The position numbers were made by a program, and so were the translations under genes. The notes below the pieces were generated by a model. That model searched no databases. It had not been told where the DNA came from and worked only from the letters and a program-made list of their open reading frames with translations. Of a stretch of DNA of 55,915 nt, positions 1 to 55,915 are shown piece by piece. Numbering within the stretch: the first letter of the stretch is position 1; every line of letters begins with the position of its first letter. The DNA is from Bacteroidia bacterium (lineage in GTDB: Bacteria; Bacteroidota; Bacteroidia; NS11-12g; UBA9320), in the NCBI GenBank assembly GCA_016779945.1, contig JADHMR010000005.1:1-55915 (forward strand), written 5' to 3'.

Positions 1-2
1 AT

Positions 3-887
3 GATATAGCCTTATTTGGAAGTGCTGAAAAACAATTCACCTCTTTTTTATTGATGAGGGCTGGACTGAGATATGCCTATAATTCAGCTTTTGAAGCTCC
101 GTTGTTATATTCTTTACAAACCAAATTGAATTTAGGTAAATCTCAAATCTTTAAAATTGCATATGGTAGGGGATTTAGAGCACCATCTTTGAAAGAGTTG
201 TACCTAGATTTTAGTGATAGTAGACATGAAGTTTTTGGAAATTCATCGCTAACCTCGGAGTCCTCTCACTCGTTCACTGGAACTTACACCAAATATGCCA
301 AGCGTGGAAGTTTTGAGTCATCAACAAGTGTAGATGTTTTTTATAATGCTATCTCAAACAAAATTGAATTGATAGTTACTGGACCTATCCAAGCTCAATA
401 CGGAAACATAGGTATATACAAATCCGTAGGTGGAGGAGTTAGTCAAAATATATCATATGATAATTTTAAAGTTAATCTCTCATTTAATTATACGGGCATC
501 TATAATGGGGTAGATGTTTCTAAAAATGATTTCTTTTTCTCACCTCAATTAGCTATAAATCCAAGATATTCTTGGTCAAATATGCAAACAACGTTTAGTT
601 TATTTGTGAATCATTTTGGAGCAGTTAGTCGTGTGTTTTCAGATGAAGATAATTCTAATTTAAATATCCAAGAACAGGACGCCTACACTATGATAGATGG
701 TACAATTCATAAAATATGGGGTGGAAAACGTCTAAAAACAACGATAGGCGTACGTAATATTTTAAGTGTAGTAAATGTAAATGCCAATACAACAAGTGTG
801 GGTGCTCACACACCAAGTACATCCTTTATTTCTATTAGTCCAGGGAGGACCTATTTTATGACCATACGATATGAACTATTCAAATAA
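3..887 (+). CDS. TonB-dependent outer-membrane receptor, C-terminal part (5' truncated by window); likely HmuR-like heme receptor
   Basis: Frame is open from nt 3. Motifs YGRGFRAPSLKELY, GN..L..E.S, GVRNIL and a C-terminal GRTYFMTIRYELF beta-signal. Overlaps the downstream HmuY-like gene. Confidence 0.85.
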   Translation, partial: DIALFGSAEKQFTSFLLMRAGLRYAYNSAFEAPLLYSLQTKLNLGKSQIFKIAYGRGFRAPSLKELYLDFSDSRHEVFGNSSLTSESSHSFTGTYTKYAKRGSFESSTSVDVFYNAISNKIELIVTGPIQAQYGNIGIYKSVGGGVSQNISYDNFKVNLSFNYTGIYNGVDVSKNDFFFSPQLAINPRYSWSNMQTTFSLFVNHFGAVSRVFSDEDNSNLNIQEQDAYTMIDGTIHKIWGGKRLKTTIGVRNILSVVNVNANTTSVGAHTPSTSFISISPGRTYFMTIRYELFK

Positions 888-1791
888 AATTCTCTTATTT
901 TTTGTAATTACAATCGTTTCTTGTTTTCCGAAAGAAGAAAAAGTTGAACCAAGTCCAAGAATTTACCAGTCTGTTTCTGTTGATGCAGGTCCAACAAAAA
1001 ATGACGTACTATTTTATTCCCTAGATGCTGGCCGGATAGTAGCTAAAGCCAGTCCTATGGAATGGGATTTATACATTGATAACGAGGTAATTCGTATCAA
1101 TTATTTCAGAAGTATGAGTGTTGCCAAAACATCAAAAAACTGGGAAGAGATTAACGATACCTTAGGATTGTCATTTTCTTTTCTTACCGATCAGATTAGT
1201 GATACTTTATCTCAATGGGAATTATCTGAAAATCAAATTTATGTTTTAAATATGGGATTGGATAATGAGTATGAGCCATTGGGATTTATGGTATTCCAAG
1301 CGAGTAGAACCTCCGATGGTGTCATTTTAAAATATAGAGATTTAGTTGGAACAAATGAGTGGACTAATCAAATTTCTGAAGACTATTTTTATTATCACTT
1401 AAAAAATGAGCAACGTTTGAATTTACCTAATGATAAAGAATATGATATTGCATTGGGCAAATACACAGACTACATTACGGTAGATGATATTTCACAAGAT
1501 TACACAATCTATGGTGCTATCGTTGGAAATGCTTCGGCTTATCTCTTGGATGATGATTTTGAAACGATTAATGCAAATGATTTTGATGTAAATCAATTAT
1601 CAAATAGAAAGGATATAATTGGTTGGGATTGGAAACGTTTTAATCTTGAAAAAAATGCGTATGAAATTCTACCTAAGATGACCTATATGATTTCAACAAA
1701 TTCAGATTATTTGTGCAAACTCCGATTTGTTGACTACTTGAATGATCAAGGAATTTCAGGTCATCCTACTTTTGAGTACGAAATACTTTAG
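871..1791 (+). CDS. HmuY-family heme-binding lipoprotein
   Basis: Lipobox IVSC. WDL motif, IGWDWK, and C-terminal KLRFVDYLNDQGISGHPTFEY typical of HmuY. Adjacent to a TonB-dependent receptor. Confidence 0.8.
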   Translation: MNYSNKILLFFVITIVSCFPKEEKVEPSPRIYQSVSVDAGPTKNDVLFYSLDAGRIVAKASPMEWDLYIDNEVIRINYFRSMSVAKTSKNWEEINDTLGLSFSFLTDQISDTLSQWELSENQIYVLNMGLDNEYEPLGFMVFQASRTSDGVILKYRDLVGTNEWTNQISEDYFYYHLKNEQRLNLPNDKEYDIALGKYTDYITVDDISQDYTIYGAIVGNASAYLLDDDFETINANDFDVNQLSNRKDIIGWDWKRFNLEKNAYEILPKMTYMISTNSDYLCKLRFVDYLNDQGISGHPTFEYEIL

Positions 1792-1898
1792 TCACTTTTT
1801 AGTGATAATGTAAAAGTATTGTCAGAATATTTCAATGGTTTTGCCTTTTGGCTGACTATGACTAAAGTTGCAATGAATTAACTCTAAATACTCTAAAT

Positions 1899-2684
1899 AT
1901 GAAAAAATTTATTCAGCAAATTGCTATATTCTCTATTCTATCACTTACTATCCTGAATATTTTTGGATGCAAAGATGATGACGTCACGCCCAACAACTCA
2001 GGAACTGTAGATACAGCATTTGTAGCTACAATTACGTTTCTCTCTTTGGATAGTGTAGTGATCACTGCCGATCACTATCATACTAACAATGCTAATCCTA
2101 TTATAGTACTATGTCATCAGGCAGGTTGGAGTAGGGGAGAGTATCTTGAAATTGCTCCTCAGTTAAATGAATTAGGATATAATGTGCTTGCAATTGATCA
2201 AAGGTCTGGACAAGCCATTAATGGAGTTACAAATAAAACTGTTGGGTCAGCAGTAACTATGGGCAAAAATTACCAATTTATTGACGTAAAACTCGATATA
2301 AATGCAGCTTTAGATTGGTCAAAAAATAGATACAATAGAAATGTAATTTTGTGGGGTAGTTCATATTCTGCTAGTCTTTCTCTTATGATTGCAGCTGAGC
2401 GAGACGACATTGATAAAGTAATAGCATTTAGTCCAGGCGAGCATATACCTGGCGTTAGTGTGCAAGGAAATATTTCAGGGATTAAAGCACCGGCATTTTT
2501 AACTTCATCCAAACAAGAACGAATTCAAACTGAAAAATTATTTGATGTCATTTCAAATTCAGACTATAGAAAACAATATGTGCCTAAATGGGGTGAAGGA
2601 CAACATGGTAGTCGAAATCTTTGGTCTAGTACACCAAACAATGAAGAGTATTGGACTGCTGTCAAGAACTTTTTAAATTATTAA
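1899..2684 (+). CDS. Alpha/beta-hydrolase lipoprotein (dienelactone hydrolase-like)
   Basis: Lipobox IFGC. HQAGWSRGEY, LAIDQRSG, nucleophile elbow WGSSYSA, C-terminal HGS. Confidence 0.75.
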   Translation: MKKFIQQIAIFSILSLTILNIFGCKDDDVTPNNSGTVDTAFVATITFLSLDSVVITADHYHTNNANPIIVLCHQAGWSRGEYLEIAPQLNELGYNVLAIDQRSGQAINGVTNKTVGSAVTMGKNYQFIDVKLDINAALDWSKNRYNRNVILWGSSYSASLSLMIAAERDDIDKVIAFSPGEHIPGVSVQGNISGIKAPAFLTSSKQERIQTEKLFDVISNSDYRKQYVPKWGEGQHGSRNLWSSTPNNEEYWTAVKNFLNY

Positions 2685-2772
2685 AATAAGCTTATTTTAA
2701 AATGTCATTTTTAGATATGCTTTTTTTGACTTTTAGCATCATCTTTAGATGAATATTGATTAATATTGAACA

Positions 2773-3874
2773 ATGAAAATTTATGGATTAATTGGTGTTT
2801 GTATACTTGTTTGGGGCTGCACAAAACAGGGTAGCCAGAATACAGAAGGAGAATAATCCCCAAAAAATTACTGAAGATACACTCGTCTATGAAGGCGAAA
2901 AACACCTCAAAAATATTCGACAACTTACATTTGGAGGTGACAATGCTGAGGCCTATTTCAGTTTTGATGGCTCAAAGCTTGTTTTTCAAGCAAAAAACCC
3001 AGCGTGGAATGCACCTTGTGATCAAATATATGTTACTCGTACCAATCAATCGTGGAAAGATTCAATTCCACCTCTAGTTAGTACAGGTAATGGAAGAACT
3101 ACCTGCAGTTACTTCATGCCTGGTGATTCTACCATAATTTATGCAAGCACTCATGAAGGAAATATAAATTGCCCTCCAGACCCTCCACGAGGAGCTAAAT
3201 ATGTCTGGCCTATTTATAGTGATTTTGAAATATATTCAGCTGATTTAGAAGGCAATATTATCCAAAAATTAACGGATCGAGAAGGCTATGATGCCGAAGC
3301 GACCGTTTCACCATCAGGAGATAAAATTGTATTTATAAGTACTCGCTCAGGTGATTTAGAATTATACACGATGAATATTGATGGGTCAGACATACGACAA
3401 GTAACCAACGAGTTGGGTTATGATGGTGGAGCTTTTTTCTCACCCGATGGCACTAAATTGATTTTTAGATCATCTCGTCCAAAGACGGAAAAGGAAATTA
3501 AAGAATATAAAGATTTATTGGCTCAAAACTTGGTTCAACCAATTAATATGGAGCTTTATGTCTGTAATGTAGACGGTTCAGATTTAAAAAAAATTACAGA
3601 CCTAGGAAGTGCAAATTGGGCTCCTTTTTTTCATCCAAGTGGTCAAAAAATTATCTTTTGTAGCAACCACCATAGCTTAAAGGGTGGGAGGCCCCAATTT
3701 AATTTATTTATGATTAATTTAGATGGAACAGGTTTGGAGCAAATCACATTTGATGGTGTATTTGATAGTTTCCCTATGTTCTCGCCAGATGAAACTCAAT
3801 TGGTTTTTTCCAGTAACCGAAATAATGGAGGTACACGAGAAACCAATCTATTTATTGCTGATTGGGTAGAATAA
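2773..3874 (+). CDS. TolB-like PD40/WD40 beta-propeller lipoprotein (apparent frameshift near 2848)
   Basis: Repeats FSFDGSKLVF, VSPSGDKIVF, FSPDGTKLIF, FHPSGQKIIF and FSPDETQLVF in ORF 2792-3874. The signal peptide MKIYGLIGVCILVWGC starts at ATG 2773 in another frame and stops at 2856. Confidence 0.75.
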
Positions 3875-4378
3875 CTACTTCATTAATTTCGACCTGTAAA
3901 CGGAATCTTGAATGTGAATTACTTTTTTAACCTCATTCATATTTTCGTTAGGTATTGCCAGTGATAAAACGTATTGCTTGAGTTTCCATTCCTGATTTTT
4001 AAATACTAAAATGCCAGAACCTCTGCAAGTACCCATATGTGTTTCCAAAATTTCATAAAACCAAGCTGTATTATTACCATTAATTGTTAACGCTCGGTCA
4101 AGTGATTTAAAATTCCAGGTTCTCTTTTGTTCAAAATAAGGTTTACAGAACGATCTAAATTCATCTTTACTCCATTTTTCAGTTGCATCAGTTCCGATGT
4201 AAATGCAGTCATGATCCATAAAATCTACGTATTCTTTTAGGTTTGCTGACGCAGCATTTTGATGCCATTGATTTATTAGTTGATTAATGGTATGTTTTTG
4301 ATGGACTAATTTTTCATTTTGGGGTGTATTTGAACATCCCCACGACACCAACATAAATAAAAATATGGAATATTTCAT
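3875..4378 (-). CDS. SnoaL/NTF2-like lipoprotein
   Basis: Likely start MKYSIFLFMLVSWGC (lipobox). YIGTDATEKW, AWFYE, CRGSGIL and WKLKQYVLS fit the SnoaL_3-type fold. Confidence 0.75.
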   Translation of the reverse strand: MKYSIFLFMLVSWGCSNTPQNEKLVHQKHTINQLINQWHQNAASANLKEYVDFMDHDCIYIGTDATEKWSKDEFRSFCKPYFEQKRTWNFKSLDRALTINGNNTAWFYEILETHMGTCRGSGILVFKNQEWKLKQYVLSLAIPNENMNEVKKVIHIQDSVYRSKLMK

Positions 4379-4483
4379 AAGTGCAAAATACACTAGTTTA
4401 ATTAAAATTTACTTGAAGCATATTTTTCATCATAAATGATTAATATTTAGCCTATAATTGCCAAAGTAACTACTAATATTTGC

Positions 4484-5055
4484 ATGCAAGAATTACTTAA
4501 TTTTTTATCAAATCCATGGCCGTGGTATGTCTCTGGTCCTTTGATTGGTTTAATGATCCCAACTTTGTTATTAGTCATTAACAAAAATTTTGGTGTCTCA
4601 AGTTCATACAAACATATGTGTGCTGCTTTTGGCTTAAAAAAAATTAGTTTTTTTGATTATAACTGGAAGGATTATTCTTGGAGTTTATTTTTTGTATTGG
4701 GAATTTTCATAAGTGGTATCATAGTTGCGTTTTTCATACCCAATCCGAACAATATTGATCTATCAGAAAATTTCATTGTCTGGCTACAAGAACATGGTTT
4801 GAATAATGCCAATGGTTTTCTACCTCAGGAAATTTTTTGCTTTGAGCAATTAAGTTCGTTAAGAACATTAATCATTTTAATAGGGGGGGATTTTTAATTG
4901 GTTTTGGTTCAAGATACGCTGGAGGGTGTACTTCTGGGCACGCCATAATGGGGCTAAGTCAATTGAGTTTAGGTTCACTTATTGCAGTGATTGGTTTTTT
5001 CATAGGAGGTCTAATTGTTAGTTGGTTTATTTTACCTTTAGTTTTATCATTATGA
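4484..5055 (+). pseudogene. YeeE/YedE (TsuA-like) sulfur-compound transporter, frameshifted at a G7 tract
   Basis: N-terminal PWPWYVSGPLIG..FGVSSS. After G7 (4883-4889) the -1 frame continues FLIGFGSRYAGGCTSGHAIMGLSQLS... to TGA 5055. One extra G restores the gene. Confidence 0.85.
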
Positions 5056-5465
5056 GAAGTATAAAAGCATTATCTATCGGATTATTATTTGGAATTATTT
5101 TGATCAAATCTGAGGCTGTATATTGGTTTAGAATACAAGAGATGTTTCATTTTGAAAGTTTCCATATGTATGGTATAATCGGTAGTGCCGTTTTAACAGG
5201 TGCAATTTCATTGATTGTTATAAAAAAGATGAATATCCGCTCATTTAACGGAGAAAAGATTGATCTTCAATCCAAACCTTTATCCATATATAGTAATTTT
5301 ATAGGGGGTATTCTATTTGGTTTTGGATGGGCATTATTAGGAGCTTGTCCTGGCCCTCTTTATGGATTACTTGGACTTGGTTATAGTGTAATAATCATTC
5401 CTATTTGTTCTGCAATACTCGGCGTTATTTGTTATGCTTTGTTAAAAGGTAAATTGCCAAATTAG
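5052..5465 (+). CDS. YeeE/YedE family membrane protein (second half-transporter)
   Basis: WFRIQEMFHFESFHMYGIIGSA and GGILFGFGWALLGACPGP. ATG 5052 overlaps the repaired upstream stop (ATGA). Confidence 0.85.
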   Translation: MRSIKALSIGLLFGIILIKSEAVYWFRIQEMFHFESFHMYGIIGSAVLTGAISLIVIKKMNIRSFNGEKIDLQSKPLSIYSNFIGGILFGFGWALLGACPGPLYGLLGLGYSVIIIPICSAILGVICYALLKGKLPN

Positions 5466-5516
5466 TGGAAGACTACCTTTATAAAGGCTTAGATTTCAAA
5501 TAAATAATTGAAATTT

Positions 5517-6641
5517 TTAAATTAAACTTTTAAGCTTGTTTATAGCGTAGTCAACCTCTTTTTTGGTAGTATATTTACTAAACGAGAATCGAACTACTGA
5601 ACGGTTATCGGGATGTTTAATCCCTTTTAGCACATGACTAGATCCGATTGCACCGCTATTGCATGCAGAGCCACCACTCACATATACGCCATTAATATCA
5701 AGTTGAAAAAGTAGAGTTGATGATTTTTCAGAGGGCGGTAGTGACACGTTCAGTACAGTGTAAAGTCCTCCTTCAGGAGTAATATCTCCATTGAAACATG
5801 TACCAACAATTTTTTCTTCTAACTGATTAATGAAGTAAGTTTTAATAGCTTGCACGGATCTAATTTTGTCTTGTATCCCATTATTAGCAATCTCCAAAGC
5901 TTTAGCAAGTCCTACTATTCCTGTAACATTTTCTGTTCCTGCTCGCATTGAACTTTCTTGTCCACCACCAGTTACTATAGGTCTAATTTTGAGTGATTTA
6001 TTTTTATACATAAAGCCTACACCCTTGGGTCCATGAAATTTATGTGCAGAGCAAGTTATGAAGTCCACATCCCAATTGGATAAATCTATAGGATAATGAC
6101 CGATAGTTTGAACGGTATCGCTATGGAAGTAACATTGGTTTTCTCGAGCTATTTTACTGATTGCCTTCACATCGTTCAATGAACCAATTTCATTATTGGC
6201 ATGCATTAAGCTAATTAGGCTTCCAGGGTGTTTTTTAGTAAGTACTTCGAGGTCTTTTAGGTCCGCTTTACCATAAATATCAAGCTTTACATAACTAACG
6301 TTTAATGATTCTTTACTTTCAAGAGATTTGGCCGTATCTAATACAGCTTTATGTTCTATTTCGCTAGTAATGATGTGGGTAACCCCTAAATCATTGACAG
6401 CACATCGAAGAGCCATATTATCTGCTTCAGTACCACTTCCAGTAAATATAATTTCAGAACTATTGCAACGAAGCATTTTTGCTATATTTTTTCGTGCCAA
6501 TTCAACGGCAGCTTTAGCTTGCCTTCCTTTGCTGTGAATTGCAGAGGGGTTTCCAAAGATGTTTCTCATAGTATCGGCCATTTCGTCAATGACCTGAGTA
6601 TCCATAATTGTAGTTGCTGCGTTATCGAAATAGACTTGCAT
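5517..6641 (-). CDS. iscS: Cysteine desulfurase (IscS/NifS family)
   Basis: YFDNAATT, SAHKFHGPKG (PLP Lys), RAGTEN, SGGSACNSG (catalytic Cys). Confidence 0.9.
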   Translation of the reverse strand: MQVYFDNAATTIMDTQVIDEMADTMRNIFGNPSAIHSKGRQAKAAVELARKNIAKMLRCNSSEIIFTGSGTEADNMALRCAVNDLGVTHIITSEIEHKAVLDTAKSLESKESLNVSYVKLDIYGKADLKDLEVLTKKHPGSLISLMHANNEIGSLNDVKAISKIARENQCYFHSDTVQTIGHYPIDLSNWDVDFITCSAHKFHGPKGVGFMYKNKSLKIRPIVTGGGQESSMRAGTENVTGIVGLAKALEIANNGIQDKIRSVQAIKTYFINQLEEKIVGTCFNGDITPEGGLYTVLNVSLPPSEKSSTLLFQLDINGVYVSGGSACNSGAIGSSHVLKGIKHPDNRSVVRFSFSKYTTKKEVDYAINKLKSLI

Positions 6642-6672
6642 TACAATTGCAAATAAACAAATTTTAAAATAA

Positions 6673-7548
6673 TCATATGTATTTGTAGCCTATTAATTTG
6701 TAGCAGAGTTGAGCCATAGCGTAGGCAGTCGTATCATCGTTAGAGGGAGGATTTAACTCAACAATATCAAAACCTTTAACATCGCATTTTTCGAATACTT
6801 TTTTAAGAAATTTTAGGGTTGGATACCATTGTAGTCCTCCAGGTTCTGGAGTACCCACACTTGGGCAAACGCTAGGGTCAAAAGCATCTGTATCAATAGT
6901 GATGTAAAGATTTTTAGGGAGTTTCTCTATTACTTGGTCCATCCATTGGTCATTGTCCCAGATTTGGTGATTATACCATGTGTGAATATTTGGAGAATTG
7001 TTAATTAAATCTCGTTCTTCTGAGCACTGTGCTCGTATCCCAACTTGGAAAATTTCAGGGTTTAGTTCATGTATCCTTGCCATTACGCATGCGTGCGACC
7101 ATCGGTTGTCCTCATATTCATCTCTCAAATCACTATGTGCATCCAATTGAAGAATTCCGATATCGTTCCATTTTTGTTGAAAAGCCTTAAAAATTCCATA
7201 TGTCACCGTATGCTCTGCACCTAAGCTGACTAATAACTTTTTTGCATCCAAATGCTTTGCTGTTTCAGCTTGGATGTAATCCATGGCTTTTTCATTAATT
7301 CTATTATTGAAATCTAAGGGTTTAGTGCATGCAATTCCACATTTTTTGTAGGATTCAGTATTGAGTTCAATGTCATAATATTCTACAAAATGAGAATTTT
7401 GAATAATAGCACTCGGTCCATTTGAAGAACCTTTTTTAAACGATGATGTGTGTTCGTATGGAAGCTGCTGAATAATGCATGATGATGATTCATAATCAAA
7501 CCATTTAGGGTCTGTAATGCCAAGAAAATTCGGTTTGTTGTCAACCAT
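6673..7548 (-). CDS. speB: Agmatinase (ureohydrolase family)
   Basis: GAEHTVT, LDAHSDLRD, IDTDAFDPS..PSVGTPEPGGL, DIVELNP. Confidence 0.85.
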   Translation of the reverse strand: MVDNKPNFLGITDPKWFDYESSSCIIQQLPYEHTSSFKKGSSNGPSAIIQNSHFVEYYDIELNTESYKKCGIACTKPLDFNNRINEKAMDYIQAETAKHLDAKKLLVSLGAEHTVTYGIFKAFQQKWNDIGILQLDAHSDLRDEYEDNRWSHACVMARIHELNPEIFQVGIRAQCSEERDLINNSPNIHTWYNHQIWDNDQWMDQVIEKLPKNLYITIDTDAFDPSVCPSVGTPEPGGLQWYPTLKFLKKVFEKCDVKGFDIVELNPPSNDDTTAYAMAQLCYKLIGYKYI

Positions 7549-7567
7549 TAGTAGTAAATTATGAGCA

Positions 7568-8128
7568 TTATTTTGCTCGTTCTACATATTCACCTGTACG
7601 GGTATCTACCTTTATTTTTTCGCCAGATTCTACAAATAATGGTACATTAACTACTGCTCCAGTTTCGAGTGTAGCTGGTTTAAGTGGATTATTTGCGGTA
7701 TCTCCTTTTACTCCTGGTTCGCTATATGTGATTTCGAGAACTACATGATTGGGTGCATCGGCCATGATTGGATTTCCATCATCAAAATATACGTTAAGTA
7801 TCATCTCTTCTTTGATAAATTTCATTTGGTCACCCAACATAGATTCAGCAACAGCAACCTGCTCATAAGTTTCGGTATTCATTAGCATAAGATTTGTACC
7901 ATCTTTATAAAGATACTGCATCTCAATTTGGTCTATTCGAACGTCGTCGATGGTTTCTCCACTTCTGAATCGATTTTCGATGGACTTGCCGGTGATTGCA
8001 TTTTTCATTTTTACTTGATAAAATGCACCGCCTTTTCCTGGCATGGTGTGCTGATAGTCGATAACTTGACAAAGTTGTCCATTGTATCTCAAAAACATTC
8101 CGCGGGATAAATCTTGTGTTGTTGCCAT
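7568..8128 (-). CDS. efp: Translation elongation factor P
   Basis: PGKG loop (Lys32), MQYLY, PGVKGDTA, KPATLETGAVVNVPLF, IKVDTRTGEYVER. Confidence 0.95.
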   Translation of the reverse strand: MATTQDLSRGMFLRYNGQLCQVIDYQHTMPGKGGAFYQVKMKNAITGKSIENRFRSGETIDDVRIDQIEMQYLYKDGTNLMLMNTETYEQVAVAESMLGDQMKFIKEEMILNVYFDDGNPIMADAPNHVVLEITYSEPGVKGDTANNPLKPATLETGAVVNVPLFVESGEKIKVDTRTGEYVERAK

Positions 8129-8211
8129 AAGGTTCGCAAATATATCATATCGTAATTATTTAATGTTTATATGTTGTTTGCTTGGTAATGAAAATTACTC
8201 CTATTTTTGAA

Positions 8212-8361
8212 GTAGCAAAAAGTTAAGGGAAACGAAGTGAAAACCTTCTACTGTACCCGCAGCTGTGATGTTCTTATGATTTTGCTTATCTATTTCCACT
8301 GTTCAAATATGAATGGGAAGGGCAGCATAATCAGAACTTAGTCAGAAGACCTGCTTGTTGC
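8212..8361 (+). ncRNA. Cobalamin (B12) riboswitch
   Basis: AAGGGAA (8225), GTGAAA, CTGTACCCGCAGCTGTGA (8251-8268), CCACTG (8296), GGGAAGG (8315), B12 box AGTCAGAAGACCTGC (8340-8354). P1 GTAGCAA/TTGTTGC. Promoter TATTTTTG at 8202-8209. Sits upstream of a TonB-dependent receptor. Confidence 0.93.
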
Positions 8362-8475
8362 GACGTTACTATTAATGCTTTCGGGATGAAAAGCTATAGG
8401 AGCCAGACGAACTATCAGGTCTTTTATATATTTTATTCTCATAGGTATTTATTTTTTAAATTAAAATTAAAACCC

Positions 8476-10341
8476 ATGAAATCAGCCTTTGCTGTATTGT
8501 TAATACTTTGCCTTTATAGCCATTTAATGGCTCAGGTGATCCATGCTGATTTTTCAGAGGTGGATGACTCTAGTATGGTGATTGGGTTAGATTCTGTCGA
8601 TATTTTTTCTAAGAGTATCTCGCCCAATGAAGAGCTCATTGCTCAAGTTTTCTTAAAAACAAATCCGTTTCAGACCTATGCAGAATTACTTCAAAAACAG
8701 AGTGGCGTATTTATAAGAAGCGATGGCTATGGTGTCTTAAGTACACCATCCTTTAAGGGCCTAGGGACAATGCAAATGCCAATTATAATTAATGGGGTCA
8801 ATATGCAGAGTAGCATGAATGGAACTATGGATTTAAGTTTGATTGATGCAATTCATTTTAAGAATGCACAATTTGGATCCTCCGATTTGCAAACACTTGG
8901 TTCACCATCTTTGGGAGCAGGTGTTGCTATGGATTCAGATTTATCTAACGAAGGGGTAGATATTAATCTGAGTTATAGTAATCTTAGAGAACTTGGCTTA
9001 GGTGCCAAGTATTCATTTGTAAAAAAACGATTTAAGTATGCGTTAAGTACTTCATTTGTGAATTCTCAAAATAGGATAAGCCTTAAGCCCTACGAATTGG
9101 ACAGTATACTTACTAATACAGATATTCAAAGATTCAGTCTTATTCAAAATATGGCCTTTGATTTGACCTCCAAAAGCAGTATCCAATCCATGTTGTATTT
9201 TTTAAATGCAGATCGTGGAATCCCACCATCGATTGGTGAAAACAATCAAAATCGCCAGCAAGACAATAACATTGTTCATCTTTTCACCTACAGAAATAAG
9301 CTGAATTCAAATACAAGTTTGAAGATTTCAAATCAACTATCTCATGAAAAAATACATTTTTTTTTAAGTAAAAATAATATCCAAACAAATAACCAGGTAA
9401 GTAACATTAATACAAACATTAGTTTGATGCAAAAAATCTCGCATAAAACGGAACTTTTGATAAATGTTCAAAATCAACGAGCATATTATAGCTCTGATGC
9501 GTTAATAAATAGAGTTACTTGGAACCGAATACTTGCTTCATACGAATTGACTAAAAAATTTGACAAAGGAAGTGTGAAATTTGTTCAAGGTATCGTAAAC
9601 TGGAACAATCAATGGGCTATGAATGCTGGTCTTAATGGCAAAATATTATTTAATAAATTCTATTCATTAAAGGGTGAATTGCAAAAAGTATATCGCTTAC
9701 CGGTGCTTAATGAATTGTACTGGTATCAACCAAGTGAGGCCGTTGGAAATTTAGCCTTAAAACCTGAAGAAGGTTATAAATTAGATTTTGGACTAGCTTA
9801 TTCAGATAAAAAAGCTAGTATTCAAATTAATCCGCATATTGGTTTTTTTAAAAATTGGATTCAATGGATTGGATTACCAAATTCACCTCAAAATATCAGT
9901 CAAGTCTTAGTAAGTGGGGCAGTATTAAATGCTTCATATTCATACCCAATTAATGGTTATAAATTCATAGTACGTTCAAATATGCACTACGTTAGATCAG
10001 TTTATCGGTTTGATGATAAGAATACCCTTAGACAAAATAAACAACTCATCTTCACTCCAAGGTTTACCAGCAATCTAACTTTTAGTGTGATAGAAGAAAA
10101 CTTCGGGTTATTTGGAAATATTCAGTTTGTAGGTAAGAATTACGTAGCAACAGATAACTATTCTTATATTGATGCTTATTACCTAGTTGACATAGGAGGA
10201 TACTATAATCATTCAAAAATCAGATTGGGTTGTTCAATAACCAATATTATGAATACGCCATATTTTACAAAACCAAGAACGCCACTACCTGGAACAACAA
10301 TCAAACTAACATTAAATTATCAAATTAAAACCCAGCCATGA
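8476..10341 (+). CDS. btuB: TonB-dependent cobalamin receptor (BtuB-like)
   Basis: Signal peptide from ATG 8476. Plug (LLQKQSGVFIRSDGYGVLSTPSFKG, NGTMDLSLI), YRLPVLNELYW, GNLALKPEEG. First gene under the B12 riboswitch. Confidence 0.8.
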   Translation: MKSAFAVLLILCLYSHLMAQVIHADFSEVDDSSMVIGLDSVDIFSKSISPNEELIAQVFLKTNPFQTYAELLQKQSGVFIRSDGYGVLSTPSFKGLGTMQMPIIINGVNMQSSMNGTMDLSLIDAIHFKNAQFGSSDLQTLGSPSLGAGVAMDSDLSNEGVDINLSYSNLRELGLGAKYSFVKKRFKYALSTSFVNSQNRISLKPYELDSILTNTDIQRFSLIQNMAFDLTSKSSIQSMLYFLNADRGIPPSIGENNQNRQQDNNIVHLFTYRNKLNSNTSLKISNQLSHEKIHFFLSKNNIQTNNQVSNINTNISLMQKISHKTELLINVQNQRAYYSSDALINRVTWNRILASYELTKKFDKGSVKFVQGIVNWNNQWAMNAGLNGKILFNKFYSLKGELQKVYRLPVLNELYWYQPSEAVGNLALKPEEGYKLDFGLAYSDKKASIQINPHIGFFKNWIQWIGLPNSPQNISQVLVSGAVLNASYSYPINGYKFIVRSNMHYVRSVYRFDDKNTLRQNKQLIFTPRFTSNLTFSVIEENFGLFGNIQFVGKNYVATDNYSYIDAYYLVDIGGYYNHSKIRLGCSITNIMNTPYFTKPRTPLPGTTIKLTLNYQIKTQP

Positions 10342-12005
10342 AAAGAAAAATTATTCAATTATTAAGTATATTACTTTTTTTAAATAGCTATGCCCAATAT
10401 GATCACACAAGGGTATATTCCACATTTGATAATATACCGTTATCCAAGTCTGACACCTTTAATAATGGTGCTGATTTAAGCGGTGGTTTTGCTCATTTCG
10501 GAAGAAATTGGACAAATTCGTACATGCCTGATTGGGGCAGCTGGTCAGGTTGGGCTCTAAGTAATATGACTGATACATTAACTCCGGGATACCAAAACCA
10601 GTATAGTGCTATTCCAGGTCATGGTGTAAGCCATACCAACAATTATATGGTTAGTTACGGAAATACCTTTATCAAATTAGATTCGTCTACTGATATTTCA
10701 GGGGCTTATTTTACCAACAGTACCTATGTATATTTAGATCTCATGAATGGGGGTGATTTTAGCAAAAAATTTGGTGGCGAAAATGGAGACGATCCTGATT
10801 ATTTTAGCGTTAAATTTTATTCTTACCTAATGGGAGAATTGGTAGACTCTACAACGTTATATCTGGCAGATTTTAGGTTTTCAGATAACTCTGAGGACTA
10901 CATTTTAAACGATTGGACTTATGTAGATTTTAACAATGATGTTGACGTAGATATTAGAATAGATAGTATAGCTATCAAATATGAGAGCTCAGATACTGGA
11001 TCATTTGGTATCAATACACCCACTTATTTGTGTATGGATGATTTTAATGCCATTAGTACCGCAGAGGTAATGCCAAAAATGATACGATTTGATGAGGATA
11101 CATTTTATAATGGAAGCGACGGTGCCGGTGGGTTTAATGTTAGTCATTTGTTTTTTCCTAATAACTACAACAACACTTGGGGTAGTTGGTCGGGTTGGAG
11201 TGTTAGCTCTATGTATGATGACGTTACTCCTGGATATACTAATCAGTATTCCTCTGTAAGAAGAATCATGTCAACCATACCAGAATCTGACTGGTATTTT
11301 GAGTCCGTTCATTTCGTAAACAATGGTCAGAAAAATACAGTTCGTTCACCTTATTTTAATGATGCTGATGAAGGGATATTTGGACTAGTAAGACTACCTG
11401 TTCCTGTTCAGTTTCACATCACTAATGCTACTTATGCTGCCTTAGACATGAGAGATGGGAGTGCTTTTAGTAAAAAATTTGGTGGGGATAGTGGTGACGA
11501 ACCCGATTTTTTTAGGTTGCTTGTCAAGAGTGTGTCTGCTTCAAATGATATTCTCAATATTGATACCATTTACTTGGCGGATTTTCGTTTTGATGACAAC
11601 ACTCAGGATTATATCTTGGATGAATGGGAAATGGCTGAAATAGTGCCTTGTGATCGGGTAGATTTTGAGTTGCAATCATCAGATGTTGGACAATATGGAA
11701 TGAATACACCTGCCTATTTCTGCTTGTCATTGGCTCAGAGTTTAACCAATTCTGTTACCAATAAAACACTTCCTCAATTAAATGTTTACCCAAATCCTAC
11801 CCAAAATATTTTGAACATTTTAACAGATAAATCCATTCAACGAATTGAATTAATCTCAGCAGATGGTAGAATTGTTGCAAACACAAAAGATAAAATTGTA
11901 TCAAATAAATATTCATTTGATGTTTCTAGTTTAGTAACTGGTGTTTATTTTGCTAAGATTTATACATCCAATGGAACATCTATTTCAAAATTCATAAAAC
12001 AATGA
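10338..12005 (+). CDS. Tandem DUF4465 (BtuJ-like) protein with T9SS type A C-terminal domain
   Basis: Two repeats, each with WGSWSGW, TPGY.NQYS, SKKFGG..GD.PD.F, YLADFRF and G.NTP.Y. C-terminal VYPNPT...GVYFAKI...KFIKQ. Confidence 0.8.
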   Translation: MKRKIIQLLSILLFLNSYAQYDHTRVYSTFDNIPLSKSDTFNNGADLSGGFAHFGRNWTNSYMPDWGSWSGWALSNMTDTLTPGYQNQYSAIPGHGVSHTNNYMVSYGNTFIKLDSSTDISGAYFTNSTYVYLDLMNGGDFSKKFGGENGDDPDYFSVKFYSYLMGELVDSTTLYLADFRFSDNSEDYILNDWTYVDFNNDVDVDIRIDSIAIKYESSDTGSFGINTPTYLCMDDFNAISTAEVMPKMIRFDEDTFYNGSDGAGGFNVSHLFFPNNYNNTWGSWSGWSVSSMYDDVTPGYTNQYSSVRRIMSTIPESDWYFESVHFVNNGQKNTVRSPYFNDADEGIFGLVRLPVPVQFHITNATYAALDMRDGSAFSKKFGGDSGDEPDFFRLLVKSVSASNDILNIDTIYLADFRFDDNTQDYILDEWEMAEIVPCDRVDFELQSSDVGQYGMNTPAYFCLSLAQSLTNSVTNKTLPQLNVYPNPTQNILNILTDKSIQRIELISADGRIVANTKDKIVSNKYSFDVSSLVTGVYFAKIYTSNGTSISKFIKQ

Positions 12006-12943
12006 GACTAGGAGCTTTAATAATCATATTTTTTCAAATACTATCGTATGCTCAGTTCGATGGGCCAGGTGGAGAGGAGGGGAGTAAATCAATTTCAAAA
12101 GATAACTCCTCAATTATTGGCTGGGCTACAGGAGCTCAATTGTTCAGGGGACCTATGCAAATTAATGATACTGCCTTGGGGTTAGCTTCAGTGGGAAACA
12201 AAACTAGTGCTCTTGGTCCGTGTGATGGTGATGTTGTTAGTCTTGGAGATGGAGGTTCAATCATTCTCTCTTTTAGTCAACCTATTTTGAATAGGAAGGG
12301 ATATGATTTTGCTACTTTTGAAAATGGGTTTCAAATAGGGTTTTCTTATTATTTAGAACTTGCTCATGTAGAAGTAAGTAAAGATGGGATAGCATATAAA
12401 CGTTTTCCAAATCAAAGTTTAACAGATACTGATTTTCAAACCAATAATTTTAGTTATACAGACCCCTATAATCTAGAAAACTTAGCGGGCAAACATCAAG
12501 CACCCTATGGAACATTATTTGATATTGACGAATTGGGTTTTGATACCATAAATTATATCAGATTGATTGATGTGGTTGGGAGTGTGAACGATAGTTTTGG
12601 AACAAAAGACAGTAAAGGTCGAATGATAAATGATCCTTTTCCTAGTCCTTTTGAAAGTTGTGGTTTCGATTTAGATGCCGTAGCAATTGTAAATGGTGAG
12701 TTGTTAAATATCGAAAAACAAGTACTGCAGGGAATAAACGTTTACCCAACACTAGTAGATCGAAATATACCAATTCGTATTGATGCTCCAGCTCTTTCTG
12801 ATATTTCAATAATAGATTTAACTGGTAGAAAAGTAAACTTTTTACGCAACCAAAATGAGATTTATATTTCCTCTATAGGTACGTATTTCGTAAATATTTC
12901 TTATCAAGGTAAATCATACACACAAAAGGTTTGCGTAAGATAG
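12002..12943 (+). CDS. Secreted cell-surface protein (BtuH-like domain) with degenerate T9SS CTD
   Basis: Sec signal. VVSLGDGGSIILSF..PI.N..GYDFATFENGF, ELAHVEVS.DG, YIRLIDV, GFDLDAV. C-terminal VYPT..IIDLTGR..GTYFVNI. Confidence 0.6.
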   Translation: MRLGALIIIFFQILSYAQFDGPGGEEGSKSISKDNSSIIGWATGAQLFRGPMQINDTALGLASVGNKTSALGPCDGDVVSLGDGGSIILSFSQPILNRKGYDFATFENGFQIGFSYYLELAHVEVSKDGIAYKRFPNQSLTDTDFQTNNFSYTDPYNLENLAGKHQAPYGTLFDIDELGFDTINYIRLIDVVGSVNDSFGTKDSKGRMINDPFPSPFESCGFDLDAVAIVNGELLNIEKQVLQGINVYPTLVDRNIPIRIDAPALSDISIIDLTGRKVNFLRNQNEIYISSIGTYFVNISYQGKSYTQKVCVR

Positions 12944-13926
12944 TTGTCATATTAGTTAGCTTAGTGCTGCTTTCAGGGTGTAAGGATCAAGAAAGTAAAC
13001 CTCAAATAACTTTTTTGGAGTCGGGTGTCATGATTGCAAACCAAGGAAACTTTGGTTGGGGAGAAGGAACTCTAACACTGTACAATCCCGATGACAATAC
13101 CGTTCAGAATGACGTTTTTCAGAATATTAATGATAAAAGTTTAGGCAATGTATTTCAATCAATTACTCGCATAAATGGACTTTATTATTTTGTAATAAAT
13201 AACTCGGGTAAGATTATAGTCACTGATTCTGCTTTTTTACAGATTGGACAAATAGATGGACTCATATCTCCGCGTTATCTGTATCCCATAACCGACACAA
13301 AAGCATACGTTACCGATTTATATGCTGATGCTATATCCGTGATTGATTTGAATTTAAATAAAGTAACGAAATCCATTCCAGTAAAAGGGTGGTCTGAAAA
13401 GGGTGTTGTAAAGGGTGATATTTTTTGGTTTACAGTTACGGGGTCGAATAAAATATATGGTGTAGATATAAATACAGACAATGTTATTGATAGTTTGGAT
13501 GTGGGCAATTCTCCAGAATCAATCGTTTTGGATAATAGTGATCGTATTTGGGTTATATGTAAAGGTGATAAAGACATGAAAGCCATGCTAGTCCGATTTG
13601 ATATTTCTGATGAGTCAGCAGAATTTCAAATTGAGCTAGAAAATACACCAACAGGTTTAGTTTTTGATCAGTTTAATAATGTACTTTACTTTCTGAATAA
13701 TGGTTTATGGTCAATGAAACCTAATGAAACATTACCAAATTTAATATACGATGGAGAAGGTAAAACCTTTTACGCTTTGGAGATTAATCCGAGTAATGGA
13801 GATTTATATGTTTCCGATATTGTAGATTTTGTGAGTAACAGTTCGATATTAAGATTTGATAAAAATGGTGATTTAATCAATCAATTTTATGCTGGAATTA
13901 TCGCTGGAGATTTCTTTTTTCAGTAG
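12931..13926 (+). CDS. YncE/DUF5074 beta-propeller lipoprotein (BtuG-like)
   Basis: TTG start, lipobox LSGC. NQGNFGWGEG, LGNVFQS, VINNSGKI, SPRY, KAYVTDLY. Last gene of the B12 operon. Confidence 0.8.
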   Translation: MRKIVVILVSLVLLSGCKDQESKPQITFLESGVMIANQGNFGWGEGTLTLYNPDDNTVQNDVFQNINDKSLGNVFQSITRINGLYYFVINNSGKIIVTDSAFLQIGQIDGLISPRYLYPITDTKAYVTDLYADAISVIDLNLNKVTKSIPVKGWSEKGVVKGDIFWFTVTGSNKIYGVDINTDNVIDSLDVGNSPESIVLDNSDRIWVICKGDKDMKAMLVRFDISDESAEFQIELENTPTGLVFDQFNNVLYFLNNGLWSMKPNETLPNLIYDGEGKTFYALEINPSNGDLYVSDIVDFVSNSSILRFDKNGDLINQFYAGIIAGDFFFQ

Positions 13927-13956
13927 GATATAAGTTAGACGATTATCTTCGCAACT

Positions 13957-15771
13957 CTGAATGGATTTAAGAACATATATGCATTAGCTAGACCTTATTC
14001 ATCACGTTTAGCACAATTTTTTGGTTTTAACTTGCTGACCTCGATGTTCAATGTCTTGAGTATTGCCATGATTATTCCTTTTCTAGAGTTGATTTTTTAT
14101 GGTGATAAATCACAATTGAATGCGGTAGAATTATCGTCAGACCCAAATTCTTGGATGGCATATTTCAATTATTTAATGGGTGCTAAAATCAATGAACTTG
14201 GTCAACAATCAGCTCTAATTTATTTTTCGATAGGAATCGTAATTGCATTCTTCTTAAAGAACCTTGCTCTTTATTTGTCATTTTATAATCTAGCTTATGT
14301 GAGAAGTGCTGTTGTAAGAGATATTCGTGAGCAGATTTACAATCATTTATTGCGACTACCCTTGAGTTATTTTAATAAAGAAAAAAGGGGAGACACCATG
14401 TCTAGATTCACCAACGATGTGAAAGAAGTGGAATGGAGTCTTTTGGGTGTAGTTGAACTATACTTCAAGCATCCACTGGCAATATTTATTCCACTTGTCG
14501 TACTATTTGTGATGAGTTATAAGCTAACTTTATTTGTAATTGTGGTCTTGCCTATGAGTGGTTTTTTAATCAGCAGAATCGGAAAGAAATTAAAAAATGC
14601 CGCACAAGCTGGTCAAGAGAAATTATCGGATGTTTTATCTCATCTCGAGGAAAGTTTACACGGTATTAAAATAATTAAAGCATTTAGTGCCTCTGGAGAT
14701 AAACAAGAAAAATTCAAGGATTTGAATGATGATCATTTCAGACAAATGGTTCGACTTAATCGAAAAGAATTTTTAGCTTCTCCGCTTAGTGAATTTATGG
14801 CGAGTATTGTATTAAGTAGTATTTTAATATATAGTGGTTCATTGATACTTTCTGACAATTCATCACTACCACCGTCTGTGCTAATAGGTTATATTGCTAT
14901 ATTTTCACAACTCATTCCACCTGCAAAAGGCATATCTGAAGCCTTTTTTAGATTAAAAAAAGGAGCAGCTTCGATGGGTAGAATCAATGAGATTTTGGCA
15001 AGTAATCAAGAGATTGATAATCATGGAACCAAAGATACCTCATTTAAGGATTGCATTAAATTAACGAATGTATCTTTTGGATATACAGATACCCTTGTTT
15101 TGAAGAATATTAATCTAGAGATAAAGAAAGGAGATACTGTAGCTTTGGTGGGTCCTTCGGGAGGAGGTAAATCTACATTAGTAGACTTGATACCCCGTTT
15201 TCATGAACTAAATGAGGGTGAGATAACAATCGACGGAAGGGATATATCAAAAATAGACTTGTCATCACTACGAAGCTTAATGGGTATCGTAACACAAGAT
15301 GCTATACTTTTTAACGATTCAGCAGCCAATAACATTAAAATGGGTGATCATTATTTGTCTGGTGATCAGTTATTAGATGCTGCTAAAATTGCCAATGCTC
15401 ATACGTTTATCAAAAACTTAGCTGAGGGATACAATACAAACTTGGGAGAGAAGGGAACCAACTTGAGTGGTGGTCAACGACAACGAATGAGTATTGCACG
15501 AGCCGTAGCCAAAGAGCCTCCATTGCTTATTTTAGATGAAGCCACAAGTGCTCTGGATACAGAAAGCGAGAAGATGGTTCAAGATGCATTAGAAAAGGTG
15601 ATGCAAAACCGGACCAGTATTGTTATAGCCCATCGACTAAGTACTATTCAAAAAGCGGATAAAATTGTGGTATTAGACAAAGGTGAAATTGCAGAACAAG
15701 GAACACACGAAGAACTAATTTCTCAAAATGGTATTTACAAAAAATTAGTGGATCTTCAAACCTTCGGTTAG
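13957..15771 (+). CDS. ABC exporter, fused TMD-NBD (MsbA-like)
   Basis: TM helices, GPSGGGKST, LSGGQRQR, ILDEATSALD, IAHRLST. The frame is open upstream of 14032 to CTG 13957, so the start is uncertain. Confidence 0.85.
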   Translation: MNGFKNIYALARPYSSRLAQFFGFNLLTSMFNVLSIAMIIPFLELIFYGDKSQLNAVELSSDPNSWMAYFNYLMGAKINELGQQSALIYFSIGIVIAFFLKNLALYLSFYNLAYVRSAVVRDIREQIYNHLLRLPLSYFNKEKRGDTMSRFTNDVKEVEWSLLGVVELYFKHPLAIFIPLVVLFVMSYKLTLFVIVVLPMSGFLISRIGKKLKNAAQAGQEKLSDVLSHLEESLHGIKIIKAFSASGDKQEKFKDLNDDHFRQMVRLNRKEFLASPLSEFMASIVLSSILIYSGSLILSDNSSLPPSVLIGYIAIFSQLIPPAKGISEAFFRLKKGAASMGRINEILASNQEIDNHGTKDTSFKDCIKLTNVSFGYTDTLVLKNINLEIKKGDTVALVGPSGGGKSTLVDLIPRFHELNEGEITIDGRDISKIDLSSLRSLMGIVTQDAILFNDSAANNIKMGDHYLSGDQLLDAAKIANAHTFIKNLAEGYNTNLGEKGTNLSGGQRQRMSIARAVAKEPPLLILDEATSALDTESEKMVQDALEKVMQNRTSIVIAHRLSTIQKADKIVVLDKGEIAEQGTHEELISQNGIYKKLVDLQTFG

Positions 15772-15857
15772 AATACAAATAAATTGAAAACTTATCTAAT
15801 TATCAGATTAAGATTAGTAGGTAAAAATATGTAATATTGCCTCAAAATTTATAATAA

Positions 15858-16925
15858 ATGAATCATACGATTAAACCTGGAGTAGCAACAGGAGATGAAG
15901 TTCAAGCCATTTTTGCTTATGCAAAAGAGAAAGGATTTGCTCTTCCTGCTGTAAATGTTACAAGTTCAAGTACAGTTAATTCAGTAATGGAAACTGCAGC
16001 AAAATTAAATTCCCCTGTAATTATTCAATTTAGTAATGGCGGAGCACAATTTTTTGCAGGAAAAGGACTAAGCAATGAGAACGAAAAAGCTGCAATTAAG
16101 GGTGGTATAGCAGGAGCAAAACACGTTCATGAACTTGCGGAAGCATATGGAGCTACCGTTATTCTTCATACTGATCATGCAGCAAAAAAATTATTGCCAT
16201 GGATTGATGGATTATTAGATGCAAGTGAAAAACATTTTGCCGAAACGGGTAAACCATTATACAGTTCTCACATGATTGATTTATCCGAGGAGCCTATTGA
16301 GGAAAATATTGAAATTTGTAAAACATACCTCGAACGAATGAGTAAGATGGGTATTACATTAGAAATTGAGTTGGGAATTACAGGTGGTGAGGAAGATGGA
16401 GTTGATAATACAGATGTGGATAGTAGTAAATTATATACACAGCCTAGTGAAGTAGCCTACGCATACGAGGAGCTTATGAAAGTAAGTCCAAGATTCACTG
16501 TAGCAGCAGCGTTTGGTAATGTTCACGGAGTATACAAACCGGGTAATGTGAAATTAACCCCAATCATACTCAAAAATTCGCAAGATTACATTCAGGAAAA
16601 TTATAGTACGGGTCACAATCCTATTGATTTTGTATTTCATGGAGGATCAGGTTCCACATTGGAAGAAATTCGTGAGGGAATTTCGTATGGAGTTATAAAA
16701 ATGAATATTGATACTGACTTACAATATGCATTTACAGAAGGAGTGAGGGATTATGTTCTTACCAAAAAAGATTACTTGTTATCTCAAATTGGTAACCCAG
16801 ATGGTGCAGACCAACCAAATAAAAAACACTATGATCCAAGAAAGTGGGTTAGAGAAGGAGAATTAACATTCATCAGCAGATTAGAAAAAGCCTTTGCCGA
16901 TTTGAATAATGTAAATTCATTATAG
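15858..16925 (+). CDS. fbaA: Fructose-bisphosphate aldolase class II
   Basis: ILHTDHA, SSHMIDLS, GNVHGVYKPG, FVFHGGSGS, KMNIDTD, YDPRKW. Confidence 0.95.
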   Translation: MNHTIKPGVATGDEVQAIFAYAKEKGFALPAVNVTSSSTVNSVMETAAKLNSPVIIQFSNGGAQFFAGKGLSNENEKAAIKGGIAGAKHVHELAEAYGATVILHTDHAAKKLLPWIDGLLDASEKHFAETGKPLYSSHMIDLSEEPIEENIEICKTYLERMSKMGITLEIELGITGGEEDGVDNTDVDSSKLYTQPSEVAYAYEELMKVSPRFTVAAAFGNVHGVYKPGNVKLTPIILKNSQDYIQENYSTGHNPIDFVFHGGSGSTLEEIREGISYGVIKMNIDTDLQYAFTEGVRDYVLTKKDYLLSQIGNPDGADQPNKKHYDPRKWVREGELTFISRLEKAFADLNNVNSL

Positions 16926-16942
16926 TTACTCAAATAAAATAT

Positions 16943-16977
16943 AAAAAATCCTCCACATTATGTGGGGGATTTTTTTT
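16943..16977. terminator. Bidirectional intrinsic terminator
   Basis: AAAAAATCCTCCACA-tta-TGTGGGGGATTTTTTTT between convergent fbaA and the CBS gene. Confidence 0.85.
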
Positions 16978-16980
16978 ATG

Positions 16981-18345
16981 TCAGCTAGAAAGTGCACCAA
17001 TCAAATCATATTTGGTTAGGATATGAATGGTACCACTTAATTCACGAACGAGTACCGCTGGATTTTCTTTATTGATAAGCTTAGAGACGACCTCAATATT
17101 CTCAGATGCATCAATTACTGGGAAAGCTTTTTGCATGACTTCAGCAATTTTATGAGATGATAACTTTGGATTTTTGAGTAGTTGTGATAGAAGTTGATTA
17201 TCATTAATTGAGCCCACAAAATCACCTTGACTATTTTTTACAGGAAGTTGTGATATTCCGTGTTTTTCCATTAACTGAAATGCAGCACTTACTTCATCTG
17301 TATCCGATACTGTAAGCATTGGTAGATGCTTGTGCGTAGATATCATATCTTCAGCAGTTTTAGGTTTTGCATCTAAAAATCCACGCTCTTTCATCCATTC
17401 ATCATTGAATGCCTTACCCATGTATCGAGTAGCGTGATCATGAAAGAGAACAACAACTACATCCGTAGGTTTGAGCATGTGTGCACATTGTAAGATACCC
17501 TTAACGGCACTCCCTGCACTGTTTCCGGCAAGTATTCCCTCTTCTCTTGCTATTTTCCTTTGCCAAAGCAAACCGTCCTTATCAGTGACTTTTTCAAAAT
17601 GATCAATAACGTCAAAGTTGACACATTTAGGTAGGATATCTTCTCCAATTCCTTCCGTTATGTATGGGTAAATTTCTTTTTCATCAAATTCACCAGTTTC
17701 GTGGTATTTTTTGAACACAGAACCATAGGTGTCTATACCCCAACATTGAACCTCAGGATTTTTTTCTTTTAAATATTTTCCCACACCGCTGATTGTGCCA
17801 CCAGTCCCAACTCCAACTACAAAATGGGTTATTTTTCCTTGGGTTTGTTCCCAAATTTCCGGACCAGTGGTTTCGTAATGGGCTTGAACATTACTCGGGT
17901 TGTCATACTGATTCACATACCAAGCATTAGGAATTTCATCTCCCAATCTTTTAGATACCGAATAATAAGACCTTGAATCTTTTGGGTCAACATCAGTAGG
18001 ACAGACAATCACTTCAGCTCCAACTGATTTAAGGGCATCTACTTTTTCCTTACTTTGTTTGTCAGTAGTTACAAATATGCATTTGTAACCTTTGACTACG
18101 GCAGCTATAGCAAGTCCCATTCCCGTATTTCCACTTGTGCCTTCTACAATTGTTCCACCAGGCTTAAGTCTGCCATCTGCTTCTGCATCTTCAACCATTT
18201 TTAAAGCCATTCTGTCTTTAACTGAGTTGCCTGGATTTGTAGATTCTACCTTGGCCAAAACAGTACATGGAAGATCAGCTACAATTTTATTTAATTTGAC
18301 AAGCGGTGTATTGCCTATCGTCTCCAAAATATCCTTGTAATACAT
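16981..18345 (-). CDS. Cystathionine beta-synthase (PLP domain plus C-terminal CBS domains)
   Basis: IGNTPLVKL, NPGNSVKDR, TSGNTG, GVGTGGT, EGIG. C-terminal CBS pair (GISQLPV). Confidence 0.88.
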   Translation of the reverse strand: MYYKDILETIGNTPLVKLNKIVADLPCTVLAKVESTNPGNSVKDRMALKMVEDAEADGRLKPGGTIVEGTSGNTGMGLAIAAVVKGYKCIFVTTDKQSKEKVDALKSVGAEVIVCPTDVDPKDSRSYYSVSKRLGDEIPNAWYVNQYDNPSNVQAHYETTGPEIWEQTQGKITHFVVGVGTGGTISGVGKYLKEKNPEVQCWGIDTYGSVFKKYHETGEFDEKEIYPYITEGIGEDILPKCVNFDVIDHFEKVTDKDGLLWQRKIAREEGILAGNSAGSAVKGILQCAHMLKPTDVVVVLFHDHATRYMGKAFNDEWMKERGFLDAKPKTAEDMISTHKHLPMLTVSDTDEVSAAFQLMEKHGISQLPVKNSQGDFVGSINDNQLLSQLLKNPKLSSHKIAEVMQKAFPVIDASENIEVVSKLINKENPAVLVRELSGTIHILTKYDLIGALSS

Positions 18346-18617
18346 TTCTTCAAATGTAATTAAGACAAATAGTATATACTTAATATAGCCATAGATTGTG
18401 GAGATTATTAATCAACTTTGATAAATCGTAATTTAAAGCAAATATTATTTCGTGATCAATCATTTGAAAAATACTATTAAAAATTTTAATTTTTGGGTGA
18501 CACTAAGTTAAAAGTCGTATTTGATATGAAGATTAATAATCGATAATTATCAGAGATTTATCCATTGATTATAGGATTTTATGCTAAAAATGTGAGATTT
18601 GCTTACTAATTTAAATC

Positions 18618-20795
18618 ATGAAAAAATTATATACACTTATTCTAGTTTTATTCACGCTCATAAGTAGCCAAACTACTCGTGCAGATGAAGGGATGTGGAT
18701 ACCCGCTCTTCTAACAGATAATTACGCTGAAATGCAACGATTAGGCCTCGTTTTAACACCAGATCAAATTTACGATATCAACAAAAGCAGTATGAAAGAT
18801 GCTATTGTTCGCTTGGGTTCAGGATTTTGCACAGGAGAGGTTATCAGTAGTCAAGGATTGATACTGACTAATCACCACTGTGGATACAGTGCAATTCAGA
18901 AGTTGAGCACAACAACGGCAAATCATTTAAAAAATGGTTTTTGGGCAAAAACAAAGGATGAGGAGTTATCTGCTGGCTTTAGTGTTTCATTCCTAGTGAA
19001 AATTGTAGACATTACGGATGATATTTTGGCTGATGTTACTGATGAAAATAGAAGAAAGCTTGTAGGAGAACATTCTTCTTCTATTCGAAAAGAATTATCA
19101 GACTCTGGTGCTTATGCCGTTGATATTAAAGAGATGTTTAGCGGTAACAAATATTTTGCATACGTCTATGAGACATTTGGAGATGTTCGATTAGTAGGTA
19201 CACCGCCAGAATCAGTAGGTAAGTATGGTGGAGACACAGACAACTGGATGTGGCCAAGACACACAGGAGACTTTTCGATGTTTAGAGTATATGCGTCAAA
19301 AGATAATAAAGCTACTGAAGGCTATTCAGAAGATAATATACCTTACACACCAAAGCATCATTTGCCTGTTAGCATGAAAGGCGTTGATAAAGGTGATTTT
19401 GCAATGATATGGGGTTTCCCAGGTAGTACAGACCGATACTTATCTTCTTATGGAGTGAGAAATGCAACTGAAATTGATCAACCAGCTCGTGTGAAGATTA
19501 GAAGAGCCAAATTAGATGTGTATGAAAAATACCAGAAAAAAGATGAGGCTGTTGACTTAATGTATGCAGCCAAGCATGCACAAGTAGCCAATTACTGGAA
19601 ATATTTCATGGGACAGACACGTGGACTTAAACGATTAGATATAGAAGGTAAGAAAAGAGGAGAAGAAGCTGCTTTCGAACAATGGGTTAGTAATGGAAAT
19701 AAAGCTAGGAAAGATAAATATGGAAAAGTTCTTTCGATGTATAAGGATGCATATGCAGTTTATGATGCCAAAAAATTAGCAGAAACTTATTGGATGGAGG
19801 CAATCTACGGTATTGAATTTACCAAGTATGGATTTGGGTTTAGTAGACTTTCTTCCATGTATGCTATGCAAGCTGCAGAAAAAGATAAATCTAAAAAAGC
19901 TAAAATACAGACACAGATAGATGGCATGATCAATCGAATTAAATCAACTACAGAAGGTAGTTTCAAAGACTACTATGCCCCTATAGACCAGGAGGTAACT
20001 GTAGCTATGTTAGATTTTTACATGAATGACCTTTCTGCTGATTTGAGACCTGCTGCTTTCAATGACATGATTGCTAAATATAAAGGCAACACCACGGCAT
20101 TGGCTGAAAAGCTATTTGAGTCCTCTATTTTAGTAAATCAAGATAGAGCCATGAAATTTTTAGAAAATCCAAGTGCTAAGAAATTGAAAAAAGATTTGGG
20201 AGTTAAATTCTCTGGGATTATGCTTGATTTTTACTTGAATGGTATTCGAGCCATGTTTGCAGAAGCTGATCAAAAAAGAGCAACAGCCGATCGTTTATAC
20301 AAGGCAGCACTATTTCAAATGCACCCAGATAAGGCTTTTGCTCCCGATGCAAATAGTTCAATGCGTTTCACCTATGGTCAAGTATTAGACTACTCACCGG
20401 GAGATGCTATGCAATACAAACATTACACAACCATGAAAGGGGTAATTGAAAAATATCAACCAGGTGATGATGAATTTGACTTACCTGATGGATATCTTGA
20501 TGTTGCTAAATCAAAAAACTATGGTGATTATGCCAAAGATGGTGAGGATCTTAGAATATGTTTCTTAACCAATAACGATATTACTGGTGGAAACTCAGGT
20601 AGCCCTGTAATCAATGGAAATGGTGAACTGATTGGGTTAGCCTTTGACGGAAATTGGGAGGCTATGAGTGGTGATATTGCTTTTGAGCCAGAGTTGCAAC
20701 GTACGATATCTGTGGATATTCGTTATGTTCTATGGTGCATCGACAAACTTGCTGGTGCCAAGCATATCGTAGATGAAATGACGTTGGCGAGATAG
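18618..20795 (+). CDS. S46 family dipeptidyl peptidase (DPP7-like)
   Basis: ADEGMW, TNHHCG, DNWMWPRHTGDFS, TGGNSGSPV. FDGNWE has Gly at the S1 position (DPP7-type, not the Arg of DPP11). Confidence 0.9.
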   Translation: MKKLYTLILVLFTLISSQTTRADEGMWIPALLTDNYAEMQRLGLVLTPDQIYDINKSSMKDAIVRLGSGFCTGEVISSQGLILTNHHCGYSAIQKLSTTTANHLKNGFWAKTKDEELSAGFSVSFLVKIVDITDDILADVTDENRRKLVGEHSSSIRKELSDSGAYAVDIKEMFSGNKYFAYVYETFGDVRLVGTPPESVGKYGGDTDNWMWPRHTGDFSMFRVYASKDNKATEGYSEDNIPYTPKHHLPVSMKGVDKGDFAMIWGFPGSTDRYLSSYGVRNATEIDQPARVKIRRAKLDVYEKYQKKDEAVDLMYAAKHAQVANYWKYFMGQTRGLKRLDIEGKKRGEEAAFEQWVSNGNKARKDKYGKVLSMYKDAYAVYDAKKLAETYWMEAIYGIEFTKYGFGFSRLSSMYAMQAAEKDKSKKAKIQTQIDGMINRIKSTTEGSFKDYYAPIDQEVTVAMLDFYMNDLSADLRPAAFNDMIAKYKGNTTALAEKLFESSILVNQDRAMKFLENPSAKKLKKDLGVKFSGIMLDFYLNGIRAMFAEADQKRATADRLYKAALFQMHPDKAFAPDANSSMRFTYGQVLDYSPGDAMQYKHYTTMKGVIEKYQPGDDEFDLPDGYLDVAKSKNYGDYAKDGEDLRICFLTNNDITGGNSGSPVINGNGELIGLAFDGNWEAMSGDIAFEPELQRTISVDIRYVLWCIDKLAGAKHIVDEMTLAR

Positions 20796-20816
20796 TAATT
20801 TCTCAATTAAGAATTC

Positions 20817-20852
20817 AAAGACCCAGTGACATCAGTTTCTGGGTCTTTTTTT
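20817..20852. terminator. Intrinsic terminator (likely bidirectional)
   Basis: AAAGACCCAG-N12-CTGGGTCTTT followed by a T run, between convergent genes. Confidence 0.75.
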
Positions 20853-22938
20853 ATTGAATTAGTTTCAACGCCTCGGCTATGGTTTTTACTGGTAACTTAC
20901 AAATGCCCTTTTCACACACATAGATTAAGGTTTCTTTATCTTGGTATCTATTCTTGAATATAGGAATGTCAGACTCTGAATTACTATACAAAACAAGCGT
21001 GTTTGGATGAAATGATTTTCTGAATTTTAATGCTTCCTGTTCTGCATTTTTTCCTACGATAACCACTTCATAATATGGTTTTGAAATTGCTAGGTGTGTT
21101 TTTGCCCAATTGCTATGTCCACTTGGGAATGAAACCATATTTGATTGAACCTTACCTACCAATGTTTCTGCGATTTCCATAAAACGACTATTGCCATAAA
21201 TCAATCCAAGTTGCCATAAATTATGAGCCATTACAGAATTAGTTGCTGGGATTACATTATCATGAACCTCTGTTGTTCTAACAATGAGTTCGTTGGTTTC
21301 GTTGAAGTAGAAAAACTCCTTTTCAGAATCATAGAATTTTTCCAAAACTACTTTTGTTAAATGATGTGCAGTAGTTAGGTATTTTTCATTGCTGGTAACA
21401 GTATATGCATCTGTGCATGCCTTGATAAGAAATGCATAATCTTCTAACATGCCGGGTATAGTTGAATGGCTATTTTTATAACTATGCCAAAGTTCTTTTT
21501 TATCGAGCTGAGTGGTCAATATTTTATCCAATGCATTGATTGCGAGATTTTTGTAGTGTTCATTTTCAGTTGATTTATAGGCATCAATAAGTCCGGAAAT
21601 TATCAAACCATTCCATGAGGTAAGGCACTTATCGTCCAAACCTGGCGGGATACGCTTACTTCTATATTGAAGTAGTTTTTGGTTTATTTGGCTAATCTTT
21701 TGAGCTAATTCTTGTGATGTAAGTTGAAATTCACGCTCGATTTGAGCATCATCCTTATCCCTGAGAAGGATATTATTTTGGTTTTCCCAAAGGGCTTTTT
21801 TGTCAACTTCGTAGTATGTTTCGGCTAAATTGTAATCTGCTTTTAAGACTTCTTTTAATTCTTCTGATTTCCATACATAATATTTGCCCTCTTCACCCTC
21901 GCTATCGGCGTCTAAGGCTGCATAAAATAGGCCGCTATTATCTAACATTTCGCGTTCTAGCCAATCAATGATTTTATGAATAGTGGTTAGGTATAATGGA
22001 TTTTTTGATTTTTTGTAGGCCTTGGCATAAACGGTTAAAAGTTGTGCATTATCATACAACATTTTTTCGAAGTGAGGTACTTTCCAAATACCGTCTACAC
22101 TGTATCTTGAAAAACCTCCACCAATTTGGTCAAAAATTCCTCCATAAGCCATTTTTGTTAGCGTAATGTCAATGAATTCGTCAATGGTATTATCCGATGA
22201 ATGTTGAGTGTATGAAATTAAAAAGTCGTAATTAGAAGGCATAGGAAACTTAGGTGTTCTGTTCATTCCCCCATTTTTATAGTCCCAATTCTTTTTCCAA
22301 CCTTCGACTAAATCATCTAGCACATTTGCATCTAATTTTTGTGCAGTTTGATCACTGATTGCTGTTTCCTGCATTTGGATACCACGAGTCAGTTTTTTGG
22401 CATATTCTTCTATCTTGTTGAAATTAGATTGGTATTGATCTGAAATATTTCGGAGCAATCTCAACCAATCTTTTCGAGGATAATATGTTCCTGCATGAAA
22501 AGGTTCACCGTTAGGTAGAGCAAAACAATTTAATGGCCAACCACCACGACCGGTAATAATGTTGGCTGCTGTCATATATATTTGATCCACGTCCGGGCGT
22601 TCTTCACGATCTACCTTTATGCAATAAAAATGCTCATTCATGTATTTAGCAACTTCTTCATCCTCAAAGCTTTCATGTTCCATAACATGACACCAATGAC
22701 AACTGCTATATCCTATGCTGATAAGAATGGGTTTATTCAATTTTTTAGCCTCTAACAAGTTGTCAGGATTCCATGCATGCCAATCAACAGGATTATGTGC
22801 ATGTTGCAGTAAATAAGGGCTAGTTTCATTAATAAGTTGATTGGTATAATCGGACATTGTATTGTTATCATTTTTTTGACCACAAGAAGAAATTACAGAG
22901 ATAATGCTAATTAAAAATAATAAATAGTTTTTCATCAT
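20851..22938 (-). CDS. Thioredoxin-domain YyaL/SSP411 family protein (probable lipoprotein)
   Basis: [57 protein letters not shown]. Lipobox ISSC. Confidence 0.9.
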
Positions 22939-23010
22939 ATGGTGTAAGCAAAGTTGCATATATTATTCAATTGACAACAGTAACTTTGATTTTTGTTATC
23001 TTTGGAATTC

Positions 23011-26000
23011 GTGATTAGAAGATACTTAAATTTAATTTTAATACTATTTTTATCTGTTCTTTCCTTTGGTCAGTACACTAAGATTGGAAATGGTGGTTTT
23101 GCAAGTGGAAACTTTGGTCCATTAAGGACTGATACTTCTTCGTCTTATTTTAGTCGGTTTGCTTTTATTTATCCTAGCTCAACACTCACCAATTTGAAAC
23201 ATGGTGACAGTATTTCCGCTCTATCATTTTTTTATGAATCATTTGATTCAATTAGAGGTAACTGCAATATGAAGGTTTTTTTAAGGTCCACCAGCCAGGC
23301 TGATTTCGGGGCAACCGCCTTAAATTGGTCAGCAGAATCTCGAACAATGGTTCCGATTTATGACGATAATCCAAAAAAAATAATCGGTTCTATACCACAA
23401 GAAATATTATTGAAACTCTCCAAACCCTATGCTTGGGATACCACTGGAGGAAAGATACATTTAGAAATTTTAGTTGAGTACACACAAAAGGTCAATCAAG
23501 TTGGAACGATGAATTGGTCAGTTGAAAGTAGTTTTTATGTTCCAGGTTTTGTTTCTCAAAATGAAAGTAAATACATCTATGGAACCAGCAATTCGGGTAT
23601 AGACAGCATTACAACATTTTCAAATTCTATTCATCCAACACTAAAAATTTATCACCCAAGTGAATCAATTGATTTGGAGGCAACTAAACTATACAGTCTT
23701 GGAACAGTTCCGCTCTTAATGAATGAATCTGACAGCATAAAAGTTTCGATTGATAATGTCGGAATAGATACCGTTACTAACCATAAAGTATATTTAGATG
23801 TTAGCGGAGCTAATTCATACAAGGACAGTCTTCTGATTACAAAACTTGCCCCTTATGAGAGTCAATTTGTTTATTTTGACAAATACCAACCCAAAATTCA
23901 AGGAACTGAAACACTTAAAATAACGATTGATCAAGATAGTAATACGTTAAATAATCAGATTACAAAAGATCGTGTAATTAATTACAACGTATATTCTCAT
24001 GCTGATCCGTTTAATGGAAATTCGGGTGGAATTGGTTTTAATGGAGGTACTGGAGATTTTGTTGCAAGATTTTATGTAGATGGTACATCATATATTAACC
24101 AAATTAAAGTTGACTTCAATTCCGTTGGTACTTCATTTCAGTTAGGTGTTTGGGATGTTGGTGCAGATGGGTTTCCAGGTAAAGAATTATTCATATCAGA
24201 TACTTCGTTATCTGTAGCAGGCACATTTATCATGAATGTATTGCCAAGAATTTCGGTAACAAATAGCTTTTACGTTGGTATTCGTCAAACCTCTAACACT
24301 AATGTAGGGTTTAGTTTTCAAAGTGAGGTTCCTGTTCGACCTCATATTTTTTATTTTACTGCACCAGCAGGAGACACCACATGGGTACCTTTTTCACCTG
24401 GTTTTGATTTCAACTTTAATATACAGCCACGACTTCAGGTTGCCAATGATGTAGCAGTATTAGATATTTTGAGTCCTAAACCCGATTCAGCTTATCAATA
24501 TGATGAATATGATTCGTTAGAAATTGTTGCTCAATTTATCAACTACGGTTATCAGAATCAGACCAATTTTCCGGTAGAGGTTAAGTTATATAATGGTTTT
24601 GGTCAATTAGAGTTTTCAAAACAGTCAGTTACTTCAATATCGGCTGGTGACACATCTAAGGTAGTTTTTGGAAAAATCAGTAAATATCGTTTAGGTGATT
24701 ATACCCTTACTGCAACAACTAAACTTTCAAAAGATAGTGTTATTGACAACGATTCTAAAACCATAAAATTTTCTTTCATCAAAGATCATGATGTAGCGAT
24801 TGATCAAATTTTTTCTCCAAGTAACGGTTCGCAGTTTGATCTGCAAAGGGATCCAGTTCAGATGGTTGTTAGAGCTATAAATTATGGGGTTAAAACTCAA
24901 AATAATCTTACGGTTAGAATGGAATTAGTTAATTCTAATGGCAAGATTTTAATAGTTCAAGATAAAGTAATTAATCTGATAGGAGGGGCAACAACGATTT
25001 TACCTTTTGATACGATTTATTTACCTGAGGATGGTAACTTAATACTCCGTGCATTCACTATGTTAGCTATTGATAGTTTTCCTGAAAATGATACCATGAG
25101 GATTTCTATTTTTTCTAGAAAAGTTGATGATGTGATGGCTTTAGAAGTCGAAACTCCTTTCATTAACTCTTATTTCTCAAAAGATACAACCATTACACCT
25201 TATATCAGGTATCGAAATGACGGTATTACCAACCAAGATTCCATATTAATACGATACAGAATAGTTGATAAAGAAGATTCAATTTTATTCTATGATAGTG
25301 TGTTTCAAGACGCTTCTTTTTTAACCGAAAAACAAGTATTTTTTGATCCCATTAAGTTAGATTCTGCGGGTACTTTTAATTTTCAAACTTGGGTTTATAT
25401 CAAAGATGACCAGGTTCGATCAAACGATACAATTACTTCTAATTTTGATGTAATTAATGGGAATGACCTTCAAATATTAAGTGTTTATAGACCTCAGTTA
25501 GTTGAGCCACAGGGTAGGGCCCCAATTCCATTGAGTGTATTGATTAGAAACCAAGGTAATCTCAATGCGAATAATGTGAAAATCGTTGCGAATATTGAAA
25601 ATAACAAATCAGAAGTTATACTAAATGATACCCTATTTATAAATCTTAATAGACTAACAACTGACACTTTTGAATTTGAATCTTTAAATTTTGATCAAGT
25701 GGGGGATTATTATTTAAAAATTGTAAATCACTCTCAACTAGAGGACGTTCCCAATACGTTAGATACACTAAATTATAATTATATCGTACGTTATCAAAAT
25801 GATATTAGTATATCTCAACATTTGAACCCTTTGCCTCAAGATACCCTAGAATTAGATGAAATTATTTTTCCATCTGTTCAAGTTTTAAATAGTGGAATTG
25901 ATACGTTCAAAAATTTGGAGATTTGCGTTATTATCAAAAATTCATTAAATGACATTATTTACAGAGACAGTTTTGAACTAGTTCAATTGCCGCCAAACAG

Positions 26001-26718
26001 AGCGAGTAATTTTAATTCTATCCAAGAATGGGAGTCAAATGTTTCTGGTGATTATTTCATGCATTCCTGGTTTAAATCGTTGGATGACAATTCATCCAAT
26101 GACAGTTTAGTTACCTCGTTTGTTGTAGTAAAAAGAAGAGATGCTGTTATAGAATCAATCGCATTTCCTAACACGAACCTATACAAGCAACGATTATATA
26201 AACCAGTTGTAAATATCTTGAATGATGGTTTAGATAATCTATCAGGAGTTAATTTGTCATGCACAGTAAAAGTAGGTAGTACAACTATTTATCAAAAAAA
26301 TAAAATCATAGATGTTTTGTCAGGTCAATCGCTAACCATTGATTTTGATAGTACATTAACCTATGACAAAGCGGGAGAGGCACAAGCTATTTTCGTTATA
26401 GAGGCTTTGGATGACCAAGTTAGTTCGAATGACACTATGACGACTTCTTTTAATTTCATTCAAGGACTAGGAGTTCACGAATACTCACAATCGGATATTA
26501 TTACATATCCAAACCCTTTTGAAAACTACATAAATGTTTCAGCTGAAAATCCTATTTCAAGTTTAAGATTAATGGATATGTTTGGAAGAGTTGTTTATGA
26601 AGATAAAGATATAAATCAATTGATAGTGAGAATTGACCTTGATGTTTTGAAGGGGCTTTATATCCTTGAGATACGTTCGGGGAGTGAATGGTTCAAAATT
26701 CCAATTACTAAAGAATAA
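23011..26718 (+). CDS. Large T9SS-secreted protein with repeated CARDB/Ig-like domains
   Basis: GTG start just after TATCTTTG. Repeated D.A/V..I..P...N.G...D....ND units. C-terminal YPNPFEN..GLYILEI CTD. Confidence 0.75.
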   Translation: MIRRYLNLILILFLSVLSFGQYTKIGNGGFASGNFGPLRTDTSSSYFSRFAFIYPSSTLTNLKHGDSISALSFFYESFDSIRGNCNMKVFLRSTSQADFGATALNWSAESRTMVPIYDDNPKKIIGSIPQEILLKLSKPYAWDTTGGKIHLEILVEYTQKVNQVGTMNWSVESSFYVPGFVSQNESKYIYGTSNSGIDSITTFSNSIHPTLKIYHPSESIDLEATKLYSLGTVPLLMNESDSIKVSIDNVGIDTVTNHKVYLDVSGANSYKDSLLITKLAPYESQFVYFDKYQPKIQGTETLKITIDQDSNTLNNQITKDRVINYNVYSHADPFNGNSGGIGFNGGTGDFVARFYVDGTSYINQIKVDFNSVGTSFQLGVWDVGADGFPGKELFISDTSLSVAGTFIMNVLPRISVTNSFYVGIRQTSNTNVGFSFQSEVPVRPHIFYFTAPAGDTTWVPFSPGFDFNFNIQPRLQVANDVAVLDILSPKPDSAYQYDEYDSLEIVAQFINYGYQNQTNFPVEVKLYNGFGQLEFSKQSVTSISAGDTSKVVFGKISKYRLGDYTLTATTKLSKDSVIDNDSKTIKFSFIKDHDVAIDQIFSPSNGSQFDLQRDPVQMVVRAINYGVKTQNNLTVRMELVNSNGKILIVQDKVINLIGGATTILPFDTIYLPEDGNLILRAFTMLAIDSFPENDTMRISIFSRKVDDVMALEVETPFINSYFSKDTTITPYIRYRNDGITNQDSILIRYRIVDKEDSILFYDSVFQDASFLTEKQVFFDPIKLDSAGTFNFQTWVYIKDDQVRSNDTITSNFDVINGNDLQILSVYRPQLVEPQGRAPIPLSVLIRNQGNLNANNVKIVANIENNKSEVILNDTLFINLNRLTTDTFEFESLNFDQVGDYYLKIVNHSQLEDVPNTLDTLNYNYIVRYQNDISISQHLNPLPQDTLELDEIIFPSVQVLNSGIDTFKNLEICVIIKNSLNDIIYRDSFELVQLPPNRASNFNSIQEWESNVSGDYFMHSWFKSLDDNSSNDSLVTSFVVVKRRDAVIESIAFPNTNLYKQRLYKPVVNILNDGLDNLSGVNLSCTVKVGSTTIYQKNKIIDVLSGQSLTIDFDSTLTYDKAGEAQAIFVIEALDDQVSSNDTMTTSFNFIQGLGVHEYSQSDIITYPNPFENYINVSAENPISSLRLMDMFGRVVYEDKDINQLIVRIDLDVLKGLYILEIRSGSEWFKIPITKE

Positions 26719-26732
26719 CTCACTTAGTTTTT

Positions 26733-28424
26733 TTATTTAGGGTAGTTTTTTCTAATCTTATAAAGCTTGTCACCGTCTTGGTAAAATTGAATTTTGATTC
26801 TACTTATTTCATCATCTATCGGTGTTTTGGCATGGTGAACATTTGAAGGGATAATTCCTTTAAGCGAACTCATTTTTTTGTGATAATTTAAAAAACCTAA
26901 GAATTTCCGTCTCACATAATAGGTTAAGTCCATAGAGTTAGCTAATCCTTTGAAAACGATAATTTCACTAGAATTTGAAGAAAAAATAGATGGATTCGTT
27001 GTTTTAGAATTGATGTAATTTAGATATTCATAAGCTACATCAAATCGAGCAATTCCAAACCCTTTGATTGAGTCAGGATTATTATTTTGATCAGCTGTTT
27101 GACGAATTAAATTATTGATTTCTAAAGGAGATAATTTTGGAAATGCTTGTAAAAGGCATGCTACACCGCCCGCAACAATAGGAGTGGAGAAACTCGTGCC
27201 ATTTCCTTGATAATAATATCCTGAAGGACTTGAGACGGTTGCTTTGACACCTAATGCTACCACGTCAGGTTTAATAGATTTATTTGCATTATTACCTCTA
27301 CTACTAAAACGAGCAGGATCCCCATTTTTGGTAATAGCACCAACCGTCAAGACTTCTTCGGCATCACCTGGAAATCCAATTTTTTTCCATTTGCTATCGC
27401 CCTGATTTCCAGCACTATTTATTACGATTATTCCTTTGGATACTGCTGTTTTTGCACCTCTACTAATAAATGAAGTATTACCATCTAATTGACTATGATT
27501 ATAATTCATTTTTGGATCATCAAATTGGTTGTAGCCCAATGATGATGTAATAATATCTACACCTATACTATCAGCAATTTCTGCTGCTTTACACCAATTT
27601 AATTCTTCGATAGGATATTCACTTTTTCCATTTTCTGTTTTGAATAATGTAAGTTTTGCAAGTGGTCCACTACCGATAAACTTTCCTTTATCATAAGCTC
27701 CAAGTGCAGATGCACAAGCTGTACCGTGTGTGTCAAAATCGCTTAATGAATTATCTAAATTTACTAGATCATAACCAAACATCAACTTATCATTGGCTTG
27801 GTGTCTTAAAAAACCAGGTATTTTAGTGATGTTTTTAAATCCTGCATCGAAAACAGCAACACTTACACGATTTCCGTTAAACCCTTTTTTATGAAGATGT
27901 AGAACTCCTATTTGTTGATTTTGTTGATATGATTTACCGTAATCTAACTCATTTAAACTACTTGTTTCCATTGTGCTGGATTTCAATTTTACAGTGGGTT
28001 TATAGAAATCTACGGCTTCTCTTTTACTATTTGGATTTATCGTACCAACGTATTTTATTTCTGATATAAATGCTAAGCTATCTAGAGTTGAAACATAGGT
28101 TTTAGACGATTCAATAACGGCACTATTAGACCATTTTAAGGCATATCTAACTGTTATGCTATCCAATTGATTAAGTTTTTGTAGATAATCTTTTTTAACT
28201 GGATAGTCACTGTAATTCAGCGGAATTTGATATTTATTCCTTCGTTCAATTGCCTTGGGGCTCAAGATTTCGTTGATATTGAAATTAGTATCCTTATCAT
28301 TAAATTGAACGTAGAATGCATGATTAGCATTTTGAGAAAAACTAAGATGCGACCAAAACAAAATAATAATTAATATAATCTTACCAGTTGCTACTGATAA
28401 TGGTTTTTGTGTATTCGATTCCAT
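26733..28424 (-). CDS. S8 subtilisin-family serine protease, secreted
   Basis: AVFDAGF (Asp), HGTAC (His), NSAGNQG, GTSFSTP (Ser). The start codon is uncertain. Confidence 0.88.
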   Translation of the reverse strand: MESNTQKPLSVATGKIILIIILFWSHLSFSQNANHAFYVQFNDKDTNFNINEILSPKAIERRNKYQIPLNYSDYPVKKDYLQKLNQLDSITVRYALKWSNSAVIESSKTYVSTLDSLAFISEIKYVGTINPNSKREAVDFYKPTVKLKSSTMETSSLNELDYGKSYQQNQQIGVLHLHKKGFNGNRVSVAVFDAGFKNITKIPGFLRHQANDKLMFGYDLVNLDNSLSDFDTHGTACASALGAYDKGKFIGSGPLAKLTLFKTENGKSEYPIEELNWCKAAEIADSIGVDIITSSLGYNQFDDPKMNYNHSQLDGNTSFISRGAKTAVSKGIIVINSAGNQGDSKWKKIGFPGDAEEVLTVGAITKNGDPARFSSRGNNANKSIKPDVVALGVKATVSSPSGYYYQGNGTSFSTPIVAGGVACLLQAFPKLSPLEINNLIRQTADQNNNPDSIKGFGIARFDVAYEYLNYINSKTTNPSIFSSNSSEIIVFKGLANSMDLTYYVRRKFLGFLNYHKKMSSLKGIIPSNVHHAKTPIDDEISRIKIQFYQDGDKLYKIRKNYPK

Positions 28425-29058
28425 CTTTATATTTTCCAGGTTGTGTTTCGATATCGCGGAATTTACGTGAAATTAGACCAATGCCACGAGCATATACTTC
28501 TTCTTCAAAAATTGTAAATATAATATCTTCTTGGTCACCAAGATTGACAATTACCGTCTCGGAGAATAAACTATCCTTGATACGATATAATCCATCTGTA
28601 TTTTGATAAAACCCATATTGGGTTTCTTGACTATTTAACATATTTATATCCCAACTTTTATTGTCTTTAACTGGGAAACTTAATTTGATACGTTTAACAT
28701 CTAAATCTGATCTTTCAAGGCTATAGTTGTCTACTTTAATGACTGCATAATATTGAAATTCCCAATTTAGTCCTTCATCATAACTATAATCTATTCGTAA
28801 TTGATACGAAGAGTCTTTTTCTTGATCAATAAATGGGGTTTCTATGGTTTCTTTAATCCAATAAGTTGTCGTATCAGTTGAACTATTAAATGCATCGTGA
28901 TTAAATTCTTCATAAGAATAAATAATAAACTTATCTTTTTTAGTTGGATAGAAGCTGGCTTTGGATGGGTAAACTAATTTACCAGTTTCACCACAGCCCC
29001 AACTAAATAACAGGACTTGTAAAAAGAAAATAAATATTACGGGATTTAATTTCATCAT
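28381..29058 (-). CDS. Hypothetical lipoprotein
   Basis: Lipobox SWGC and C-terminal EVYARGIGLI. Preceded by a TACTTTTG promoter motif. Confidence 0.7.
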   Translation of the reverse strand: MMKLNPVIFIFFLQVLLFSWGCGETGKLVYPSKASFYPTKKDKFIIYSYEEFNHDAFNSSTDTTTYWIKETIETPFIDQEKDSSYQLRIDYSYDEGLNWEFQYYAVIKVDNYSLERSDLDVKRIKLSFPVKDNKSWDINMLNSQETQYGFYQNTDGLYRIKDSLFSETVIVNLGDQEDIIFTIFEEEVYARGIGLISRKFRDIETQPGKYKDGIEYTKTIISSNW

Positions 29059-29154
29059 TATTTTACTTTGTTCAAAAGTATTTTACGAAAATAACTCATC
29101 CTGATAAGTAGATACTTTATAATGGTGATATTATTACATATTTTTGACCCACAA

Positions 29155-30036
29155 ATGGTAACAATCATCGATGGCAAGAGTCTCGCTCAAAAACTGAGAC
29201 GTAAAATCAAAGAGGAAGTTTCAAAATATCTTGACTCTGGGAATCGAGCACCTCATTTGGCGGCTATTCTTGTAGGAGAGGATGGAGCTAGCAGGACTTA
29301 TGTTGCCAGTAAAGAAAGAGATTGTGATTTTGTTGGTTTTGATTCAACAGTTCATCGCTTACCCGTAGATACCTCAGAAAATGAATTATTAGATTTAATT
29401 GATAGTATCAACTCGAATGATAATATTGATGGTTTAATTGTGCAATTGCCTTTACCCAAGCATATGGATACTTCAAAAGTTACAGATGCTATTGCTCCAA
29501 AAATTGATGTTGATGGATTTCATCCTGTTAATGTTGGACGTCTTACAAAAAATGAAGATACCTATATTAGTGCTACACCTTTTGGCATTATTATGATGCT
29601 AGAAGAATACGGAATAGAAACTATAGGCAAGCATTGTGTTGTAATTGGTAGAAGTAATATTGTCGGAAGACCTATGAGCATACTAATGAGTAGAGGAGGT
29701 TATCCTGGTGATTCGACTGTGACTATTTGCCATAGAAATACAGAGAATCTTATATCTCATACCTCGGTGGCAGATATAGTTATTGTAGCTGTTGGAATAC
29801 CTCATTTTTTGAAAGGAGACATGGTTAAAAAAGGGGCGGTAGTCATCGATGTTGGAATTACAAGAGTGGATGCCGATAATGCTAAAGGATATGAATTAAG
29901 AGGGGATGCAGATTTTAATTCACTTGTAAACAAATGTACTGCAATCACCCCAGTGCCTGGTGGTGTTGGTCCAATGACCAGATATGGTTTGCTTCACAAT
30001 ACACTAAAGAGTTATAAAAGAAAATTGAATTTATGA
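29155..30036 (+). CDS. folD: Methylene-THF dehydrogenase/cyclohydrolase
   Basis: IIDGK, VQLPLP, DVDGFHP, GRSNIVGRP, TPVPGGVGPMT. Start follows TATTTTTG (29139-29146). Confidence 0.95.
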   Translation: MVTIIDGKSLAQKLRRKIKEEVSKYLDSGNRAPHLAAILVGEDGASRTYVASKERDCDFVGFDSTVHRLPVDTSENELLDLIDSINSNDNIDGLIVQLPLPKHMDTSKVTDAIAPKIDVDGFHPVNVGRLTKNEDTYISATPFGIIMMLEEYGIETIGKHCVVIGRSNIVGRPMSILMSRGGYPGDSTVTICHRNTENLISHTSVADIVIVAVGIPHFLKGDMVKKGAVVIDVGITRVDADNAKGYELRGDADFNSLVNKCTAITPVPGGVGPMTRYGLLHNTLKSYKRKLNL

Positions 30037-30632
30037 TGAGCCTACCCGTCATGGAATATTTTTACTCGGTACAGGGTGAAGGAGTTTTTGTAGGTCAACC
30101 TTCCTTTTTTATTCGTTTGGGTGGTTGTGATATTGGCTGTGTCTGGTGTGATGTAAAAGATAGTTGGGATGCAGAAAAGCACCCTAGGTTATCTGTAGAT
30201 TTTTTAATTGAAGAAGCTAATAAACATCCCAGTAAATTATTAATTATAACCGGGGGTGAGCCAGCTATGTATGATTTGACTGAATTGACAAAAAAATTCA
30301 AGGAAGCAGGCTATCGAATTCATATTGAAACAAGTGGAGCTTATCCTTTAATTGGTCATTTTGATTGGATTACATTTTCACCTAAGAAATTTAAGGCACC
30401 ATTGAAAGAGGTCGCAAGGATAGCCAACGAATTGAAGGTTGTGGTGTTCAATAAAAGTGATATTCAATGGGCAGAGGAACACCAAAAATTAGTTTCTTCG
30501 GATTGTAAACTGTTCCTTCAACCAGAATGGGATAAACGAGAGATTACTGAAAAGATAGTATTTGAATATTCCTTATCAAAGCCAAACTGGTTTGTGAGTC
30601 TGCAAACTCATAAATATTTGGGTGTAGATTAA
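30033..30632 (+). CDS. queE: 7-carboxy-7-deazaguanine synthase (radical SAM)
   Basis: FYSVQGEG, CDIGCVWCD, ITGGEP, IETSG, SLQTHKY. Confidence 0.92.
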   Translation: MMSLPVMEYFYSVQGEGVFVGQPSFFIRLGGCDIGCVWCDVKDSWDAEKHPRLSVDFLIEEANKHPSKLLIITGGEPAMYDLTELTKKFKEAGYRIHIETSGAYPLIGHFDWITFSPKKFKAPLKEVARIANELKVVVFNKSDIQWAEEHQKLVSSDCKLFLQPEWDKREITEKIVFEYSLSKPNWFVSLQTHKYLGVD

Positions 30633-30692
30633 GTTATCCCAATAACTTTAATAGGTCATATTACTTTCAATTGAGTATGAAAAAATCTCAAA

Positions 30693-32027
30693 TCACTGAA
30701 CATAGTTTTGTGCGGCACTAATTCTGCTAACGTTATGATTTCTTAATGTTTGAACAGCTGAATTAAACTGTCCATTAACATATGAATATCCGTTAACTTC
30801 ATTAGTTGCAGAAACATTCAAAAGGGATTCTTGATTGTCATAAATAGTTGTCATTCTACTATTTTCAAAAGAAGTTTCAATAAATGATTTAACGTAGCTT
30901 TTATAAATATTTTCGTACTCATTATCGGCAATAATATAGCTTATTAATGGCCAATCGTCTCCAACTTCGTTCATTTCAAAAGAGAGTGATCCCCCGCGTT
31001 TACCATTTTGAAAAGCTTCATTATTATCCCATGTTATCCATTTTATTAAATCGTCATTTGGATCGTGATAGAGGTAATAATTATGAGTCATTCTGCCATA
31101 GGTATCCCAATTCTGAAGTGTATTGTTTGCAGCGAGATATTTTAAAAATCCATCAACATCAAATACATTTTCTAAGTTTTTTTTCCATGCAGTAGGGTCA
31201 GTGTTTCGAGTGTCAGCGTGGAGCAAATCAAACATCTCTTTAATATCACTTCTGTTATTGATTTCTTCATTGGTTTTTAGTTCGAAGTCGTCTAGTGTAA
31301 AACCGTTCGTTGAAAATCTTGCACCATCTCCATCAGGTTTGTAACAATTTCCACTTTTAGATCCGAACCAGTTTTTTAGAAAAGTATCAAAAACAATCTC
31401 AGTCATGGTATAGACTCCATAATATTTATACGTTCCTGTGCCTTCATCAATATATATTTCATAAAAGGATGTCCTAACAGCGGGAACTCCGAAATTTCTG
31501 AATAGATCTGCAGCAGATTTTTCACGCATTATTGCAGGGTCGTTGTAATTACTGCTCAAAGACAGTTCTTTAAAACCATAAAAACGTTGATCTGAAATTT
31601 CGGGGAATTCATACTCCCACTTATCAAAGTCTAGCCTAAGAGGTAGTTTATTACTATTAGCTCTCAGCGATGAATTACCCTTGTATCTTATGCCAACATG
31701 TGCCCAAGTCATGTTATTAAAATTTACTTCACAATGAAAGTAATCCGGATTTTCAGTTGGGAAACCGCCTGGGCCTCCACCGCCTCTTTTTTGTGATAGA
31801 TCTCTTTGCATATCTTGCCACTCTTGAGTTGTAAATATGATATTAAGTCTATTTACCTTTTCTTGATTAAATACGACATCATAATCAGCTGGGAATCCGT
31901 TAGAATGACTAGCAGTCCCTTGTCTATTATCACCGTCTTGATTGGGTACAAAGATTTCTTTTTTACATGAAAACAAAACAAGAGTCAATAATGAAATACT
32001 TCCAATTTTTAACTTCCAATTTTTCAT
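30693..32027 (-). CDS. CotH-family atypical kinase, lipoprotein
   Basis: Lipobox LFSC. GIRYKGNSS, KLPLRLDF, YYGVYTMTE, WDTYGRMTHNYYLY, WDNNEAF. Confidence 0.85.
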   Translation of the reverse strand: MKNWKLKIGSISLLTLVLFSCKKEIFVPNQDGDNRQGTASHSNGFPADYDVVFNQEKVNRLNIIFTTQEWQDMQRDLSQKRGGGGPGGFPTENPDYFHCEVNFNNMTWAHVGIRYKGNSSLRANSNKLPLRLDFDKWEYEFPEISDQRFYGFKELSLSSNYNDPAIMREKSAADLFRNFGVPAVRTSFYEIYIDEGTGTYKYYGVYTMTEIVFDTFLKNWFGSKSGNCYKPDGDGARFSTNGFTLDDFELKTNEEINNRSDIKEMFDLLHADTRNTDPTAWKKNLENVFDVDGFLKYLAANNTLQNWDTYGRMTHNYYLYHDPNDDLIKWITWDNNEAFQNGKRGGSLSFEMNEVGDDWPLISYIIADNEYENIYKSYVKSFIETSFENSRMTTIYDNQESLLNVSATNEVNGYSYVNGQFNSAVQTLRNHNVSRISAAQNYVQ

Positions 32028-32034
32028 TTTAATG

Positions 32035-32727
32035 TTATTTAATGGTGAATTTATAGTTTATACCCATGATGTTTGTCCTTTTGGGGTAATCTCCAAAGAG
32101 TTCATTTTCAGTTCTTACGAAAGCACCTATGCTTCCTTTTTTCAATTTATAGTCCGAACCCAGCGTATAGCGAATTTTAAATATACCCTCGTTTACCGTA
32201 ATCCCATTGAATAGTTCAGCAGAAAATGTGGGGTCTATTTTCCAATCTCTAATATTGTAAGTAGATGCTACTTTGAATCGAACGGTTTTTATAATCTCAT
32301 CTGAAGTTCTTTCTAGTTCATCTTTATTTTGATATCTAATTCGATATTTCATTGCAAAGCGATCAATGGAATGTCTGAATTCGATGTCTCCATGCCATCT
32401 AAGGTGTTTTTCGTTACCTTGAATTTTACCTTCATTATCGTTCTCGATTATTAATCTAGAGGCAAAGCCGATACTCAAAAAGTCAGCTAGTTTGTATTTT
32501 AGCCCTAGTTGAGTAAAATTTACATCTAATGTGCTTGTATTATCTTTTAATCTGAGTTGTTGTGATAGGCTTAACCTTAACTTTTTTGTAGGTTTATATC
32601 GAAGATCAATAGATGTCCAAGTTTCAAAATCTTGTATCGTGTAATAGGTTCCGTCTTGGGCTTGAGAAACCATTGGTAGAAAAATTAATAAGCAGACGAC
32701 CAAACTTATATTTAATAATTTATTCAT
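32035..32727 (-). CDS. DUF2490 outer-membrane beta-barrel protein
   Basis: Sec signal (SQA-Q). DFETW, Q.RL, RIRYQ, amphipathic strands and a C-terminal INYKF. Confidence 0.7.
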   Translation of the reverse strand: MNKLLNISLVVCLLIFLPMVSQAQDGTYYTIQDFETWTSIDLRYKPTKKLRLSLSQQLRLKDNTSTLDVNFTQLGLKYKLADFLSIGFASRLIIENDNEGKIQGNEKHLRWHGDIEFRHSIDRFAMKYRIRYQNKDELERTSDEIIKTVRFKVASTYNIRDWKIDPTFSAELFNGITVNEGIFKIRYTLGSDYKLKKGSIGAFVRTENELFGDYPKRTNIMGINYKFTIK

Positions 32728-33328
32728 GAGGTTTCAAATATTTAATAGTGATTAAAGTGGTATCTCTTAAGAAATCAATTGACCCAATTTCAACATCTAC
32801 TACGGTAAGACCTGTTCTCTCTTCAAGGTCTTGTATTAGTATGTCTCTCATTTCAGGTTTGATATTTTCAATTTTTTCGTAAGTGATTTTTTTACTTAGC
32901 GTATTTTCTCTGAACAATAACCGCTCAATGAGGTATATTGTAATAACAACAATGATGTTTGCACCCACAATTTCTGCATAGCTCATCTTTTGATTAGCTA
33001 ATGAGTTTATGACTGATATACCAATAATTATAAATAGGTAAGTCATTTCTTTGATAGGTATAGGATTGGTCCGGTAGCGTATAATTCCAAAAATCGCAAA
33101 CAATCCTAAAGCCATACCAATATCTAATTCATATTTTTTAAGTGTAAAGCAAAGAAAGAATACAATTATACCTATCATATAATAGGTAAATAGATAATCT
33201 CTATTTTTTACAGTAGAATAGTATAACCATTGAATAATGATTATTAAAAAGGAGATGTTGAGTAAAAATCGAAACATCATTTTATAGAAGTCATCATCAA
33301 ATAGGGGTATGCTCAAAAACTCACTCAT
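32720..33328 (-). CDS. DUF4956 inner-membrane protein
   Basis: Hydrophobic helices with ALGLFAIFGIIRYRTNPIPIKEMTYLF, plus a soluble C-terminal domain (DLEERTGL). Confidence 0.85.
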   Translation of the reverse strand: MSEFLSIPLFDDDFYKMMFRFLLNISFLIIIIQWLYYSTVKNRDYLFTYYMIGIIVFFLCFTLKKYELDIGMALGLFAIFGIIRYRTNPIPIKEMTYLFIIIGISVINSLANQKMSYAEIVGANIIVVITIYLIERLLFRENTLSKKITYEKIENIKPEMRDILIQDLEERTGLTVVDVEIGSIDFLRDTTLITIKYLKPHE

Positions 33329-34059
33329 AGGTTATTTATTTTACTGATTTTATTGAATTTACTTTTAAATATATTTTGCTTTAAGGATGCATCACTTTTT
33401 GCCATACCCATGCAATATTTACTTAATCTCATTGGGTGAATACCCATTGAACTTAACGATTGATATACTGGTGAATGCCTATTTATACGTTCATGTTTTA
33501 ATTCAAGAATAACAAGATTTTGGTAGAAAGGGGCACCATTAAACGATAGATTTGAGTCAATAGTTACTCGTTCAGTTAAATGCTTATTAACAAGAGTGAA
33601 TCGATTGAATTGATTGTCTATTGATTTTTCAAGAGTATAATTTTCACCAATTGTCTTATGAATAAAGGATAGTGAATTCATGTCTAATTTTTCATTGAAT
33701 GAAGTAATTGGTATCCTTTTTTTTGAGGTATTTCCGTTATTAGATTTCTTTTTCACTTCTAAGAAAAATAAATTGGATTCTACATAATTGCGAATTCTGA
33801 CTTTCACTCTTTTTGCTTTGCCATTATGATGCATTAGGTATAGATGAGCATCAGGTGTATCAAAGTAATTAGACTTGTAGGTCATCATACGATTTTGACC
33901 GATTTTTAAAACCTTATACTGTTCTTTAATATATTCTAATAGGAGAGGAACTAAGCTAACGTGAAAAACAAATTTTGTATCAACTCTTTTCATCAGTGAT
34001 ACAGCTTCCATTTCATTAAGAGATATGGATTCGAATTTATCTAAGTTATATGAAATCAA
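33325..34059 (-). CDS. VTC-domain (CYTH/TTM fold) polyphosphate polymerase domain protein
   Basis: LMKRVDTKF, YFDT, KVRIRNY, FLEVKKK, ERVTID, ILELK, SKYC. TTG start. Confidence 0.85.
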   Translation of the reverse strand: MISYNLDKFESISLNEMEAVSLMKRVDTKFVFHVSLVPLLLEYIKEQYKVLKIGQNRMMTYKSNYFDTPDAHLYLMHHNGKAKRVKVRIRNYVESNLFFLEVKKKSNNGNTSKKRIPITSFNEKLDMNSLSFIHKTIGENYTLEKSIDNQFNRFTLVNKHLTERVTIDSNLSFNGAPFYQNLVILELKHERINRHSPVYQSLSSMGIHPMRLSKYCMGMAKSDASLKQNIFKSKFNKISKINNL

Positions 34060-34096
34060 ATGTATATGGTAAAGATTTATAATTCAATTACATTAC

Positions 34097-34141
34097 TTTG
34101 ATTTTTAAGTTACGTTAATTGAAAGTTTATTTTACGTTAAT
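34097..34141 (-). promoter_or_regulatory. 11-bp periodic direct repeats (Pho-box/OmpR-family operator-like) upstream of the VTC operon
   Basis: Minus strand reads TTAACGTAAAA|TAAACTTTCAA|TTAACGTAACT|TAAAAATCAAA. The exact 10-mer TTACGTTAAT occurs at 34110 and 34132, 22 bp apart. Confidence 0.5.
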
Positions 34142-34206
34142 AAATTACAAATAAAAGCATTTAAATATAACTTATACGTCATGGATGAGCTAATGCAAGC
34201 AAAAAA

Positions 34207-35361
34207 TTATAACCAATGAAGATGATAGTCCTTGATTTCTAAATCTAGGGCTGCCTTTGTTACTCTCAATGGCTTGAAGGTATCAATCATTACTGCAAGT
34301 TCTTCTGTGGCGGATTTTCCGATACTGGCTTCTTGAGCTCCAGGTGTTGGACCATGAGGTATTCCTCCTGGATGAAGACTCATTTGACCAGGTTCAACAT
34401 GTCCCTTACTCATAAATTGTCCATCGACATAATACATCACTTCATCGCTATCAATATTGCTGTGCCAATAGGGAGCTGGTATGCTAAGTGGATGATAATC
34501 AAATAATCGAGGCACAAAACTGCATATTACAAAATTGTGTGCTTCAAACGTTTGATGGATTGGGGGTGGAAGATGAATTCTGCCCGTGATAGGCTCAAAA
34601 TCATGTATACTAAAAATAAAGGGGTAATGAAAACCATCCCATCCAATCAAGCAAAACGGATGATATTTATAGGTATAAGGGTAAAGTTTATCTTCTTTTT
34701 TAGTTTTAATCAAAAACTCACCTTCTTCAATTATAGTTTCAAGATTTTCAGGTTGTTTAATGTCTCTTTCGCAGAAAGGAGAGTGTTCTAAAAGTTGTCC
34801 GGTTTTACTGGTATATCTTTTGGGATATAAAACAGGACTATGACTCTCTATGATGAGAAGTTTGTTGTCCTCACTATCAAACTCCATTTGATAAATCACT
34901 CCTCTTGGAATAACGATGTAGTCACCATACTTAAATTTAAGTTGTCCGTAATTGGTTCTACACGTGCCACTTCCATGATGAACAAAAATCACTTCATCAC
35001 TGTCGCCATTTTTGTAGAAATAGTTTTTCATGCTCTTACGTGGTTTGGCCATACATATTTGAACATCACTATTCGTCAAAAGGATGACACGACTATCCAA
35101 GAAATCATCTTCGGGTGCTACGTCAAAACTTTTGAAACTACGATGAAGCATTTCCATATCTCCAGCTAATTCTGGTTTGAGAGATGTGGGTTCATCTACT
35201 TTGATTATAGCAGTAGGAGGATAGTGGTGGTATAATAAACTGTAACTGTTAGAAAATCCTTCAGTTGAAAAAAGTTCTTCAGCATACAGTTCGCCGTCAG
35301 GCCTTCTAAATTGGGTATGTCTCTTTGGGGGTATTTGTCCTAAGCTTTTATAGTGTGGCAT
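34207..35361 (-). CDS. hmgA: Homogentisate 1,2-dioxygenase
   Basis: PPKRHTQF, EGFS..YSLLYH, GRIHLPPPIHQTF, PYWHSNIDSDE, HPGGIPHGP, AVMIDTF. Confidence 0.9.
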   Translation of the reverse strand: MPHYKSLGQIPPKRHTQFRRPDGELYAEELFSTEGFSNSYSLLYHHYPPTAIIKVDEPTSLKPELAGDMEMLHRSFKSFDVAPEDDFLDSRVILLTNSDVQICMAKPRKSMKNYFYKNGDSDEVIFVHHGSGTCRTNYGQLKFKYGDYIVIPRGVIYQMEFDSEDNKLLIIESHSPVLYPKRYTSKTGQLLEHSPFCERDIKQPENLETIIEEGEFLIKTKKEDKLYPYTYKYHPFCLIGWDGFHYPFIFSIHDFEPITGRIHLPPPIHQTFEAHNFVICSFVPRLFDYHPLSIPAPYWHSNIDSDEVMYYVDGQFMSKGHVEPGQMSLHPGGIPHGPTPGAQEASIGKSATEELAVMIDTFKPLRVTKAALDLEIKDYHLHWL

Positions 35362-35497
35362 ATGTATTTAAATGATACTTCAAAAGTACATAATTGAAAA
35401 TTTAGTTAGATTATAGCTACTTGCAAAACGTTAAATTATTAAATAATTACCTATGTTCATTAACCCAACTCACTCAATATCTTACCTTTGCATATCA

Positions 35498-36532
35498 ATG
35501 AGATATGTACTTCATTTTTTATTAGGATTTTTTGCAGTCGTAGGCATATTCACTTCAGGGTGTAATAGCTTAAGTAACCAATCTAGGAGTCTGTCTAGTG
35601 ATACTACCATAAGTTTAGAGGCTAGAGAATGGAGTAAAAAAATAGATCAGTCCCCAAATATTGCTGAATATTACATACAACGTGCTGAAGTACTAAATAA
35701 TGAAAAAAGACATGATCTAGCTATTCTAGATTATCAACAAGCAATTCAATTAGAACCAGATAATTGTGCTTCATACTATAAACTTGGTGATGCATACTTT
35801 GCTGCAGATCAAACGACCAAAGCACTTGAATATTATAAATTAGCCGAGCGTGCGAACCCCAATGATGTTGAGGCAGTCTTCAAACATGCCCAGTTCTTAT
35901 ATTTTGTGAGACAATTTGATAAAGGCAAAATTAAATTTGGTAAATTATTGAATCTGAATCCTGAACATGCTGAAGGACATTTTTACAGTGCAATGTTGCA
36001 CAAAGAGTCTGGTGATACACTTCAAGCAATTTATTTATTCAAGAAAACCATCGAATTACTCGGAGCTGATTATAATAGCAGCATGCAATTAGGAACTATC
36101 TATGAGGCTCAAAACGAAATTAATAAATCTATTCAGTCCTATCAGCAAGCCATTAATACGGATCCCAACAGCGATGAAGCCTATTATGCAATAGGACTGG
36201 GATATCAGAAAATCGGAGATAATATACTTGCCATGAAGAATTATCAAAAAGCCATTGATATCAATTCACAACATTTTTTGGCCTATTACAATGCTGGTAA
36301 TATATTAGCAGCTGATGAAAATTACACTTCAGCAATTGACCATTTTGAGATTTGCTTGAGATTGAAACCTGATCTTGCAAAAGCATACAATCGAATTGGT
36401 CAATGTTTTGAACTCTTGAGTACAGATAATAAAGCAACTGAAAATTATCTAAAATGTTTAGAAATAGACCCTAATTTTGCACTCGCCAAAGAGGGATTAG
36501 CCCGTTTAGGTAAAATAGAATCGACAAACTAA
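35498..36532 (+). CDS. TPR-repeat lipoprotein
   Basis: Start follows TACCTTTG (35483-35490). Lipobox TSGC and multiple TPR units (A...YQQAI..DP, AYYNAG, AYNRIG). Confidence 0.85.
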
Positions 36533-36543
36533 AAAAGTTAAAA

Positions 36544-38475
36544 TTGAACATTAAAATAACATTACCTGATGGTTCAGTCAGAGAGATTTCTCAGGGAGAT
36601 ACTGCTTTGGATGTTGCCAAAGGAATTAGCGAAGGACTTGCCCGCGTTGTAGTAAGTGCCAAAATCAATGGTGAGGTTTGGGATTTGAATCGTCCCATCA
36701 CGGAAGATTCTACATTGAGCTTATTAAAATTTGATGACTTAGATGGCAAAAAGACTTTTTGGCATAGTAGTTCCCATCTACTTGCGGAGGCTTTAGAGGC
36801 ATTATATCCAGGGGTTAAACTAGGGATTGGTCCTGCTATAGATAATGGATTTTATTATGATGTTGACTTTGGAGACCAACAATTCTCGTCTAATGATTTT
36901 GAAAAAGTAGAGCAAAAAATGAAAGAGCTAGCCAGTCAGGCAAATTCTTTTGAGCGAAAAGAAATTTCGAAGGCAGATGCAATCGACTATTTCAAAGAAA
37001 AAAATGACCCTTATAAATTGGAGTTAATTGATGGTCTTGATGATGGTTCAATTACTTTTTATACGCAGGGTAATTTTACGGATTTATGCCGTGGTCCACA
37101 CATTCAAAATACTTCTTCTATCAAAGCCATTAAGCTATTAAACGTTGCGGCTGCATACTGGAGAGGTGATGAAAAAAACAAGTCACTAACTCGAATTTAT
37201 GGTGTTTCATTTCCCAAGGCAGGAATGCTGAAAGAGCACCTGAATTTATTAGAAGAAGCCAAAAAGCGTGACCATCGCAAGCTTGGCAGAGAATTGGAGT
37301 TATTTATGTTTAGTGAAAAGGTTGGAGCAGGATTACCACTTTGGCTCCCCAAAGGGACTGCAATTCGAGAACGTCTTGAAAATTTTATGAGGCAAGCTCA
37401 AATAGAACGTGGATATAAGCAAGTAGTAACCCCACATATTGGTCGTAAAGAGTTATACGTGACTTCCGGACATTATGATAAGTATGGTGAAGATAGTTTT
37501 CAACCCATAAAAACACCGAGTGAAGACGAAGAGTTTCTATTAAAACCAATGAACTGTCCTCATCATTGTGAAGTATTTAAATTTAAACCTAAAAGCTACA
37601 AAGAGTTGCCCCTTCGAATTGCCGAATTCGGCACGGTATATAGGTATGAGCAAAGTGGTGAGTTAAATGGTCTAACTCGAGTACGCGGATTTACACAAGA
37701 TGATGCACATATTTTTTGTACACCTGATCAGCTAAAAGCAGAGTTTGTAGATGTCATTGATTTAGTGATGCATGTTTTTGGAAAACTAGGGTTTGAAGAT
37801 TTCACAGCTCAAATTTCGCTTCGTGATCCTGAAAACAAGCAGAAATATATAGGTAGTGACGAAAATTGGGATAAGGCTGAGAAAGCAATTATTGAAGCAA
37901 CTGCAGAACGGGATATGAAAACAGTAACCGAATATGGAGAAGCTGCTTTTTATGGCCCAAAGCTAGATTTCATGGTAAAAGACGCGTTAGGAAGAAGTTG
38001 GCAATTAGGTACAATTCAAGTAGATTACAACTTACCTGAACGATTTGATTTAGATTATATTGGTTCTGATAATGAAAAACACAGACCTGTAATGATACAT
38101 CGTGCACCTTTTGGAAGCATGGAACGATTCATTGGAATATTGATAGAACATACTGCTGGAAATTTTCCGCTATGGTTGAGCCCAGAACAAGTAGCAATCC
38201 TTCCAATTAGTGAAAAGTATCACGATTACTCCGATAAAGTTTTAAAATTCCTCAATAAAAACGATATTCGCGGGCTTATTGACGAGCGTGCCGAAAAAAT
38301 TGGACGAAAAATTCGCGATGCTTGGGCTTCAAAAATTCCAGTAATGATAATTATTGGAGAGGAAGAGTCTGATAATCAGGAGGTTTCGGTCAGAGTTCAA
38401 GGCGAAGGCGATGTTGGTAAGTTTAAATTAGATGAGTTTGTAGATTACTTCAACTCATTATTGAATAAAGAATAA
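36544..38475 (+). CDS. thrS: Threonine--tRNA ligase
   Basis: TGS domain [60 protein letters not shown] start. Confidence 0.97.
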
Positions 38476-38483
38476 ATAAATAC

Positions 38484-39020
38484 TTGAAGATAAAAAGAAA
38501 GCCATTTAGGGGTAGAGTTAAAGATCCCCACAGAATTAATGAGTTCATCATTGCAGATCCTGTACGTTTAGTAGGAGAAAATGTTGAGCAAGGAATTACA
38601 GATCTCTCAGTTGCAATCAGTATTGCACAGGAGCAAGATCTTGATTTGGTTGAAGTTTCTCCAAAGGCAAACCCGCCAGTTTGTAAGGTCATCGATTATC
38701 GAAAATTTTTGTATGACCAGAAGAAAAAAGCCAAAGAGCTTAAATCTACGCAAGCAAAGACGGATATTAAAGAGATAAGATTCGGACCTAATACGGACGA
38801 GCATGATGTTAACTTCAAGTTGAAGCATGCAGAGAAATTTATCGAAGATGGACACAAAGTGAGAGCTTATGTGTTTTTTAGAGGTAGATCAATCGTATTT
38901 AAGGAAAGAGGAGAACTTTTGTTACTTCAGTTTGCAGAAAAGTTGCAAGAAGTAGCTAAGTTAGAGCAAATGCCTAAAATGGAAGGCAAAAAAATGATCA
39001 TTGTTTTAGCACCTAAATAA
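38484..39020 (+). CDS. infC: Translation initiation factor IF-3
   Basis: RINE.I, DLVEVSP.ANPPVCK, KEIRFGP, FRGR. Non-AUG start (TTG 38484 or ATA 38490). Confidence 0.95.
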   Translation: MKIKRKPFRGRVKDPHRINEFIIADPVRLVGENVEQGITDLSVAISIAQEQDLDLVEVSPKANPPVCKVIDYRKFLYDQKKKAKELKSTQAKTDIKEIRFGPNTDEHDVNFKLKHAEKFIEDGHKVRAYVFFRGRSIVFKERGELLLLQFAEKLQEVAKLEQMPKMEGKKMIIVLAPK

Positions 39021-39037
39021 ATTAAAAAAGAGAGAAA

Positions 39038-39238
39038 ATGCCAAAGATGAAAACCAACTCTAGTGCCAAGAAGAGATTCAGAATCACTGGAACTGGTAAA
39101 ATTAAAAGAAAACACGCTTACAAGCGTCACATTCTTACAAAGAAGTCTAAAAAGAGAAAATTAGCTTTAAGACACAGTGGTTTAGTTCATCCATCAGATG
39201 AAAGTAATATCAAGTTTTTGTTAAGAATCGGAAAGTAA
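39038..39238 (+). CDS. rpmI: 50S ribosomal protein L35
   Basis: [25 protein letters not shown]. Confidence 0.97.
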
Positions 39239-39323
39239 TGTTAGCCAAGAGCTAATAAAGTACCATTATTCGGGCCAAAAAGTTTCGTATTTAACGAACG
39301 CCTAGTTTAAAAAAAAGAAAAAA

Positions 39324-39671
39324 ATGCCAAGATCAGTAAATGCAGTAGCCTCAAGGAGGAGACGAAAAAAAATGATGAAACACGCCAAAGGTTACTTTGG
39401 TAGAAGAAAAAATGTATGGACAGTTGCTAAAAATGCCGTTGAAAAGGCGTGGCAATATTCCTACAGAGACAGAAAAAACAACAAAAGAAACTTTCGCCGT
39501 TTATGGATTACCAGAATTAATGCTGGTGCTCGTTTACACGGTATGAGTTATTCCCAGTTTATGGGCGGTGTTCATGAAAATGGAATTGAGCTTAATAGAA
39601 AAGTTCTAGCAGACCTTGCTATGAACCATCCTGAAGCTTTTGCAGCCATTGTGAAAAAAGTAAAAAAGTAA
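39324..39671 (+). CDS. rplT: 50S ribosomal protein L20
   Basis: [36 protein letters not shown]. Confidence 0.97.
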
Positions 39672-39694
39672 TTTAACTCGCTAAAATAATACTT

Positions 39695-39721
39695 AAGCCC
39701 TCCATTTGGTGGGCTTTTTTT
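39695..39721 (+). terminator. Intrinsic terminator of the thrS-rplT operon
   Basis: AAGCCC..CCA/TGG..GGGCTT hairpin followed by a T run. Confidence 0.8.
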
Positions 39722-39751
39722 GTGCTTGTATTTTATGAGTATACAAACATA

Positions 39752-40360
39752 TTAGTGCATACGATCGCCCCTTATCTCAATTTTTTTGACCATTTCAGCC
39801 TCAAAAGCGATAAACTCATCCCATCGATTTGTTACATATTCACTCGAACCAAACTCTTTTGCAAGATTTATGAATGCTTTATAATGTCCTGCTTCACTAA
39901 CCATAAAATCATGATAAAATTTTTTAAGTTCTTGATCTTGGATGTGAACACTTAATAGTCTAAAACGCTCACAACTTCTTGCTTCAATCATTGCGAATGA
40001 TAGCAAGTATTCGATAATCTGCTTATTTATATGATTGCCTTTTCTAATATAGCTGTTCAGCTGATTGACATATTCATCTTTTCGCTGATGACCCAATTCA
40101 AAACCTCTCTTTTTTAATTCTTTAACTACTTTTCTAAAATGCCCCCATTCCTCTGCTACAATTGGTGAAATTACTTCTACTATTTTAGGGTATTTACTAA
40201 ACTTACTAATAATACTTATTCCATGAACAGCAGCTTTTTGTTCGCACCATGCGTGGTCAGTTAAAATGAATTCTATGCTTTTCTCTGCAATATTGACCCA
40301 CCTTGGATCTGTAGCCATTTCAAGTCCGAGTGTGGTTTTTATTTTTTCTGAACTGTTCAT
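39752..40360 (-). CDS. miaE: tRNA ms2i6A37 hydroxylase (MiaE-like, ferritin-like di-iron)
   Basis: DHAWCEQKAA, EEWGHF, IEARSCERF, SEAGHY. Confidence 0.85.
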   Translation of the reverse strand: MNSSEKIKTTLGLEMATDPRWVNIAEKSIEFILTDHAWCEQKAAVHGISIISKFSKYPKIVEVISPIVAEEWGHFRKVVKELKKRGFELGHQRKDEYVNQLNSYIRKGNHINKQIIEYLLSFAMIEARSCERFRLLSVHIQDQELKKFYHDFMVSEAGHYKAFINLAKEFGSSEYVTNRWDEFIAFEAEMVKKIEIRGDRMH

Positions 40361-40380
40361 CCTCAAATGTATTTTCTAAA

Positions 40381-41724
40381 TTAAAAAAGTGTTAAAACAA
40401 GTAAGAATATTAATATGCCCATCAGCATTAACATCAACGTGTATGGAAGGATATCCTTTGCTTTTAGCCCAGTGATACTTAATAAGGGTAGTGCCCAAAA
40501 TGGTTGAAGCATATTTGTGATTTGATCTCCATAGGCTAGAGCTAGTATTATTTTGGGTAATGATATACCTAATTCTAATGCTGCTTTTAAAATAATTGGT
40601 CCTTGTAATGCCCATTGACCTCCGCCACTTGGAACGAATATATTTACCAAACCAGCACTAAAAAAAGTATAAATAGGTAATGTTTTTTTTGAAGCTACAT
40701 CAATGAAAAAATCCGAGATATTTTCAATTAATCCACTACTCTGCATCAGTGCTAAAATTCCAAAATATAATGGGAATTGAATAAGTATTCCAGACGCACC
40801 TTGAATGGCCTTATCAACAGCACTCAAAAAAGAGCGAATATTCGCATGTAATAAAATATTTAACCCTAAAAGACTGAAATTGATATAATTAGGGTTGATA
40901 AACCCAGATTTATTTTGAGCAGAAATTGCAATATAGAATGCAATTAAAGTAAGAATTACACCAATTATTTTACTTATCCATCTAGAATTATCAATGTGCT
41001 CTGCACCAATGATTTTAGATTGTTTTTCTGGTGTTTGCTCATGTTTTATAACGTTTGGAATTTCTTTAGTTGTATTTTTACTTATGAGAGAACTTAGTAT
41101 AGGTACAACTATAATTAATAAAATAACTGCCGTTAAATTCATTGGGCTAAATACAGTATCACTGAATGAGATTAATTCTGGCATTAATTGGTTTTTGGTG
41201 ATATCTCTAATGTGACCAACTTCTGCTACTTTTGTTAATGCACTACCAGATATTCCTCCGTGCCAAACCATAAGTCCTACGTAACCAGAAGCACCTATCA
41301 AAGGGTAGTTTAGTTTGATTTTACGATTAGTGAAATTTTCCCCTACTTTTCTAGCGATTATCGCACCAAATATTAGCCCAAGTCCCCAATTGAATAGAGC
41401 AACTAAAATGGTAGTGAGTGTTACTGCAAATGCAGCTTGTGTCCCAGTTTGAAGTCGTTTAATAATTTGATTGATAAGTGAATTAAAAAAAGTGGTGAGT
41501 GCTAGTGAATGACCAAGGACCAACATCAGCATCATTTGCAACGCAAATGCCAACAAATTAGAATTCCATAGTCCCTTTTGCCAATCTAGGACTAAATTAA
41601 CTAATGGCTTATCTGAATTAATCAAAGCCATAAAAAATACGACAATGGTTATTAGTAATGCAATGCTAAAAGGCGTTGGCAGTATTCTTCTAAACCAGTT
41701 AGTGTAATGCTTTACAAATTTCAT
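40381..41724 (-). CDS. atoE: Short-chain fatty acid transporter (AtoE family)
   Basis: LPTPF, FALQM, WHGGISGSA, QFPLYFGI, FVPSGGGQW, GDQITNMLQPFWALP. Confidence 0.85.
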   Translation of the reverse strand: MKFVKHYTNWFRRILPTPFSIALLITIVVFFMALINSDKPLVNLVLDWQKGLWNSNLLAFALQMMLMLVLGHSLALTTFFNSLINQIIKRLQTGTQAAFAVTLTTILVALFNWGLGLIFGAIIARKVGENFTNRKIKLNYPLIGASGYVGLMVWHGGISGSALTKVAEVGHIRDITKNQLMPELISFSDTVFSPMNLTAVILLIIVVPILSSLISKNTTKEIPNVIKHEQTPEKQSKIIGAEHIDNSRWISKIIGVILTLIAFYIAISAQNKSGFINPNYINFSLLGLNILLHANIRSFLSAVDKAIQGASGILIQFPLYFGILALMQSSGLIENISDFFIDVASKKTLPIYTFFSAGLVNIFVPSGGGQWALQGPIILKAALELGISLPKIILALAYGDQITNMLQPFWALPLLSITGLKAKDILPYTLMLMLMGILIFLLVLTLF

Positions 41725-42161
41725 AGAAGTGAAACAATCTGCTCAAGATAAGATTGATCCTCAGAATCAAACATTTTATAATGGGTACTGTCAATATCTA
41801 AAACTGCAAAAACTTGATTTCCTCTGATGCATGGAATAACAATTTCGGAGTTTGATTGTGGACTGCAAGCGATATGTCCCTCAAATTGATGAACATCGTC
41901 AACGATGTATGTTTTTTTATGTAACCAAGACTTACCACAAACTCCTTTGCCCAAAGCAATTGATGTACAGGCAATGGGTCCATTGAAAGGACCCAACTGT
42001 AATTTGTCATCAATAACTCTATAAAATCCTATCCAATGGTGGGAGAAATGATCGTATAATAAACGAGATAAATTAGCCATGTTTGCAATGTCATCCACAT
42101 TTTTATCTATCAGAGATTCTGCTTCTTTAATTATGATCGAATACTTCTGAGCTTTTTTCAT
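41721..42161 (-). CDS. msrC: GAF-domain free methionine-(R)-sulfoxide reductase
   Basis: ANMAN, WIGFY, LGPFNGPIAC, GKGVCG, GHIAC, SEIVIP, VLDIDS. Confidence 0.85.
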   Translation of the reverse strand: MKKAQKYSIIIKEAESLIDKNVDDIANMANLSRLLYDHFSHHWIGFYRVIDDKLQLGPFNGPIACTSIALGKGVCGKSWLHKKTYIVDDVHQFEGHIACSPQSNSEIVIPCIRGNQVFAVLDIDSTHYKMFDSEDQSYLEQIVSLL

Positions 42162-42339
42162 ACTTTACGAAATTATGACATATTGGATGATAGATACTGT
42201 CTAATATGAAATTAATTTTGACTTAAATGTTAAATAAACATCTAAAAATAATTATATTTTTTTTATCAATCAATGTTGCATTTTTATATGCGATGCTGCT
42301 ATGGCTAGTATAATTTAATGACTATTTTCTATCTAATAT

Positions 42340-43548
42340 CTAGGAAGAAGAATCATTAAGAATCGTATTAATAGAATACAAACTTATTCCTAACGAGCAA
42401 AAGGTTATTATACCTATTGCCTCTGTAAAATCTGACAACTGATGACCTAAAAAAAGTTCCGAAGTGAGCGTGATTAATATTATTGGATAGTAAAACCAAG
42501 ATTTAATAGTTCCTTTTTGTTGGTTATAAATTAATATGATAACAAGGGGTGTCAAAAAAACGAAATAATATTTCCATGCTAATGGAGATATTATTGGAAT
42601 TAGAGAAAGAGTAATAATAAATTGTTTAGCAAAACTATTTATGTTGTCTTTAGTAAGGTAAAACTTTGAAGCTATGTAAATACCCAAAATTCCAATTAAA
42701 ATAATTGTAACTGCTTTGTATTGCAGGTTTGATAAATTTAAAACGTTATAGCTGAAGGTATCTATTCGAGTATGTTGGGTTGTTAATCCGCACATCCAAC
42801 CCCATATAGATTGATTCATGTGTTCACATTTTAACCCATTAACAACTTGTGCATTGTTCCATTCTTTGAATAGTTCAATACCCAAATCAGATCCAAAATA
42901 CATGAATACAATCATCGTTGTCAGTGCTAGCCCTAACAATGTATACGACACAGATTTAAATTCTTTTTTGAATACCAAAAAACCAAGAATTAAAATGGGA
43001 TAAACTTTAATACTAATTATGAATGCCAAGACTATTCCGGCCCACAAGTTTTTTTTTTGAATAATTAATTGAAGTACGAATATGCTCAATCCCAAAATGA
43101 ATAGATTAATTTGGAGGTTACTTATTTCCTCTAGGAATATTCTTAGCGTACATACAAACGGTAAAATAAATAATGGATTGAGAAGATTTATTTGCTCATT
43201 TTTTTCTTGTTTTATGTTTAAGACGAGTTGGTATGGAGTGAAATAGGAGATAGTCCATTTAAAAATAATAAGATTAACTACAATAATTCCTATTAACCAA
43301 ACCAATCTTAGGCCAGTAAAACTTAATTCGTTCAACCAATAAAGTGGAATACAAATAATTGAAAAGAATGGAGGCCATGTATTTCTGTAATCTGAATATA
43401 TAGGTAAATTATTCCATGCCAACTTTCCAGCAGAAATATATCCGCCAAAATCACCTTCACGAAAAATATCTCTTAAAACCTCGCCAAAAACTACAATTGA
43501 ACATAAATAGAATAGGATTTTAAAAATATTTTTTTTATACCCGAACAT
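42340..43548 (-). CDS. GT87/DUF2029 membrane glycosyltransferase (GT-C)
   Basis: GDFGGY, WPPFF, LQINL, IKVYP, NQS, SPLAWKYY and many TM helices. Start is uncertain (43548 or 43569). Confidence 0.7.
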   Translation of the reverse strand: MFGYKKNIFKILFYLCSIVVFGEVLRDIFREGDFGGYISAGKLAWNNLPIYSDYRNTWPPFFSIICIPLYWLNELSFTGLRLVWLIGIIVVNLIIFKWTISYFTPYQLVLNIKQEKNEQINLLNPLFILPFVCTLRIFLEEISNLQINLFILGLSIFVLQLIIQKKNLWAGIVLAFIISIKVYPILILGFLVFKKEFKSVSYTLLGLALTTMIVFMYFGSDLGIELFKEWNNAQVVNGLKCEHMNQSIWGWMCGLTTQHTRIDTFSYNVLNLSNLQYKAVTIILIGILGIYIASKFYLTKDNINSFAKQFIITLSLIPIISPLAWKYYFVFLTPLVIILIYNQQKGTIKSWFYYPIILITLTSELFLGHQLSDFTEAIGIITFCSLGISLYSINTILNDSSS

Positions 43549-43631
43549 ATTTGTGAAGTAGAATTTCAAGTGTTAAAAATAAGATATTTTACAAAACTAG
43601 CTGTCCAGAAACACAAAGAGATCAGCCAATA

Positions 43632-44285
43632 TTAATCGAATAGTTGCTTAAATCTATTCAAATCAGCAAAAGACCAGTTTTTAATTTGCAATTGAGCACC
43701 TTTCAATCCTTTATCTTCTCCAAATGCAATACTCTTCATTCCTGCTTTTTTGGCAGCGAGAAGACCAGCTTGAGAGTCTTCGATAACGAGGCACTCTGAT
43801 GGTTTGCAGTTTAATTTTTCAGCAGCTAGTAAAAATATGTCCGGTTCTGGTTTAGAATGTGGTGTCATTCCGCCGTCTACTATTGCTTGGAAGTCTAATA
43901 CTAAATCTAATTTATCAATTATTCGAATGGCATTTCGACTACTTGATCCGATGGCAACTTTGATGTCTTCTGATTTAGCTTGTGAATTAAATGATTTAAA
44001 GTTTGGAAAAATTTCATTAGGGGTCATGGTGTCGATGTATTTTAGATACATCTTATTTTTAGTTTGAAGTAGATTTTGTTTTTCTGCCTCTGAAATACGA
44101 GCACCACTCCATTTTAAAAGTTTGTCCAACGATTCTTTTCGTCCAACCCCTTTTAGTTTTTGATTTTGTTTTTCAGTTAAAACAAAATCGAGTTGCTTAG
44201 CAACCCATTTCCAACTTTCATAATGATATTTAGCAGTGTCTGTTATGACTCCATCAAGATCATAAATTATACCTTTTAAACTCAT
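43632..44285 (-). CDS. pgmB: Beta-phosphoglucomutase (HAD)
   Basis: DLDGVITDTA, LKGVGRKESL, SSSRNA, KPEPDIF, IEDSQAG. Confidence 0.85.
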   Translation of the reverse strand: MSLKGIIYDLDGVITDTAKYHYESWKWVAKQLDFVLTEKQNQKLKGVGRKESLDKLLKWSGARISEAEKQNLLQTKNKMYLKYIDTMTPNEIFPNFKSFNSQAKSEDIKVAIGSSSRNAIRIIDKLDLVLDFQAIVDGGMTPHSKPEPDIFLLAAEKLNCKPSECLVIEDSQAGLLAAKKAGMKSIAFGEDKGLKGAQLQIKNWSFADLNRFKQLFD

Positions 44286-45142
44286 ATTGTTTGTTCTTGA
44301 TTGTTTAAATGATATTCGACTAATTGAAAAATTGGTTTCTTTTCTATTTTACCAATCGTAAAACGATGATTTGTTGCTACTTCTTCGAGTACGTCTCTAA
44401 AATAATATGCAATCGAGCCAACAAAGTTTATAGGTACTTCTCTAAAGTTATCGTAGCACCAAACATGAATATTGATAAACTTAGCAAGTCCTTGATAAAC
44501 CATGTCTTTCATATAAGGATGATCTTTATGATCGCTAACAAATGGCATGAAACTGGCTAGGTAAACATTGGGATGTTTTTTACGATGGATAGCATCAAAA
44601 ATCCCTTCTTTAGTTAATTCATATTTATCTTGAAACTCTGAATATAATTCTGAGGGCATTCGATGGTACAACCAATCAGCTAGAAGAATTTTTCCAAAAT
44701 AAGAACCACTGCCCTCATCTCCGAGGATATATCCTAATGCAGGTACATGTTCATTAATATTTTTACCATCAAAAAAACATGAATTTGATCCAGTACCAAG
44801 AATACAAGAAATTCCAGGTGTGTATGGTGTAGTAGCAAGTACCGCACCCGTTAAATCGTGGTCAACATCTATTTTTACTGCGGAGGTAAAAAACTGAGAT
44901 AATGCTCTTTCTAAAATAATTTTTCGGTCCGCACTTGAACACCCTGCTCCGTAGAAATAAATTTCTTTAACTTCTGATTTGTAATTCTGAAAAATTTCAT
45001 TTTCTTGTATTTTTTCGAGAATAAATTCAGTACTATGAAAGAATGGGTTGAACCCCATTGTATTTGTTCTATGATGTGTGTTGGATTGATCAATTAAGAT
45101 CCAATCACACTTTGTTGAACCGCTATCAGCAACTAGTATCAT
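44282..45142 (-). CDS. BadF-type sugar kinase (N-acetylglucosamine kinase-like)
   Basis: ADSGSTKCDW, FYGAGC, ILGTGSNS, LGYILGDEGSG, FVGSIA. Confidence 0.85.
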   Translation of the reverse strand: MILVADSGSTKCDWILIDQSNTHHRTNTMGFNPFFHSTEFILEKIQENEIFQNYKSEVKEIYFYGAGCSSADRKIILERALSQFFTSAVKIDVDHDLTGAVLATTPYTPGISCILGTGSNSCFFDGKNINEHVPALGYILGDEGSGSYFGKILLADWLYHRMPSELYSEFQDKYELTKEGIFDAIHRKKHPNVYLASFMPFVSDHKDHPYMKDMVYQGLAKFINIHVWCYDNFREVPINFVGSIAYYFRDVLEEVATNHRFTIGKIEKKPIFQLVEYHLNNQEQTI

Positions 45143-45257
45143 TTGGTTTAATCTAGTTAACAAAGTTAATGTAAATATTACACATTGAGAAGTGTAATTG
45201 AATTTACAAGGCTTAAATTAAGCGTTTTTTAGTAGATTTTTAAGCTAATTATATTTA

Positions 45258-45758
45258 CTAGGGCTTTGGCTCACTGCAAGGGTCGCATTCTAAGTGAATT
45301 TCTAATGAAACATCTGTGGTTTCTTGATTTATATTTATTGTAGCTATAGGTTGAAAAGCTTTATGGATTTCACATTGGTAATCCATCATTTCATCTAAAT
45401 TATTAGATATATTTGACATGTTTGACGAATCTTGTTGATTATTTTCTGGTATGCTAACCTCAATGGCTGGATACCTGTAAACTGAGTATTTTCCATTTAC
45501 TAGACCTGAAATTGAGGCTTTTCCATTTTTGAATTTTTGTGTAATCCCTACATCCTCACGATCTTTATTTTTATGAATATAGAGGATACCATTGAATGGA
45601 CTGGGTGTAGCCAATTTTTTAAGTATTTCATTATTAGGATTTGCACCTTCACAATAATCTGACGTGCTCTGTATATTGAATTCTATTACTCTGTCGTACT
45701 GTCTGACTCCGCAAGATACAATTACAATAGCTGTTGTAATTACCATAAATAATTTCAT
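45258..45758 (-). CDS. Hypothetical Cys-containing lipoprotein
   Basis: Lipobox IVSC, YCEGANP, C-terminal CDPC. Confidence 0.65.
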   Translation of the reverse strand: MKLFMVITTAIVIVSCGVRQYDRVIEFNIQSTSDYCEGANPNNEILKKLATPSPFNGILYIHKNKDREDVGITQKFKNGKASISGLVNGKYSVYRYPAIEVSIPENNQQDSSNMSNISNNLDEMMDYQCEIHKAFQPIATININQETTDVSLEIHLECDPCSEPKP

Positions 45759-45816
45759 TACACAAATTTAATCGAATAGGTTTGATGTTACTAATTTAAA
45801 AATTAAGTAATTTAAC

Positions 45817-46905
45817 TTAGACTTTATCAAAGCTTGACACAACAGATTTTGCAACAGTAGTTGAGGGTATTGATGTACCTAATTTTTTTCGAAGCTCCTG
45901 ATAATCTTGGCTAATTTCATCTTGAGTGTTCTTATCTTCAATTAATTTTTCGATTTCTGATTTGAGTTTTTTAGGATTAAACTCATCTTGAATTAGTTCA
46001 ATGATGCTTTTTTTGTCCAAAATCAAGTTTACTAGCGAAATATATTTTACCTTAATTACTGATCTTCCGATCCAATAACTTATTCGATTAGTGGTATAAC
46101 AGACAATTTGTGGAACACCCATTAGTGCTGTTTCAAGTGTTGCTGTTCCGGAGGTCACTAACGCAAACTTACTTTTACTTAATAAAGCATACATATCGTT
46201 GGGCACAAGTTTAAGTCTGGGGTTAAATTGATGGTAAAATTCGTCATCAAATCCGGGTGCTTGAGCTACTAATATTGGAAGATTTTGGTCTTTTACAGCT
46301 TCAAGCATTATGGGGAGTGCGGTTTTTATTTCTTGTTTTCTGCTTCCAGGCAATAATGCAATTGATTTCTTTTCTTGGGGTGTTGGATTAGATGCTAGGT
46401 AGTTGTCTACGGTCTCTTTACTTGGATTACCTACATAGTTACTTTCTACACCATGAGATTCAAAAAAAGCTTTTTCAAAGGGAAGTATGGAGTATAAGTA
46501 ATCGATATTTTGTTTTATTAAATTGACACGTTTTTCTCGCCAAGCCCAGACTTTTGGTGAAATGTAGTAATGTACTGGTATTCCTTCAGATTTACAAAAT
46601 TTCGCGATTTTAAAGTTAAATCCTGGATAGTCCACGAGAATGATAGCGTCGGGTTTCCAATCCATAATATCGTTCTTGATTTTTTTTAGATTTCGAGCTA
46701 TTTTGAATAAACTGGTCAGAATTTCGACAAATCCCATGATAGCCATTTCCTTTTGGTGTATTAGGAGAGTTTGTCCAGCCATCTGACTTTTATCTCCACC
46801 CATACCTCTGAAATGGGAATTTTTGTCAAGTTTAGAAATTTCTGAAATTACACGAGATGCGTGGTTATCTCCAGAAGTTTCTCCCGAAATAATATAATAA
46901 TTCAT
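45817..46905 (-). CDS. lpxB: Lipid-A-disaccharide synthase
   Basis: GETSGD, VDYPGFN, SPKVWAWR, LLPGSRKQE, SGTATLE. Confidence 0.95.
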   Translation of the reverse strand: MNYYIISGETSGDNHASRVISEISKLDKNSHFRGMGGDKSQMAGQTLLIHQKEMAIMGFVEILTSLFKIARNLKKIKNDIMDWKPDAIILVDYPGFNFKIAKFCKSEGIPVHYYISPKVWAWREKRVNLIKQNIDYLYSILPFEKAFFESHGVESNYVGNPSKETVDNYLASNPTPQEKKSIALLPGSRKQEIKTALPIMLEAVKDQNLPILVAQAPGFDDEFYHQFNPRLKLVPNDMYALLSKSKFALVTSGTATLETALMGVPQIVCYTTNRISYWIGRSVIKVKYISLVNLILDKKSIIELIQDEFNPKKLKSEIEKLIEDKNTQDEISQDYQELRKKLGTSIPSTTVAKSVVSSFDKV

Positions 46906-46909
46906 AGGG

Positions 46910-47194
46910 TTACATTAGTGTAAAATAGACAATTACTAATCCATATAATAAGGTAGCAAATACGACACCTCTACCCGATTTTAATCTGTTTTTGTTTACG
47001 AATCCAAAAAAAGGTATCAAGTTAAATAGTGTTGCAATTTTTAACCAAGGACTAAGTGTACCAGTTAAAAATCCTGTTTTTAGAAATAGCAAATAGGAGA
47101 GGTGCGAAAAATGGTATAGTTTCACTAACCAAAGAATAACAATTGGTATGATTATTCCTATGATTATTCCTAATATGATTTGGTTTTTATTCAT
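46910..47194 (-). CDS. Small hypothetical membrane protein
   Basis: About three hydrophobic segments. ATG 47194 overlaps the surE stop. Confidence 0.65.
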   Translation of the reverse strand: MNKNQIILGIIIGIIIPIVILWLVKLYHFSHLSYLLFLKTGFLTGTLSPWLKIATLFNLIPFFGFVNKNRLKSGRGVVFATLLYGLVIVYFTLM

Positions 47195-47970
47195 GAAAAA
47201 TCCCAAGAATTGAGGGGTTGAATAGCATGATGGGCTGTAAGATCAAACTGAACAGGTACCAGTGACACATAATTATTAGCTAAAGCCCATTCGTCGGTGT
47301 CTTCACCTTTGTCCATATTGGTAAACTTCCCTGTCAACCAATAGTAGTCTCGGCCATGTGGATCTTGTCTGTGATCAAATTCTTCAACCCATTTAGCTCG
47401 GGCTTGTCTGCATACTTTAACTCCATTTATCTGCTCTTGAGATACATTGGGGATATTGACACTTAAAAGCGTATTTTTTGGCATTCCGTGATGGAATACG
47501 TTTCGAATAATCATTTCCATGTATACTTTAGCTGCACTAAAATCTGCATCCCAACTGAAGTCAAGCAAAGAAAATCCTAATGAGGGTATTCCCTCAATTG
47601 CCCCTTCCATTGCGGCACTCATTGTACCGCTGTAGATTACATTTATCGATGAATTAGATCCGTGATTAATACCACTAACGAGTAGGTCAGGTTTTCGATG
47701 AAGTACTTTATCCACCGCAAGCTTTACACAATCAGCAGGTGTTCCACTACATTGATAACTTTCAATTTCATTCCCAAATTGATTATTCTTGATCATTCGT
47801 AGTGGCTTATTAATAGTGATGGCATGTCCCATTCCACTTTGTGGACTATCGGGAGCTACCACAACCACTTGTCCAAACGCGGACATAACTTCAACCGTAG
47901 CCTTTATTCCTGGAGCGGTTATGCCGTCATCATTGCAAACGAGTATAAGTGGTTTATTTTGATCCTTCAT
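47191..47970 (-). CDS. surE: 5'/3'-nucleotidase SurE
   Basis: NDDGI.APG, QSGMGHAIT, GTPADCV, SGINHG, YSGT. Confidence 0.95.
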   Translation of the reverse strand: MKDQNKPLILVCNDDGITAPGIKATVEVMSAFGQVVVVAPDSPQSGMGHAITINKPLRMIKNNQFGNEIESYQCSGTPADCVKLAVDKVLHRKPDLLVSGINHGSNSSINVIYSGTMSAAMEGAIEGIPSLGFSLLDFSWDADFSAAKVYMEMIIRNVFHHGMPKNTLLSVNIPNVSQEQINGVKVCRQARAKWVEEFDHRQDPHGRDYYWLTGKFTNMDKGEDTDEWALANNYVSLVPVQFDLTAHHAIQPLNSWDFS

Positions 47971-48071
47971 TCATGCGAAAGTATAGAAATTTGATTTTAT
48001 ACTAACTAAATCAGATTGACAATAATTTTATCTAAAATTATGATAATATTCACGTAATTTTGAACCGATAT

Positions 48072-49718
48072 ATGTTATTGAATCTAAACGTCAAAAATTT
48101 CGCACTAATATCTGATGTTAAAATTGATTTTGGTGAAGGAATGAATATTATCACTGGAGAAACTGGAGCAGGTAAATCAATATTAATTGGTGCACTGGGT
48201 CTTGTCTTAGGTAAAAGAGCAGATACCAATTCTCTTCGTAATAATCAAAAAAAGTGTATAATAGAAGCCGAGTTTGATATCAAGAACTATCATTTAAATT
48301 CATTTTTTGAGGCTCACGATTTGGATTATGAAAATCAAACAATGTTTAGAAGAGAGATTAATCCTGCGGGGAAAAGTAGGTCATTTATTAATGATACTCC
48401 CGTAACCTTAAAAATACTACAAGAACTAGGATCTAAGCTAATTGAGATTCATTCACAAAGTGACAACGCTCTTCTTTTTACGACCGATTTTCAGTATAAA
48501 AGTTTAGATTTATTGTCTGGAAGTCATAATAAGCTCAAAGAATATGTCGCAAAGTATCATGCATTTATTCGCAAAAAAGATTTTCTCAACCAACTTAAAA
48601 TAGAGGAGGAGGAGTACAAACGAGAACATGATTATAATCAGTTTTTATTCGATGAATTAAGTCAAGCTAATCTTGAAAATATCGATGAGATTTCGATTAC
48701 TAAAGAATTGGAATTATTGGAAAACGCTGAGCAGTTGATTCAAACATACAAAGAGGCGGACCAATTGATACAATCGAGTGATCATTCTATTGTAAACCAA
48801 TTGTATGAATTGATTAAATTACTTAATGGAAATAAGCTCACTATTTTGAATGATCTACAAGAAAGAATTGATTCAGTTCTGATAGAGCTTCAAGATATTG
48901 GTAATGAGATAAATAATAATGCACTAAGTACGGAGATAAATCCGCAAAGATTAGAGGAATTGAATAACCAAAATAATCAATTATTTAACCTCAAAAATAA
49001 GCATCGTAAATCCTCTCTTGAAGAGTTAAAAGATTTATTAATATCATTAGAAGATAAATTGGTTTTGTCAAGTAAGTTGGAAAATCAAATTGTCGAGCTT
49101 GAATTAGAATTGAAGAATGATGAAAATGAGCTTAGAAAATTAGCCAACACTTTAAGTGAAATTAGAATAAAAAATTGTTCAAAAGTAGAACTATCCGTAA
49201 ATGAACTCCTCGCTCAAATGGGAATGGAACATTCTTTGATTAAATATCAAATTATTAATCAAGATGAACTCAATAGCTATGGTTGTAACCAACTAAACGT
49301 ATTGTTATCTTCAAATAATGGGGAATCATTTAATGAGCTGAAGAAATCGACATCTGGAGGAGAACTGGCAAGAATTAACCTTACATTTAAATATATTTTA
49401 TCAAAATACATGCAGATGCCAACTAGTATTTTTGATGAGATTGATACGGGGGTTAGTGGAGAGATAGCCCGTAAAGTAGGATCTGTCATGAAAAATATGG
49501 CTAATAATCAGCAGTTGATTGTAATTACGCATCTGCCTCAAATAGCTTCCATGGGAAATTATCACAAGCACGTACACAAAACAGATAAAAATAATTTGAT
49601 TGAAACGCAAGTGCGTGATTTAGATGGAAATGAGCGTATTCACGAAATTGCTAAGATGATTAGTGGTGATAATCTAACCAAGCATGCTATCGAGCAGAGT
49701 AAGATGCTTTTGAACTAA
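48072..49718 (+). CDS. recN: DNA repair protein RecN
   Basis: TGETGAGKS, coiled coil, SGGELAR, FDEIDTGVSG, ITHLPQIA. Confidence 0.95.
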   Translation: MLLNLNVKNFALISDVKIDFGEGMNIITGETGAGKSILIGALGLVLGKRADTNSLRNNQKKCIIEAEFDIKNYHLNSFFEAHDLDYENQTMFRREINPAGKSRSFINDTPVTLKILQELGSKLIEIHSQSDNALLFTTDFQYKSLDLLSGSHNKLKEYVAKYHAFIRKKDFLNQLKIEEEEYKREHDYNQFLFDELSQANLENIDEISITKELELLENAEQLIQTYKEADQLIQSSDHSIVNQLYELIKLLNGNKLTILNDLQERIDSVLIELQDIGNEINNNALSTEINPQRLEELNNQNNQLFNLKNKHRKSSLEELKDLLISLEDKLVLSSKLENQIVELELELKNDENELRKLANTLSEIRIKNCSKVELSVNELLAQMGMEHSLIKYQIINQDELNSYGCNQLNVLLSSNNGESFNELKKSTSGGELARINLTFKYILSKYMQMPTSIFDEIDTGVSGEIARKVGSVMKNMANNQQLIVITHLPQIASMGNYHKHVHKTDKNNLIETQVRDLDGNERIHEIAKMISGDNLTKHAIEQSKMLLN

Positions 49719-50984
49719 CTATAAGTATTTAATAACTCTTTCCATTTTCATGCCTCGACTGCCTTTGATTAAGATTGCTGTATCTTCATAATTCAAGGAT
49801 TTTAGGGTTTCTCCAAGTTTTTCCATCGATGAGAATGTTTCTAAATCGCAGTTTAAGGAAACTTGATTGAAATTTTCACCTAAAAGATAGATCGCTTCAA
49901 ATTCAAATTGTTTCGCCCAAATTAATAAGTCAAGGTGTTCTTTTTTGGCATGATTTCCCATCTCAAACATGTCGCCTAATATTAGAATTTGCTTTTTGTT
50001 GGGCATTTTGCTAAAATTTTCAATAGCAACTTGCATGCTTGATGGATTAGCATTGTATGCATCCAACAAAATATCATTTGAATTTTGGTGTATCCACTGT
50101 GAACGATTATTCTCGGGTATGTATGACTCAATACCAGATTGTATTTCATCAATAGTTAGACCCAATTGTTGTCCAATGGTAATGGCAGCAAGCATGTTGT
50201 CGAGATTATAATCACCCATTAGAGGAGACTTAATCTTTCTATTTTCAACTAAAATCTCAATAGCAGGAACCGTTGATATAATATCTACATTATTCTTAGA
50301 GTAATAATGGATATTTTGGATTGATCTGCTCATTCGTTTTAACCAATCATCATCTTTATTTACCAATGCCACACCATTATTTTTTAAAAGGTAATGATAG
50401 ATCTCACTTTCCTCTTTTGCTACAGCTTCCAGTGTTCCAAAACCTTCTAAATGTTCCTTGCCAATGTTAGTGATTAGTCCGTGAGTGGGAGCGGTTATTT
50501 TACACAATGCTTCGATTTCTCCAGGATGATTTGTTCCAAGTTCGATAATGGCTACTTCACAATCCATTGGAATATTAAGAATAGTAATAGGTACACCAAT
50601 ATGATTGTTAAAATTTCCTTGTGTAGAATGGGCTTTAAATTTTTGTTTTAATACGTTAACAATAAGATTTTTGGTTGTTGTTTTTCCGTTACTACCTCCA
50701 ATAGCAATTATTGGAATATCAAAACATTTTCGGTGAAAGGATGCCAATTCTTGCATAAAAGTTAGCACATCATCGACTAATATTAGCTTGTTATTTTTTT
50801 CTAATTGTTCGTCAACTACAGCATATGATGCTCCTTCTTTTAGTGCATCAATTGCAAACAAATTACCATTAAAATTATCCCCTTTTAAAGCAAAGAAAAT
50901 AGATCCCTTCGCTATAGAGCGACTATCAGTTGTGAATTTATAATCACATTCCGTAAAGAGATTGTAAAATAATTCTAATTGCAC
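49719..50984 (-). CDS. murF: UDP-MurNAc-tripeptide--D-Ala-D-Ala ligase
   Basis: TDSR, GSNGKTTTK, NNHIGVP, DAYNANPSSM, LGDMFEMG, KGSRG. Confidence 0.95.
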   Translation of the reverse strand: MQLELFYNLFTECDYKFTTDSRSIAKGSIFFALKGDNFNGNLFAIDALKEGASYAVVDEQLEKNNKLILVDDVLTFMQELASFHRKCFDIPIIAIGGSNGKTTTKNLIVNVLKQKFKAHSTQGNFNNHIGVPITILNIPMDCEVAIIELGTNHPGEIEALCKITAPTHGLITNIGKEHLEGFGTLEAVAKEESEIYHYLLKNNGVALVNKDDDWLKRMSRSIQNIHYYSKNNVDIISTVPAIEILVENRKIKSPLMGDYNLDNMLAAITIGQQLGLTIDEIQSGIESYIPENNRSQWIHQNSNDILLDAYNANPSSMQVAIENFSKMPNKKQILILGDMFEMGNHAKKEHLDLLIWAKQFEFEAIYLLGENFNQVSLNCDLETFSSMEKLGETLKSLNYEDTAILIKGSRGMKMERVIKYL

Positions 50985-51046
50985 TTTTTAACTTACTTGG
51001 TCTGCAGCAAAAGTGTTAATTTAGTGGACGATAAAAAAGCACTCCA

Positions 51047-53323
51047 ATGAGAAAATTAGTATTTGTGTCCATTTTTTTAGTTTACGCTCTAAGTATGAGT
51101 GCTCAATTATTTGAAATTTCTTTTGAACCTAATTTTAAAAACATAAATGGTGAGTCGATTTCTTTAGCGTTGTCAGGTGGTTTAAATCAGCCACAATTTT
51201 CAAATATTGACTTTAATAATGATGGTAAACTAGATTTATTTGTTTTTGATAGAAACGGAAATAAAGCACTTACTTTTATTGCTAAGTCAGTTCATGGAAA
51301 AATAATTTATGACTACGACCCTCAATACGAGGAATTATTTCCCTCTGCTCAGGAGTTTATGCAATTGCATGATTATAACGCGGATGATAAACCAGATCTA
51401 TGGATATATAACGGAGATTCTGTCGTTTTATATCAAAACAATGGTCAAACAATGCCCAGTTTTGACAGAATTAAAGGCTTATTTGCTTTTGATCGTGTGA
51501 ACTATGTGCCTTTTAATCCATTTAAAAAACTTTCCGAGATAAAGGGTTGCCTTCCAGCAATAGTTGATATTGACGGTGATACAGATATTGATTTTATAAC
51601 AAATTTAAACGTTACCGGATCCCAGATGATATTCAATAGAAATACTACTATCGATAGTAATTTTCAATTGGAAAATATCAAGTTTGATATTGTTGATAAG
51701 TGTTTTGGGGGAATTGACGAATTCAATGGTAATCTTATTGTTAATGCTCCTTGTTATTTTTATGAGGCCTATAAACAAAAGAAAAAGCATGTTGCCACCA
51801 AAACCATTTTGTTATTTGATGAAGATGCCGATGGCGATTTAGATTTATTGTTTGGTAGCTCAGAGCGATCTACCAACCCAGTATACTTTTTTAGAAATGG
51901 GAAAGCTGATTTAGAATATTATAAAGACACTTTTTTATCCGTAGATACAGCTTATTTTACTAGTATAATCGAATCTCAACTTCCTGTGTCGCCAGCAATG
52001 TCATACGTGGATGTTAATTTGGATGGTGTTAAAGATTTAATTTTAAGTACCAATGAGATTGACAAATCCTCATATCCTATAATGGAGAGTAACAATTCAA
52101 TTTTGTTTATCAATGATGGGTTGACAAACGATGTTGATTTTGTTTTTGAACAGAATGATTTTCTAGTGGGTGATATGATTGATTATGGTTCTGGTTGTTC
52201 ACCATCATTCGTTGATTTGGATAACGATGGAGATCAAGATTTAATTTTTGCAACCAGTGGAAACCACTATATAACAGGGGATACTTCAGACTTCTTAGTC
52301 TACTTTGAAAACAAAGGTTCGTCGAGTCTACCCGATTTTCAGTTAGTTGATGATAATTATTTGAATTTAAAATCTAAGCATATTAGAGGTATAATGCCAA
52401 CATTTGCTGATATTGATGGCGACAATGATTTAGATTTATTTTTTGGCAAAATGGATGGGTCAATTAGTTTTTATGAGAATATAGGTAATACTGAAAATCC
52501 AGATTTTTCCTACATTACTTCCAATTATGAAAATATTCAAGTTACAAATTATGCTGCTCCATACTTTGATGATTTGAATCGTGACGGGATAATTGATTTG
52601 ATTGTGGGGAGTTATGATGGGACTATTGATTATTACCAAAATACAGGCACTACTGCGAATCCTATCTTTAATCTTACTCGAGATACTTTTGGAGGAATCA
52701 TTGTCAATGAATTAGTCCGAACTTCTAAACTTGGTTCAGATGGACAGATATATGATACCATGGTTTATCAAAACTATGGATTTAGCTCTCCTGTTGTTTT
52801 GCATTGGGAAAATGGTTCTCGTTGTATTGCTGTGGGAAATAACCAAGGACTAGTTCGTGTATATGATCTCAAATCTGATTTGAACGAGAATTTGAATGAA
52901 ATTGAAGATTACATGATAGAATTTCACAGCCAAAAAAAATACACAAAAGATTGGGGAAGAAGAGCTAATCCGTCCAGTTCAGATTTAAATGGTGATGGTT
53001 ATCCAGATATGTTAATTGGTAACGATCGCGGAGGGATGAACTTTGTAAAAGGAAACAAGAAAACAAGTGCAACTCTTGCTAAAGAAAAATTAACTGTATT
53101 CAAAATTATACCAAACCCTGCCAAACACTATTTTAGAATTGAAACAAAATCAAATAGACGAATTCAATACAAGATTTCAGATTTAAGTGGAAGAGTAATA
53201 CAAGAGAGTTCTACATTCTCAGGTGATCGAATTTCGATGGACAAGTTTCCAAATGGAATCTACTTTGTTTCAATCGAAGATGGTTTTAGGAAGTACCACG
53301 TTGAAAAGCTTATTTCTCTATAA
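51047..53323 (+). CDS. FG-GAP-repeat (Ca-binding blade) protein with T9SS CTD
   Basis: Repeated D.[DN].DG..D motifs (DFNNDGKLD, DIDGDTDID, DLDNDGDQD, DLNGDGYPD). C-terminal IPNPA..DLSGR..GIYFV. Confidence 0.85.
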   Translation: MRKLVFVSIFLVYALSMSAQLFEISFEPNFKNINGESISLALSGGLNQPQFSNIDFNNDGKLDLFVFDRNGNKALTFIAKSVHGKIIYDYDPQYEELFPSAQEFMQLHDYNADDKPDLWIYNGDSVVLYQNNGQTMPSFDRIKGLFAFDRVNYVPFNPFKKLSEIKGCLPAIVDIDGDTDIDFITNLNVTGSQMIFNRNTTIDSNFQLENIKFDIVDKCFGGIDEFNGNLIVNAPCYFYEAYKQKKKHVATKTILLFDEDADGDLDLLFGSSERSTNPVYFFRNGKADLEYYKDTFLSVDTAYFTSIIESQLPVSPAMSYVDVNLDGVKDLILSTNEIDKSSYPIMESNNSILFINDGLTNDVDFVFEQNDFLVGDMIDYGSGCSPSFVDLDNDGDQDLIFATSGNHYITGDTSDFLVYFENKGSSSLPDFQLVDDNYLNLKSKHIRGIMPTFADIDGDNDLDLFFGKMDGSISFYENIGNTENPDFSYITSNYENIQVTNYAAPYFDDLNRDGIIDLIVGSYDGTIDYYQNTGTTANPIFNLTRDTFGGIIVNELVRTSKLGSDGQIYDTMVYQNYGFSSPVVLHWENGSRCIAVGNNQGLVRVYDLKSDLNENLNEIEDYMIEFHSQKKYTKDWGRRANPSSSDLNGDGYPDMLIGNDRGGMNFVKGNKKTSATLAKEKLTVFKIIPNPAKHYFRIETKSNRRIQYKISDLSGRVIQESSTFSGDRISMDKFPNGIYFVSIEDGFRKYHVEKLISL

Positions 53324-53728
53324 TTAAAGTTGATTGATTACACTCAAAGGCCCTTCACAATATACAGTATGACAGTTTTTACATGCTCGAATTGAAGCGT
53401 CATAATAATATTGCTGTGAATCTTTACGATCTATACCTTTCAGTGCATTAGTGTAAGATGGGACCATTCCTTGAAAAGCAGCTTCAAGGTGTTCGTCACG
53501 CGTAGCTTTCTGATTTGCTAAATCATAAAAATTTTGCGGAACATCATCAATAACTTCTCCTTTGGAGAGTAGATTTTTAGTCTCCTTACTCCACAGAACC
53601 ATATCTCGCATCATTTGGGAGAGTTCTGAAGGATGATACATGTCGGCAGTTTCAGTATTTTGATTTTGTTTTGTGCACGCAAAAATGCCCAAAACTAGGG
53701 TTAGAATTATCGATAGTTTAAGATTCAT
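53324..53728 (-). CDS. Putative monoheme c-type cytochrome lipoprotein (cytochrome c'-like)
   Basis: Lipobox IFAC, helical SELSQMMRDM, C-terminal CKNCH heme motif. Confidence 0.65.
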   Translation of the reverse strand: MNLKLSIILTLVLGIFACTKQNQNTETADMYHPSELSQMMRDMVLWSKETKNLLSKGEVIDDVPQNFYDLANQKATRDEHLEAAFQGMVPSYTNALKGIDRKDSQQYYYDASIRACKNCHTVYCEGPLSVINQL

Positions 53729-53731
53729 TTT

Positions 53732-54187
53732 TTAATTAATAACTACACCGTTAGCCATAAATTGAAGTTTTACTTTTGGAGAATTTATTTGGGCAATTTC
53801 CTCCTCGGTTGCATTAGCATCTTTAGCAATTTCAATTTGCTGAGAAACGGAAATCGTGTCAGAATAAGCCCATCCAGAAATTATGGCTTCATGATCAGCA
53901 CTATTTTTGGGTACAAAAAAACCATAGTCTTTGAATTGGACTAGCATTTGATTGCCATCCATGTCCATATTCATCCAGCATCCTTTGGCTTGACAAGCAG
54001 CGGTTATATTTCCTTTGACAGTTGTAAATAAGGAATCTTTCCCTTGTAATTCTTGCATTAATTCTTCGCCAGTTATAGCAGTATTTTGATCCCAATCAGT
54101 ATCGCCATAATTGCCATTGATTGTGTTTGTTTGCTGACATCCAAAAATTGTGATGATGATTAGAGAGGTAAGAATTGTTTTTTTCAT
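53732..54187 (-). CDS. DUF4920 lipoprotein
   Basis: Lipobox IFGC, CQAKGCWM, FKDYGFFVPK. Confidence 0.8.
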   Translation of the reverse strand: MKKTILTSLIIITIFGCQQTNTINGNYGDTDWDQNTAITGEELMQELQGKDSLFTTVKGNITAACQAKGCWMNMDMDGNQMLVQFKDYGFFVPKNSADHEAIISGWAYSDTISVSQQIEIAKDANATEEEIAQINSPKVKLQFMANGVVIN

Positions 54188-54190
54188 GTT

Positions 54191-54787
54191 TTATTTAAAA
54201 TTTTGAATAATAATATGTTCGTTACAAAAATTGTATTCGTTTGCGTTGTTTGATGCGACAATAATTAGTTGATTGTCACAGTATTCTTTAATCATATTTA
54301 CATACCATTTGATATTTTCATGATCAAAATTGGTGCACGGCTCATCTAGTAATAATACCGGTGAATCTGAAAAAATAGCCAAGGACAATTTTACTTTATT
54401 CATTAGACCAGATGAAAGTGTATAATATTTTTTGTTTTTAAATTCTGATAGTTTTGAAGCAGTTAATTGCTCGTTGATTGTTATTTTAGGTTTTTTAAAT
54501 TGAAAATGAAAGTCAAATAACTCTTGAACTGAGTAATCAAGAAGTAAATCCATTTCGGGACTTGTAAAACTAATTTGATTGGATTCGACGATATTTTCTG
54601 AGTAATTTATTTCGCCTTTTGTAGGAGATAATACCCCACCTATAATTTTGAGTAATGTACTTTTACCAGACGAATTTTCACCAAGGATTGCATACTTATT
54701 GTTGTTCTTGAAATTGAAAGTAAATTCTCGAAATAGGATATCTCGATTAAAGCGTTTCGATATTCCAATGCAATCTATCTGAGTCAT
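54191..54787 (-). CDS. Stand-alone ABC ATPase
   Basis: GENSSGKST, LSSG, LLDEP. Confidence 0.85.
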   Translation of the reverse strand: MTQIDCIGISKRFNRDILFREFTFNFKNNNKYAILGENSSGKSTLLKIIGGVLSPTKGEINYSENIVESNQISFTSPEMDLLLDYSVQELFDFHFQFKKPKITINEQLTASKLSEFKNKKYYTLSSGLMNKVKLSLAIFSDSPVLLLDEPCTNFDHENIKWYVNMIKEYCDNQLIIVASNNANEYNFCNEHIIIQNFK

Positions 54788-55569
54788 TATCTAGAGATAT
54801 ACCCTTTCATTACTCCACGATCTGAAGCCCTGATAAAGCTGATAATTTCGTCTCTTTCTTGGGTTGCAGGCATCTCGGTTTCAATTTTAGTAAGAGCTTT
54901 AGCGTTGTTGAGTCCTCTTAAGTATAAATTTCTGTAGATTTCTTGAATTTCAGCTATTTTTTCTGAGCTAAATCCTCTTCGTCTAAGGCCAATACTATTA
55001 ACTCCTTCATAACTCAATGGTTCTCTAGCAGCTTTTGTGTATGGAGGAACATCCTTTCTTACAAGACTTCCACCACTGATCATCACATGAGGACCAATAT
55101 TTACAAATTGATGTACGGCAACTAGACCACTCAGAATAGCAAAGTCATGGATGATAACTTCACCTGCAATTTGAGAACCATTACCAATAATCACATTATT
55201 ACCAACAATGGTGTCGTGTGCGATGTGGGAGTATGCCATCAAAAGGCAATTATTTCCAACTACGGTTTTGTTCTTTGCGGCAGTACCTTTGTTAATAGTT
55301 ACACATTCACGAATTGTTGTGTTATCACCAATTTCAACGGTTGTTTCTTCTCCGTTATATTTTAAGTCTTGTGGAATGGCTGAAATTACAGCTCCAGGAA
55401 AAATTTTGCAATTTTTACCAATTCGAGCTCCTTCCATTATGGTAACATTTGAACCGACCCAAGTTCCTTCTCCAATTTCTACATTCTTATGAATTGTAAC
55501 AAAAGGTTCAATAACTACGGTATCAGCAATTTTTGCACCGGGATTTACATATGCTAAAGGTTGAATCAT
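54787..55569 (-). CDS. lpxA: UDP-GlcNAc O-acyltransferase
   Basis: Hexapeptide repeats, PQDLKY, MAYSHIAHD, VHQF, NSIGLRRRGF. Confidence 0.96.
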   Translation of the reverse strand: MIQPLAYVNPGAKIADTVVIEPFVTIHKNVEIGEGTWVGSNVTIMEGARIGKNCKIFPGAVISAIPQDLKYNGEETTVEIGDNTTIRECVTINKGTAAKNKTVVGNNCLLMAYSHIAHDTIVGNNVIIGNGSQIAGEVIIHDFAILSGLVAVHQFVNIGPHVMISGGSLVRKDVPPYTKAAREPLSYEGVNSIGLRRRGFSSEKIAEIQEIYRNLYLRGLNNAKALTKIETEMPATQERDEIISFIRASDRGVMKGYISR

Positions 55570-55570
55570 A

Positions 55571-55915
55571 TTATCTATTTTCTACTATTTGTGCCATTAA
55601 GTTGGCTTCGGAAACTAGCTTATTACCTACATAAGCTTCTCCTTTCATTGCGCATAAACCTCTACGGATAGGACCAGTTAATGCCATTCTAATTACCAAT
55701 GTATCTCCAGGAACGACTTTGTCTTTGAATTTGGCGTTTTCTATCTTTACAAAGTAAGTACTCCAATTTTCAGGATTTTCTTTCCCAGCTAAAACCAAGA
55801 TACCTCCTGCTTGAGCCATAGCTTCAATTTGAAGAACACCTGGCATAATTGGCTCACCGGGGAAATGACCTTGAAAGAAATATTGATCCCCAGTAATATT
55901 TTTTACAGCAATTAT
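55571..55915 (-). CDS. fabZ: 3-hydroxyacyl-ACP dehydratase domain (C-terminus, probably of an LpxC-FabZ fusion), truncated by window
   Basis: Frame is open to the window end: KNIT...FFQGHFPGEPIMPGVLQIEAMAQ, KFKDKVVPGD. Confidence 0.9.
   Translation of the reverse strand: MIAVKNITGDQYFFQGHFPGEPIMPGVLQIEAMAQAGGILVLAGKENPENWSTYFVKIENAKFKDKVVPGDTLVIRMALTGPIRRGLCAMKGEAYVGNKLVSEANLMAQIVENR

Follow-up and report, generated by a model that had tools for sequence, protein, structure and literature searches.

The window, which is the whole 55,915-nucleotide stretch of DNA analysed here, from a marine member of the Bacteroidota, contains a cassette of four genes encoding a VTC-domain protein, a DUF4956 membrane protein, a DUF2490 β-barrel and a CotH-family kinase (Table 1). 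A previous sequence-only reading had described these genes as co-oriented and tightly coupled, and their coordinates and spacing are exactly as it noted, with a 4-bp overlap between the VTC and DUF4956 genes, an 8-bp overlap between the DUF4956 and DUF2490 genes and a 7-bp gap between the DUF2490 and CotH genes. The four domain identities are likewise confirmed by Pfam searches, in which all four proteins scored above the curated cut-offs; an NCBIfam search of the same proteins returned no match. The observation of a four-gene module is confirmed, and the interpretation given to it is partly supported by the results below.

Table 1 Features of the cassette and its upstream region
Feature	Position	Strand	Basis
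VTC-domain protein, 244 aa	33325..34059	minus	ORF list and Pfam VTC
DUF4956 membrane protein, 202 aa	32720..33328	minus	ORF list and Pfam DUF4956
DUF2490 β-barrel with signal peptide, 230 aa	32035..32727	minus	ORF list and Pfam DUF2490
CotH-family kinase, probable lipoprotein, 444 aa	30693..32027	minus	ORF list and Pfam CotH
AT-rich intergenic region, 147 bp, upstream of the VTC gene	34060..34206	minus	Computed gap

The flanking genes, an HgmA_N-like gene on the same strand 147 bp upstream and a convergent radical-SAM gene 60 bp downstream, are unrelated to the cassette. The upstream intergenic region likely holds the promoter and 5′ leader; a scan upstream of the VTC gene for the sigma-70 consensus, which does not cover Bacteroidota promoters, performed no better than on shuffled sequences. 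One contig from an RNA library spans 34005–34155, covering the start of the VTC gene and part of the region upstream. RNA contigs of low depth, from four libraries in three studies, fall on all four genes and lend weak support to their expression, and one of them bridges the VTC/DUF4956 junction, bearing in mind that such contigs cannot prove transcription.

The VTC protein matches its Pfam family with an E-value of 1.4e-27 (97.2 bits; cut-off 23) and is predicted to have neither a signal peptide nor a transmembrane segment. Pfam assigns the VTC domain only, with no SPX domain or DUF202-type transmembrane domain found in the 244 residues. A profile of 38 VTC relatives matches the catalytic domain of yeast Vtc4 (3g3q) at 3.4e-26, and the best PDB matches of this profile are Vtc4 first, followed by the inactive Vtc2/3. 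Alignment shows that eight of the nine triphosphate- and Mn-ligand residues of the yeast Vtc4 active site are kept: K29, R88, R90, K103 and R153 correspond to the basic triphosphate ligands K200, R264, R266, K281 and R361, E186 to the Mn ligand E426, S213 to S457 and K214 to K458. The five basic residues are invariant in the 38 sequences and E186 nearly so, while S213 is not among the listed conserved columns. K214 is invariant in 38/38 sequences, and this lysine separates active Vtc4 from Vtc2/Vtc3, which are inactive and carry Ile or Leu at the position. A Vtc4-type active site is upheld by these eight ligands, the discriminating lysine included, and the protein is predicted to be a Vtc4-type polyphosphate polymerase, a triphosphate-tunnel enzyme located in the cytoplasm. 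The tyrosine Y359 of Vtc4 is not kept, its position being occupied by F151; since Y359F in yeast Vtc4 leads to less polyphosphate (polyP), this residue counts against a reading of the cassette in terms of polyP synthesis and export.

The DUF4956 protein (PF16316; E 6.5e-52, 176.1 bits, above cut-off) was modelled with a pLDDT of 91.9 as five long helices followed by a C-terminal β-α-β-β (α/β) domain. It carries the family motif GLFAIFxIxRYRT (GIIRYRT in the window), in which R86 is invariant and R84 nearly invariant across 96 sequences. The sequence-only reading had proposed a split VTC-like synthase with DUF4956 as the counterpart of the yeast channel, a likeness that we did not find: the DUF4956 profile gave nothing below an E-value of 0.94 against the PDB and no sequence match to Vtc1/3/4, the model had no Foldseek match at or below 1e-3, and VIA-align returned only generic helical bundles with a Z of 8.2 or less. 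A split-off from the yeast VTC channel is not supported by these searches, in which neither the sequence nor, less decisively, the fold of DUF4956 could be matched to the transmembrane domains of Vtc1/3/4. The sole outside signal for DUF4956 is a sub-threshold similarity to MgtC (PF02308) in the other DUF4956 subfamily, where three proteins score 24.3, 18.8 and 13.4 bits (cut-off 31.4) and one match (4.1e-5) covers nearly the whole MgtC profile; the window protein itself produced no MgtC row in Pfam. The role known for MgtC is regulatory and not that of a channel. The lack of a detectable likeness to the yeast channel and this MgtC-only signal together count against export through DUF4956.

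To relate the cassette to other genomes, we surveyed 251 from Bacteroidota, of which 38 contain VTC and 77 contain DUF4956; the 41 VTC loci divide into 14 of the window type (class I) and 27 of the other clade (class II), and 80 nearest loci were scored with in-house HMMs at E ≤ 1e-5, not with Pfam. DUF4956 is present in all 38 VTC genomes, is the next gene after VTC in 39 of the 41 loci (within 3.5 kb in the other two) and lies directly downstream of VTC in 69/80 nearest loci, counts that overstate independence because the genomes are related to one another. Of 14 control genomes, three give matches, in each case to both families, and the two trees mirror each other, with a common deep split (support 100/99 and 100) and matching subclades. 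Fused reading frames were also found: VTC+DUF4956 and DUF4956+lipobox+CotH each as a singleton, and DUF4956+signal peptide+DUF2490 as a 36-member cluster drawn from many contigs. VTC and DUF4956 had been taken as one unit, which the genome and locus counts, the mirrored trees and the singleton fusion bear out, and neighbourhoods recur in other species both as VTC–DUF4956 adjacency and as the exact four-gene order, the latter in 11/80 nearest loci. DUF4956 does not strictly need VTC, since VTC is absent from 39 of the 77 DUF4956 genomes and an adjacent or detectable VTC is missing in 11 of the 80 nearest loci. We regard DUF4956 as the invariant partner of VTC and a candidate translocase.

The third partner of this pair varies with clade. 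A DUF2490 barrel is found in 9/14 window-type loci, and a HlyD-type periplasmic adaptor, sometimes together with a TolC-like protein, in 24/27 loci of the sister clade; in-house HMMs for adaptors and outer-membrane factors matched none of the ORFs between 20 and 45 kb of the window. The adaptors form two groups linked by hhalign (99.1%), with PDB matches to ZneB, AcrA, EmrA and MacA near 2e-6. One locus is ordered VTC, DUF4956, a marginal Porin_O_P-like barrel and CotH. Among 14 fetched DUF4956 loci that have no VTC, nine consist of DUF4956, an adaptor and a putative outer-membrane factor that weakly resembles OEP (hhalign 56%, E 1e-4), and the operons of these nine contain no further inner-membrane transporter. 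This clade-dependent choice of envelope partner provides independent support for a trans-envelope role, an idea already put forward from the window alone and strengthened here by the HlyD-type adaptor in the slot of DUF2490. The accompanying suggestion of one component per envelope compartment is supported by predictions, namely sequence features and the DUF4956 and DUF2490 models.

The DUF2490 protein (Pfam E 2.1e-18, 67.1 bits) was modelled with a pLDDT of 81.8 as a barrel of 11 listed β-strands with a signal-like helix at the N-terminus, and its Foldseek matches are outer-membrane barrels only, the best being the 12-stranded β domain of BrkA (TM 0.49). Its conserved residues R59, R91, R110, R150, R186 and E171 are flanked by hydrophobic residues in strands, the arginines being in lumen phase. 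Conserved arginines are a feature of both DUF4956 (R84, R86) and DUF2490, which constitutes a charge argument for polyP export. The family is listed in TCDB, in the entry available, as a putative porin (1.B.81), and the accessible part of a 2026 preprint describes buried, solvent-inaccessible charge networks in some DUF2490 models, which a plugged barrel fits better than an open pore. We infer that polyP may pass through this predicted barrel.

The CotH protein matches Pfam CotH over residues 113–432 (E 6.4e-60, 203.8 bits) and the B. cereus CotH structure 5jd9 at 3.4e-17. Two aspartates, D308 (NWD) and D334 (TWD), occupy in the alignment the positions of D224 and D247 of B. cereus CotH; the corresponding B. 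subtilis residues, assigned through a 4-residue offset inferred from the equal 23-residue spacing, are D228 and D251, whose mutation inactivates CotH according to the portion of the published work available. The N-terminus, MKNWKLKIGSISLLTLVLFSC, ends in LFSC, which appears lipobox-like when read from the sequence and makes the window CotH a probable lipoprotein; a hydrophobic N-terminus ending in Cys is shared by the cassette-linked CotH of 11/11 exact-order loci. Across the survey, CotH occurs in 101/251 genomes with up to nine matches per genome. Its proposed membership of the module stands at the genome level, with CotH in 74/77 genomes that have DUF4956 versus 27/174 that do not, and falters at the level of the locus, where it adjoins in only 10/41 VTC loci and 21/80 nearest loci; this minority adjacency counts against our best explanation.

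The statement that the module had no experimental characterisation was too strong. Gram-positive pel loci have been described, in the published text accessible to us, as carrying a CotH/VTC-like/DUF4956 trio of contiguous accessory genes, for which that text gives no mechanism, and knock-outs have been made of the trio in Streptococcus intermedius, SIR_1594 (CotH), SIR_1593 (VTC-like) and SIR_1592 (DUF4956). In the available sections of that work, deletion of SIR_1593 did not impair aggregation in either medium, and aggregation was reduced only in the DUF4956 and CotH mutants, results that we count against polyP export. The trio is thus already known, and the accessible portion of the mBio paper places its synteny at pel loci only; the Bacteroidota cassettes of our survey extend it, showing trio synteny away from pel loci. 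Full-text literature on bacterial VTC-domain proteins yielded pel-locus notes only, with no assay found.

Taken together, we give an even chance to the cassette being a synthase-dependent bacterial polyP export system built on the invariant VTC–DUF4956 pair. The cytoplasmic Vtc4-type tunnel enzyme would polymerise the γ-phosphate of ATP into polyP, its translation being coupled to that of DUF4956. The latter, an MgtC-like protein of the inner membrane that has conserved arginines and an α/β domain on the cytoplasmic side, most likely would oligomerise and let the anionic chain leave the cytoplasm as it grows. We infer that the cassette may both synthesise polyP and export it across the inner membrane. 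The arginine-lined DUF2490 barrel would serve as an exit or anchor in the outer membrane in the window lineage, a role that a HlyD-type adaptor, alone or together with a TolC-like protein, would take in the sister lineage. The CotH lipoprotein would act outside the cytoplasm, functionally dependent on the VTC–DUF4956 system.

A less probable reading, though one to be taken seriously, is that polyP stays in the cytoplasm and that DUF4956, as an MgtC-like plus ACT-like protein, only tethers VTC or adjusts its activity to the status of phosphate, Mg2+ or energy, with DUF2490 and CotH co-regulated in roles of their own. The near-full-length MgtC match and the weak ACT-type Foldseek rows obtained for the DUF4956 C-terminal domain are in its favour, as are the S. 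intermedius reports, the preprint suggesting that polyP may not leave the cytoplasm and the published version interpreting DUF4956 as MgtC transmembrane plus ACT, as far as the available text of each goes. The host genome, which is 91% complete, contains two PPK2 genes and one Ppx-GppA gene and gave no match to PPK1, so that a cytoplasmic source of polyP would be useful. We count this gene inventory in favour of the export reading as well. Cytoplasmic retention, however, leaves unexplained why an adaptor flanks the pair in most class II loci and an outer-membrane barrel in most class I loci, why DUF4956–adaptor–outer-membrane factor triads contain no other inner-membrane transporter, and why, in the cluster of 36, a single reading frame continues from DUF4956 into DUF2490.

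We think it unlikely that the tunnel domain instead binds NTP or a short tri- or tetraphosphate and that DUF4956 exports an ATP-like donor for CotH. We know of no TTM enzyme that serves nucleotide transport as a subunit of the transporter, the tunnel has retained its full set of basic residues together with the Vtc4-specific lysine, and DUF4956 systems devoid of VTC would be left with no such binding module. Phe at the Y359 position, on the other hand, means that the chemistry may differ from that of Vtc4, the genome-level link of CotH to DUF4956 includes VTC-less genomes, and Bacillus CotH is an ATP-dependent kinase in the part of the published work available. Still more doubtful is a VTC protein acting as a triphosphatase or other tunnel metalloenzyme, in a module that senses or detoxifies tri- or polyphosphate at the membrane. 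The TTM superfamily is dominated by hydrolases, and the first-strand motif has D27 in the window VTC subfamily versus Glu in the other, alongside F151; against this, Pfam assigns the VTC family specifically, and the ranking of Vtc4 and then Vtc2/3 in the PDB and the invariant Vtc4-type lysine point to a polymerase. Chance neighbourhood of four unrelated genes is highly improbable, having nothing in its favour beyond the varying CotH and DUF2490 partners and being contradicted by the overlapping reading frames, the fused ORFs, the invariant VTC–DUF4956 adjacency and the order recurring in 11/80 loci of other species, which places the arrangement far from chance.

Under the export reading that we prefer, polyP extruded by VTC–DUF4956 could also be the energy and phosphoryl source for extracytoplasmic CotH-family kinases, a speculative extension that we consider rather improbable. 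If true, it would allow polyP-powered (poly)phosphorylation of surface proteins or glycans where ATP is unavailable. The cassette also offers a lead on the phosphoryl-donor supply of secreted CotH kinases, which Bacteroidota commonly encode, and in multiple copies. To our knowledge, no export route for bacterial polyP has been defined. Some bacteria have been reported, in the accessible text, to secrete polyP that acts on host cells, and VTC–DUF4956 would, if the export reading is true, be the missing route that places bacterial polyP on the surface or in the medium, as well as a second way, unrelated by homology to the first, of linking polyP synthesis to passage through a membrane. With its Vtc4-type site, obligate membrane partner and clade-specific envelope parts, the cassette makes bacterial polyP export directly testable, and cultured carriers include Flavivirga jejuensis, Mariniflexile fucanivorans and Bacteroides thetaiotaomicron.

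The yeast VTC complex (Vtc4/Vtc3/Vtc1) and the cassette have in common a catalytic tunnel domain that belongs to one Pfam family and binds triphosphate and Mn through matching ligands, the obligate pairing of the enzyme with a small multi-helix membrane protein bearing conserved basic residues, and the proposed logic of polymerisation feeding the chain into a pore. The cassette differs in that its VTC chain has no SPX or DUF202-type transmembrane domain, its membrane partner comes from a different family (DUF4956, MgtC-like) and is encoded as its own protein, the target would be the periplasm or surface rather than the vacuole, and the set is enlarged by a CotH kinase and by parts in the outer membrane or periplasm. 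The S. intermedius pel-locus trio, in the text available, has the same three families in contiguous genes and a CotH predicted to be secreted in a non-sporulating organism; the window genes, in contrast, stand alone, with no pel genes found adjoining them within the window, and add an outer-membrane barrel and a lipoprotein-like CotH that is devoid of the FN3 domain. The window CotH belongs to the Pfam family of the Bacillus spore-coat kinase, aligns to the B. cereus structure over some 250 residues and has kept the catalytic Asp pair. It is set apart by a signal resembling that of lipoproteins and by an N-terminal region of 90 residues that includes a Gly-rich linker, and the substrates CotB and CotG are not expected in the window organism; we know of no spore coat in the phylum Bacteroidota. 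Tripartite exporters, composed of an inner-membrane part, a HlyD/AcrA adaptor and a TolC-type factor, are resembled by the sister-clade operons with an adaptor and, in some, a TolC-like protein, whereas the window has a small DUF2490 barrel in place of an adaptor or TolC-like gene. Synthase-dependent secretion of cellulose or Pel follows the principle proposed for the cassette, a polymerase driving the export of its own product, the difference being that the polymer of the cassette would be inorganic.

The four-gene cassette of the window is real and conserved. ORF calls bore out the four co-oriented genes that the sequence-only reading had proposed, at the positions and with the spacing it described (in order, a 4-bp overlap, an 8-bp overlap and a 7-bp gap), and its domain calls of VTC, DUF4956, DUF2490 and CotH were all matched by Pfam above the curated cut-offs; no NCBIfam model matched any of the four proteins. 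Both flanking genes are unrelated to the cassette, whose base composition is that of its surroundings. The window is contig C115 of an assembly of 2.24 Mb in 144 contigs (91% complete), the stretch was found in marine or seawater metagenomes from 12 studies, and the nearest loci are from Bacteroidia and Flavobacteriaceae.

Features of the cassette and its flanks, and the loci in which DUF4956 occurs with an adaptor and a putative outer-membrane factor in genomes lacking VTC
Feature	Position or loci	Strand	Details
VTC ORF	33325-34059	minus	244 aa; Pfam VTC 1.4e-27
DUF4956 ORF	32720-33328	minus	202 aa; Pfam DUF4956 6.5e-52
DUF2490 ORF	32035-32727	minus	230 aa; Pfam DUF2490 2.1e-18
CotH ORF	30693-32027	minus	444 aa; Pfam CotH 6.4e-60
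HgmA_N-like gene	147 bp upstream of cassette		unrelated flank
Radical-SAM gene	60 bp downstream of cassette	convergent	unrelated flank
VTC-less triads	L050, L053-L060		genomes G199, G027, G028, G240, G152, G171, G207, G068, G188; factor 404-427 aa

Contigs from RNA libraries lie over all four genes (4 libraries, 3 studies), and one of them spans the VTC/DUF4956 junction; these contigs, which are of low depth, may hold DNA and are uninformative about uncovered parts, are compatible with expression of the cassette. A scan for sigma-70 promoters and terminators performed no better than on shuffles, with a sigma-70 consensus that does not cover Bacteroidota promoters.

Across an even sample of the phylum (251 genomes), DUF4956 was present in 77 genomes, VTC in 38 and CotH in 101, and all 38 VTC genomes also had DUF4956. 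At the 41 full-length VTC loci (the window and 40 others, with a 42nd match, a 54-position fragment, kept apart), DUF4956 adjoined VTC in the same orientation in 39 and lay within 3.5 kb in the remaining two. Of the 80 loci in other species whose DUF4956 is closest to that of the window, 69 had VTC directly upstream of it, as counted on one-genome-per-species contigs with our own HMMs at E ≤1e-5, and both families occurred in the same three of 14 control genomes (B. thetaiotaomicron, C. glutamicum and M. acetivorans). Since maximum-likelihood trees of the two proteins part at the same deep split (100/99 and 100 support), with corresponding subclades, VTC and DUF4956 are, on phylogenetic grounds, inherited as a unit. 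Genome co-occurrence, adjacency and mirrored trees thus all agree with the earlier treatment of the pair as one unit.

Among 1.84 billion representatives, 1342 DUF4956 proteins were found at E ≤1e-3. Among the longer ones are one VTC+DUF4956 protein (483 aa), one DUF4956+lipobox+CotH protein (671 aa) and two DUF4956+signal peptide+DUF2490 proteins, of which only one DUF4956+DUF2490 form is backed by a 36-member cluster from many contigs; the remaining three long forms are singletons that may be frame errors. The clustered form (P0037, with members from NCBI, ENA and Logan) is a 460-aa ORF in which an internal signal peptide joins DUF4956 to DUF2490, and may represent a fusion that is cleaved later, or internal initiation. 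A search for longer VTC homologues found no fusion, which is weak evidence.

The expectation that the cassette would co-occur across genomes held for VTC with DUF4956 and, at the genome level, for CotH, which is present in 74 of 77 DUF4956 genomes against 27 of 174 without DUF4956, a strong link across at least 19 families, albeit of related genomes that are not independent. It did not extend to general adjacency: by an HMM built from eight Pfam-verified domains, a CotH no more than three genes away from the pair occurs in 10 of the 41 loci sampled and in 21 of the 80 nearest ones. Eleven of the 80, including Flavivirga jejuensis and Mariniflexile fucanivorans, have exactly the order VTC, DUF4956, DUF2490, CotH, and all 11 of these CotH proteins (443-487 aa, 42-70% identical to that of the window) have a hydrophobic N-terminus ending in Cys. 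The N-terminus of the window CotH ends in LFSC; the protein matches CotH of B. cereus in alignment (3.4e-17) and keeps both Asp residues matching the inactivating B. subtilis CotH mutations D228Q and D251A. The window's genome encodes a second CotH (L002, G000:C87:14160-18089) of 1156 aa, in which CHB_HEX_C/Fn3_assoc, CotH and a pair of Lamin-tail domains are combined with a sorting tail for type IX secretion, an architecture consistent with CotH action at the surface.

Searched singly against PDB sequences, the window VTC protein gave a chance match only; a profile of 38 Bacteroidota relatives reached the catalytic domain of yeast Vtc4 at 3.4e-26, with the inactive Vtc2 and Vtc3 scoring far below. 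A cryo-EM preprint on VTC lists K200, R264, R266, K281, R361, K458, S457 and Y359 as triphosphate ligands and E426 as the Mn ligand, and gives Ile or Leu at the K458 position of inactive Vtc2/3 (10.1101/2023.01.27.525886). In our alignment, K200, R264, R266, K281 and R361 correspond to K29, R88, R90, K103 and R153 of the window protein, and K458, S457, Y359 and E426 to K214, S213, F151 and E186. The window VTC protein, a candidate Vtc4-type polymerase, passes most, not all, of the tests for one: eight of nine ligand positions are conserved and all 38 sequences carry the discriminating Lys (K214), but Phe (F151) takes the place of the Vtc4 Tyr. Since PPK1 (PF02503) had no match in the 91%-complete assembly, VTC may be the main source of polyphosphate (polyP) in this host, which also carries two PPK2 genes, one of them adjoining its single Ppx-GppA gene (contigs C21:33685-35266 and C28:5198-5869).

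The main new evidence comes from envelope partners that are specific to each clade. The 41 VTC loci split into two classes, in agreement with the deepest division of both trees. Class I (14 loci, including the window) has a DUF2490 barrel beside the pair in nine loci and an adaptor in none, whereas class II (27 loci) has DUF2490 in none and, in 24, a protein of 330-390 aa that immediately precedes VTC or immediately follows DUF4956. Pfam matches of this protein are weak or absent; two groups of it are mutually homologous (hhalign 99.1%, E 7e-19), and a PDB search with one group finds ZneB, AcrA, EmrA and MacA (~2e-6), identifying the class II proteins, at the level of profile comparison, as HlyD-type periplasmic adaptors. 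An envelope-type partner is absent in seven of the 41 loci. One class II locus (L031) has the order CotH, DUF4956, adaptor, Pfam-confirmed OEP, VTC.

Adaptors also accompany DUF4956 where VTC is missing. In nine of 14 VTC-less loci, chosen non-randomly from 13 of 39 VTC-less genomes, DUF4956 is followed by an adaptor and then a putative outer-membrane factor, without another inner-membrane transporter, and one of the 14 holds DUF4956, DUF2490 and a convergent CotH. The putative factor has a weak hhalign link to OEP, and its profile (cluster 2) had no PDB sequence match. To our knowledge, no role of periplasmic adaptors is known other than that of partnering inner-membrane exporters, which argues that DUF4956 may itself carry something through the envelope; in the class of the window, the corresponding position would fall to the DUF2490 barrel.

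Several loci show further variation. Locus L021 (G149:C15:1-18679, genes 8909-12576), of class II, is arranged like the window except for the type of barrel: VTC and DUF4956 are followed by a 334-aa barrel, which matches Porin_O_P (phosphate-selective porin) only marginally (22 bits vs 20.9) and has no PDB match, and then by a 384-aa CotH. Two or three class II pairs with differing accessory genes occur in single genomes (G057: L009, L022 and L037; G165: L008 and L031). Directly upstream of VTC, many class I loci, the window not among them, carry a small ORF of ~130-180 aa with no solid Pfam match (for example L033:8526-8954, L046:8487-8912, L092, L119, L137). A gene for a Cthe_2159-type beta-helix carbohydrate-binding protein directly follows DUF2490 in L032 (11440-13053), and is also found in L010 and L033. 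In two loci with VTC-less class I DUF4956 (L047, G111:C15; L049, G199:C18), a 341-356-aa protein and a calcineurin-like or purple-acid-type phosphatase follow. One family of 41 genomes has DUF4956 in 33 and CotH in 33, with VTC in only two.

The DUF2490 model (pLDDT 81.8), for which 11 strands are listed besides a signal-like helix, matches only outer-membrane barrels, the best being the 12-stranded BrkA beta domain (TM 0.49). Ten operon-linked members share invariant R110, R150, R186 and E171 and nearly invariant R59, Y78 and R91. These conserved charged residues presumably face the lumen, because hydrophobic neighbours flank them on both sides, and such lumen charges would fit an anion path. 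The barrel may instead be plugged, since buried, solvent-inaccessible charge networks were seen in part of the family (238 of 2,789 DUF2490 models, according to a 2026 preprint). TCDB lists DUF2490 as a putative porin with no function assigned, and part of a B. thetaiotaomicron transcriptome table gives BT3498-99 as DUF4956 and DUF2490.

In the DUF4956 model (pLDDT 91.9), helices at 12-40, 43-65, 70-84, 92-109 and 117-138 are followed by a beta-alpha-beta-beta domain at 143-198. The best-conserved stretch is GLFAIFGIIRYRT, and across 96 sequences R86 never varies and R84 hardly ever does.

We hold with moderate confidence that the cassette is a synthase-dependent polyP system, in which VTC and DUF4956 would form the core, the envelope parts would vary by clade, and CotH would act outside the cytoplasm as an enzyme dependent on it. 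The main rival, which we consider less likely, is that polyP stays inside the cell and DUF4956 is an MgtC-like anchor or regulator. The only outside match of DUF4956, a sub-threshold one to MgtC (24.3 bits vs 31.4) in the other DUF4956 subfamily, is in line with the S. intermedius paper (mBio 2025), where the protein is read as 'MgtC TM plus ACT'. The adaptors beside DUF4956 speak for transport. Within the polyP-system reading, the boldest suggestion, that CotH draws on exported polyP, strikes us as a long shot. The earlier proposal of a split VTC-like synthase/translocase gained no support from homology, DUF4956 being no detectable homologue of the yeast VTC channel: a profile search of PDB sequences found no match, fold searches produced no interpretable relative (Foldseek without a match at E ≤1e-3, VIA-align with generic helical bundles only, Z ≤8.2), and the ESM Atlas returned DUF4956 itself only.

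Related gene sets have been described at pel loci. As far as the available text shows, accessory genes there in streptococci and clostridia include cotH, a 'poly-phosphate polymerase', DUF4956 and DUF4832, with a diguanylate cyclase/phosphodiesterase gene in place of DUF4832 in bifidobacteria (10.1101/768473, Whitfield et al.). The accessible portion of the S. intermedius work (preprint, mBio 2025) describes deletion of the CotH, VTC-like and DUF4956 genes: DUF4956 and CotH mutants had altered Pel level and aggregation, aggregation persisted in all four deletion mutants with a decrease reported for the DUF4956 and CotH mutants only, and the authors found the synteny at pel loci only; this portion mentions no measurement of polyP. 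In the literature that we searched, neither a bacterial VTC protein nor DUF4956 had been assayed. In contrast to the Gram-positive pel loci, the Bacteroidota cassettes described here are pel-free; what is new in them is Vtc4 chemistry, as predicted, joined to a non-homologous membrane partner and bacterial envelope parts.
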